From NCBI RefSeq assembly GCF_009914755.1, contig NC_060926.1: a DNA stretch of 64,000 nt; one strand, 5' to 3'. Both the position numbers and the translations under genes were made by a program. This DNA is from the human T2T-CHM13v2.0 reference genome, Homo sapiens. Positions 1-64,000 of the stretch are shown here, piece after piece (within the stretch, counting starts at the first letter, position 1; each line of letters opens with the position of its first letter). The notes below the pieces were generated by a model. That model worked only from the letters and a program-made list of their open reading frames with translations, was not told where the DNA came from and did not search any database.

Positions 1-131
1 CAGCTAATTTTTGTAGAGACAGGGTTTTGTCACTTTGCCCAGGCTGGTCTGGAACTCCTGAGCTCAAGTGATCCAGCTGCTTAGGCCTCTCAAAGGGCTG
101 GTATTACAGGCATGAACCACTGCACTGAGCC
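1..131 (-). mobile_element. Alu left arm (AluJ-like), cut by window edge
   Basis: gaactcctgagctcaagtgatcc...ttacaggcatgaaccactgca, antisense Alu. Confidence 0.9.
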
Positions 132-282
132 AACTCTCTGCTCTTTGTTATTCAATTGCTGTGTGCCTCACTAATCTGATTCTTAGTACTCCCAAACTCT
201 GACCTTAGTGATATAACCATATTCTAAATTCATCATCATAGAATGCCCATCCATCCTCATTTCTGTTCTGTCTAGCCAAACC

Positions 283-757
283 TGCAGTTGGAGTCACTAC
301 AAAACTGGTGGCACAGAATTCCAACAAAGGACTGCCCCATAGCATCCCAAGATGGGGCTGATTGAGATTCCAAAGAAGGAGGTACTAGATGCCAGGAAAA
401 TCAATCCCAAGCATTTATTAGGGGAATTTACATAAAGAAGAGGGTGCGGCGTGTCTTAGCAACAGTGAGAAAAGAGATATTCCACCTAGATATGTCTGCA
501 ATGAGGGGATGGAGTTAATGGAGTTGACTTGAGTGTTTAAGAAGTTTGGCTCAGGGCCAAAGCTAGTTTCTATGTATGTAACAACATGGCTGATCTTTTA
601 GTGTTTTCCAACAGCAACCTAAATAGCTTTATCAATTTCTGAGAAGGTTCAAGACTGAAGGGGAAGACGTAGCTGGCTGGGTCACAGAGCAGTTAGGTCA
701 CTGTGTTTCTGGGTCAGGACATTGAAAGAAGGCAGGGGGAAAGTGGGGGACCCTACA
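283..757 (-). mobile_element. Solo LTR, ERVL class (MER54-like)
   Basis: Minus strand reads TGTAGGGTCCCCC...AATAAATGCTTGG...CTGCA with TG..CA ends; family name from memory. Confidence 0.55.
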
Positions 758-879
758 ATCTGTCACCCAGAGACCATGTCAAGAGAGATCTCTTTTTCGG
801 CATTTCTCAACATCTGTAGTATTTACAGTCAATGCTCTGCCCACGTTCCCTTACTCCTACAGTGCATGCCAGCCTAATA

Positions 880-1190
880 CCCAACTGCCAATATAATAGG
901 CAAGGAGATACTGAGGACTTCCTCTCCCTGCTGAAGTTCACTTTGCCCACCTATGTGGCAGTCCAGAAATGATGGGGCATTAAAACTTTCCAGGAGCAAC
1001 CCTCAGTCGGTGACTGGCAGTAGACAGTGTGTAAATAAATACCCCATCTCTCTCATCCCTAGCATTGGCTATCTCTCAGGGATGTGTCCTGCACTGCAGA
1101 GGTTCTCCAGCAGGACTGAGATCCAGTCCTCCACAGTGAGCTGGATTGATTCCTACCTTTCATTAGGTACCTTTCCTTTCTTGCCTTAGT
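880..1190. mobile_element. LTR16-like ERVL LTR fragment
   Basis: caggagcaaccctca...aataccccatctctctcatccct motif resembles LTR16. Confidence 0.5.
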
Positions 1191-2623
1191 TGGAAGTACT
1201 GTAGGCAAGGATAACTGAACACCACCATTCCTATCCAAAATACTCAAAGCATATTAATGTGTTTAGCTAGAGAATACAGTTAGAGATTATTAGTTGCCAA
1301 ACCTTGCTTTGAAAAAAAAGTGAAGAATTTTAGCTTCTGAAAGTCATTGCAATCAAATATTGAGCAACATGAAGATAAATCGGGAGCTCGCCGGTTTCTA
1401 TCAGAAATGTGCCCACATACGCACCACACTACACTGGTCTTGAATTGGTATTTGGCATTTGCTTTGAACATTTCAAGAGCTAGAATAACAAAAACAGCTG
1501 TGTCAAAAGTAAGTGTCTACTTGGTTTCATTAATGTGATCACACTCATATGGATTGTTTTAAAATATCCAAAAGACTGAAGGTCCTGATGAATCCGACAA
1601 AATAGAGTACTTTTTAGGGAAATTAGCAGCCTTAATGTCAAAGACAAATGTCAGATTATTTTGTTCCAATTTACTCATTTTAGGCTTAAGGATTCTCAAA
1701 AGATAGTGAACAATATATAATACACTAGACATTCTACTCCGCAAATTTAATTTTGAGCATATAATAATAGAATTTTATCTTTGGAAAGTTTGTGAAAATT
1801 CTTATGCATTCAATCTTGATATGAATCATTGTCTTTATAGTTGTTTTGATAATAATCTAATATTATCAAATCACGATCCCCAACTTCTCAAGACATAATG
1901 AATATACATTGAAATTTAAAGTACATGTGTTTACCAGACAATGCCTAGAGGAAATAAATAATTCAATTTCATATCATACAGGAATATTGGTTTTCTAGAC
2001 AATTGCCTTTACTGATTCAATCAATTAATCATTTGTGCTGGGCATTACAAATTAAGTAGTAACTGAAATATACAGTGCAAAAGAACCTCCCTTCCTGGAG
2101 ACTAATTCTGCAGAAGAGACTGGCAGTTTTTTTAAAAAAAAGTTTAAAAATAATTTAATGGTGATATGTGCTGTGGAGAAAAATATATAAATCAATGGAG
2201 TGTGACAGGACCTGCTAATGTTGGTTTGAGTGCTTGATATCAATTTTAAATAAGGTGGTCAAGAAAAAAAATCAATGAGAAGATAATTGAGCAAAAACAG
2301 GGAGCCAGTGAAAGGGTGATCCATGACAGTGCCTGCACTAAGGGTACACCAAGCAAGGAGAACTGGTACAAAGGTGCTGACGTGGAAATGTTTCTACATA
2401 GCAATTGCGTTAGTGTGACATGGAGAGGAATAAATGAGAAAAGGAGTGTTGGGAGATAAGGGAAGGAAAGTAGCAATGGGGCTGAAGCTATTCCAAGGAT
2501 TTTGGTTTTTAAGCTGAGTGATAAGGGATACCGCTAAGGATGCTAGGCAATGGAATGACAAGAATTGACTTACACTTTACTATGATCTAACTGGCTAACA
2601 TGTAAAGAACATAAAAGGGAGGT

Positions 2624-3333
<710 letters not shown>

Positions 3334-3401
3334 AGGGAATAAGGACAGAAACAGAATGCTACTTAGGAAGATGTTGCTTTATACAAAAAGGAGATGATGG
3401 T

Positions 3402-3709
3402 GGCCAGGCCCGGTGGCTCACGCCTGTAATCCCAGCACTTTGGGAGGCCGAAGCAGGCGGATCACCTGAGGTCAGGAGATCGAGACCATCCTGGCTAACA
3501 CGGTGAAACCCTGTCTCTACTAAAAATACGAAAAATTAGCCGGGCGTGGTGGTGGGTGCCTGTAGTCCCAGCTGCTCGACAGGCTGAGGCAGGAGAATGG
3601 CACGAACTCGGGAGGCAGAGCTTGCGGTGAGCTGAGATTGCACCACTGCACTCCAGCCTGGGCGACAGAGTGAGACTCCGTCTCAAAAAAAAAAAAAAAA
3701 AAAAAAAAA
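3402..3709 (+). mobile_element. Alu (AluY-like)
   Basis: gagatcgagaccatcctggctaacacgg, A25 tail. Confidence 0.95.
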
Positions 3710-4059
3710 GGTGATGGAATGATGGCAGCCTTGACCACAGTGCTTGCATGGGTATAAGGAGAATGATGTACTGGAAAATGTCCCAAACTATTTATTTTTT
3801 GATGGGGATAGTAACATTAATAGGTGATCAATGAAAAATTGTTTCAGAAGTAAAATACGATTAGGAAATGCTGGATTTCTCTACAAAAGATTTCTTGCAA
3901 CATTTATTAGGCTTGAGGATCTTTGTTATTTTGTTGTAAAAATATAAAATATGCGGTTATCAAAATCATCAGGAATTTTTTAATAGACAATATCACATAG
4001 CTAATATTCCAAAGAATATTCTTTAAGAATACAAGTGAATTATTGGATAGAAGATAGGG

Positions 4060-4230
4060 TCTGGTTTTTGACACATACTTCCTGTGTGACTCTGGATGAC
4101 TCTTTAACCTCTTTGAGATTTACTTCCCTCAATTCTAGAATGGACACACTACCTTTTAGATTGCTCACCTTACAGGGCTATACAAAGCTAATAAAATGTA
4201 CATATAAGCACTGTAAGCATCAGTGAGTAT
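4060..4230 (+). mobile_element. MIR fragment
   Basis: Core-like cttcctgtgtgactctggatgactctttaacctctttgag. Confidence 0.55.
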
Positions 4231-5179
4231 TATTATAAGACTTAGTGTGGCAACAAAGGAGCAGAGCAAACTGAGATGCTTAGTTTTTGCCAGGAGGAGC
4301 CTGAATGTCAGCCATCAAGGAGTCTTATCAGGTAGCATTATCTTGACAGTGACCCAATGGCCCTCAGTCCTTTGCCTCTGGAATTGATCAAACTATATTT
4401 ACAGAGCCTAACTACATCTGTCAGCTTATAAACTACATTGAAATAAGAATTTCTACCGATTAATGTAAAGTTGTCTAGGGACAACTGTGCTGATGTTCCC
4501 TATTTATTATAACTTATTTTCAAAATGAGGATATTTGGGAATGGCAAGCAAAGACATTTGTTTAGTAAACACCAAAGATCAGAGAGCAAAAACATCAGAT
4601 TTTTGTGGAAGGTATTCTCTTTAGGCCTTGGTGAGAACGGACTAACATCAGTCCTCAGCTAGGCAGTGACCAAGTCCTCTATATTTAATGTCTAGATGAA
4701 CTCTCTATCACTGGACTGAGAGGATGCTCCTTTTGTAAAGTAAACAAAATGAGCAACTCTTTACGTGCAGACACTCTTGCTCCAAATTAGAGAGAGGACC
4801 AGTGATTTGATTTTCATTTATAAATCATGGTCTGTTTCCACTTATGGTTCCTTGCAATTACCTCAGGTCTCTCAGAAATATCCAGTGGCCTAAATCACTC
4901 ATTCACAGTTGATTAAGCTCGTCCACTTTGCAGATTTTAGCAGTTTAACCATCAGAGGAATCCCATTTCTAATATAAAAGACATTGAGTCAATCTCACTC
5001 ATTGTAACACCAACTAGGGAAAGACTCAGTTAAGGAAGAAACTGCAGTGGCTATGGTTGATGGCAAAGTTTATGAAACATATCATAAGTATTGTATAGTG
5101 AATAAAGAAGAAGTTTGGGATCAAAATACAATTATAGGGAAATCAGTAGCATATTTTTACCATAAGAGCAGCTGATTTT

Positions 5180-8106
<2,927 letters not shown>

Positions 8107-8109
8107 CCA

Positions 8110-8700
8110 CATTTTTTGTTGTGACAGGAATGCTGGAAGGGGTTGAAATGGGAACAGTTTTCTTCCTCCAGTTGGGAGGAGGAATATCCCAATAAAGGTG
8201 GGGGAAAGTGATTGTCCTTGGAGAACAGACCTGAGTGTATTTCACAATGATTATTTCTTCATTTCTTCTGCCAGAGTTATGAAGGGATTTTTTTTTTTTT
8301 TTTTTGGTGTGTGTCTTCATGAGAACATCGTGGGGATTCTGAAAGTAAAGCAAACAAAAATGTAAAGGCCTCCCCAAGACTATGGCCTCCAAGACTTTCT
8401 AGTATTTGGTTTCTAGTTAGTTTCCAAGCTAGTCCATCCCTAACCTCCAGTACTTTATCAACATTACCATTTTGTGGTGTCCTCATCAATTTATGGTTCC
8501 AGTGGCTTCTGTTTCAAGTGAGACTTCTGTTGTGTTTCTCTTGTCTCCAGATTTAAGGGTGATGGTTTGCCTAGTGACTTCAGTTCTCTGATAGGTTCAA
8601 GAAAAGTTCATGGTTTTTAGTTTGTTCAACTTTTTCTTATTTTAAGGATGGAGCAACTTGCAAGCTCTTGGCATATTAGAGTTAAAACCAGAAGTCCTTT
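8110..8700 (-). mobile_element. Old L1M 5' region, probable continuation of 5180-5941
   Basis: Resembles L1M 5' sequence; lies on the far side of the Alu/L1PA insertions. Confidence 0.5.
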
Positions 8701-9698
8701 ATTCTGTTTTATAGCCACTTTTATATTCCTTTTTTTGGAAATGAGTTTCTAGAGAAAGAAAGGAGTCCGTTACTAAACCTGAAACTTACTAGATTTAGAA
8801 GTTCACATCACACTGAGACTCACTGTGATTCTCTGTGAATATAACATCTGTCACTTCTCTGTCTAAATTCTGGGGAAAGTCCAGTTTAGGCCTACTCTTG
8901 TGGCGTGCATTTATGCCCCTGGGTATGATTTAGGTTACCTAACAGTTGTCATTCTTGATCGAGTGATGGGAGGAAAGAATTGCAAGGACTGTAAAATGAA
9001 ACTGGCCATGAGCAGGACCCAGCAAGAAAAGAGATAAATGCTAGATGGAAACTGCCATTTGCCCACAATTCTAACATCTTAAATTCAGTTCTTAGCTATT
9101 GGGTGTCAGTTTTTAGAAGTGAAAAACTAACACTCTTCTCTCCCCACCAAACCAAGATAAAAAAGCATTGAGACATTTCTTGATAGTCACTATAAAAAAT
9201 AAAGATAAACTGAGCAAAGATTAAGTATTTTTCCTTCTTCCAAAATAAGATAAAACTTTTATTATAAAATATGCTGCTAAATATGGACATGCTCTTTGAA
9301 AAAATAACAGAAATCATATGCTTGCAGTAGATTTATAGAATCAAGTTTTTAGAATTGGAATGTATTTTGAAGGTGAGTGTCTTTTTAATAACTTTTAAAT
9401 AACTAATTTTATCCAGTTGCAATAAAGGGGTTATATGCAAATACACCAGAATGCTATGGGTTCTTCTTTCTCATTCTTTCATTTTATGTAGACTTGGACA
9501 TGTTTTTTTTGGTATGAACATGAATTTCTTTAGTTTTCAGTGGCATTTATTATAAGCCAGACAATATGCTATTTATTTTTTTGAATTATTTTTAAACTTT
9601 TGAAAAGTAGCATATCCAATAAATTCTGTAATTATAAAATAAAATGATGGCTTTGTACTTCATATGATGTGACAATTGTTAATCTCCATCGCCTGTTT

Positions 9699-9936
9699 CA
9701 GTAGGTCTCAACCTTTTATTCATTATTGTCCCCTAAGGTGCCTTTCTAGATATTTTTTTTCCTAATTACTCCCTCTCCCATAAAATTTTATTACTATTGC
9801 AGATATACTCCATATCTGCTTATGTACTGCAGCCCTTGAGAAGTCCAAAAACACTGTAATATCTCCTAATTTACCCCTTCCCCATAAACCAGTTTTCACC
9901 TCTTGAACATGCTATTATCCTAGTTGAGAATGCATG
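9699..9936. mobile_element. hAT-Charlie-type non-autonomous DNA element
   Basis: Degenerate terminal inverted repeats cagtaggtctcaac / gttgagaatgcatg. Confidence 0.45.
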
Positions 9937-10144
9937 CCCTATTTGATTAATAATAATGGTTATCTTTTATAAATCACCAAACTAAATATGTAGGTGCTGG
10001 TTCTAGAGTCACATTATTTAGGTTAGTATTCTGGAGCAACTCTTTACCAGATTTGTGATTGTGAATTATTTATTAAACTCAAAGTTCCTCAATTTTCTCA
10101 ATTCAAAATAAAAATAATAGCACCCGAATTGGTGAAAGTAATAC

Positions 10145-10575
10145 TGACAGTTGTAACAAACATCCCCAAATGCAGGATGTTTCAAATCCTATAGAAGAGT
10201 ATTTCTCAGTAATATAAATTCCAAACAGAATGTTACTGAGTGTCAGGTTAGCTCTAGTCCAGGTGCTGGCTTCTTCCACCATGCGATTCATCAACTGAAG
10301 CTCATATTGTTTCCCAGGTTGCACTGGGAGTTGGTATCCAGCCATTAGTCAAGACAAGATAAGGGAAAATTGCAAAATAATGAAAAGCCTTTAGGGGCCA
10401 GTGTGGAAGTGATACATACTAGTTTTAGCCACGTTCCTCTCACCAGAATTTAGGTCCAGCTATGATTGCCACACTTAAGTAAAAGAGGGGAATGGGTGGG
10501 AAATATGTTCCATCTCTGTGTTTAGGAAAGATAGGAGATGAATTTCATTAATAGCTAGTCAGTCTCTGCCATGGC
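10145..10575 (-). mobile_element. Old MaLR LTR (MLT1) fragment
   Basis: gccagtgtggaagtgatacat...ctagtcagtctctgcca end motif. Confidence 0.45.
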
Positions 10576-11054
10576 AGTTATTTCATAGCATTGTGAAGAT
10601 TATTAAACTATTTGAAAGATATATTATGTCTAGAATTGTCTAGCACTACAACTGGGATGTTTTGAATATTATGGATGGGGCATAAAATGTAAGTTTAGAT
10701 ACCGTCATTATACAGATGAGGGAAATGACAGGCGGAGATACCACTATCCTAATGAGGATGACTGGAGATGAGGGAATTGATATTTATGGAGATTAAGAAT
10801 TTCCTCAATGTCACTGAGGTAGAATTTTAATACAGCTTAATAAAAATTTAAAACCCATTTGTTTCCTCTCATTTCACTGTGCTTACTCTATTCAATAATT
10901 TAATTAGTTACTTTTGCTTTTTAAAAGGCACTGTCATTCTGTTTTCCATGATAACTCAAGGTTTCTTTAATAGAGTGAATAAATAATTATATCATTTTAT
11001 AAAATGTTTTGGGATTATCATAATAAAGATAATGATGATGACATCAATTCTTGA

Positions 11055-11423
<369 letters not shown>

Positions 11424-11490
11424 TAAGAAATAAATTTCTCCAAGCATATAGAAATTAATCTAATTGATGTGTGCATATATTTTTAAATAA

Positions 11491-11812
<322 letters not shown>

Positions 11813-12239
11813 TAACTCATGTTAGCAGCCCTATTAAGGCAGCCAACATTTTATCAGTTTCAAATTTATTCACTATGTCACTAAGATGATGGTTCTTGAT
11901 TTATTTTTATTAATTTTTATTTCTATAGAAAATCTATGAATTGTGATTGCAGTTTTATGGCTGATAACTTTCTAGAAAAAATTATGATATACAACAAAAC
12001 TTAACGAATATCAGCAAAAAGGGGAATCTACACCTTCACACTATTCTATTCACGTTTGCACTTTCTTCCAATTTTCTTTGTGCATACATGTTTGCAGTTA
12101 TAGCATACTATACTCTTTATATTTTTTGTTGTTTGCTAATGTAATTCTGTATTTCTACGGAGTCTTCAAAATTATCACTTTTAATGGCTTCAAGACATTC
12201 TCTATGCTGTTATATAATTGGTAACATTTAACCGTTTAG

Positions 12240-12574
<335 letters not shown>

Positions 12575-12990
12575 TCTCATTACTTTTTCTTACATGTATA
12601 CTTTCTTCTTAACATTAGTAAATGTAGGTTGAGAAGTTATTTTCGATTTTTGTCAGCATGACATTTTGCCCCAGTTGTGTCTCTTTTTCTGTCTATAGTT
12701 GCTACCTATCAATATTTTTAAAAAAATTCTGCCCCTCTTTTAAGCCATAATTATCACTCATTCATTCATTGAATTTCTTAAGTGTTTCTCTTCATTGTAG
12801 TTTTAAATTTTTCTCTTTCTAAACACTTTATAGTTTTCTAAAAACTTTAGCATTCAAATAATATCCTGGTTTTATTGCCTTACAGTGCAAGATAATTCAT
12901 ATTGAACAGCTTGTTATTTTACTGACTGTAAATTGATTACATTCTCAAATCTCATTATTGAACATTTTGTAGAGCCAGTATAGTTAAGTA

Positions 12991-13150
12991 TAGTAGTCCG
13001 TCTTTACATGGGGGATACATTTCAAGACCCCCAGTGGATGCCTGAAATTGTAGATAGTACTGAACCCTACCCTATATATGCTATGTTTTCCCTAAACATA
13101 CATACTTATGATAAAATTTAATTTATAAATTAGGCAAGGTAGGAGATTAA
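12991..13150 (-). mobile_element. TcMar-Tigger (MER44/Tigger7-like) end fragment
   Basis: gggggatacatttcaagacccccagtggatgcctgaaa...gatagtactgaaccc. Confidence 0.7.
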
Positions 13151-14386
13151 TGACCAGTTATTCAGAAGATAGAGCATATGAAAGTGATGACTGATAAACC
13201 TGTAAAAGATTTTCCACATTCCTTAAAATATAATGCCTTTAAGGATATGAAACTAATTTATTTCATAACAGTAGCTACATTACTATTCTTGGCATATGAA
13301 AAATTGAATGTTGAGAAGTACCACTATAAAATTTTAAAAATGAGAAGTCATGGCAAATATATACCTTATAACTTATATCAATACAGAGGTGCCATAAGAC
13401 ATTAAAAATTATCATTGCTTTCTGATATTAGTTTACTATTATTTTATTGTTTTTGTTATTATTGTCAGTTTAGCATAGTTAAAAATATACTGTATGAAAA
13501 ATATGATAGTTATAATGCTGTTCACCAATTATTTCCAACTCTCCGTTCTTTTTTAACACATGGTAGGATTGCACTTTTTAGGGGCTCCATTTGGGGAGAT
13601 AGGGCTTTAAGACAGGTTCTGTCCAGTGGGTTTGGAACAGACATATCTTCTGGCCAGATTTCATTGCCAGTATGACATTCTCAAGCTCATTTTCTTCTGC
13701 CACAGGTAGCCACGTTACAGAGAGTGACTGTTCTGCTCATATTGATCTTGATATGCATATAGGATAAACAGGAAATAAGTCTTTGCTTACTTTTATTTAA
13801 ACAACTGTGATTTGGGGATTGTTAACATAGCAAAATCAATCATCTTCTGCTCATGACAGAAAAGTCAGTTTTTGTTTTATTTGGGCAATTTGCTCATCTA
13901 ATATTTGCTCATCTTATTATTATCCTAGTAGCAATTTATAACAAATGGTTCATGAAGAGTTCTGATTTCAGATTATTTATTTCCCACGTAGCCTCAGTAG
14001 GATAATGTGGTTTGGTTAATTTGGCCCCCTATTACTTGTACTTCAACAGGTTAATTTTATAACTACTTATTTTATAATGTAGGTTTCATTGCTTTTATTC
14101 AGAATTAAAATGTGTCTTTGCATAGTAATATTTCATTTACAGGATAAATATTCATTGAATAAATTCTCAAATGCACATCTGTTACCTTTGAAAAAGTTCT
14201 TTCTTCCCTAAGTTTCATTTAGTTCTTACCTTACTTAGATAGATATCCACAAGTTTATCATGAATTCTTTAAAAATAAACTCTTAATCTAGGCATACTTA
14301 TTTAGTGGAGCATAGTTCAGCATATCATTTATGGAAAAAATTGTTTTGACACTAAATTACAATATTCCCTAATTTAAAATCTCTGC

Positions 14387-14688
<302 letters not shown>

Positions 14689-15139
14689 AAAATCTCTGCA
14701 TATCCTTTGAAAAATTAAATATAAATATAACTTGTATTAATATATTTGAATTTCAAATACATTTGGAAGCACTTAGTTTTTAGGGCAACAATACTATGAA
14801 TTCTTTTGGAAAGCCAAGATTTATTTTGTCCCTTTATTCTTAAGAATAAAGATTTTATAAAATGACTCCTTTCCTTAGACTGAAAAATCATATTACATCA
14901 CACATTACATATATACCTAAAAATGAAGTTAAATTTAATATCATGTTACATCAGAGATGTAGCTGTAAGATAATTTATAATTACAAATTATTTTTAGTAA
15001 TGTCTCCTAAATTAGAGCTAAGAGTGGTAAAATAATCAATATAATCTCTATTCTGAGGTTTAAACAGATGACTCCAGGAATATAAAATCTGAGGTAGACA
15101 CTTCATTAGTTGAGTGAAGTTTCTGTAACAAACTGTAAA

Positions 15140-15188
15140 GAAAGGTTGATGTCTTATGAAATGTGAAAGGTTGATGTCTTATGAAATG
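15140..15188. repeat. 25-bp tandem duplication
   Basis: gaaaggttgatgtcttatgaaatg twice. Confidence 0.9.
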
Positions 15189-17276
15189 GGAGTGGACCAG
15201 AAAGGAACAGCTGCTCACTACCAAAAAGAGGTGAGTGAAGGCTCTGCCTGTAAAGAGGGCCACATTTTCTTTTAAGAAGTCAATTTTAAGTCTTCTGGTA
15301 GATTGCGTTGTAGTTCAGGCCATCATCATTTGCCTCACTCTCATCATGCTTACTGAAATGAGCAAATGAATAAACTCCAGGGGGAAGTCCCGTATCAGCA
15401 AGGCATCATATGCCACAGACTTCTACTAGTTATAGGGCATATACACTGTGTAAAGTGAAAATAACAAGGGTAACTTACTAACCTCCTCAGTGAGAGGCTG
15501 TGGCAAAGTCAGTAAGAGGAAGAGAAAGGGTAACTGTTGGCTGAACACCCAAGAGTGTGGGGTAAAGATGGGGCGTGAAGGTGAAGCTGGGCTATGGACA
15601 AAGAAAGACCAATTACTTGGAACCCATTTCACTATCATTTATTGACAGCATTCTAACCATCCCCATCAGTGACTGCTGAGGCAATAGAAACCACTTTCAA
15701 ACAGATTAAAACAGAAATTAACTGTTCTTTCAACCTATGTTTCCTTAAAATATATCATGCCATAGTGTGAGTTTTTAAAGTTTGGGGAATTTTAGGGCTA
15801 AAACAGCAGGTGCTGAGCATTAAGTTATTCAAGTATTAATTTAACGCCTCATAACTTTAGTTAATGTGACAACTAAAAGAAATTAAAATATAATAAATGT
15901 TTCTTAAGGAGAAAGCTTATTAATCTTTATTAAAGGTAAGGGTAAAGTAAGAATATATGATAAAAATCTGAATAAAATAAAAAATACTAGTTAAGCGCAT
16001 GTCTACAGGCACCACTTTAAACATTTTCTATGTATAAGTATATTTAATAATACATTATTGTTATTATTTCCATTTCAAAAATAAAGGAAGTTAAGGACAG
16101 ACAGATTGGGTGATATGCTGACTCCTATATGTTGGAATTTGAATTAAATCCAATCAGTATTCTCCACCTCCCCAAGTCTGAGTATGCTCCATTGCCTTCA
16201 AAAACCAGAAGCAAATATCTGTTAGGATCATAATTGTAAATGAGTTAACCTTACCTGTTGAAAGACTAAGGAAAAAAAAGTAAACCGCTGAGTAAAATAA
16301 AATGATACACAGAGATGATAAATTAAAGTTTAGTCAAAGTTATATTAATCAAGTACAGATAAAAGAAAGCAGAGATTATAATGTTGATTTCAGATTTTAA
16401 AAAATAATTCATAGCAAACTAAAATTGAATGTTTCCAAGAAGGCCATTTTTATTGCAGTGTAAAATCTTAGGGATTTTACAATGACTAAACATTACATTA
16501 GTCATTTTATATATGTGCCAAATAGCTTGATAGGTATATTGTAAATTCAGCTTTATAAATTTAGAGATTATATTATTAACTCAAATTGGATTTGCAATTG
16601 TTATATCTACCTGTTGAATTAAACCTGTATCATTTTGAGTTGTTCTCTTTTTTCCTTGAACTCTCTTGTCTAATATTTATAGAGTTACACTAGGTTTCTT
16701 TGGCTTCATATGTGCATGGTTATTATTTTTCATTCTTTTTTCAACCTTTCTGTGTAATTGTGTTGTAGAAGTCTTTTGTAAGTGGCTTATAGTTTTGTTT
16801 TTTTAATCTAGTTCTCATTTGTTTTTAATTGGAGCATTAAATCAATTTATAGTTGATGTAATACCAATGTGTTTGGGTTTAAATCTGCCATCTGGTTTTG
16901 TACTTGCTGTTCTGTGTTTAGTATTTTTTTTTTTACTCTCTTTTCTTGGTTTCCTTTTTATTACAAAAGCATTTTCAATTAAATTTTTTCCCTAAGAATT
17001 TTGGAACTTACAGATTGTTTACTAACTTTGGAGACAGTACAGATTCTGTCTTATATACTTCTAGTTGAATATTAATAAATTCATTTGTCTTCCCTTTCAA
17101 GAATACAAGGACATTAGTATAGTCCATTTGCACCTCTTCTGACTGACATGTTACTATTGTATATTTTAATTTCATTCTGTTATGATACTAACAAGACATT
17201 ATCTTATTGTTCTGTTCAATTACTAGTTTATAAATTTACTCACGTATTTACCATACCCACTGATCACCTCACATAA

Positions 17277-17972
<696 letters not shown>

Positions 17973-17999
17973 TGTATTGTTGTTTTTTAAAAAATTATT

Positions 18000-18145
18000 T
18001 TAGTGTTTATTGTATCTCCTCTTCCAACTAAAATGTATGTTCTGAATACACTGACATTCATGGATTTTTTCCTAGTGCTTAGAACAATGCCTGGCCCCTA
18101 TAGGAAGCACCAATTATATATTTATTGAGTGAAAGAATGAATTTA
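18000..18145 (+). mobile_element. L2 3' end
   Basis: cctagtgcttagaacaatgcctggc...tatttattgagtgaaagaatgaat. Confidence 0.7.
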
Positions 18146-20018
18146 TTCTTAAGTGTCTTACACTCCATCCTGAGATCAACTTCCTTCTGTCCAAAGTATA
18201 TCTTTTATGTTCCCTTTGTGAAGATTTGCTGATGTGCTCCCTTATTTTTTCCCTAGAAATATCTTATTTCATCCTAAAAAAATGTTTTTCAGCATGCAGG
18301 AATGCTTTTATTATTTAATATTAAGACATTTAAGATATTAATTCTCTGACACCTGACTTCCATTATTGCTGTTGAGCAGTCTGCTGTCAGTCAAACTGTC
18401 CCTCCTTTGTGGTAAATTTGTCTGTCTTCTCGGGCTACTACTAAAAACTTCTTTTCACATTCTATACTCTTCATTTTCACAGTGTTGTATTTGTTGCGCA
18501 TTTCTTTTTTAATTAACTTGTTTTTGGGTTCATTAGATCTCGTCTTGTCTTCTATCACTTCTAGAAAATTCTCAGCCATAGCATCTTCAAATACTTGTCT
18601 CTGTCCCATTTTCCCACTGTTCTCCTTTTAAACTTTAAATGTGTTAGAACTCAATCTGTTCTTCATGTATTTTAACTTCCTTTTTAGATTTTTCATCTCT
18701 GCTTCTGCTGATTCTTATTCCTGCTTTTTCTGCTTCGTGGTACCTTGCCTCTTGCATGCTTTGTTATATTTTAGTGTGAGCATCTCTTTTTCCTTGGGAA
18801 ATTATCCATGGGAATATTTGAGGCTAGAATGAAGGTGTATTCATTCTTTCAGAGGATTTACTTTTGCTACCTCCCAGAGCACTCCCTATATGAGAGTAGT
18901 TTATGGAGGTTGAAGGATGTTTTGTCTGCTCAGTTGATATGTATTAATATTTGGACAGCTCTGAACCAAAGCAGCTTTTTCTTTTTTTCAGCTTCCTTGG
19001 GTTGTCAATGAAGTAGGTGCACATATTTCTGGGTCGCATGTGCCCTCTGAGGATACAGTTATATAATTGAGAATCTCCTCCTTGATTTTCCATGTTGGCT
19101 GGAAACTGGATTTTACTTTATTTCTCTCTTACCACCCCACAGTCATCCCAAGCTTCCTGCCCAGGTTATCAGTCTGTGATCATGGAAGCTTGAGCTCTCC
19201 AAGCTTGGCAGTTATCTAAGAATAAGGAATTCTGTCTTTACTCTTTTTTTTGTCAGGTCTTTAGTGAGATATTTATACATGTAATCACAAAATAATATAT
19301 TATCATTACCTAGTTTTTAATACTTTTTAGCTAGAGACTCCATCTGACAATGGAATCATCCATAGTATCTTTGTGTCATTGTTCTCTACAAATAATGATT
19401 TTAAATCAATGGGAAGTATTAGGAACTGTTTAATAATAAAACACTGGGAGAAGTGGTTAATCATTAAGGGATGGAGGAAGACTTTGAGAAGGAAAAAGGC
19501 TGATAACTATGTGATTTGAATCTAATTCATTTCACACTGCAACTGGATACATAGTTTGGCATATGGTGGTTTAAATACCATACATATAAGGTGCCATTAG
19601 ATACACCTTTACCACTTCCATATTAACATTTCTGGTGACTCACAAGAACATCTGTAACAAAATTCTGGCATTCATAGATTTTCAAACAAAAATACATGTT
19701 TACTTTTAATTCCATTTTGCCTATTTTTAAAGTTTTATACTCATTTATGGATTTTGGGTATTGTATGACATACGTTGATTTTTCTTCATTTGAAGATCAA
19801 ACATAAATTCACCTACACAACTTTTCCAAAACTGTTATGGTTTCACGTTTTCAACTTCTATTTGTGAATTAGCTTTTTCTTTTTTTCTAAAAAGTTAACC
19901 AGTTATACAATGCAATTAATTAAATGCAGATGTCTATGATTTTAAAAAACTATCTATACTACATAAATTAATTTGATCTATTTCTGATACATTCATATTT
20001 TAAATATGTAGCTATTTA

Positions 20019-20314
<296 letters not shown>

Positions 20315-21295
20315 CAACTATTTCATACTTATTAAATATCATGATTTTATATTTAAGTTATAGATATATTCATACTTTTAAGAAAAATAGTATATCTGCA
20401 TTTTCCAAAATTGTTATATTTAAAAATAGCTTTGAATTTTGCCTACATGTTTCACTTCCTTATTGGTATGTCTTTAGTATATGGTGCTTTATTCAAATGA
20501 CATAATTATAAAAATATCTTATAATAATCAACTTTAAAAAGGGACATCGGTTTGATTTTGAAAAATCACTTCTTGACCTTAAATACTAGAATGGAATAAT
20601 AAAAGAGATTATTTGAAATGGTGAACTGAGTACATAAAATTTGATGGTACACTTTTAACACAGATTTTTCTATTGTTCATGTTTAACTTAAGAAAGGTGG
20701 TAGGTTTCATCTCTTTATGTCTTGATTTCTCGTACAATTGCTTCATGCTGTTATGCTAAGATCAGAATTACAGATCTTTCCTGGCTGAAATGAATGATCA
20801 ACATTTAATTGACTAAGTTCCTCATTGTTTAAGATGCTTTGACTTGTGGACGTCAGATGCAGGGAAACAGATTTACTGAAATTCTGACCCCTGGCATATT
20901 TTTTGTCATAGACACATAGATATTACTTGAAACAAAATATGTATTTTTCATCATACTTTATCCATTAAGCCACTGAAGTCTTTTGGAATATTGTCTTTTA
21001 TTTAAGTGCCATCCATCTAAAGCCGCCTGAAGTTGCAGAGTTCTGCAATTACTGACAGTAATACTCTCTGAAAAACTATGTTAATCCAGTCTTATGCCAC
21101 TTAACCTCATTTTGGTCAATGATGAACCACATATACTATAGTGTCCCATAAGATTATAACAGAGCTGAAAAATTCCTATCACCTAGTGACACTGTAGCCG
21201 TTATGATGTGTTAGTGCAAGGCAATACTCTGTGGTTGTGGTGATGCTTATGTAAATAAACCTACTGCACCGCCAGTTATATAAAAGTATAGCACA

Positions 21296-21673
<378 letters not shown>

Positions 21674-22516
21674 TTACTGTACTTTTTATCATTATTTTAG
21701 AGTGTACTCCTTCTACTTATCAAAAAAAAGTTAACTGTAAATCAGTCTCAGGTCCTTTAAGAAGTATTCCATAAGAAGGTATTGTCATAAAAGGAGATAA
21801 CAGCTCCATGCATGTTATTGCCCCCAAAGACCTTCCGGGGGACAAGATGTGGATGTAGAAGACAGTGATATTGATGACCCTGACCTTGTGTAGGCCTAGG
21901 CTAAGTATGTGCTTGTGTCTTAGCTTTTAACAAAAAAGTTCAAGCAGTAAAAGATAACAGTTTTTAAAAATACAAAAAGTCTTATAAAAGAAATCTATAA
22001 AGAAAATATTCTGTATAGCTGTACATGTTTGTGTCTTAACCTAAGTGTTATTTCAAAAGAACAAAACAGATTTTAAAAAATTTATGAAGTAAAAATATAG
22101 AAAGCTAAGGTTAATTTATTACTTAATAAAATATTTTTTATAAATTTAGAGTAGCCTAAGTGTACAGTGTTTATAAAGTCGATAGTAATGTACACTAGCG
22201 TCCTAGGCCTTCACATTTACTCGCCACTCACTCACTTTCTTACCTAGATCAAATTGCAGTCCTGTAGGCACCATTCATAGTAAGTGCTCAATATGGGTAT
22301 ACCATTCTTATCTTTATACTGTATTTTTTGCACAAATTTTCTGTGTTCAGATACACAAATAGTTACCATTATGTTACTATCGCTACAATATTCGGTATGG
22401 TAACATGCTATACAGGTTTGTAGGCTAGGAGCAACAGGCTAGACCATATAGCCTAGGTGTGGGGTAGGCCCTGCTATCTAGGTTTGTATAAGTACACTCA
22501 ATGATGTTCGAAGAAG

Positions 22517-22574
22517 GATACCATCTCAGAATACATCACCGTCTTGATACCATCTCAGAATACATCACCGTCTT
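22517..22574. repeat. Perfect 29-bp tandem duplication
   Basis: gataccatctcagaatacatcaccgtctt twice. Confidence 0.95.
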
Positions 22575-22886
22575 TAAGGGATACATGACTATGGTTTAGC
22601 AGAAAGATCATTTATTTGTCTGTAACGTTTGAATCAGTTCATCTGATGATCAAAATCTTGCCACAATAAAACATATTCTGTCATTCAGAAGTATGCTATT
22701 GAGACAGCTGAACTTTCACCTTTGCTTTCCATATAAAACTCAGGGTTCTATAGCAATTAATTTATTCAAGTTGGACGATTATTGTTAATAATACCCTTGT
22801 CTTTAAAAAAGTTATTGACTTAATCCTTTTGGATTATTTAAAAATGTATCAATTCTTTTTTTTCTTCCAGTATCCATTATAAACTT

Positions 22887-22981
22887 ACAGCACAGTTCAT
22901 GAATTTCAGGTTACAAAAGATAGACATAGAGTTGTTAACAGCATAGTTCATGAATTTCAGGTTACGAAAAATAGAGTTGTT
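22887..22981. repeat. Imperfect ~50-bp tandem duplication
   Basis: acagca(c/t)agttcatgaatttcaggttac...atagagttgtt twice. Confidence 0.9.
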
Positions 22982-23618
22982 TTCCTCAAGAATATTTTAT
23001 GAAATACTTTTAAAAGGAACATATTCCTAAATGAAAAAATATTTCATTGTGCATGTTTCAGAAGCACTTTTATTCAGGTATGATTAATACATAGAACTGG
23101 AATGAACATTTGTTCATATTCTTTCAGATAAAACACAAATAGGAGTATATACATGTCTTTAAAAAGATATAAGTAAATTTGCATTAAAAGTTTATGTTCT
23201 TTTCCAAGTCTATATTTTCTCTTTTTATTAAGTTGAAAAAAAATGAAGAAATAATTAATAAGTTTTATTTCATTAGTTCTTTGTAAAATATTATTAGAAT
23301 ATGTAAAAATAGCTCATGCTACTGAAAGTTATTAATTGGATATGTTTACTGTGTTTATTTTTATGTATATCATTCATTAACATATAAATAAGAAAGGAAA
23401 TCTGAAAGTAAGCGTAAGGACTATTATACATAATCTTGTGTAATTTCCCAAATTCAGAAATCAATACATGTGATATAATTACTAATACCTAGATGATCAA
23501 TTTAATTCTTTTTTAGATATGTAATATAAATAGAAAATTTCTTAGGGCTTAAGTAAAAAACAACAGTGTTTTAGTTTTTTTCTGTGTGAAAAAATACTTT
23601 CATTTGCCTCATTCTTTA

Positions 23619-23956
<338 letters not shown>

Positions 23957-25429
23957 CACTCAGAAAAACTTTATTTGCTCCCACTTATTTTCTACTTTTT
24001 CTTCTTTTGCTATTATATTTATATTTATGTTTAATGGTCATTTATATTTAATATAAATCTATTTATATAATTGTATTTAATGGCCATTTTATATTTTTCT
24101 GTATTCTCCCAGTTAACATATCCTGGCAGCATAAATGAAATTTGATGATTTCATTATCAGTTATCCAAACAAGCTTTCCTATCCCTGACCTGTGAATCTG
24201 TGCTAGGTGGGGTAGATTAGAAGCTTCAGGATCTTGTAAGGGTGATGTGACAAGGGCAGATAACTGATGGTCCTGATAGCACCCAGAGAAAAGCTACGTT
24301 AAATCTCTGTCCTCCATATAGCTGAAGTAGTGTCTAGTATCAGTTTATGGTTCTTCACTTGAAATGAGAATATGTTGTATACTATAGATTTAAATAAAAC
24401 AAACTTAGATTTAAACTGCTTAAGCTAAAGATCTTGGCTATTTAGCTATAATTTTTAGTGAAAATATCCTAGTTTATTGAATCTTACCTAGATATTCTTT
24501 TTATAAGTTTGATTTTATTTTGTTCTCCTTCTTTCCTTTTTGTCATTTCTTTACTTAGGCTATAAATTTATTTTAAAGACTGAGTTTTCTCTTGACCAAT
24601 TCTTTCCATAAGTTCACCTGTTTTTTATATGACTTACACTATAAGAGCCTATGTAGACACTCAATAAATGTGTTTTATTTTGTAGCAGAATCCATGACTT
24701 ATTATCAGTAAAACCCTGGTTGAGGTACTTTTAATCTTGTTTTCCACACCTAAACCTATCTAGCCCTGTTGCATTGTATCCCGAGGCCCAGCATTATTCA
24801 ATATTTTGTGTATTTACAGTAAGCCAAGTGGAGTACTTATTGTATCCTGGAAATAATAACTATGTCGACTAATAGGCATCAAAATAAGAATTAATTTTTA
24901 CTTTGCAGGACAAGTACTCCAAGAAACCTGAGTTGTTAAGGTGGTAAACACAGAAAGCACTATACAAAGTATTTGTAAAGATTAACATTGCTACAGTTAT
25001 GCAAGCACATATTTGCCTTAACAAGATTAGTAATGCCAGCTGCCTGCATTCAAAGAGACAATTTAACTTCAATTTTAATATTACCTGAAACAGTGTAAAA
25101 TGACAAGAGTTACGTCGAAATATGTATCACAATTTCAAATGAAGAAATTAAAGCATACCTTTATGTTATCTGCTGTGACTTTTATAAATGAATGAAATGG
25201 AATATATGAATTTTTATTATAGAAAGCTATTTGTCCAAAATTAAAATAATATTTTATTACAATATAGTTTTTACTGATGTTTTTACAAGTATTGTATTCT
25301 CTTTGATGGTAGGTTCTCTTGTTGGTAAATTCCAATCGATTAAAAATTCATGTTCCTTTGTTTAGGCGTTGGTCATAGTGGATGGTGAATTGAGTCACTT
25401 CCTCACCTCTCTCTATTCAACCTTTTGTG

Positions 25430-25790
25430 CTGCACAGGCTGTTTCCTAGGACCACTTGAAGCTTGAGTTCTGTTCATAATTTGGGTTCTGCCAATTAGAT
25501 GCACTTGAGTAAAATGTGGAAGGTGGAAAGCAGTCTAGGCTATGTTTCTAAGGTTTTTCTGCTGGCAGACTCCTGATAGAATTATCTGATATCTGTAGAG
25601 TGTCTTACCAGAATAATGCTTCCCTTAATATGGGTTGCATCCTCATCATAACAGCTTCCTAATCATGGCCAGCTTCTGGACCACCGATGATACATTAACT
25701 CCTTGGGTCATCTAGTTCTGTGACCCTCACAGTTGTTCTGTTAAATGCAATGTAAAGTCTGTTTTCAGCCTTCAATATGATTCAGAAAGT
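25430..25790. mobile_element. LTR33-like fragment
   Basis: gggttctgccaattagatgcac motif. Confidence 0.4.
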
Positions 25791-25999
25791 TATTTAAAAT
25801 TTCATAATGCATTTTTTATGTTTATACTACAAAAATGTAGTTGGTCTCTGCATTTAATTGATACAATTAACAATAATATATTTTAAATTTTATTTACTTC
25901 AATTGTTAATTTTTTTTTTTACTAAAGAAAATGTACTTATATGGTAAATGTTATAAATTTTATTTACTATAGTTGCTGCCTCTACATTTATTTTTAGGG

Positions 26000-26735
26000 C
26001 TGACATAGTTATTTAAAACCTGGTCATAACCTAGTTAAAATTTCTCCTCCACGTATGGTTGCTTGCAATATAGCCCACTTGTTCCTCATCCCACTGACCC
26101 TAAACTCAACATACCCCACAGCTGCTAATCACGAGAAAACCTAGTGTTCAATATTAGAATAATGTAAATAAGTTCTCCCTTCACACGTGTTTTCTTTAAA
26201 CCAGCTAATCCACAACCTCTGAGGGAAAGCCTAAGTGGTAACACTCATAGGCCTTAATAATGGTGTAGCCACCCAGGTTCTCTCCATCGTTTCCTGCTCA
26301 CTGGGTGAACTCCCTGCCACCTCCAGTCTTACCGTCAGCCTCCTGTTGTCACCCCAACCTCTCTGGAATCTGTGAGTAATAAATATCTTCTATTTTCTGC
26401 ACTGTGGCTTCACTTCCTTATTGTGTCTCCCCTGACGCACACGCACGCCTGAACTTAACCTTATATTCAGCCAGAGCTCTTTTGGGCAGTGGCTGTCTTG
26501 ACAAGAATAAACAAGGGTATCTGCTGTATAAACAAGTTTCCTGTGAAAGGACGACCTGGTCACAGTGAGATACTTAGGCATTAGGCCATCATCAGGATAA
26601 AGAAATAGCCCAAAAAAGGCATGCTACAAACTCTCAGGCCCAGTTTTTTTACTTTCCAGGTCAGAACAGGGCTGGAGCTTATGGCCAGTCTTGAGAGAGA
26701 CCACAAAACCAAATTGGAAACAATTCATAACAAAT
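26000..26735 (+). mobile_element. ERVL LTR (MER73/MER74 group)
   Basis: tataaacaagtttcctgtgaaagg...cctggtcac...cttaggcattaggcc; AATAAA near 26378. Confidence 0.6.
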
Positions 26736-27739
26736 TAAATCAAAACTGTAAACTAAACCGAAAAAGTAAAGGTGATACCTATAATTAAAGGTAGCAATTT
26801 ATTGGCCCCACTACTCCCACTCCAAATTGCCGTAGCTAGAAACAATTGCTTTTTAATTTTTCTGGGTTTTGTTATTTTGGTGGTTACTTCATATCTCTGA
26901 ATAACACACGTATTCCAACAATCATGATTTTCTCATGCGAGACATATTCCGTTGATTTTTCTGCTAGACTAGATAAGGACTTTGTCTTCTTAACCTTCTT
27001 CCCAGCTCCTCTCCCCATAGCCACCCAATGTAGTTATATCACCATTTTAATTTCTTTATTATGTTTTTAATTTAAATAATATGTACTTTTATCACCTTTC
27101 CATCAGCTCTAGAAATATGATTTTTGACTCCCCTCTTTGTAAGATATTATCAGTGCTAATCTTCCCTGACCTTTCTCTCCTCTACCATTCTTTCCTCCAC
27201 TTCTGTGTTTCTTCTGTAGTTATAATAAATAGTACATTTTCTTTCTCTTGAAAACTTCTAAAATGCTTAAGGTTTTAAGCTTTCTTTAAACATAGTGAGA
27301 TCGGAAAATAAAGGCCTTATCGAATTACTCATGATTTTATCTTTTCTCATGGTCATTTAATGCCTGATCTTTCAAAAGTTTCACTTTCTTTTACTGACAT
27401 TCCTCTGTTGCCTTGGTTTTGTATTTGCTGTTTTCTTACTCTTTTTCTCTGCTTTGTATTTTGTGAAGCACAAAAAGCTACACAGTACACTAAAACACAA
27501 CTAATTATACTTCACATTAATGAATAGGCTAATGCTTTTCCGGTGTGGTGGGGGAGTTTCCAAAACCTAGATTAGGAAGACTATCAATTTGTTGACTATT
27601 CAGTTAGCAGTAGAATAAGGGAACAGTATAGAGAGACTCCAGTTCCCTTTCCTAGCCAATGAATAAAAGCTTACAAACCATCGTCTTATGTTCATAGATT
27701 GTTTTCCCTAAATATTTTACATGTATTTATATATACTGA

Positions 27740-28083
<344 letters not shown>

Positions 28084-28869
28084 TATTTTTTCAATCTTAT
28101 GCTATTTATCTTACTATTTTCTTTCTCATAAGTGCATAGGACAATTTGACACTGCTGAGAAATCACTGAACTGTTTGTGGGATACCACCAGATTATTTAT
28201 GGTTCTATAAGATATTTCTCAGGCCAGGCCTTTTATAAAGCAATTTTAATATATGTATGAATTATTATATGTCATGTAATTATTCTATAATTTTAGAATG
28301 TATATTCAGATTAAGACATTAGTTTCATGTAATACTTTCAGGCATGCTGAAGTCCCAGTAGCTACAGGTAGGGAAGAAGCAGGAAACTGTAAACAGGTGG
28401 ACCCAGGATCAGGTACCTCACATAGCTCTAGGACTAGTACTACAGAGAGTAATAGTAGTATAGTCAACACTGTACAGTGTGGATGTAATATGGCAGCAGG
28501 TTCTTCCAGGACAGGTGAGGATACTTGCAGATTGACTGGTACCATCACTGCAATTGTAGATGGCATGAATGACTTAGACCTAACTAGGAACATGAAGACA
28601 TGTGTGGTCTTAGGAAAAAGGGTTGAGTAGATATGGCCAGATTATCAGGAATCAGGAAAATGCTCTACCTTCATAAGAATGATAAATCACAGTCAAGAAA
28701 CAAAAGGATAATTCCAGTTGCATGTTCAGCAAGCCGTGACATAGGTTAGAAGCAAAGTCTGCAGCTCACTGGACACAGAGATATCTTGAGAGTTAATTCT
28801 AACCTAGTATTTATCAAAAGGTGATCTATTATAACTCTCTGGAATCCTGGTCAAAAACTAAGATAATTA

Positions 28870-28962
28870 GGCCTGTTCCAACTCTTAGACTTCAGATCAA
28901 ATCCAATAATCTCTGTGAACCTCCCTGAGTGATCCTTATGAATCTTAAAATTTGAGAACCAC
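28870..28962. mobile_element. MER5-like hAT fragment
   Basis: ctccctgagtgatccttatg...aaatttgagaaccac. Confidence 0.5.
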
Positions 28963-30990
28963 ATCTTTAGACATACCAGATACTAAGTTTAGAACAGAAA
29001 GACAAATTTGAGGCATTTTATTTCACTTGCTTACTACCCTTTACCAAAATATTGAGGCTAGTTTTCTTAATTTACTCTTGTCAATGTGGACAAAGGCCTG
29101 AAAACACTGTGCTTATAGTTTGAAAGCATTTATATTTGCAGTGATGTGGAGCTGGAAAATGAGGATTTGCTCATTTTTATTTATTTTTCTATACTAGTTG
29201 AGTGTTATAATAAAATATAAAAACTCATTTTAGCTTCATCTTAGTCTAATGTGCTTTTCATGACAAGTACTTAAAGATTATGTCTAGTCAGTGTAGCTTC
29301 ATAATTGATGTAAAACAATGCAGAAACATATTAAACATATGACAGCTTATGAGATCTAAATTTGTAAACTTCATAAATATTAAAAAACTTTCATATTTTA
29401 AACTTTCATATTTTAAAATAAATATGAAACCTACGATAGTCTTACATTAGTCAAAATGAAATCTTAAATATAACGTTGAAATAAAATTAATGTATCACAG
29501 CCCAATGACTAGTTTCTTCTCATTCACCTGATGAATGCAAGAAAGCCTGTTAGTTGGAGTAAAATCATCTGGTGTGTGCTCAGCTGCATTTAACTGTAGA
29601 GGCCTTAAGACATGTTAAGCAATGTGATTTTGATTTCACCTGCTGACTTTCCGAAGGCAACTTATTATAAGAAACAGTTGAATAGTGATATCATGCTGTT
29701 GGCACTTGAGCTTTCTGCTGGAGGTTGCAATCTAATCTTTGCAAACCTGTAATTACTATTTCCTAAGTAATTCTAGGTTTCCATTATTGAATCTCTATAT
29801 GTCTAAAAGGTACTGAGATGTAATATACAAAAAGGCATAGGGATCAAATGATAACAACAAACTCTTTGTGTCAGTAATACTCAATTTCGATGTTTTTGAT
29901 GTTATAATGACATGTTACTGGCAAGAATATTTGGTGCATTTTGCAGGTTCAGTGTATTTTTTTATGTTGGTGTTATGAAGTCTTTGAAATAAAAAGATGT
30001 TTTATTCCAGGGTTATCAATCCATGCATCACAGTTTAGAGAAATAAGTGAAAGATAGTGATTCTACTTTGAAATTTAAATGTTTGTCTCTGGTTATTCAA
30101 GTTAAGTATTTTAAAATAGTTTTGACTGATATCATGTTATATAGAAAATGTGAAGTCATAGGTGTCTGTGTAATGGAATATGAAAAACATTGTTTATTAA
30201 AAAAATAAAATCCTGGTAGAGACATCATTTCTCCTTTGAAATATATAGATAAGTGATCCACTAAAAAAGTAAACATCTCAAACACAAAGTTTAATTCTGC
30301 TTGTGAGAATATGCCATACATTGCACTTTTTTTGTGAAAGATAAACTACTCTTTTTTATCATTTCATTTTAATGTGTTTCATGTACTGTCCTAGGCACAA
30401 GGAATAGAATCGTAACAAGGACAGGGTTTGCTTTTGTAGAGCATAGATTCTAATGGAGAAGATAGAAAGTTAAAAAGCAAACAGAAATTTCAAGCTGATG
30501 ATAATGATGACTGAGATGATAGCTGTCACAGTGAAGATGATAGGCAGTGGACTTTAGTAGATATTAGAAAGATATACCCAAGAGCACTGCATGAGATATG
30601 TAACTAATAGAGAGGAATCTGTAATAACTCAAGAAAATAAAGTTCTGTGACCAAATTATTCAGACATATATGATAAAATATTATAAAAGAGTAGAAAAGA
30701 ATATTTGCAGTCCCTGTGGCTGCATTTAACCATCTAAATATATCAATATCTATATACCTATATATGAAAATCCCTATCTAATGAAATAGTTTAAAAATCT
30801 TCCCAAGATTATGCAACTACTTAAATGGCTGAGTAGGACTAGATCTGCAGACCCCTGAGGCCAGCCTCAGATATCAGTCAGAGTGAACATAACAAATCAA
30901 AGTAGTGTCCTTCCACAGAGGAGTTAAAATATTTAAACATAAGTAATTTTAGCAATCCAATAGGTGTTAAAAAAAAGAAAAAAGTCTATG

Positions 30991-31277
30991 GGCCAGGCAC
31001 GATGGCTCATGCATGTAATCCTAGCACTTTGGGAGGCCGAGGCAGGTGGATCACCTGAGGTCAGGAGTTCAAGACCAGCCTGGCCAACGTGGCAAAACCC
31101 CGTCTCAAAAAAATAAATAAATAAATAAAAATTAGCCAGGTGTGGTGGCATCCTCCTGTAGTCCCAGCTATTTGGAAGGCTGAGGCAGGAGAATTGCTTG
31201 AACCTAGGAGGCAGAGGTTGCATGCAGTGAGCTGAGATCACACCACTGCACTCCAGCCTAGGTGACAGAAAATAAAA
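30991..31277 (+). mobile_element. Alu (AluSx-like), 3' end shortened
   Basis: TSD aaaa(g/a)tctatg. Confidence 0.92.
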
Positions 31278-31764
31278 ATCTATGCCCAGATAAATCTTTA
31301 GACTAATTGAGCAAGGCCTTTGCTTATACATCTTTGGTGTACCATAGGTTTGGATTTGTAGCTGTAGACTTTAACTTTTGCTTGTCTATAGCCACTGCAT
31401 TACAAAGATGCAAATACCAGACTTTTCCAAACATGTTAATATGGGATCTCTGGGAGCGGGAACCCCCTAAATGGCTAATGTATACCAGGCCAATTAAAAT
31501 TTAACGGCCTAGGATATGTGTGGGTATGCATGTGTATTTATTTAAAAAGACACTCAAATAGTTTTTTTTTTATATGAAGAAAGTAAAGCTTTGACACTGA
31601 AATTAAATGATGTAATAACTGTTATATTCAGCTAATATCTCAATGATGGCTTTGAGGCAGTTGATAGTAGATAGCTTTTTTAAAGAAGTGTTTTTGAATG
31701 TTTAGCATATGAAACCCTTATGGTGTTGTCTTTATAGAGCAAAGAGGGAATAAAGAAATGGAAT

Positions 31765-32276
31765 GTAAAAAATCCTAAATATTCCACATAAAAAAGCTTA
31801 CTAGAATTAATAAATGTATTCAGCAAAGTTGCAGGACACAAAATCAACATGCAAATATCAGTTGTGATTTCATATACTAACATAAATCTGAAACGGAAAT
31901 TTTTAAAAATTGGGTTAAAATAGCATCAAAAATACATAGAAATATAAACTTAACAGGAGACTAAAGACTTGTTCTCTGAAAACTACAAACATTTCTAAAG
32001 AAAATAAAGATGGTAATAAATAGACATATATATTCATGAATTAGATGACTTAATATTGTTGTCCATACTACTTAAAGCTATCCACAGGTTAAATACCATC
32101 CATATCAAAATACCCATAGCTGTTTTTTTTTTCTGAAATAGAAAAAGCAATTCTAAAATTCATATGCAACCGCAGAGAACCAAAAAGAGCCCAAACAATC
32201 TAAAGAACAAGCTGGAGGTCCTGCACTTCCTGACTTCAAAGGATATTACAAAATTACAGTAGTTAAAACATTATGG
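31765..32276 (+). mobile_element. L1MA-type ORF2 fragment (outer element, left part)
   Basis: tcagcaaagttgcaggacacaaaatcaacat...acagtagttaaaacattatgg. Confidence 0.85.
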
Positions 32277-32859
32277 AGAAATAGTTATAGAAATATGGTG
32301 GAGTAGGAAGCACCAGGAATCTGTCTTCCCACCTAGAGAACAATTGTACTGGCAGAATCTGTCTGATATATAACTATTTTGGATTTTTGACATCTACTAA
32401 AGGCTTGCAACTTCTAGGGGAAAGCTTGCATGGCGAATTATGATTAATTTCAGTCAATTTCAGCACTTAACCACAGTAGTAGCTACCCATTTCCCACAGT
32501 CACCCCTGTAGCAGGCAGCTGTGCACATGTTACTGGAGCAGTCTGCACAGAGCATGCAGGAACCAGAGTGGGCAAAAAAAGGACCTGTCATCCAAATATC
32601 GGCAATCTTTGCTCTGATTGCTGATTGCTGTTTCTGGTCACAAAGATGGACGCAAAGAGGTGAGTGGTTATTGTTGCACCTCTATCCATTATTGCAAGCC
32701 CCTCCCTGCTGGCTGAAGTGACTTCCAGAAGATTAAAAGGGCCAGTGCCCTTCTCCTACTTTATTTTTCTGTTTTTCCCCCTTTGACAGCTAGACATTAA
32801 AAAGTAGGGCATTCAAAGTAACTGCACATATGGTGACAATCAGAAAATGACTAAGTTAC

Positions 32860-32952
32860 TAAGTGTAAACTTAAGGACTGTCTTTTCTAAGCCTGTGCCT
32901 TGCCTTTCCTTTGGCACAGGCTTAGAAAAGACAGTCTTTAAGTTTACACTTC
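32860..32952 (+). ncRNA. MIR4438: pre-miRNA-like hairpin, probably MIR4438 (mature 3p about 32915-32935, cacaggcttagaaaagacagt)
   Basis: 39-bp inverted repeat (32861-32899 / 32913-32951), one G:U pair, 13-nt loop; 3' arm matches my recollection of hsa-miR-4438. Confidence 0.75.
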
Positions 32953-34549
32953 AGACTGATTCTTGGCACAGAGATAGCCTACAACAGAATCCTCTTATGA
33001 CAATATAAAAAGCAAAATCATTGACTGAAGTAACCGCAAACTCTCAGTAAGAGGGAGAATCTAATTTTTAGAGTTACTATGTTATTAGATCCAAAATCAC
33101 AATTCATACAAAAAATTAAGAAACTATGTCTTGTCCAAAGGAAAATATGAAATCCCTAAAATGACTTGATGGTGGATCTGCTACAGAGGGACTTTAAAAT
33201 AATTGTGTTAAATGATCAAAGAACTACAGGAAGATATAGAGAAAGTCAAGAAAATGATATATGAACAAAATGAAAAAAATTCAATGGATAGGAAACCTCA
33301 CAAGAAGTTAAAAAAAATTGGGAGCTGAAAAGTACAACAACTTAAATAAAAAATTTACTAGAGCGATTCAAAGGAAGATTTGAGCAAGCAAAGGAAACAG
33401 TCAGTAAACTTGAAGATAGGACAATGGAAATCAAGGAACAGAAGGAAAAAGAATTGAAAAAAGTAAACAGAGTCTAAGGGACCTGTGTGACACAATCAAG
33501 GAGTCACAGGAGGAGAGGAGAAAGAGAAGAGAAAACTTGAAGAAACAACGGATAGAACCTTTCCAAATCTGATAAAAGACATTAATATAAACATTCAAGA
33601 AATCCAACAGAATTCAAGGAAGATGAACTCAAAAAGACATAAACTGAAATACATTATAATCAAAGCTTTAAAAGGTGGAGACAAAGATAGAATCTTAAAA
33701 GCAGCAGAAAAACATCAATATATTACTTATAAGGAATAATCAGTAAGATTATCAGTATATTTCTCACCAGAAACGTTGCAGGCCAGAAGGCAGTGGGCTG
33801 ACATTCGAAGTGCTAAAGAAAAACAAAAACAGAAAACATTATCAAACAAGAATCTTATATCCAGCCAAACTGTCCTTAAAGTGAGGGCGAAATTAAGACA
33901 TCCCCAGGAAAACAACAGTTGGGAGAGCTTGTTACCATTGGACCTGACTTGCAAGAAATCCTCCTGCAGAGTGAAATGAGAAGACACTAGACAGTAACTT
34001 GAAGTTGTGTAAAGAAATAAAGATCTTAATAAAGGAAAATACATAGAAAATTATAAAAGCTTATATTATTGTAACAATACTTTTTAACTGCACTTTTCGT
34101 GTTCTACATGCTTTAAGAGGTTAATATATATATATATTTAAATTTGTATAAAAGTTCATATTATGCTTTGTAACTCCAATTTTGTTTTGTACATAATTTA
34201 AGAGACTAATGAATTTAAAATACTTACATGTTTATATTTTTGAATAATACATAAAGATATAATTTTGTGACATCAAAAATTGAGAGGGTGGGGGAATGGA
34301 GCTTTTGAAGGAGCCGAGTTTTTATATATTATTGCAGTTATGGTGGTACAAATTTAAATTAGAATGTTATATATGCAGGATCTAAAATATAATCCCTATG
34401 GTAACCACCAAGAAAATAGCTATATACAAGGAAATGAGAAAGAAATTTAAACAAATCACTAAAGAAAATAAAATAGACAACTAAATATAAAAGATAGTAA
34501 TGCAGGAAATGTAGGGAAACATCTATAAGCTATAACGAATTCAAATAGT

Positions 34550-34847
34550 GGCTGGGCGCAGTGGCTCACACCTGCAATCCCTGCGCTTTGGGAGGCCGAG
34601 GTGGGTGGATCATGAAGTCAGGAGATCGAAACCATCCTGGCCAACATGGTGAAACCCTGTCTCTACTAAAAATACAAAAAATAGCTAGGTGTGGTGGCAC
34701 ATGCCTGTAGTCCCAGATACTCATGAGGCTGAGGGAGGAGAATCACTTGAACCCAGGAGGCGGAGGCTGCAGTGATCCAAGATTGTGCCATGGCACTCCA
34801 TCCTGGGTGACAAAGCAAGACTCTGTCTCAAAAAAAGAAAAAAAAAA
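34550..34847 (+). mobile_element. Alu (AluSc-like) in L1
   Basis: TSD gaattcaaa(aa)tagt. Confidence 0.93.
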
Positions 34848-35508
34848 GAATTCAAAAATAGTAAAATGACAGAAGTAGCTTCCTTCTTTTCAGAAATTAC
34901 TTATAAATTGATTAAATGAGCTAATCAAAAGACTGGCAAAATAGATTTTTTTAAAAAAGATCTATGTGTGTACAAGAGACTCATTTTAGATCCAAAGATG
35001 CAAATAGATTGAAGGTAGAGGGGCAGAAAAAGATTTATCAGGCAAATAACCAAACAAGAGCAGGGTAGCTATACTGAGAACGGACAAAATAGACTTTAAT
35101 CAAAAAGTTTACAAAAGGCAAAGAAGGACATTCTATATTAATAAAAGGTTTAATACAGTAAGAAGTTATAACAAGTATAAACATTTATGAACCTAGTAAC
35201 AGATCACTAAATTATATGAAGAAATAACTTACATAATGGAAGGGAATGATACACAGTTCCACAGTAATAGTTGAAGATGAATAAATCACTCTCAATAATG
35301 GCTAGAAAAAAAAACAAAGATAAATAAGAAAATGCAATACATTAAAAAAAAAACAATTAGACCTAACTCTGTGCAACAACAGCGTACACATTCTTCTCAA
35401 GTGTACATGGTACATTTTCCAAAATAGACTATATGTTACTTCATAAATTAAGTCTCATTAGATTGAAAAGATAGTTATAGAAAGTATCTTCTCTGATCCT
35501 AAGAAGAT

Positions 35509-35888
35509 TGTCTTAGTTCATTTTTTGCTGTTATAACAAAATGCCACACACTGGATAATTTATATAAAAATGTTTTTTCCTCACAGTTTTGGAGGATGAG
35601 GAATCCAGAAGCATGGTGCCAACATTTGGCAAGGGACATCCTATGGCAGAAGGCATTAGATGGCAAGAAACAGAGAAAGAGACAGACATCAGGGGCTGAA
35701 CTTGTTTATAACTACCCCGCTACTTCAATAATGACAGTAGTAGTTTTAGTCCTTATGGCAGGATTTATGGGAGGACTCTGCCTGTATGACCCACTCACCC
35801 CTTATTTGGCTCCATCTCCTAACACTGTTGCATTGGAGATTAAGTTTTCAACATATGAATTTTAGGGGGACATATTCAAACCATAGCA
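35509..35888 (-). mobile_element. MaLR solo LTR (MST family) in L1 ORF2
   Basis: tgtcttagttc...ttcaaaccatagca; 5-bp TSD aagat/aggat. Confidence 0.85.
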
Positions 35889-36373
35889 AGGATGAAGTTA
35901 GAAATCAATATAAATAAAACCAGAAAAAGTTACAAAACTTTGGAATTTAAACAATACACTCTTAAACAATGAACGTTATCAAAGAGAAATTGTAAGGGAA
36001 ATTCGAAAATACTTGGAGATGAAGGAAAATGAAAACAATATATCAAAACGTATGGGATGAGGAAACAGTGCTAAGGGGGAAATTTATAGCTATAAGTTCT
36101 TAAAGATCTCAAGTCAACAACCTAGCTTTACAATGTATGGAACTAGAAAAATAACAAATTAAACCTAAAGCTAGCACAAGAAAGGAAATAATAAAAATTC
36201 GACCAGAGATAAACAAGATAGTGAATAGAAAAACAACAGAATAAACCAATGAACCCAAGACTTGGTTCTTTAAAAAGATGAACAAAATTTACAAAACTTT
36301 AGCTAAATAAACTAATAAAAAATGAGAGAAAAGATTCAAGTAACAAAGTCAGAAATAGAAAAAGGGACATTCA

Positions 36374-36772
<399 letters not shown>

Positions 36773-37200
36773 TTAATGTATGATAAGCCACAATCAAGTG
36801 GGATTTCTTCTTGGAATGCAAGGGTGACTCAACATAGCAAAGTCGATCAATGAAATACACCACATTAAGAGAACAAAGAAGAAAAAACACACATGATTAT
36901 CTCAATTGCAGAAGAAAAAGTATTTGACAAAATGCTTAGAGTAGTCAAAACTGTAAAGCCAAAAGGTAGACCAGTGGCTTCCAGGGACTGGGAGGAAGGG
37001 AGAATGAGGAGTTACTGTTTAAGGGGAATAGAGTTTCAGTTTATAAAATAAAAAGAGTGATGGAGATGAATAATGGTAATGTGGTTGTACAACATTATGA
37101 ACACATTTAATAGCACTGAACTGTACACTTAAAATAGGCTGATAAATTATATGTTATGTTCATTTTACCACGATAAAAAATGGAGAAAACAACAAAAAAC

Positions 37201-38470
37201 AAACAGTATGGTACTAGAATAAAGACAGCTATATAAACCAATGAAACAGAAAACAGAACCTAGAAATAAACCCACACATATGCAATCAAATTATCTTCAA
37301 CAAGGGGGCTAAGAACACACAATGGAGAAATAATAGTTGTTTCAACAAATGAATTTGGAAAAACTGGTTACCCTCATGTAAAAGAATGAAATTGAACCCT
37401 TACCTTGCACCATACACAAAAATAAACAGTACTAAAAATTTTAACAAAGACCTGAAACTATAAATCCTATTTAAGAAAACTTAGGGGAAAATTTTATAAC
37501 ATTTGTCTTGGCAATGATTGCTTGGATAAGGCACCAAAAGCGTAGGCAACAAAGGCAGAGATAATAAGTCGAACTACACCAAACTAAAAAGCTTCTGTAC
37601 AACAAAGGAAGCAATCCAACAGAGTGAAAATGCAGTCCACGGAATGGGGGAAAGTATTTGCAAGTTGCAAATCTTATAAGGGGTCAATCTTTAAAATATG
37701 GAAAGAACTCCTACAACTCAATAGTTAAAAAAACCAAATAACCTTATTTAAAAATGGGCAAAGAACTTGACTAGACATTTCTCCAAAGACATAAAAATGT
37801 TCAACAGGTGTATGTAAAGGTGCTCACCATCACTAATCACCAGAGAAATGCAAGTCAAAACCACAAAATATATCACCTCACACATGTTAGGATGGCTGTT
37901 ATCAAAATAACAGAAAATAAAAATTGTAAGGATATAGAGAAATCTGAATCCTTGAGTTGTGTTAGTGTGAATGTAAAATAGTGTAGCCTCAATGGAAAAC
38001 TGTTTGGAGGTTCCTCAAAAAAATCAAAAACAGAACTATCATCTGATCCAGCAGTCCCACTTCTGGGTATTTAGCACTAAGAATTGAAATTAGGATATTG
38101 AAGAGATATTTGTATTCCTATGTTCATTGCAGTATTATTTATAATAGCTAAAAATTACAATGATACAATGTGGATGAACCTTAAGGGCATTATGTTAAGT
38201 GAAATAAACCAGTTATAGAAAGAAAAATACTGCATGATCTCACTTATATTAGGTATTCAAGTAGTCAAACTCATAGAAGCAGAAAGTTGAATAGTGGTTT
38301 TCAGAGGCTGGGGAGAGTTGCTGTTCAATTGGTGTAGAGTTTCAGTTATGCAACATTAAAAAGTTCTAGGTATTTGCTTTACAACAATGTGCATATAGTT
38401 AACAATACTATACTGTGTGCTTAAAAATTTTAAAGGGTGGATCTCATTTTTTTTTTACCACGATAAAAAG
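37201..38470 (+). mobile_element. L1MA-type ORF2 end and 3' UTR (outer element, right part)
   Basis: Resumes aaacagtatggtact where the left part stopped; ends at an L1MA-like 3' UTR. Confidence 0.85.
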
Positions 38471-39873
38471 GAAAAGAAAAATGAACTGGAAGTTTGGAAT
38501 AGAATATCAGCTGTGATGCAATATGATATTGTGGAAAGACCGTTCATTGCACTCATGATGCCAAGATCTGGATGACCGTCTTGCTCTCATCCTTATGAAC
38601 TATTTTACCTGGCACAAGTTACTTAAGCTCATTGACTATTTTAGGACTATTGTGAGAAGCAAATGAAATAAACTTTGAAGCAGCAGCTTTTAATATGAGA
38701 AGGACTAATGAGCGAGGTTTGCACAGTTGGGCTTCAGGAGGTGTGTGAACCAACTAAAATAAAACACAAATGTGAAGGGTGGGTGTGGATTCATTTCCAT
38801 AGCTCTCTCTTTTCAGAGTCACAAGTGAATCTCTAAGATACCCTCAAAGACTCAGGACTATTGCTCCTAAGTGTTACACAAATATTAGTTAGATATCTTG
38901 TGAGTTAATTAAGTTATTCAGAAAGATGGTGATTTAGAAAAATGCTGACTATGTAAACGAGATTTTAAAATGATGACTAAGTTTTTTTTTCTCTTTTTCT
39001 TCATTTCTCCACCACTTTGCCTTTTAGGAGTAATTTTCTTTCAGTTTTTGAGGTAGAACCCAAATGAATGCTTGGAATTTTTTTTCTTTTTTCATTTGTT
39101 TTGTTCCCCATACTACTTTGCAGTGCTTTATCAGCATGGGTGACATTAGGAACATTCAGGGGGAAAAAAAAAACCTGAGTAAATTAAAATTGTCAGTTGC
39201 TGGATGAGAATAAACTACAAAAGACAATAAATAGGCAGTGAACTAGATATAGTGTCCTTGGACTTACATTTTGCAACGTAGTAGATGATATATTGTATTC
39301 CACATATTTTTTTTAAACTCTCTGAAAAATAGAGAATCTAGAAAAGAAATAACTTCTAGGAACTTCTTTTATTTATATAGCTAAATTGTTTCATTTTTCT
39401 GGCTGGCTTTTCTCCGAATTCAGTTCTGGTGTTACTATCTTGAATCAAAGCAAAATATTTACTACTACTGAGAGAACATGATATTATTCCCCAAAAGCTA
39501 ATATTAATGAAAAGAATATGGAAAAGATTATGAAACTATAAAATATTAAGTTATAAGTGATATTTTAATTATATGAAGTATGTAATATATTCAATATTAT
39601 AATTCATTGCCATCTTGAAATCATTTATAATTATTACATTTTAACACTTTGTTTCTCAAAGAATGCTCATTATGAGAAGGATATTTTATGCATAAAAGTC
39701 TGAAAGCACATCATGTCAATTATAAATGCTTGACTCAAGCAAGAGTCAGTGCTCTTCTGTCACATGAAATGTGCCTTTCTCATCATTGCAGGCCTTTTCC
39801 ACTTCCGGCCACTGAATCACATGGAAAATAAACAACAAGGTCAACAAAATACAAAAATTAACATTAAAACAGA

Positions 39874-40206
<333 letters not shown>

Positions 40207-40382
40207 TTATTTTTTCATCAGGCTTAGAAGAATGGAGATAGAAAAAGCAAGCAGATTCCCAATTATGGAATGCCTTCTATGTCCTCTTGAGTCTATATGT
40301 GTATATTCCCAGTTAGGGAATCCACTTACCTTTTTCTGTCTGCATTCTTACATTCCTTACATTTATTCATTCACAATGTCAC

Positions 40383-40402
40383 GTGTGTGTGTGTGTGTGT
40401 GT
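40383..40402. repeat. (GT)10 microsatellite
   Basis: Direct reading. Confidence 0.95.
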
Positions 40403-40924
40403 TATTTACTTGTTTCTTCTATCTCAAATTCTTCCAGTATATACTCATTCTTCTTCCTCCAACCTTGTTTTAAAAATATGCTTCTTTTAAAATTAAGACA
40501 TTTATAGGAATCACATTAACTTTCAATTAATTGCTTTGTTCCTAACACTGAAGTACTAGGGGGGTTCTGTTTTTGGTAATGACAGAGGTATGGTTGTGCT
40601 GGAAGTTGATGCTTTTGTAGTTGGAAATGTTTAGGAGATAGAACAAACTTAAGCAGCTATGTAGATAGGTTTAGGACAATAGGATTAGGGAAACAGATCC
40701 AGATCCCGGTTCCTCAGTAAACGAGAACAGGCCAGAGTCAAACAAGAATGAATGTAACATTGACCTGGAACTGACCTTGGACTGAAAGGTATAGGAGGAC
40801 TTCTGTTTCATATACTGAGAGCTTCGTGGCTTTAACGCTACATTTCAGTCTTATGGAAGAATACACTGTGTCTTGGGAATTCCGTATTCAAGGCTCTAAA
40901 TAAGAAACTGGCTTCCACATGGAC

Positions 40925-41175
40925 TTTTATAAAATGCCATGTATTGTATGATTCCATTTACTTGAAATCTCCAAAACCAGAAAGTGCATAGAAATAGAAA
41001 GTAGTTTAGTGGTTACCCTCAGGTAAAGAACAGGAGAAAGGGAGTGACTGTTGAGAATACAGGTTTCTTTCTTAGGTGACAACAATGTTCTGGAGTTAGA
41101 TAGTGGTCATGGTTGTACAACCTTGTGACTCTACTATAAAACATGAATTGTACACTTTTAAATGGTGAATTTATT
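40925..41175 (+). mobile_element. L1MB/MC 3' UTR fragment
   Basis: tattgtatgattccattta...gttagatagtggtcatggttgtacaacc. Confidence 0.75.
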
Positions 41176-42173
41176 AAATTATATCTTAATAAAAATACAT
41201 CTAGTCACAGGTTGGGAGCTCTATGCAGTGATCTCTGTCAGCAGCTCAGCTGAAATTAAAAAAGAGCTGAACTTTCAGGTGTCAGGGAGCTGATGAAAGC
41301 CACAAGTCGAAAATGAAAGTTAAGCCTTTAATCACTTACTGCTATGCTGTAAGCATGATTCAAACCAGAGAAATCTCTGACAGCTCAGATATGGGGGTGG
41401 TCTCAGTGTCGAGAAAGCACCAAACAAAAAGGCTCTAGTAGTTTTATGAGCCTTAGATTAGGGATGGGGAGCAGAAGAGGCTAGGAATGGAAAAGTGAAG
41501 TACAGGCTACTGAGTCAGAGTGGTGAAAAGTGTCTTCGAGATGTGCCACACTTCACAGTGAGGAGGTCTCAGCAGAGACACATGGGCTAGGTATGCAAAT
41601 ATGCAAAGAGAATAGCTAGCTAGAGAGGACTGAATTCTGGCCTGCAGCTTCCTTTCAACACTGTGATTTATTACCTGAGCACAAAGTCTGGGTTGGAGAG
41701 GGTAGCTTTCTCCTGCGAGGCCTGCCGGGTAAAACCTTAGGAATTACCCATGGTCAGGCCTGAAAAATCATGGATAGGTTTTCAGTCAGGAGCCAGACTC
41801 CTCAATCTCCATATCACCAGTTGTTTTTGTGGACATAGCCAGGCATACGTTTATCATCCCTTACATTCACTGATTGGATTACCATGTAGGTCATCATGTC
41901 ATTCTTCAAAGGAAAAGGTTCTCTTCGTTATCTTCCAGGTGGGAAATTAATTCATACATTGTTGGGCTTGTCTTTACCATCAATGATTTAAGTTGTCTTA
42001 ACACGCATTATATGTTCTATTATCCAAGTATTAATTTTCTATCATATAATTATCACTGAATATTTAATACATACCCATACCACGCAGTAGGGTATCATGT
42101 AATAAATGCTCTCCCTTTTAGAGTAAGGAATGAAAATCAGTAGTGTAGGTAGGAATATTAGAAAGTAAATTAA

Positions 42174-42428
42174 GGCTGGGTGCAGTGGCTCACACCTGTA
42201 ATCCTAGCACTTTGGGAAGCTGAAATGAGAGGATCACTTGAGCCCAGGAGTTCCAGGTCAACCTAGGCAACATAGTGAGTCCCCATCCTTACAAAAAATA
42301 AAAATAAATTAGCCAGGCGGTTGAGAGGTCGCTTGAGCCTGGGAGGTGGAGGCTGCAGGGACCTCTGATTACATTACTATGCTGCAGCCTGGGCAATGGA
42401 GTGAGATCTTGTCTTTTTGAAAAAAAAA
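42174..42428 (+). mobile_element. AluJ with right-arm deletion
   Basis: ggatcacttgagcccaggagttc. Confidence 0.88.
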
Positions 42429-42441
42429 GAGAACAACATAC

Positions 42442-42443
<2 letters not shown>

Positions 42444-42479
<36 letters not shown>
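42444..42479. repeat. (CA)18 microsatellite
   Basis: Direct reading. Confidence 0.97.
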
Positions 42480-42483
<4 letters not shown>

Positions 42484-42589
42484 CAGATATAAGAATTTAT
42501 GAATCCTTTAGGTTACTAAAGGCAGAAGTTTTAAGCTATTTTTGATGTTTTGCCTACTTTCTCCACTGGAATAACTTAAAATTAATGTA

Positions 42590-43990
42590 GTTCAAATTAA
42601 TGTGACATTTATTGGGCAACAAATGAGCCTGCCACTGAGATGGCTTTGAGTGATAAAATGGTACAGAAGTAGACAAGATGTAGTCTACTCTTTCAGAGTT
42701 TGTAGACTAGCAGGCATGTATAAATAAGCAATTATAGTATAGTGTAACAAATATTCTGATGAGAGAAATGGCAGTGTGTCAAAGTGCTGCACTGGAACAG
42801 CTCTTAACTCAGTTTGGCAATGGTGGGTAAGTTTGACTGCTTTTTAAGATCTTATCCCCAAATTATGTAAAGAAAATAAAAAAGGAGGCAATAAGAAGGA
42901 AAGGGTATCTAGTGAAGAGGAAAGAACATGGGCACACACCTACAGGTAAAGGTGTACTCTGGGGTCTAAACAGATTTTAATATGGTTTGAGCATAAAGTA
43001 TTGGGGGTAAAGGACTGATGAAAGCAGGAGCTAGAAAAAAGAGATAAGAATGCAATAAAGGCAGGCTTTCTAAGCTATATTATAGGAAAAATTTGTCACT
43101 AAACAGGGCAATGACATAATCAAATTTACATTTCATAATGAGCCTTTCTAACACCAGTGCCAAGAGTGGATTGCAGATGAGCAAGAGTGTAGACAGAAAA
43201 GTTACTCTGAAAGCTCTGTTGTGAATTCAGGCAATATTGTAGAGTTCTAACTTAGACTAGTAGACTTCACAAGACAGCACTATATATGAATACAAGTAAA
43301 TCTTTAGAATTTAATATTTACGAGGACAGGTGACTGGGTATGGAAGGTGTGGAAAGAGATCTAAATTTTGAATTTGGACAACTAGTTGGAAAATGATACC
43401 ATTTGTTCCAAAATGGAACAAAGGGAAAATAATAGGTCTCAGATGATGAAAATAAATTTCGAATATGTTGAATTTGCAATGTTTGTGAGAAATCCAAATG
43501 GAAATATCCAATCACATATCTGGGTGTGTGGCTCAGGAGAAAGATCTGAGTTGTGGCTATAAATTTGTAAATCATCAGCCTATAAGGCATAAGAAATGTA
43601 TGTCAATAGATGTGGCCATGCTGGACAAGTATGTATCAGAGAGGAATGCCTAGAACAATGCCCATCTGAACACAAAAACTTTAGAAAAGAGAAGGGGGTA
43701 AGTCAGGAGAAGGCTATAACATAGAGAATCCATAAGAAAAGGTCTGAGAGGTAAGAGGGAAACCAGAAAAGTAGTGTCAGGAAATCCCAGGAAAGAGATG
43801 GTTGGTTATGAGAAAGAATTAGTTGATGATATTATAAAAAGGGTGAGGTCAGGTAGGAAAAGGATGGGAAAGAAACTAGTTCACTTAGCATTAAAGAAGT
43901 ATTGGTAGCCTAGGCAAGAGCACTTTCACTAACATGCTTGGATTAAATCCAAACATGAGTTGAATGAGGAATTGGGGTGGATAAAGTCAA
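42590..43990 (-). mobile_element. Degraded L2
   Basis: gatatgttgaatttg-like, catccaaatggaaatatc-like and gctcaggagaaagatctgag L2 motifs. Confidence 0.65.
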
Positions 43991-44549
43991 CTCTAAGTTA
44001 AATGTTTGGGGATACATTTATTAATTTTATATTACCAATTCTATGTTGAGGAATTTCTCCTCCTTTTATATATCAGTGAGTTGTAGAGATCTCTTTCTAG
44101 TATAGTGAAAATTTCCATAGAAGTTGAAGGTAGTACATCCTTAGTTCATTTGCGGTAGAATATGGACTTGAAGACAGCCTTACTCAGACTTTGAATTGAC
44201 AGTTGGTATAAAGAAGTAGTGCCAACAGCATATCTTTTCTGGCAGTGGCATTGGTGACAGCGTTATCAGATTAGGTGGTATACCAGAGTCAGAAGTCCAA
44301 GCTGTGGCACGTGCTTCTCAGTACCAGTATCAGAAACAAGGGCAGAGGAATCCTCATCTACTAGTTACCTGGCATGCTTTTGAACATAGTTCTGATTTTT
44401 ATAAATTCTCTTGATTCCTGCTGATTTCCCCAGCCTGGCTTTGCAGGATCCCTGGAAATTGCTCACTACCTAATATCTTTTAAATATGTCTCTTTCTGTT
44501 TAATTAAAATTCAATTTCTATTGCTTCTGCTAAAAAATTTTGACTGATA

Positions 44550-45239
44550 CACAATACAACAAAATGCACAGACGTGTACAGTTTGATCATCTTTGACAAA
44601 TTCATATACCCATATACAGTTTGATCATCTTTAACAAATTCATATACCCATCAAACCCCTATCAAGACATGGAACATTGCTATCAACTCACAAAGTGTGC
44701 CCAATAAGCCACTGCACCCTGAAGCAACCAGCATCTGATTTTTACTACCATAGATTAATTTTGCAGGTTCTAAAACTTCATATAAATAGAAGCACACAAT
44801 ATGTACTGTTTTGTCCCTGGCTTCTTTAACTCAGCATGAAGATTTGAAGATTTGTCCATGTTGTTGCTTATATCAATGCTCTGTGTATTTATTTTACTGA
44901 GTTTTATTTCAATATATGAATATATCACAGTTTATTTATATATGTGTATTAATAGGCACCTGGTTGTTTATTTCCAGCTTGGGGCTATTAGGAATGAAAG
45001 TGCTATAAACTTTCTTGTACAAGGTTTTGTGATGATTTATTTTTTTCTTATTTTTTTGTTTTTACGGATATGTCATTTTTATTGGATAAATACCTAGAAG
45101 TGGAATTGCTAGGCATCATGATAGGTGCATGTTTAACGTTTTAAGAAATTAAGAAGCATTGTTTTCTAAGTTGTATAATTTTTTGCTCTCATCAGCATGC
45201 CTTTTCATTTTCATCTTCTCAACACTGTAATTTTAGGAT
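44550..45239 (-). mobile_element. L1ME 3' fragment with 38-bp tandem duplication (44577-44651)
   Basis: ttccagcttggggctattaggaatgaaagtgctataaac; tacagtttgatcatctttRacaaattcatatacccat twice. Confidence 0.7.
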
Positions 45240-45256
45240 CAGATTATATATTTTTA

Positions 45257-47104
45257 AATTTAATTTAATTTTAAGTTCCAGGGTACATATGCAGGACATG
45301 CAGGTTTGTTACATGGGGAAACATGTCCCATGGTGGTTTGCTGCACCTATCAATCCATCACATAGGTATTAAGCCCCATATGCATTAACTCTTTATCCTG
45401 ATAATATCCTTCCCCTAACACCCCCTTGACAGGCCCCAGTGTGTGTTATTCATCTCCTTGTGTTCATGTGTTCTCACTGTTCAGCTCCCACTTATAAGTG
45501 AGAAGATGTGGTGTTTGGTCTTCTGTTCCTGTGTTAGTTTGCTGAGGGATAATACCTTCAAGCTCCATCCATGTCCCTGCAACAGACATGATCTAGTTCC
45601 TTTTTATGGCTTCATAGTATTCCATAGTGTATATGTACCACATTTTCTTTATCCAGTCTATCATTGATGGGCATTTGGTTGATTCCCTGTGTTTGCTATT
45701 TTGAATAGTGCTGCAGTGAACACATGCGTGCAAGTGTCTTTATAATAGAATGATTTATATTCCTTTGGGTATATACTCTGTAATGGGATTGCTGGGTCAA
45801 ATGGTTTTTCTGGTTCTAGGTCTATGAGGAATCACCACTCTGTCTTCCATAATGGTTGAACTAATTTACATTCCCTCCAAAAGTAAAAGTGTTCCTATTT
45901 CTCCACAGCTTCACCAGGATCTGATGTTTTTGACTTTTTAATTATCACCATTCTGACTGACATGAAATGGTATCTAATTGTTGTTTTGTTTTACATTTCT
46001 CTAATGATCAATGATGCTGAGTTTTTTTTCGTATGTTTGCTGGATGCATGAATGTCTTCTTTTGAAAAGTGTCTATTCATGTCCTTTGTCCACTTTTTAA
46101 TGTTTTTTTCCTTGTAAATTTGTTTAAGTTCCTTGTAGATTCTGGATATTAGACATTTATCAGATGGTTAGATCACAAAAACTTTCTCCTATTCTGTAGG
46201 TTGTCTGTTCACTCTGATGATGGTTTCTTTTGCTGTGCAGAAACTCTTTTTTTTAATTAGATCCCATTTGTCAATTTTTGCTTTTGTTGCAATTGCTTCT
46301 GGTGTTTTCATCATAAAATCTTTGCCCATGCCTATATCCTGAAAGGTATTGCCTAGATTTTCTTCTAGGGTTTTTATAGTTTTGGGTTTTACATTTAAGT
46401 CTTTAATCCATCTTGAATTAATTTTTATGTGTGGTGTAAAGAAGGGGTCCAGTTTCAATTTTCTGTATATGGCTAGTCAGTTTTTCCACCATTTATTAAA
46501 TAGGGAATCCTTTCCCCATTGCTTGTTTTCATCAGGTTTGTTGAAGATCAGATGATCATAGACGTGCAGTCTTATTTCTGAGATCTCTATTCTGTTCCTT
46601 TGAATTATGTGTCAGTTTTGGTACCAGTACCATGCTGTTTGGTTACTGTAGCCTTGTAATATAGTTTGAAGTCAGGTAGCATAATGCCTCCAGCTTTGTT
46701 CTTTTTGCTTAGGATTATCTTGGATATACAGGCTCTTTTTTTGTTTCATATGAGTTTTAAAGTATTTTTTTTCTAATTCTGTGAAGAATGTCAATGGTAG
46801 TTTAATGGGAATAGCATTGAATCTATAAATTACTTTGGGCACTTTGGCCATTTTCAAAACATTGATTCTTCCTGTCTGAGCATGGAATGTTTTTCCATTT
46901 GTGTCCTCTTATTTCCTTGAGCAGTGGTTTGTAGTTCTCATTGAAGAGGTCCTTCACTTTCCTTGTTATCTGTATTCCTAGGTATTTTATTCTCTTTGTA
47001 GCAATTGTGAATGGGAGTTAATTCATGATTTGGCTCTCTGCTTGTCTATTGTTGGTGTAGAGGAAAGCTTATGATTTTTGCACATTGATTTTGTACCCTG
47101 AGAC
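45257..47104 (-). mobile_element. 5'-truncated L1PA (mid-age), ~1.85 kb, colinear
   Basis: 3' UTR plus ORF2 peptides [22 protein letters not shown] and [23 protein letters not shown]. Confidence 0.95.
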
Positions 47105-47178
47105 CACCCTCAACATGCCGGATCTTGACTATCTCAGAAGCTAAGCAGGATTGGGCCTGGTTAGTACTTGGATGGAAG
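47103..47178 (+). pseudogene. 5S rRNA fragment (about nt 13-88)
   Basis: accaccctcaacatgccggatc...gaagctaagcagga ttgggcctggttagtacttggatgg matches mammalian 5S rRNA. Confidence 0.92.
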
Positions 47179-47179
47179 C

Positions 47180-48000
47180 AGATATTTTTTACTTTTTTTC
47201 TTCAGTGATTTGAACATTTTGTATCCTATGTAGCAAATAATCTTCTAACATAAGGTCAAAACTATTTTTCCTGTGTTTTTGCCTAGAAGTTTTTTAATTT
47301 TAGCTTTTATGTTTAGGTTCTTCCTCATTGAATTGCTGTAGTACTCTTGCGAAAAGAGTACTACTATATATATGTGGGTTTATTTCTATTCCATTGACTG
47401 GTTAGTGCATCCTTTTACCAATATAACATCTTTCTGATTAGTATAACTTTATAATAAGCCTTAATGTCAGGTAGATTAATTCTCCTAAATTTGTTTTCTT
47501 TCTTATCAAGTTTGTTTGGGCTACTTTAGAATCAACTTGTCTATTTCTATAAAAAAGCCTATGCATTTTGGTTAGAATTGAGTTGAACCTGTACATCAAT
47601 TTGAGGAAAACTGACATCTAACAATATTGTCTTCCAATCTATGAACATGAGGTATTTGAGGTATTCTCCTATTCCTTTTAGCATAATTTTATAATTTCAC
47701 TGTAATGGTTTTATATATCTTTCATTAAATTGGTCCCTAATAATTTTTTGAGATGCTTTTATATACAATATGTTCTATTTTACTTATTCTTTTTTTTTCA
47801 ATTTTTTCATTCATATGGTTTGTTTTTCACTAAAGCCTTTAACATATTAATCACAATTATTTTAAAGTCTTTGATAATTTTGATATATGCATCATATCTT
47901 GATATCATTTGGTTTATCCCTTTTAGAGTTCTTTTTATCATTTTTTTAATTTAGTGTCTTATAATTTTGTTTTTAATGATGGACATCATGTCTTAGTTTC
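47180..48000 (-). mobile_element. L1ME fragments, continuation of 44550-45239
   Basis: Degraded antisense ORF2 (gtcttccaatctatgaacatg). Confidence 0.65.
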
Positions 48001-48349
48001 AGGCAGTTTCTACGGAATTCTGTTTTATAGATGAGATTTTCTCAGCATTTGTGAGTTTTTTCCCACAAGGCATTCACACACTCCCTTGAATCTGAGCAAA
48101 GTCATTTAGGAGAGATTTTCTGTGCTCTTTCAAGGGAAGGTGACTTTAAAACAAATTGATGCATAAGAAAACTTCATATTTATGGCATATAGAGTGAAAT
48201 TTCATTACATGTATACAATGTGTGATTATCAGTTCATGTAACTAGTATATCCATCACCTTTCCTGCATCAGATGACGTTTGCTCATGGCATAATGGTAGT
48301 GTATCCTTTCCTGGGAATGGTGTTTCTTTTTGTTTTAATTTGGAAATTT

Positions 48350-48651
48350 TTCTTTCTTTCCTTTCCTTTTTTGATGGAGTCTTTCTCTGTCGCCCAGGAT
48401 GGAGTGTGCAGTGGCATGATCTCGGCTTACTGCAACCTCTGCCTCCCAGGTTCAAGCAGTTCTCTATCTCAGCCTCCTGAGTAGCTGGGATTACAGGCAC
48501 CTGCCACCACGCCTGGCTAATTTTTGTATTTTTAGTAGAGATAGAGTTTCACCATCTTGGCCAGGCTGGTCCTGAACTCCTGACCTTGTGATCCACCCGC
48601 CTCAGCCTCCCAAAGTGCTGGGATTACAGGCATGAGCCACCAAGCCTGGCC
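48350..48651 (-). mobile_element. Alu (AluS)
   Basis: TSD taatttggaaattt. Confidence 0.95.
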
Positions 48652-48979
48652 TAATTTGGAAATTTCTATTGACCTCTCTTCAAGATAGACTCTTGTCTAT
48701 CTGGTCCTCAAATAATCCAACCAAAAGAATTTCTTATATTCATTATCATATATTATATTTCTAACATTTCCTTTTAGCTTGTTTTTATAGCATTCATTGC
48801 TCTTTTAGAATCCTCTGTCTGTTCACTCCTATTTTCTATTCCTATTTTTTACCGCAATGTGTGGTAAATGGTGTAATACATTTATCATAGCTATTTTGAT
48901 GTTCTGGTTAGATAATTCTAATATCTGGGATATCTTTTGGTCTCTTTATCTTGACTATTTTTCTTTTGCCTATTGGTTA

Positions 48980-49430
48980 TGTGTCAGTTTCTTAGGGCTG
49001 CTGTAACAAATTACCATACACTGGGTGGATTAAAGCAACAGAAATTTATTTTCTTTCAGTTCTGTAGGTTAGAAGTTTAAAATCAAGGTGTTGACAGGGA
49101 CATAATCCTTACGAAAACTCTATGAGAGTTCTTTCTTGTCTTTTCTAGCTTCTTCCAGTTTGCTTATAATCTTTCATGTTTTTGTCTTGTAGATGCATCA
49201 CTCCAATCCTTAATCTTCACATGGCATTTTTCGTGTGTCTGTCTGCATGTGGTCATCTTCTTTTAAGGACATCAGTCTTATTGATTTAGGGGTCTACCCT
49301 ATTTCCTGTGATCTCATATTAAGCAATTTTATATGCAATGGTGTTATTTCCAAATAAGTTCATATTCTGAGTTAATGGGGGTTAGGATTTCAACATATTC
49401 TTTACAGGGGAGACAATTCAGTTCCTAAAA
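48980..49430 (-). mobile_element. MaLR LTR (MLT1B/C-like)
   Basis: tagggctgctgtaacaaattacca...gttaggatttcaacatat. Confidence 0.85.
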
Positions 49431-50099
49431 GAGTTCTGGTTTCTTGTTTCTTCTCTGGTACCATCACTTTTAAAAATAAAATACCAGATATTTGTGTAAA
49501 GAAACACTTAACACTGAAGTCAATAATACCTGTGCCCTAGATAGGAGATGGCTCAATTTCTTCGAGGCCAGTAGTGTGGCAGGCTGACTCAACCTATATT
49601 TTATCTGGACCTAATTTTGTTGAAGCTTTAGTTAGATTCACTTCTCAGGCTTCAAATGGTCTAAAAGCAGAATCACAAATTTTTCCTTAGTACGTGCATG
49701 AAGTATGCATGCTGGAGGGTTTTCTCATATCTCCTACTCAGCTCCCATTCTTCAGCAGGCCCAGTGTACCTGTGTCTCAGGATGGATCTGTCTCGGCACT
49801 ACTGTATTGTTTCTAAATTTTCTCAAGACTTGTCAAAAAGAGTTTGTTAGTGAGCTCAGATTCTCAGAGTACAACTATTTTCTTCTAGCCGGCATTTATG
49901 ACGACTTGCTCCTTTTCCTGCTGCTCTGCCAAAGACGAAAGCATCCTGAGTCTCTTCTAGATTGAATGCCTTACATTTTAGATTTTGTTTTAAAAATTTT
50001 CTTTGCATCCTCAGTTCTTTGCTGGGCTTTATAAATCATAATTGTATATACCATTTTGTATTTCTTTGTAATTGAAGTGCTCTTGCAACTTTTCTAAAT

Positions 50100-50535
50100 C
50101 ACTTTATTGTAGTATAATTAATATATAAAAATACATGTTTAATGTATACAACTAAGTTTGAAGATATGCATATAGCTGTGAAATTATTACTACATTCTAT
50201 TTTATAAACACAGCTATCACCTCCAAAAGTTTCCTCTCACTCTCCTAATTTGTTATTACCTATTTTGTGATAACAACACTTAACATAAGATCTATCTACC
50301 CTCTTAACAAGTTTCCAAGTACACAGTACAGTATTGCTATCTATAGGCACTGTGCTGTATAGTAGATCTTCAGGACTTATTCATCTTACATAACTGAAAC
50401 ACTGTACACTTTGACTGATGCCTCACTGTTTTCCCATCCCCTCAGTCCCTGCTACTTACCATTCTACTCTCCGCTTTTATGAGTTTGGCTATTTTAGATT
50501 CTTCATATAAGTGTTATAACATAGTATTTGTTCTT
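50100..50535 (-). mobile_element. Short L1MA 3' end
   Basis: gtagatcttcaggacttattcatcttacataactgaaac; TSD tcttgcaacttt(t)cta. Confidence 0.8.
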
Positions 50536-50869
50536 CTTGCAACTTTCTACATCTTTATAAGTAGAAGTCACTGATATCCTTTTTAAAGGTCTTTTCATAA
50601 TTATCCTTTACCTTAGATTTATTAAGTGGAAGCTGCATTTTTTGGTTTTATTTGTGTATACCATTACAACTAAGAAACACAATGTACAAACTCTCAGTCA
50701 AATTTATTGAACTGGAGATTGTTAGTAAACCCCTAATAAATTAGCTCCAAATAGCTATGATTGCTTTCTTTCCAAGGGTTGTGTATTTGCCACATTGGCA
50801 TAAATGTAAACTAGATAAAGAAAGCATTATAAATTATTTTGTGTGTAGTTACATATAATTCAAGGTCTC

Positions 50870-51364
50870 AGTAGGCAAAGTAACCCCTTCCCAACATCCC
50901 AAAATATCTACATCCCAATCATTGGGATTTATGTTACCTCATATGGCAAAGGAACTTTGTGACAGTGATTAAGTTAGAGCCCTGATTTGTAGAGATTATC
51001 CTGGATTATGTTGGTGGACCCAGTCTAATCATAGGAGACCTTAAAAGTGGATAAATTTATTCTGGCTTCTGTTCATGGGAGATGTGATTGCAGGAGGGAG
51101 AGAGACACAACATTGCTGGCTTTGACAATTGGGAGAGGGCTATAAGCTAAGGAATGTGGGTGATCACTAGAAGTTGGAAACAGCAAGGAAATGGATTCTC
51201 CACCAGAGCACTCAGAAAAACATGAAGCTCTTCTGGGTCCTTGATTTAAGTTCAGTGAGACCCATGTCTGACTGCTAATCTATAGAAGTGGAAGATAACA
51301 AATCTGTGTTGTTTGAAACCAAGTTTGCGGTAATTTGCTACAGCAGCAATAGAAAACTAGTAAA
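50870..51364 (+). mobile_element. MaLR LTR (MLT1D-like)
   Basis: atgttacctcatatggcaaaggaactttg...cagcagcaatagaaaacta. Confidence 0.85.
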
Positions 51365-52033
51365 AGGCCAGAACAACAACAAAAAATTCTGAATATCAAT
51401 TTGTAAAAGTTGTGAGGGTGAAATTTTAAAAAGTTTTTTTTTCTTATTCTCCCATGTTTAGTTCGCTAGGTTAGTTTTATAAGAAATAAAATAGAAAGCT
51501 GGAAAAGACATTGACTTTTTTACAGACATTACTTTTAGAGACTAGTATAGAGAAATAAATTTGGTTTCAAATTTGAAGATCACAAGAAAAGGAGATCTCA
51601 TAATATCTTACCAGCGTTCTATGCCACCCCCCCCCACCCCAGGACCCGAGCATTATTCTTAATATAACACATACATGTTCTTAATAAGATTAACATAATT
51701 TTAGCAAAAAATTTCATAAGAAGGAAATGTTGATGGGTCTATAATAGTGGAAAAAAAGGTAAACTTAGAGTTATGTAAGATTAAAAAAAGAAACAAAAGT
51801 AACTGACTTTTTGAAATACTGTACATTAACCGTAGTTATTAAAATGTCATAGGTTTCTTTGTTACTTCACAATTGAGAACATTATACTATTTTTCCCTTT
51901 TTCATGTATATCATTTGAAAAATATTTCCTAAAGAAACTATTGTTTTTCCTACTTAAATTCAACTATTCTGACAATATATTAATACTAACCCCAAATCTT
52001 CTGGTCATTCTTCAGCAAGTGTCCAGTTTGTAG

Positions 52034-52634
<601 letters not shown>

Positions 52635-55355
52635 TGTAAGAACAATTTAATTGCACTCCAGTTGTGCCTAATTCAATTGCACTCCAAGTTTTTTTTACAG
52701 GCAATCCAATTATACTCTAAAATATCATCTTCCTGAAGAGCAAAGAATTAGGATCCTTGAAAAACTTGCTCTTTTAGTTTTGCTCTTGAGATTATAATAA
52801 ATTTCTTAGGAAAGGTGCTAGATAATAAATTTCTGGATATGTAAAAATACTGTATGTATAAGCTGTCCAACCCAGGAAATCTAAATATATAGAATGAACG
52901 TTATACTGTTTAATATTAAAGTGTTTGATTCTTAAATATCCTGATACTAGATGAGAATTAGATAAGTACATGTACTACAAATCACACGATGATTGTCATT
53001 TCCACAAGGTTGCTTAACATCTTTAATTAGTCTATCTGAATTCTTAGTTTAACATATATACTTAACTATAAAAGTTAAAATAAGAAAGTCATACCTAGAC
53101 TTTTTTGACACTATTTTGAGAATTGACACCTGAAAACCTGCTATTGAGGATAAAAGAAAGGGGAACACACTTAAAAAATAGACTTAATTACTAAAGTCAA
53201 ATAATCTTTGATTCTTTATAATAGGGGCAAAAATTTTTATACCTTTCACTTTCCCAGGGCAGTATGTAGTATGCTTTATTACGGACCATATCAACCCTAG
53301 TGCTTTCATCTCTATTATATCTTCATCCATCTTTTCAAATAACTCTATCCTAGGTTTTGTCATAACTCTCAGTACCCAATCCACTGGCCATAAGTCAAGA
53401 GCTTACCAACTCTCATACTCTTAGTACACATTTTCTTCTTTTCCATGGTATATTATCTTTCTCTCCCTTCTGTTCTGTCCCTACTTGGCTAAATCCATCA
53501 GTCATCACTTCAACCAACCTCTGCCACTATCTCTAGTTCTTTGGCCCCACTGATCTATCTTCATTAATGTAGCTGTTTACCAAGCAAACTTCTCTTATGC
53601 AACTGGAAAGCCTTGAGTTAATATTAATGAATTTTTTTCAGTTCCATGTCTGCAGTGATTCTCAGCAAGCCTTCTTTGGCCCCTTAATTATTTACGTTTT
53701 CTTCATACTAGCAATTTCAAAGTATTTCTGCTCCCCATAAACTAATGACATAGCCACCATATTTCATTTTATTCTCATCCCATCACTTAATTCTTCAAAA
53801 GTAAAGTTAAAATTGCCTTGAGTGAAGTTACTCAACTTCCCACCACTAAACCTGCACAAATGCCTTCATCTATTTCAATCCTTTCCAGTTTTCCCTTTAA
53901 CTTTTCACACTTTAAAGAGATGTATTCTTTCCTACTTAATGTTTCTTGAGAATATTGCTACTCCATAAGTTTTCTTTGTTTTTAGTTATACCTCCAACTT
54001 CTTTTTTTCCAGATGTCCTTTATTGAGTTCTTAAATACGTCTGTTTCTTCTACATTAGAATTGATAACAGTAGTAGTATAATCAAACCAAACCTTCAACT
54101 CCACATTCCATTTTTAGATCTGTAATATTTAATATGGCTTAAGCTGCAAATTAGAGTAACCTTAACCTAAAATGAATTTAAAAATTTTTAAAAAATTGTG
54201 CTTGCCTAACAGGATTTCCAGGAAGTCAGTGTTCCAACTCTATTCCTTTTGTGATATGTTCAGTTCTGCCCTCTTCTATATTTTGGTTTTGTTATTCATG
54301 GTCAAAGATGGCTGCCGTTCACAGCTAAAGCAACATCTGCTTTGTTAATATCAAGAAAGAGGGAGAGGTAACCGCTCCTTCAACTATAAAAAAAATTATC
54401 ATTCCCTGAATAGGGTCATCTGGTGCCCTAGGATCAGTAGTAGTCATGAGATGTTGAGATGATTGACATATCTGGAGCCTGTACCAGTCATTGGCAAGAG
54501 GAATGGAATTGCTGTGATCAACTTAGCCTACTCAGGATTCTTACCTGGAGCTCTTGGTAGGGATAACATCTCCTGAATCATAACGATGATGTAAGGGAAG
54601 TCTGAATACTTAAAAATTGAAACGTGTTATTTTATCCCAGTAAGGAAGAAAGTGGAATACTTGATAAGCCACCAGTGGTGTCTATTACATGAAGAAGCAA
54701 AGGGAATGAAGTAAACTTAAGTGCATAAAAATGACTTCTCAGAAAAGTACAGATCCAGATCCTATGGATACCCAAATTAATTCCTAATTTATTGCTTAAA
54801 ATAGCTACTAGGCATGCTGACTCCTGTTTCACCCTGTCAGAGGGACTTTGAATAAAATGGTACTAGATTATTAATTATGGGGACTAGTCATGTACTTCAT
54901 GCTCTCTCAAAGCAATGTCTAGATCTGTCCTTGCTTTGGCTGCTCTTCAGCCAGCTCTGGGGTCTGGCCTCATCCTGCACTCCACCCTCCCAACCTTTTA
55001 GTGAGAGGTACTTTTACCATCTGCAAAGGTAAAAGAGATACCTTTACTATCACATGGCATCACATTTGCCACATGATGTCTCTATCAAATTCAAATTAAC
55101 CTACCCTTAAGGGTAACTGTTGCACTATCTTTAGTCTTTCTGATTCCAGGTCTCTTCCCATTTTTCTCTGACTTGTGTGAAATATATACACTTTCCTTAT
55201 ATTTCCAGGCATCTTCTCCTCTTGGGGAATTGTACCTTTTTCTCTTATTATTCCTATTTTCTGGACCTAATGTTTTTTCAACTATGTGGAATCTGGTGTT
55301 AGTTTCAAGTAGAACCTTCCTATGTATGCTAGTTTACCAAAGCAGGTCCAAACAT

Positions 55356-55387
<32 letters not shown>

Positions 55388-57419
55388 GGTGGTGAGCGGG
55401 GGTGAATCTCAACTATCTTAGGGAATTCCTTTTGACTTTGGATTTAAGAACTGAGGGAAAGCATTTAGCTCTTTGTGTATTTGCAAAGGAGAATAATTTA
55501 TGTACTATTACCTTTGTTTCCTTCTTATTTTCCCAACTTTGAGAACTCTATTTTGTTTCCTGGAACTGCCTGTATGCTTTTTTTGCCAGAGAAGTCATCT
55601 TATAAATACTTGGCTATCTATAATTTGGCAATGATAAAACTAAAACAGAAAATAGCACACACATAATAATAAAGGGTGGTTTGGTCACAATCAATTTCTA
55701 ATAGTATACATTACCACTAGCTGTATATCATATTCCACATGATACTATTGGTAGTCCACAGAAGACTAGACATTTGCTTTACCTGAAGGCCCATGTCAAG
55801 TCATTGTCAGAAAAAGCCCTGAAAAATAATATAGGCTTTTACAAAATTGCCTTCTGAAGTGGTGGCAACAGAGTTACATTACAGACATTATATGTTACTC
55901 AGCAAAACTCCTTTAAGGTCTTCCTTGGTTGAGCATGTCTTCCTCTTGGTTCCTCCATTCCTCAAGCCTTCCATCTTCATAGTTCCTACCTCCCCTTTTT
56001 TAGGCGGATGCCTCTGCCTTCTGAGAAGCTATCTGTTAGTGTTTGTCTAAGTCTTCTCCATTATGGAGAGGGAAAAACTATGAAAACTTATATAGAATAT
56101 TTTTGTCCACATCACCCAATGAGAAATAATTTGCTTTTTATAGAAGGCATTAATAGATATAAGATATATTACCTTGATAAAATAAAAAGAAAAGCAAAAA
56201 GTTGATGCCCTCTCCTAATCCCCCCCAGGTTTCTTCCTGCCTTCTTAATGCTTTCATGTGTAGCTCTGCTATCTAGAGTGCTCATTCTCCTAACCCCTCC
56301 CCTGCCCATACTTTCCCCATGGAAGGAAAGAATACCTTCCTTTATTCCTTACAAATGACTAAAAAGTCTTTAGTCCTGCTCACAACAGTATTTAAATTCA
56401 AACGGAAAGCGGTATTTTACATTAAGGAGAAAAATCTTTAATTTAGGACTTTTGCATATCCACTCTGTACCTAGGGAAGGACTGTGTACTGGGTAAATTT
56501 TCTAGAACTTCTGAAATCACATTACGTGGACAACTTTGTATTTGCAGTTTGGTCATGAAGAAGACTGCTCTTGAATGTGTTCATTGAAGAGCTTTTTCCT
56601 TCTGTGATTGTCTTTTGGAGCATGAAAGTCAAAATACCAAAGAATGATAAAACTTAATCAAAATTTAAATTACTGTTTAAGATCTCCAAAATCCTTTTGG
56701 AAAATAATTTCATAGTACATTTTATAACTAGAGCAAAAAGAGCTAATAGAGGCATGTTTTCTATAGCAATAACTACCTCCTCTGTGTTTTCACCTCTTCA
56801 GAGGCTAATAACACTGTCAAATTGATGGAAACCTTCCTGCTTACTGAATTATAGCACCTCCATTTACATTAGCATAATATATGCCAAAAATGAAATACTA
56901 TCTCATTTCAAAGTCTGTGGGTTTATTTTATTACTTGTAGTTGATATTTCTTGTACTCTAAACTGTAATACTCTTTAGTTTTTTTTTTTTAAATAATAAA
57001 AAAAGGAAGGAAAGAAAGAGGGATGGAAAGATGAAGGGAAGGAAGAAACTGTTTTTTAGTGTTCTTCCTCCCATGGTAGATAATTAATAAAAACATTGAT
57101 ACTAAACAATGATGTAAAAGATTATATGGAAACAGGGAAATCTCAAAAAGAAACCAAATATTTATATAGTGAGGTATGGTACCTAATGGAAGAGCATTTA
57201 AGAAGAATTATGTAGTTATAATAGTCGTATAGATATGTAGTACCAAATGTAACAACTTAACATGATTACTTCAGCAACTTTCAATGAAGTATTTGTTTCA
57301 AATATTCTTTGATCCCTTTCAAAAAGAAATTACATAGCTGTTATTCAATAAAGATAATCGAGGTAGGTGGAACTGAAGGTTGAAATTACAGGAATCTATA
57401 TTGGTCATAACACAGAATT

Positions 57420-57590
57420 TTTGAAAGCTTCACAACAACCCAAACAAGTGGTTATGGTAGGTTTTACCACATTTTACAGATGAGAAACTGAAGGCCAGGG
57501 AATTCACTGATAAAAGTATGAGAGGGAACTGGCAGTGGGACATTGACTCCTACTCTAACTTTAGTGAAATTCTCACTATGCCATACTTTT
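57420..57590 (-). mobile_element. MIR
   Basis: cattttacagatgagaaactgaaggcc core. Confidence 0.75.
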
Positions 57591-57721
57591 ATTTTTTGCA
57601 GATAGATGTTCTAAAAGTAAGAATTAAATATTCTCATGTTTGTAATTTTTCTCAAGCAAACTTTCATTATCTCATTTAACTCTGGGTGCTTCTGTAAAAG
57701 AGTTCTAAGAACTGTGGGAGC

Positions 57722-58129
57722 TTTAGGGTACATGTGCACATTGTGCAGGTTAGTTACATATGTATACATGTGCCATGCTGGTGCGCTGCACCCACTAACG
57801 TGTCATCTAGCATTAGGTATATCTCCCAATGCTATCCCTCCCCCCTCCCCCGACCCCACCACAGTCCCCAGAGTGTGATATTCCCCTTCCTGTGTCCAAG
57901 TGATCTCATTGTTCAATTCCCACCTATGAGTGAGAATATGCTGTGTTTGGTTTTTTGTTCTTGCGATAGTTTACTGAGAATGATGGTTTCCAATTTCATC
58001 CATGTCCCTACAAAGGACATGAACTCATCATTTTTTATGGCTGCATAGTATTCCATGGTGTATATGTGCCACATTTTCTTAATGTGCACATGTACCCTAA
58101 AACTTAGAGTATAATAAAAAAAAAAAAAA
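57722..58129 (+). mobile_element. L1Hs pre-Ta, 5'-truncated with 5' inversion (inverted 57722-58083; sense 58081-58115 plus A14)
   Basis: Antisense cccactaaCGTgtcatc gives the ACG diagnostic; aacttaGagtataat gives G6015. Confidence 0.93.
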
Positions 58130-59406
58130 TCTTAATGACTTAGGAAGAATCAGAGTGAAGATTTTGAAGCCTTTTTATATATACCATGAGTTATACAGTC
58201 AATACATTTTTGAAGGCAGAGTATCTATATCTATTATTTTTTTTAAGAACACATTGTTTTACACAATTATTTTACTTCCAGAAACCTATGCCACAGAAGA
58301 CTTAACACCCTGGACAAAAAAATATATACGTATGAGGAATTTTGCATAATTGTCCATAGTGAAAATTTGGCAACAACCAAAATCTCACCCCCAAATAAAT
58401 GATTAAAGAAAAATATATTTATACAGTTTATGTTGTACAGTTACACAATGGAATTAGCTAGTTCTAATGAAAATGAAAGATTTTCTTCAGAATACAGTTA
58501 GTGAAAATTGCCAGTTGGAGAACATATACAACACTACTTTTGGGGAAAAAAATATGTAGGTGTATGTAAATAGTGAAAATATCTTAGGCATGGGATTTTG
58601 GTAATCTTCATAATCTACATGTTAGGAGTGAAGTTTTGGTAATCTTATGTAGTCTACATTTGTACATTTTTGTATTATGAAGAGAAACTACAGAGAAGTT
58701 TGCATTGTCATCTCATTAATATAATTTTTAAAATTTAAAAAGGCTTCTCTGAGATTGCAAGAGGTGAGTGACTTTGCCACAGGTTTTTAGAAAAGTAGAT
58801 GACTACACGCTTAACATGTTGTTGAGGTCATCTATGCATCAGCAATGGGAGGTTCAGGTATTATCTGGGGTCCTTCTAGTTCTAAGACTCTGTGATGCTG
58901 AGAGATGGGAGAGATATGAAATCTGCTGTGCTGAAATGGAAGGGCTTAGCTTACTCGTGGCACTCCAACTGCAATTTAGAATTTCTTATCTCACTCCTTC
59001 TTCCTGGACCGAATCATTCTCACTGTCCCATCATATTTTAAGGAATACCATTAGGAAGTCACTAAAGATTTCACTTTTTCTAGCACAACTAGAAACAATG
59101 TGATGGATTTGAGTTCTTAATTTAAAAATTGTATGCTTCATATAGTTATCTAGTCCAAAAATATTTTACATTGTATGTTTATAACTAAAGTGTATCTTGT
59201 TCTCCCTCCACCTTGTGTAGTTTATCAGTAAAACCAATAAAGCCTACTGAATTAACAGACATATAATATCACTTACAATAAAAGTAAATGTACTTTTTAC
59301 TTACAGTAAAACAATACAATTTTACTTACGATAAAATTGTATCACTTACAGTAAAAGTAAATTTGTAATAGGAAAACTGGAAAATAAATGCACAGCAATT
59401 ATTTCT

Positions 59407-59431
<25 letters not shown>
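58130..59431 (+). other. L1-mediated 3' transduction (~1.28 kb) with its own poly(A)
   Basis: AATAAA 59383-59388, A25 at 59407-59431, then second TSD copy aagaactgtgagagct (first copy 57707-57722). Confidence 0.88.
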
Positions 59432-59437
<6 letters not shown>

Positions 59438-59689
59438 TGAGAGCTCCGTGATAGAACTATATGCTGTTTGCTCTCTAAGAGATTCCAATATAATGGAAAG
59501 AAAAGAGAAGCACATGTCCTAAAGTTCTTACACCTCCATTGTACTGGAAACTTGTGCAACTCTTGAACAAGTTTATTATTTTTTTTTTGTAGCTAATGTC
59601 CCTACTTTTATGCTCCCTTGAGATTTTTTGTATGGTGCTATTTATGATATCCACATGTATTAAGATTATTTGTAATTATGTTTCAAAAT

Positions 59690-59815
59690 TATTTTCAATC
59701 ATGTCTTGGACTTGTGGAATGTGAAGATTAGTTCCTATTCATCCTAGTTCTATAAGGCTAAGTGTAGTGCTTACAACACAGTAAATGTTCAGTACATGCT
59801 TGTGTTTGGTATATA
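59690..59815 (+). mobile_element. L2 3' fragment
   Basis: tagtgcttacaacacagtaaatgttcagtacatgcttg. Confidence 0.5.
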
Positions 59816-60512
59816 TTTATTATTAGAAAGGTCTATACCTCTCATATAAAATTCAAGCAATATGGACGTATATAATGTAAACAGTTAAACTTTACATGTC
59901 TTTCACCCACTCCTACTGCTCTCAGGTAACCATCGTTAGCATTTTGATTCAGAACTACTTAGACTTTTTTTACATGGACAAATACGATGTGATTTTTGAA
60001 TTCATAAGTTAAATTCATAAGACGCACTGAGAATCAAAAATATTCTATAAGCTGAAGACATTATATAAAATTAAAATATTATTTTATGATTTTAAACTAC
60101 TTCAACTGTGTTCTGTAGAAAGAAAACAATTGAACAGGATGATCTTAAAACTTTGATAGTTGTATAGATTATCAATAGTATTTTACATGTTACACCAAAA
60201 ATATTCATTTCATATTAACATTCTAATTTATCAGGACAACACACTAAATTTTAGTTTTCTCATTATCAGACATCACTTTATTTTCACATACATTGGAATA
60301 TTATTGGTCAAACTTTTACTCTAGTAAGAGCTGACATTTCTATTTATTAGGTTCTAAACTAGTGATTTATAAGGTATTTCTGCTTTGCAGAGTATTCCCA
60401 TTCAGTAATGGAAATAATCCTTGGTCCTTTGAGTTAACATTTGAAAGTACATAATTAATAAATGAACATTAAGAACTTTATATCTATATTTACTATTCTT
60501 CAAAAGAATTTT

Positions 60513-60843
<331 letters not shown>

Positions 60844-60967
60844 TTATTTCTATTTCATTAATGTGCTTGACTATTGATAGTCTTGATTAAGGATATAATA
60901 TTTACTCTATTTCTCTGACTTAAAGAGGAAATATATGCTCCTCATTCTCTATGCTACTTAGTGATTT

Positions 60968-61085
60968 TAATTTTTCTCAAGGAAACTTTCATCGTCCCAT
61001 TTAACATTTGCGCTTCTGTCGTAAAAGAATGCTAAGAACTATGGGAGCTCCGTGGTAGAATTATATGCTGTTTGCTCTCAGAGAG
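60968..61085 (+). repeat. Diverged ~120-bp direct copy of 57643-57722 plus 59446-59482
   Basis: taatttttctcaagSaaactttcat...taagaactRtgggagctccgtgRtagaaYtatatgctgtttgctctc. Confidence 0.85.
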
Positions 61086-61867
61086 CTTGTTAGAATTTTG
61101 GAGTTCAAGTGGTGACTTTGACCTAAAGGCTGAACATCAAATTACAAATGTTATTACACTTTAGTGAGTATTAGAAGAAAGAAAAAAATGGTACATTATT
61201 GAGAATTAATGAATTATGATTGAACTAAATGGATTTTAGCTAGCCATACAGAAACTGTGAGGTTAAAAACATGGATTTTTCTGTTTCATAAAACAACTTA
61301 TAATTATTTGCTATCATTTAAAATTTTGGACTATAAATAAATAAACTATTACCATGTAATTTAATTAAACTTGGTATGACAAACACTTTGTGGCCTCAGA
61401 TAGAAGATGATGTAGAGCTATGCAAACTGTGTATTCATAAAACATATGGCAGAAAAGCTCTATGAATAATAGTTGACTAAGAGCTTAACATATGTCTAAT
61501 AATGTGTTCAGCATAGATTAATGGGAAATAAATATATTGAAACAATATATTTGATATTTAAAAACTGATTTGAGCTGTGTTCTAATTACCTCATTGTGCC
61601 TTAATTTAATAGTGTATAAAAACTGGGAATAATACAATAAATTTATTGAGGAATTTGCAATTAGTAATAGTTACTAGAGTTAAAACAATTCTAATAATTT
61701 CATGTGGAAAGTGATAAAAATGATATAAGTGGTATGGAAACAAATGAAGGTTATTTATTAGTAAAATTGATTACCAACATTTTTGTGTGAAAGGTCTAAG
61801 AAAATTTACATAATCAATATTAAGTTTAATGTCTCATATCCAAGTCGAGTACTAGTAGTTAAATAGC

Positions 61868-62026
61868 GTTAGGAAAAATAGCTAATGTATGCTGGGCTTA
61901 ATACTGAGGTGATGGGTTGATAGGTGCAGCAAATCACCATGACACACGTTTACCTATGTAACAAATCTGCACATCCTGCACACGTACCCTGGAACTTAAA
62001 ATAATAATAAAGAAAATTTAAAAAAT
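61868..62026 (+). mobile_element. Very short old L1PA 3' end
   Basis: gatgggttgataggtgcagcaaatcaccatg...gtaccctggaacttaaaata. Confidence 0.85.
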
Positions 62027-64000
62027 ACAAGACTTCATACTTTTCTGAGGATAAAGAAGTAGAAGTTGATGAGTGATAATGGTATTGATGCTTTCTATTT
62101 GCTTTTGAAACTATAAGATATAAATAAATAGAACAAGAGCTACTAAGCTACTATTTACTGAATTTTTACCTTATTCTAAGTAATTTTCATATATTAGCTT
62201 CTTTCATGACTTGGGTTTAGATGTGTGTGAGAAACTGAATGAAATATAATATAGCTACAATACCAAATTCAAGAGAAATTTGGTGAGGTGAGCTTGGAGA
62301 TAGGAAGGCTGTAGATTTTGGATAGCCATGTAAGTCATGTGCCCTTTATTTTATGGGCAGTGGGAAAGCATTGTGGGTTATAAGTATCAAATTACATTAT
62401 AGGATAAAATATAATTAAATGATTTTTAAATTATATGAACAATTCAGATTTGTTTTATTATTAAATTGGAAAACATCTTAAAATTTTTACAGTAACCTCA
62501 TGATAGGTGGAAAAGGAATAGAAATTTATACATTGTTTTTAGGAGTGGCAGTTGATACAACAATTTTTGGATGGCAATATTATACTATGAAATAAAATTT
62601 TAAAATCACATACTCTTTTACATAGGAATACAACTTCTAGGAATTAAAAATCTGGATACTATCACAAAAATTTATCGTGAAAACTATATATTTGAAGATG
62701 TCCAAAAATCCTAGAAGAGCATGTCACTACTTGAGAAAGACTAACATATATGTGCAAATAATAAGAAAGAATCATAAGAGCTGGTGTTGTTGATAGGACA
62801 ATTGGCACTCTTAGGCACTATTGGATTGAATCATCATTATATTCACACAGAATAATTTAACCTTTATGAAAGATTTAGGTTTGACTCAGCAGTTTCGATC
62901 ACTCATTCTAAGAAATTTATTGGATTCCAATCCAAAAATTTAAGTACAAATGTGCTATTGTAATGTTGTTTATCATAGCAACTAAAAATTAAGAGTTAAA
63001 TAAATTATAATACATTAAGCAGCTGAATTTTATATAGTCAATATAAGTATTTATAGAAGTAAATGGTCATAATAACCTATAAAAAGGAAATAAGCTACAC
63101 AATCACATTTATACAAATCTCATATGAGTAAGTCATATATACATATGTATATAAATATAAACATTATGAAAACTTATGCTAAGCTATTGGTAATGGTAAC
63201 CCTGTGATGATGGAATTTTAGGGGTTGTTATTGTTTTTGTGGTAGTGTTTATCTCTACTTCCTTTTCTTTCTGTGCAAGATTCTTTGTTATTTATTTAAT
63301 TAGAAACACTAAGAAAATTATTTACATAAATTCTATATCTCATAGCCAATATCCACAGTGTTTTTCCTTTTAGGAGACTCATAAATTCTTCCCCTAGAGG
63401 AGCCTGATATGCTAAATTTCACAGGAAGGCCTTAGAATAGACTACATCACTGGGACCTTTGGTATAGGCTGACTTAATCCCTCTGTTCAAAACTTGCTTC
63501 AAATATTGCCTAGAATATACTCAATTATTAATAAATGCTGAAAGGAATAAGACAACATCTAAACCCATCTCTCAGCTCTTATATTTGTTTTTGTTTGCTT
63601 GTTTTATGGATGTGACATTGATGATATACTTGTGTGACGTCTTTATGAGTGATAATTCTCAAATTATTGTGCAATTTCCATAGGTAGAATCTTTCCATTT
63701 ATATTAATTCTAAGTAGTATAATTCCTTCTCTCTGTTTTTATAGCATCATTTGCTTTATAAAGATAGATGAAAAACAGGAGTCTGAACGTTTTTCCTGTT
63801 TTCTCTGTCACTGAAAGAAGAATGTCAGTATACTTAAAGATAAGCAATTGAATGCAAATAATTTGGAAGAACCATTTTAATCACCATAATTGTACTGAAG
63901 CACTTAAAAATGCATGTATGGAATTGAAAAATAGATTAAAAATCCTTTCAATAAGTGTACTCATTTATTTAATTACTTTGAAGTTGGAAGTAAAACCATC

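What the first reader, a model, noticed from the sequence alone, without database searches (positions are those of the whole stretch)
45240..47192. Inverted 5S rRNA-L1 chimera
Seen: a minus-strand L1PA ends at ttgtaccctgagac and runs directly, with a shared ac, into a plus-strand 5S fragment lacking both ends. The flanks cagattatatattttta (45240) and cagatattttttac (47179) resemble a decayed TSD around both parts, and the same older L1ME continues on either side. Known: small-RNA/L1 chimeras such as U6-L1 normally have both parts in the same orientation. Inference: the opposite orientation fits twin priming in trans, with the second nick priming on a 5S RNA.
Basis: partly seen in the sequence, partly recalled or inferred. 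Interest (0 to 1): 0.7.

Follow-up and report, generated by a model that had tools for sequence, protein, structure and literature searches.

The report
Known inverted 5S rRNA–L1 chimera
A dead, roughly 40-million-year-old LINE-1 copy in a SPAG16 intron carries a backwards piece of 5S ribosomal RNA on its 5' end; this locus and its whole class were catalogued in a 2026 paper, so it is real but already known.

Summary
A minus-strand, 5'-truncated L1 3' part (about 45259-47104) runs with a shared AC into a plus-strand 5S rRNA fragment. That fragment is 47103-47178, equal to 5S nt 13-89, with 66 of 76 bases identical. Both sit inside one old L1M element.

It is not new. This locus is row 5 of the 5S sheet of Table S2 in Law & Burns, Cell Genomics 2026 (PMC13174262): L1PA10 (-) plus 5S:13-89 (+), 9-bp TSD, EN motif. 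By my count, 23 of that table's 27 5S/L1 chimeras are antisense. The paper proposes twin priming for them.

My own addition is that the TSD is weak. It is an AT-only word of 8 shared bases, expected by chance in 2-7% of controls. A profile of 19 L1M copies fits better if the target resumes at GATGGAAG (47171-47178). There the target and 5S nt 82-89 nearly coincide, which suggests annealing-primed cDNA synthesis with little or no duplication.

No function is indicated. Interest is low.

The parts
44966..45197 (.). Old L1M-type LINE, left part (antisense to L1M on the + strand), profile positions 20-207
   Evidence: nhmmer against a profile of 19 genomic L1M copies, E 2.3e-13
45198..45261 (.). 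Same L1M continuing after an internal gap of about 330 profile positions. This is the immediate left target flank (profile 538 to about 592).
   Evidence: 45196-45244 matches profile 538-580, E 0.008; this stretch fits the downstream L1M context better than the colinear one in 5 of 5 anchored copies. One search gives the alignments.
45246..45256 (-). It ends at a TTTTT/AA site that resembles an L1 endonuclease target.
   Evidence: Sequence. The string matches the 'TSD sequence (Downstream)' entry of Table S2, row 5. Chance level.
45256..45272 (-). A/T-rich stretch between the target and the L1 body, probably the remains of the L1 A-rich tail (10 T and 7 A on +). Part of it may instead be target.
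   Evidence: In one search the profile aligns 45256-45261 to L1M.
45259..47104 (-). 5'-truncated L1 3' part (end of ORF2 plus 3' UTR), annotated L1PA10 in the paper
   Evidence: homology to L1 copies stops at 47104. One search gives the RepeatMasker name L1PA10 and a length of 1844. One search reported 35 stop codons in one frame, so the copy is decayed.
47103..47104 (.). AC shared by the L1 truncation point and 5S nt 13-14 (2-nt junction microhomology)
47103..47178 (+). 5S rRNA fragment, nt 13-89 of 121, inverted relative to the L1
   Evidence: 66 of 76 identical plus a 1-nt deletion. (5S:13-89).
47171..47178 (.). GATGGAAG. It is both the end of the 5S piece (nt 82-89, one G>A) and a near match to the next conserved L1M target bases (profile TTgATgaag). 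This is the candidate annealing site of the second-strand primer.
   Evidence: 54.7 bits with it against 42.7 without; 0 of 114 5S 8-mers, 7 of 1000 window 8-mers and 5 of 1000 uniform random 8-mers score as high.
47182..47190 (-). TSD copy next to the 5S piece as published (ATATTTTTT on +).
   Evidence: Chance level.
47193..47318 (.). Old L1M continuing to the right, profile positions 612-738
   Evidence: nhmmer E 9.3e-14. Genomic copies.

Best explanation
This is one dead-on-arrival L1 (L1PA10) retrotransposition event into an older L1M element in a SPAG16 intron. According to the paper, L1PA10 arrived before the split of New and Old World monkeys.

Inferred steps:
1. ORF2p nicked the window's + strand at a T-run (TTTTT/AA at 45255, or TTTT/G at 45261).
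2. It copied L1 RNA from its poly(A) tail up to a point in ORF2 (47104).
3. The free 3' end of the other strand, on the far side of the break, primed a second reverse transcription on a 5S rRNA molecule. This started near nt 89 and ran towards the 5S 5' end as far as nt 13.
4. The two cDNA ends were joined at a 2-nt AC overlap.

This is twin priming with the second template supplied in trans, and it leaves the 5S piece inverted at the L1 5' end.

The anatomy, orientation, junctions and target continuity are shown. The order of events and the use of free 5S rRNA as template are inferred. Nothing suggests a present function.

The target-site detail is open. One reading is a short AT-only TSD, as published. 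The reading I favour at roughly 60:40 is little or no duplication, with the primer annealed through GATGAAG-like target bases to 5S nt 82-89.
For: - Anatomy. The L1 and the 5S abut without filler and share AC. The 5S end next to the target is its 3'-most retained nucleotide (89) and the end next to the L1 is its 5'-most (13). Twin priming predicts exactly this polarity (sequence).
- Neither part has a repeat of its own. The longest flank word is 5 for the L1 alone and 5 for the 5S alone, against 8 for both together. No A-run follows the 5S piece.
- The same L1M continues across the pair. Profile 538-580 lies on the left and 612-738 on the right. The 31 profile positions between them are matched by 17+14 leftover bases.
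- Similar decay. Non-CpG divergence is about 7.3% for the L1 copy's own branch and 4 of 63 (6.3%, CI 1.8-15.5%) for the 5S piece.
- Literature. Table S2 of PMC13174262 lists this locus: L1PA10 (-), 5S:13-89 (+), TSD 9 bp, EN motif yes. The methods say census loci were inspected by hand in 470-way alignments for contemporaneous arrival. The text says 5S pieces are typically antisense and truncated at about nt 46 and 90, and proposes twin priming.
- Annealing. The observed 8-mer at 47171-47178 fits the L1M profile better than all 114 8-mers of 5S. It also beats 993 of 1000 window-drawn and 995 of 1000 uniform random 8-mers.
Against: - No outgroup sequence was available to me. Co-arrival rests on the paper's manual inspection, which I did not see.
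- In the same table this locus has found_by_msa_prediction = 0, so the authors' automatic timing did not call it.
- The TSD is at chance level for AT-rich flanks.
- The microhomology reading was chosen after looking at the data. GATGGAAG would be present as 5S sequence in any case.
- The L1M profile hit on the immediate left flank is weak (E 0.008).
- The A-rich tail is short and unusually T-rich.
- Twin priming on a foreign RNA has not been demonstrated biochemically in anything I read.
Confidence: 0.75

Rival explanations
1. Template switch rather than a second primer. The L1 reverse transcriptase jumped from L1 RNA onto a transcript that carried a 5S pseudogene in antisense, for instance an intron. 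That would give the same inverted arrangement on a single cDNA.
For: Template switching is the accepted route for sense chimeras (paper passages). The genome holds many dispersed 5S fragments that could be transcribed antisense: one search lists 12 dispersed matches among the 40 scored of 507 candidates.
Against: The piece lies wholly within 5S (nt 13-89) and carries no foreign flank. Its non-CpG divergence is no higher than that of the L1, so there is no sign of an already decayed pseudogene template. In Table S2, 23 of 27 loci are antisense with recurrent end points near nt 40-50 and 89-98, which points to the abundant 5S rRNA itself. The end next to the target matches the target, which a template switch does not predict.
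Confidence: 0.08
2. Break repair with capture. A double-strand break in the L1M was patched by an L1 cDNA and a stray 5S cDNA or DNA fragment joined by end joining. This would be endonuclease-independent or a failed TPRT, without a true TSD.
For: The TSD is at chance level. Reconstructions without a TSD score better on the L1M profile. Both junctions show short microhomology.
Against: The L1 keeps its 3' end with an A/T-rich tail next to a TTTTT/AA site, as expected for endonuclease-dependent TPRT. There is no sizeable target loss at the site. The polarity of the 5S piece is the one expected from priming at the target end. This rival overlaps with the best explanation in its last step, the joining of two cDNAs.
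Confidence: 0.1
3. Two unrelated insertions that happen to touch. A 5S retropseudogene fragment and the L1PA10 arrived at different times.
For: The authors' automatic timing did not call the pair contemporaneous (found_by_msa_prediction = 0). I could not check alignments myself.
Against: There is a zero-base gap with a shared AC. Neither part has its own flanking repeat or, for the 5S, an A-tail. The rest of the 5S is not on the other side of the L1. The paper's manual inspection accepted the locus. Divergences are similar.
Confidence: 0.05

Closest known systems
5S rRNA/LINE-1 chimeric insertions, antisense class (Law & Burns, Cell Genomics 2026, PMC13174262, Table S2)
   Same: It is this very locus: hg38 chr2:213770459-213772302 (-) L1PA10 plus chr2:213772303-213772378 (+) 5S:13-89. 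The 5S is truncated, antisense and placed at the L1 5' end, with its target-side end at nt 89, in the paper's 'position 90' cluster.
   Different: The 5S piece starts at nt 13, whereas most rows start at nt 1-5. Under the published TSD this is one of 5 of 23 antisense rows whose TSD does not overlap the 5S piece (my arithmetic). I question its TSD.
Classical twin priming: L1 insertions with a 5' inversion (Ostertag & Kazazian 2001; seen only in the paper's reference list, content recalled)
   Same: An inverted segment sits at the 5' end of a 5'-truncated L1. Its polarity is that expected from a second primer at the upstream target end. The internal junction shows microhomology.
   Different: The inverted segment is not L1 but a different RNA, so the second template acted in trans.
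U6/L1 chimeras (Buzdin 2002; Garcia-Perez 2007; Moldovan 2019, PMC6789731, seen as a search listing only)
   Same: A small Pol III RNA is fused to the 5' end of a truncated L1 within one insertion.
   Different: U6 is full length and in sense. Those chimeras are explained by template switch or by RtcB ligation of the RNAs. Here the piece is truncated at both ends and antisense.
tRNA-half/L1 antisense chimeras (same 2026 paper)
   Same: A truncated small RNA, mostly antisense to the L1, with twin priming proposed.
   Different: A different RNA. The authors favour pre-cleaved tRNA halves as the source. For 5S no cleavage product is known to me.

Membership tests
5S/LINE-1 chimeric insertion (Law & Burns 2026 census) | 5S sequence annotated within 50 bp upstream of the 5' end of a LINE-1 | tested here: met
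   0-bp gap with a 2-nt overlap at 47103-47104
5S/LINE-1 chimeric insertion (Law & Burns 2026 census) | Contemporaneous arrival of both parts in multi-species alignments | not testable with these tools
   No primate genomes are held. The paper states manual inspection for census loci and lists the locus, but with found_by_msa_prediction = 0.
5S/LINE-1 chimeric insertion (Law & Burns 2026 census) | TSD of 7 bp or more enclosing both parts | tested here: inconclusive
   There is an 8-base shared word, ATATTTTTT-type and AT-only. Chance is 2.0-6.7%. TSD reconstructions score 39.1-42.4 bits against 51.1-54.7 for reconstructions without a TSD.
5S/LINE-1 chimeric insertion (Law & Burns 2026 census) | L1 endonuclease-type cleavage site at the L1 3' end | tested here: met
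   TTTTT/AA at 45251-45257 on the primed strand. The table says EN motif 'Yes'. T-runs are common here, with 329 TTTTA sites on the + strand of the window.
Twin-priming product | The 5' segment is inverted, with its template-3' end next to the upstream target and its template-5' end next to the internal junction | tested here: met
   5S nt 89 lies next to the target (47178) and nt 13 next to the L1 (47103)
Twin-priming product | Both cDNAs are copied from the same L1 RNA | tested here: not met
   The inverted segment is 5S rRNA, not L1. It is therefore a trans variant and not a classical member.
Twin-priming product | Complementarity between the second-strand target end and the template at the priming site | tested here: inconclusive
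   GATGGAAG fits the L1M profile and does so better than controls, but only under the reading without a TSD. Under the published TSD there is none.
Sense small-RNA/L1 chimera (U6/L1 type) | The small RNA is in the same orientation as the L1, usually full length | tested here: not met
   Opposite strands, and only nt 13-89 of 121 are present
Functional 5S rRNA gene (Rfam RF00001) | Full-length match above the gathering score | tested here: not met
   17.5 bits against 38. Both ends are missing. The real genes score 112-116 bits in the chr1 array.

The most novel reading that the evidence does not exclude
The insertion has no real target-site duplication. Instead, the far end of the break annealed through about 7 of 8 bases (target GATGAAG against 5S nt 82-89 GATGGGAG) to an intact 5S rRNA and primed reverse transcription there.

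If this is general, the recurrent 5S end points near nt 46 and 90 in such chimeras would mark where target ends can pair with exposed parts of the folded RNA. They would not mark sites of RNA cleavage, as the 2026 paper suggests.

In that paper's own table, the TSD overlaps the 5S piece by 1-13 bases in 18 of 23 antisense rows. This is my arithmetic on the coordinates and was not checked on sequence. The main text never mentions microhomology or annealing (0 occurrences of each).
Probability: 0.4. Interest if true: 0.3.

Novelty: already known. Interest (0 to 1): 0.12.

Why it matters
As a locus it does not matter much. It is a decayed, intronic retrotransposition relic with no sign of function, and it is already in a published catalogue together with the proposed mechanism.

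As a class, inverted 5S/L1 chimeras are natural records of what the second DNA end does during L1 integration, a step that is still poorly understood.

The small point added here is that the published TSD at this locus is not secure and that the target and the 5S end nearly coincide. This would help decide whether second-strand priming on foreign RNAs is guided by base pairing. It only becomes useful if tested across the whole catalogue and against outgroup empty sites.

Tried and rejected
1. Target-site deletion of about 300 bp. Seventeen of 29 L1M loci that hold both flanks have 181-754 extra bases between them, and I first read this as a deletion made by the insertion. I rejected that. The profile places the gap at 45197/45198, 58 bp left of the insertion. 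In addition, 45198-45255 fits the downstream L1M context better in 5 of 5 anchored copies.

2. L1 inserted into a pre-existing 5S pseudogene. There is no 5S sequence left of the L1 and no repeat around the L1 alone.

3. Rfam as the identifier of the 5S piece. It is too weak, so identity rests on alignment to the genome's own 5S array.

4. Pfam scan of the L1 reading frames. The call was not run because the translation holds 35 stops, and I did not pursue it.

5. MAFFT alignment of nine L1M copies with the flanks and permissive local alignments. Both over-extended through T-rich sequence and were ambiguous. The profile replaced them.

7. A genome-wide tally of my own. The genome search scores only 40 candidates per query, so I used the published census of 27 loci instead.

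Full report
WHAT IS THERE

Read on the + strand, the region consists of:
- an old L1M-type LINE up to about 45255-45261;
- an A/T-rich stretch, 45256-45272;
- the reverse complement of an L1 3' part up to 47104;
- a plus-strand piece of 5S rRNA, 47103-47178;
- the old L1M again from 47179.

THE L1 PART

A search of the window's own genome with 47040-47240 gave 39 non-self matches among the 40 scored of 2082 candidates. All ended at query 62-65, which is window 47101-47104.

Nine fetched copies align to about 45702-47104 at 85.1-88.0% identity. They stop at 47104 in 8 copies and at 47103 in 1 copy. The copies then continue with their own L1 sequence (TTTGCTGAAG...), while the window continues with 5S. 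The copy is decayed: one search reported 35 stops in one frame.

THE 5S PART

The genome's real 5S genes form an array on contig 1. Forty-seven matches there score 112-116 bits against Rfam RF00001.

Window 47103-47178 aligns to nt 13-89 of such a copy with 66 of 76 identities and one deleted base. Six mismatches lie in CpG dinucleotides, and five of these are the transitions expected from CpG decay.

Rfam by itself barely sees the fragment: 17.5 bits against a cut-off of 38, E 0.2 in 171 nt, and nothing at E<=1 in 6.5 kb. It is a fragment and not a gene. The dinucleotide AC at 47103-47104 belongs to both partners.

IS IT ONE EVENT?

- The longest word shared by the flanks is 8 for the pair taken together. 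It is 5 for the L1 alone and 5 for the 5S alone.
- No A-run follows the 5S piece, and no 5S sequence lies on the other side of the L1.
- Non-CpG divergence is about 7.3% for the L1 copy's own branch. This is a star-tree estimate from 9 copies and the 36 pairs among them. It is 4 of 63 (6.3%, CI 1.8-15.5%) for the 5S piece. The two are compatible, although the 5S sample is small.
- The polarity of the 5S piece (nt 89 at the target, nt 13 at the L1) is what a primer at the upstream target end would produce.

THE LITERATURE SETTLES NOVELTY

A full-text search for 'twin priming', '5S rRNA' and 'chimeric' found 4 papers, of which 2 were listed. One was Law & Burns, Cell Genomics 2026 (PMC13174262).

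What I read of that paper:
- the outline and abstract;
- passages found by term;
- part 1 of the Methods details and Discussion section 18;
- the supplement list, part 1 of mmc3, and all 27 rows of the 5S sheet of mmc2.

Row 5 of that sheet is this locus: chr2:213770459-213772302 (-) L1PA10; chr2:213772303-213772378 (+) 5S:13-89; TSD 9 bp; EN motif yes; found by proximity 1; found by MSA prediction 0.

Lengths, strands, 5S coordinates and both TSD strings match the window at an offset of 213,725,200. That offset is my inference and not a liftover.

The text says 5S segments in such chimeras are 'typically in antisense' and truncated at positions 46 and 90. It also says 20 of 27 have TSDs of 7-17 bp and 14 lie at the EN motif, and that antisense bias may indicate twin priming. 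I count 23 antisense and 4 sense rows.

Census loci were inspected by hand in 470-way alignments for contemporaneous arrival. I did not see that alignment. L1PA10 is placed before the split of New and Old World monkeys.

The inverted orientation is the norm for 5S.

THE TARGET SITE: MY OWN ADDITION

At first it looked as if about 300 bp of L1M were missing at the insertion. Seventeen of 29 L1M loci holding both flanks had 181-754 extra bases between them, and the four best anchored had 181, 290, 302 and 335.

I then built a profile from 19 L1M copies. These were L035 plus 18 of 29 further loci. Eleven loci were dropped because nested insertions made their extracted span much longer than the reference. 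The profile corrects the first impression:
- 44966-45197 matches positions 20-207 (E 2e-13);
- 45196-45244 matches 538-580 (E 0.008);
- 47193-47318 matches 612-738 (E 9e-14).

The gap of about 330 positions therefore lies at 45197/45198, 58 bp to the left of the insertion. The stretch 45198-45255 fits the downstream context better in 5 of 5 anchored copies (only 5 of 29 loci passed the anchor filter).

The TSD itself is weak. The shared word is 8 AT-only bases. A word at least as long turns up in 362 of 18214 (2.0%) random pairs of an EN-like site and a downstream site in this window, and in 334 of 5000 (6.7%) AT-matched pairs.

I scored six in-silico empty sites on the profile:

| Reconstruction | Bits |
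|---|---|
| Left flank to 45261, right side from 47171 (GATGGAAG...) | 54.7 |
| Left flank to 45255, right side from 47171 | 51.1 |
| Left flank to 45261, right side from 47179, without the 8-mer | 42.7 |
| TSD reading, right-hand TSD copy kept | 42.4 |
| Left flank to 45255, right side from 47179, without the 8-mer | 40.4 |
| TSD reading, left-hand TSD copy kept | 39.1 |

The TSD readings need a 22-position L1M deletion right beside the TSD.

As a control I replaced the 8-mer. None of the 114 8-mers of the 5S gene reaches 54.7. The best is 5S position 82 itself, at 52.4. Random 8-mers reach it in 7 of 1000 draws from the window and 5 of 1000 uniform draws.

So the 5S piece ends at the one place in 5S that best matches the next target bases. 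This favours annealing of the target end to 5S nt 82-89 with little or no duplication.

It is not proof. The test was devised after seeing the data, and those letters would be there as 5S sequence anyway.

From the coordinates in Table S2, the TSD overlaps the 5S piece by 1-13 bases in 18 of 23 antisense rows. This is my arithmetic and was not checked on sequence. It points the same way. The paper's main text does not mention microhomology or annealing.

VERDICT

The mechanism is plausibly twin priming in trans, which is inferred and not shown. The locus and its class are already published, and no function is indicated. The remaining open point is small: TSD against microhomology-primed blunt insertion. 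An outgroup empty site would decide it.

Noticed in passing
window 45197/45198: The old L1M element lacks about 330 profile positions here (profile 207 jumps to 538). This is 58 bp left of the L1PA10 insertion, so it is a separate internal deletion and not a target-site deletion. It misled my first reading.
   Followed up: yes
window about 45021-45067: A T-rich stretch of about 47 bases in the left L1M flank has no counterpart in the profile of 19 L1M copies. It appears as an insert state in the alignment. Its origin was not examined.
   Followed up: no
window 48371-48650 (- strand): Two Metazoa_SRP hits below threshold (50.9 and 35.7 bits) and mir-1268/mir-3135 hits below threshold. This is the usual signature of an Alu element. 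NCBI masks 48317-48655.
   Followed up: no
PMC13174262 Table S2, 5S sheet: By coordinates, the upstream TSD overlaps the annotated 5S piece by 1-13 bases in 18 of 23 antisense 5S/L1 chimeras. The other 5, including this locus, have gaps of 2-7 bases. This hints at base pairing between target end and 5S RNA, which the main text does not discuss.
   Followed up: partly
PMC13174262 Table S2, 5S sheet, row 5: For this locus the downstream TSD string has 11 positions, but its coordinates span 9 bases and the size is given as 9. The 11-position string matches window 45246-45256.
   Followed up: yes
window 47179-47192 versus the L1M profile: Under the TSD reading, the right flank lacks 22 L1M profile positions, the stretch holding TTgATgaag and the following bases, directly beside the TSD. 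Under the other reading nothing is missing.
   Followed up: yes
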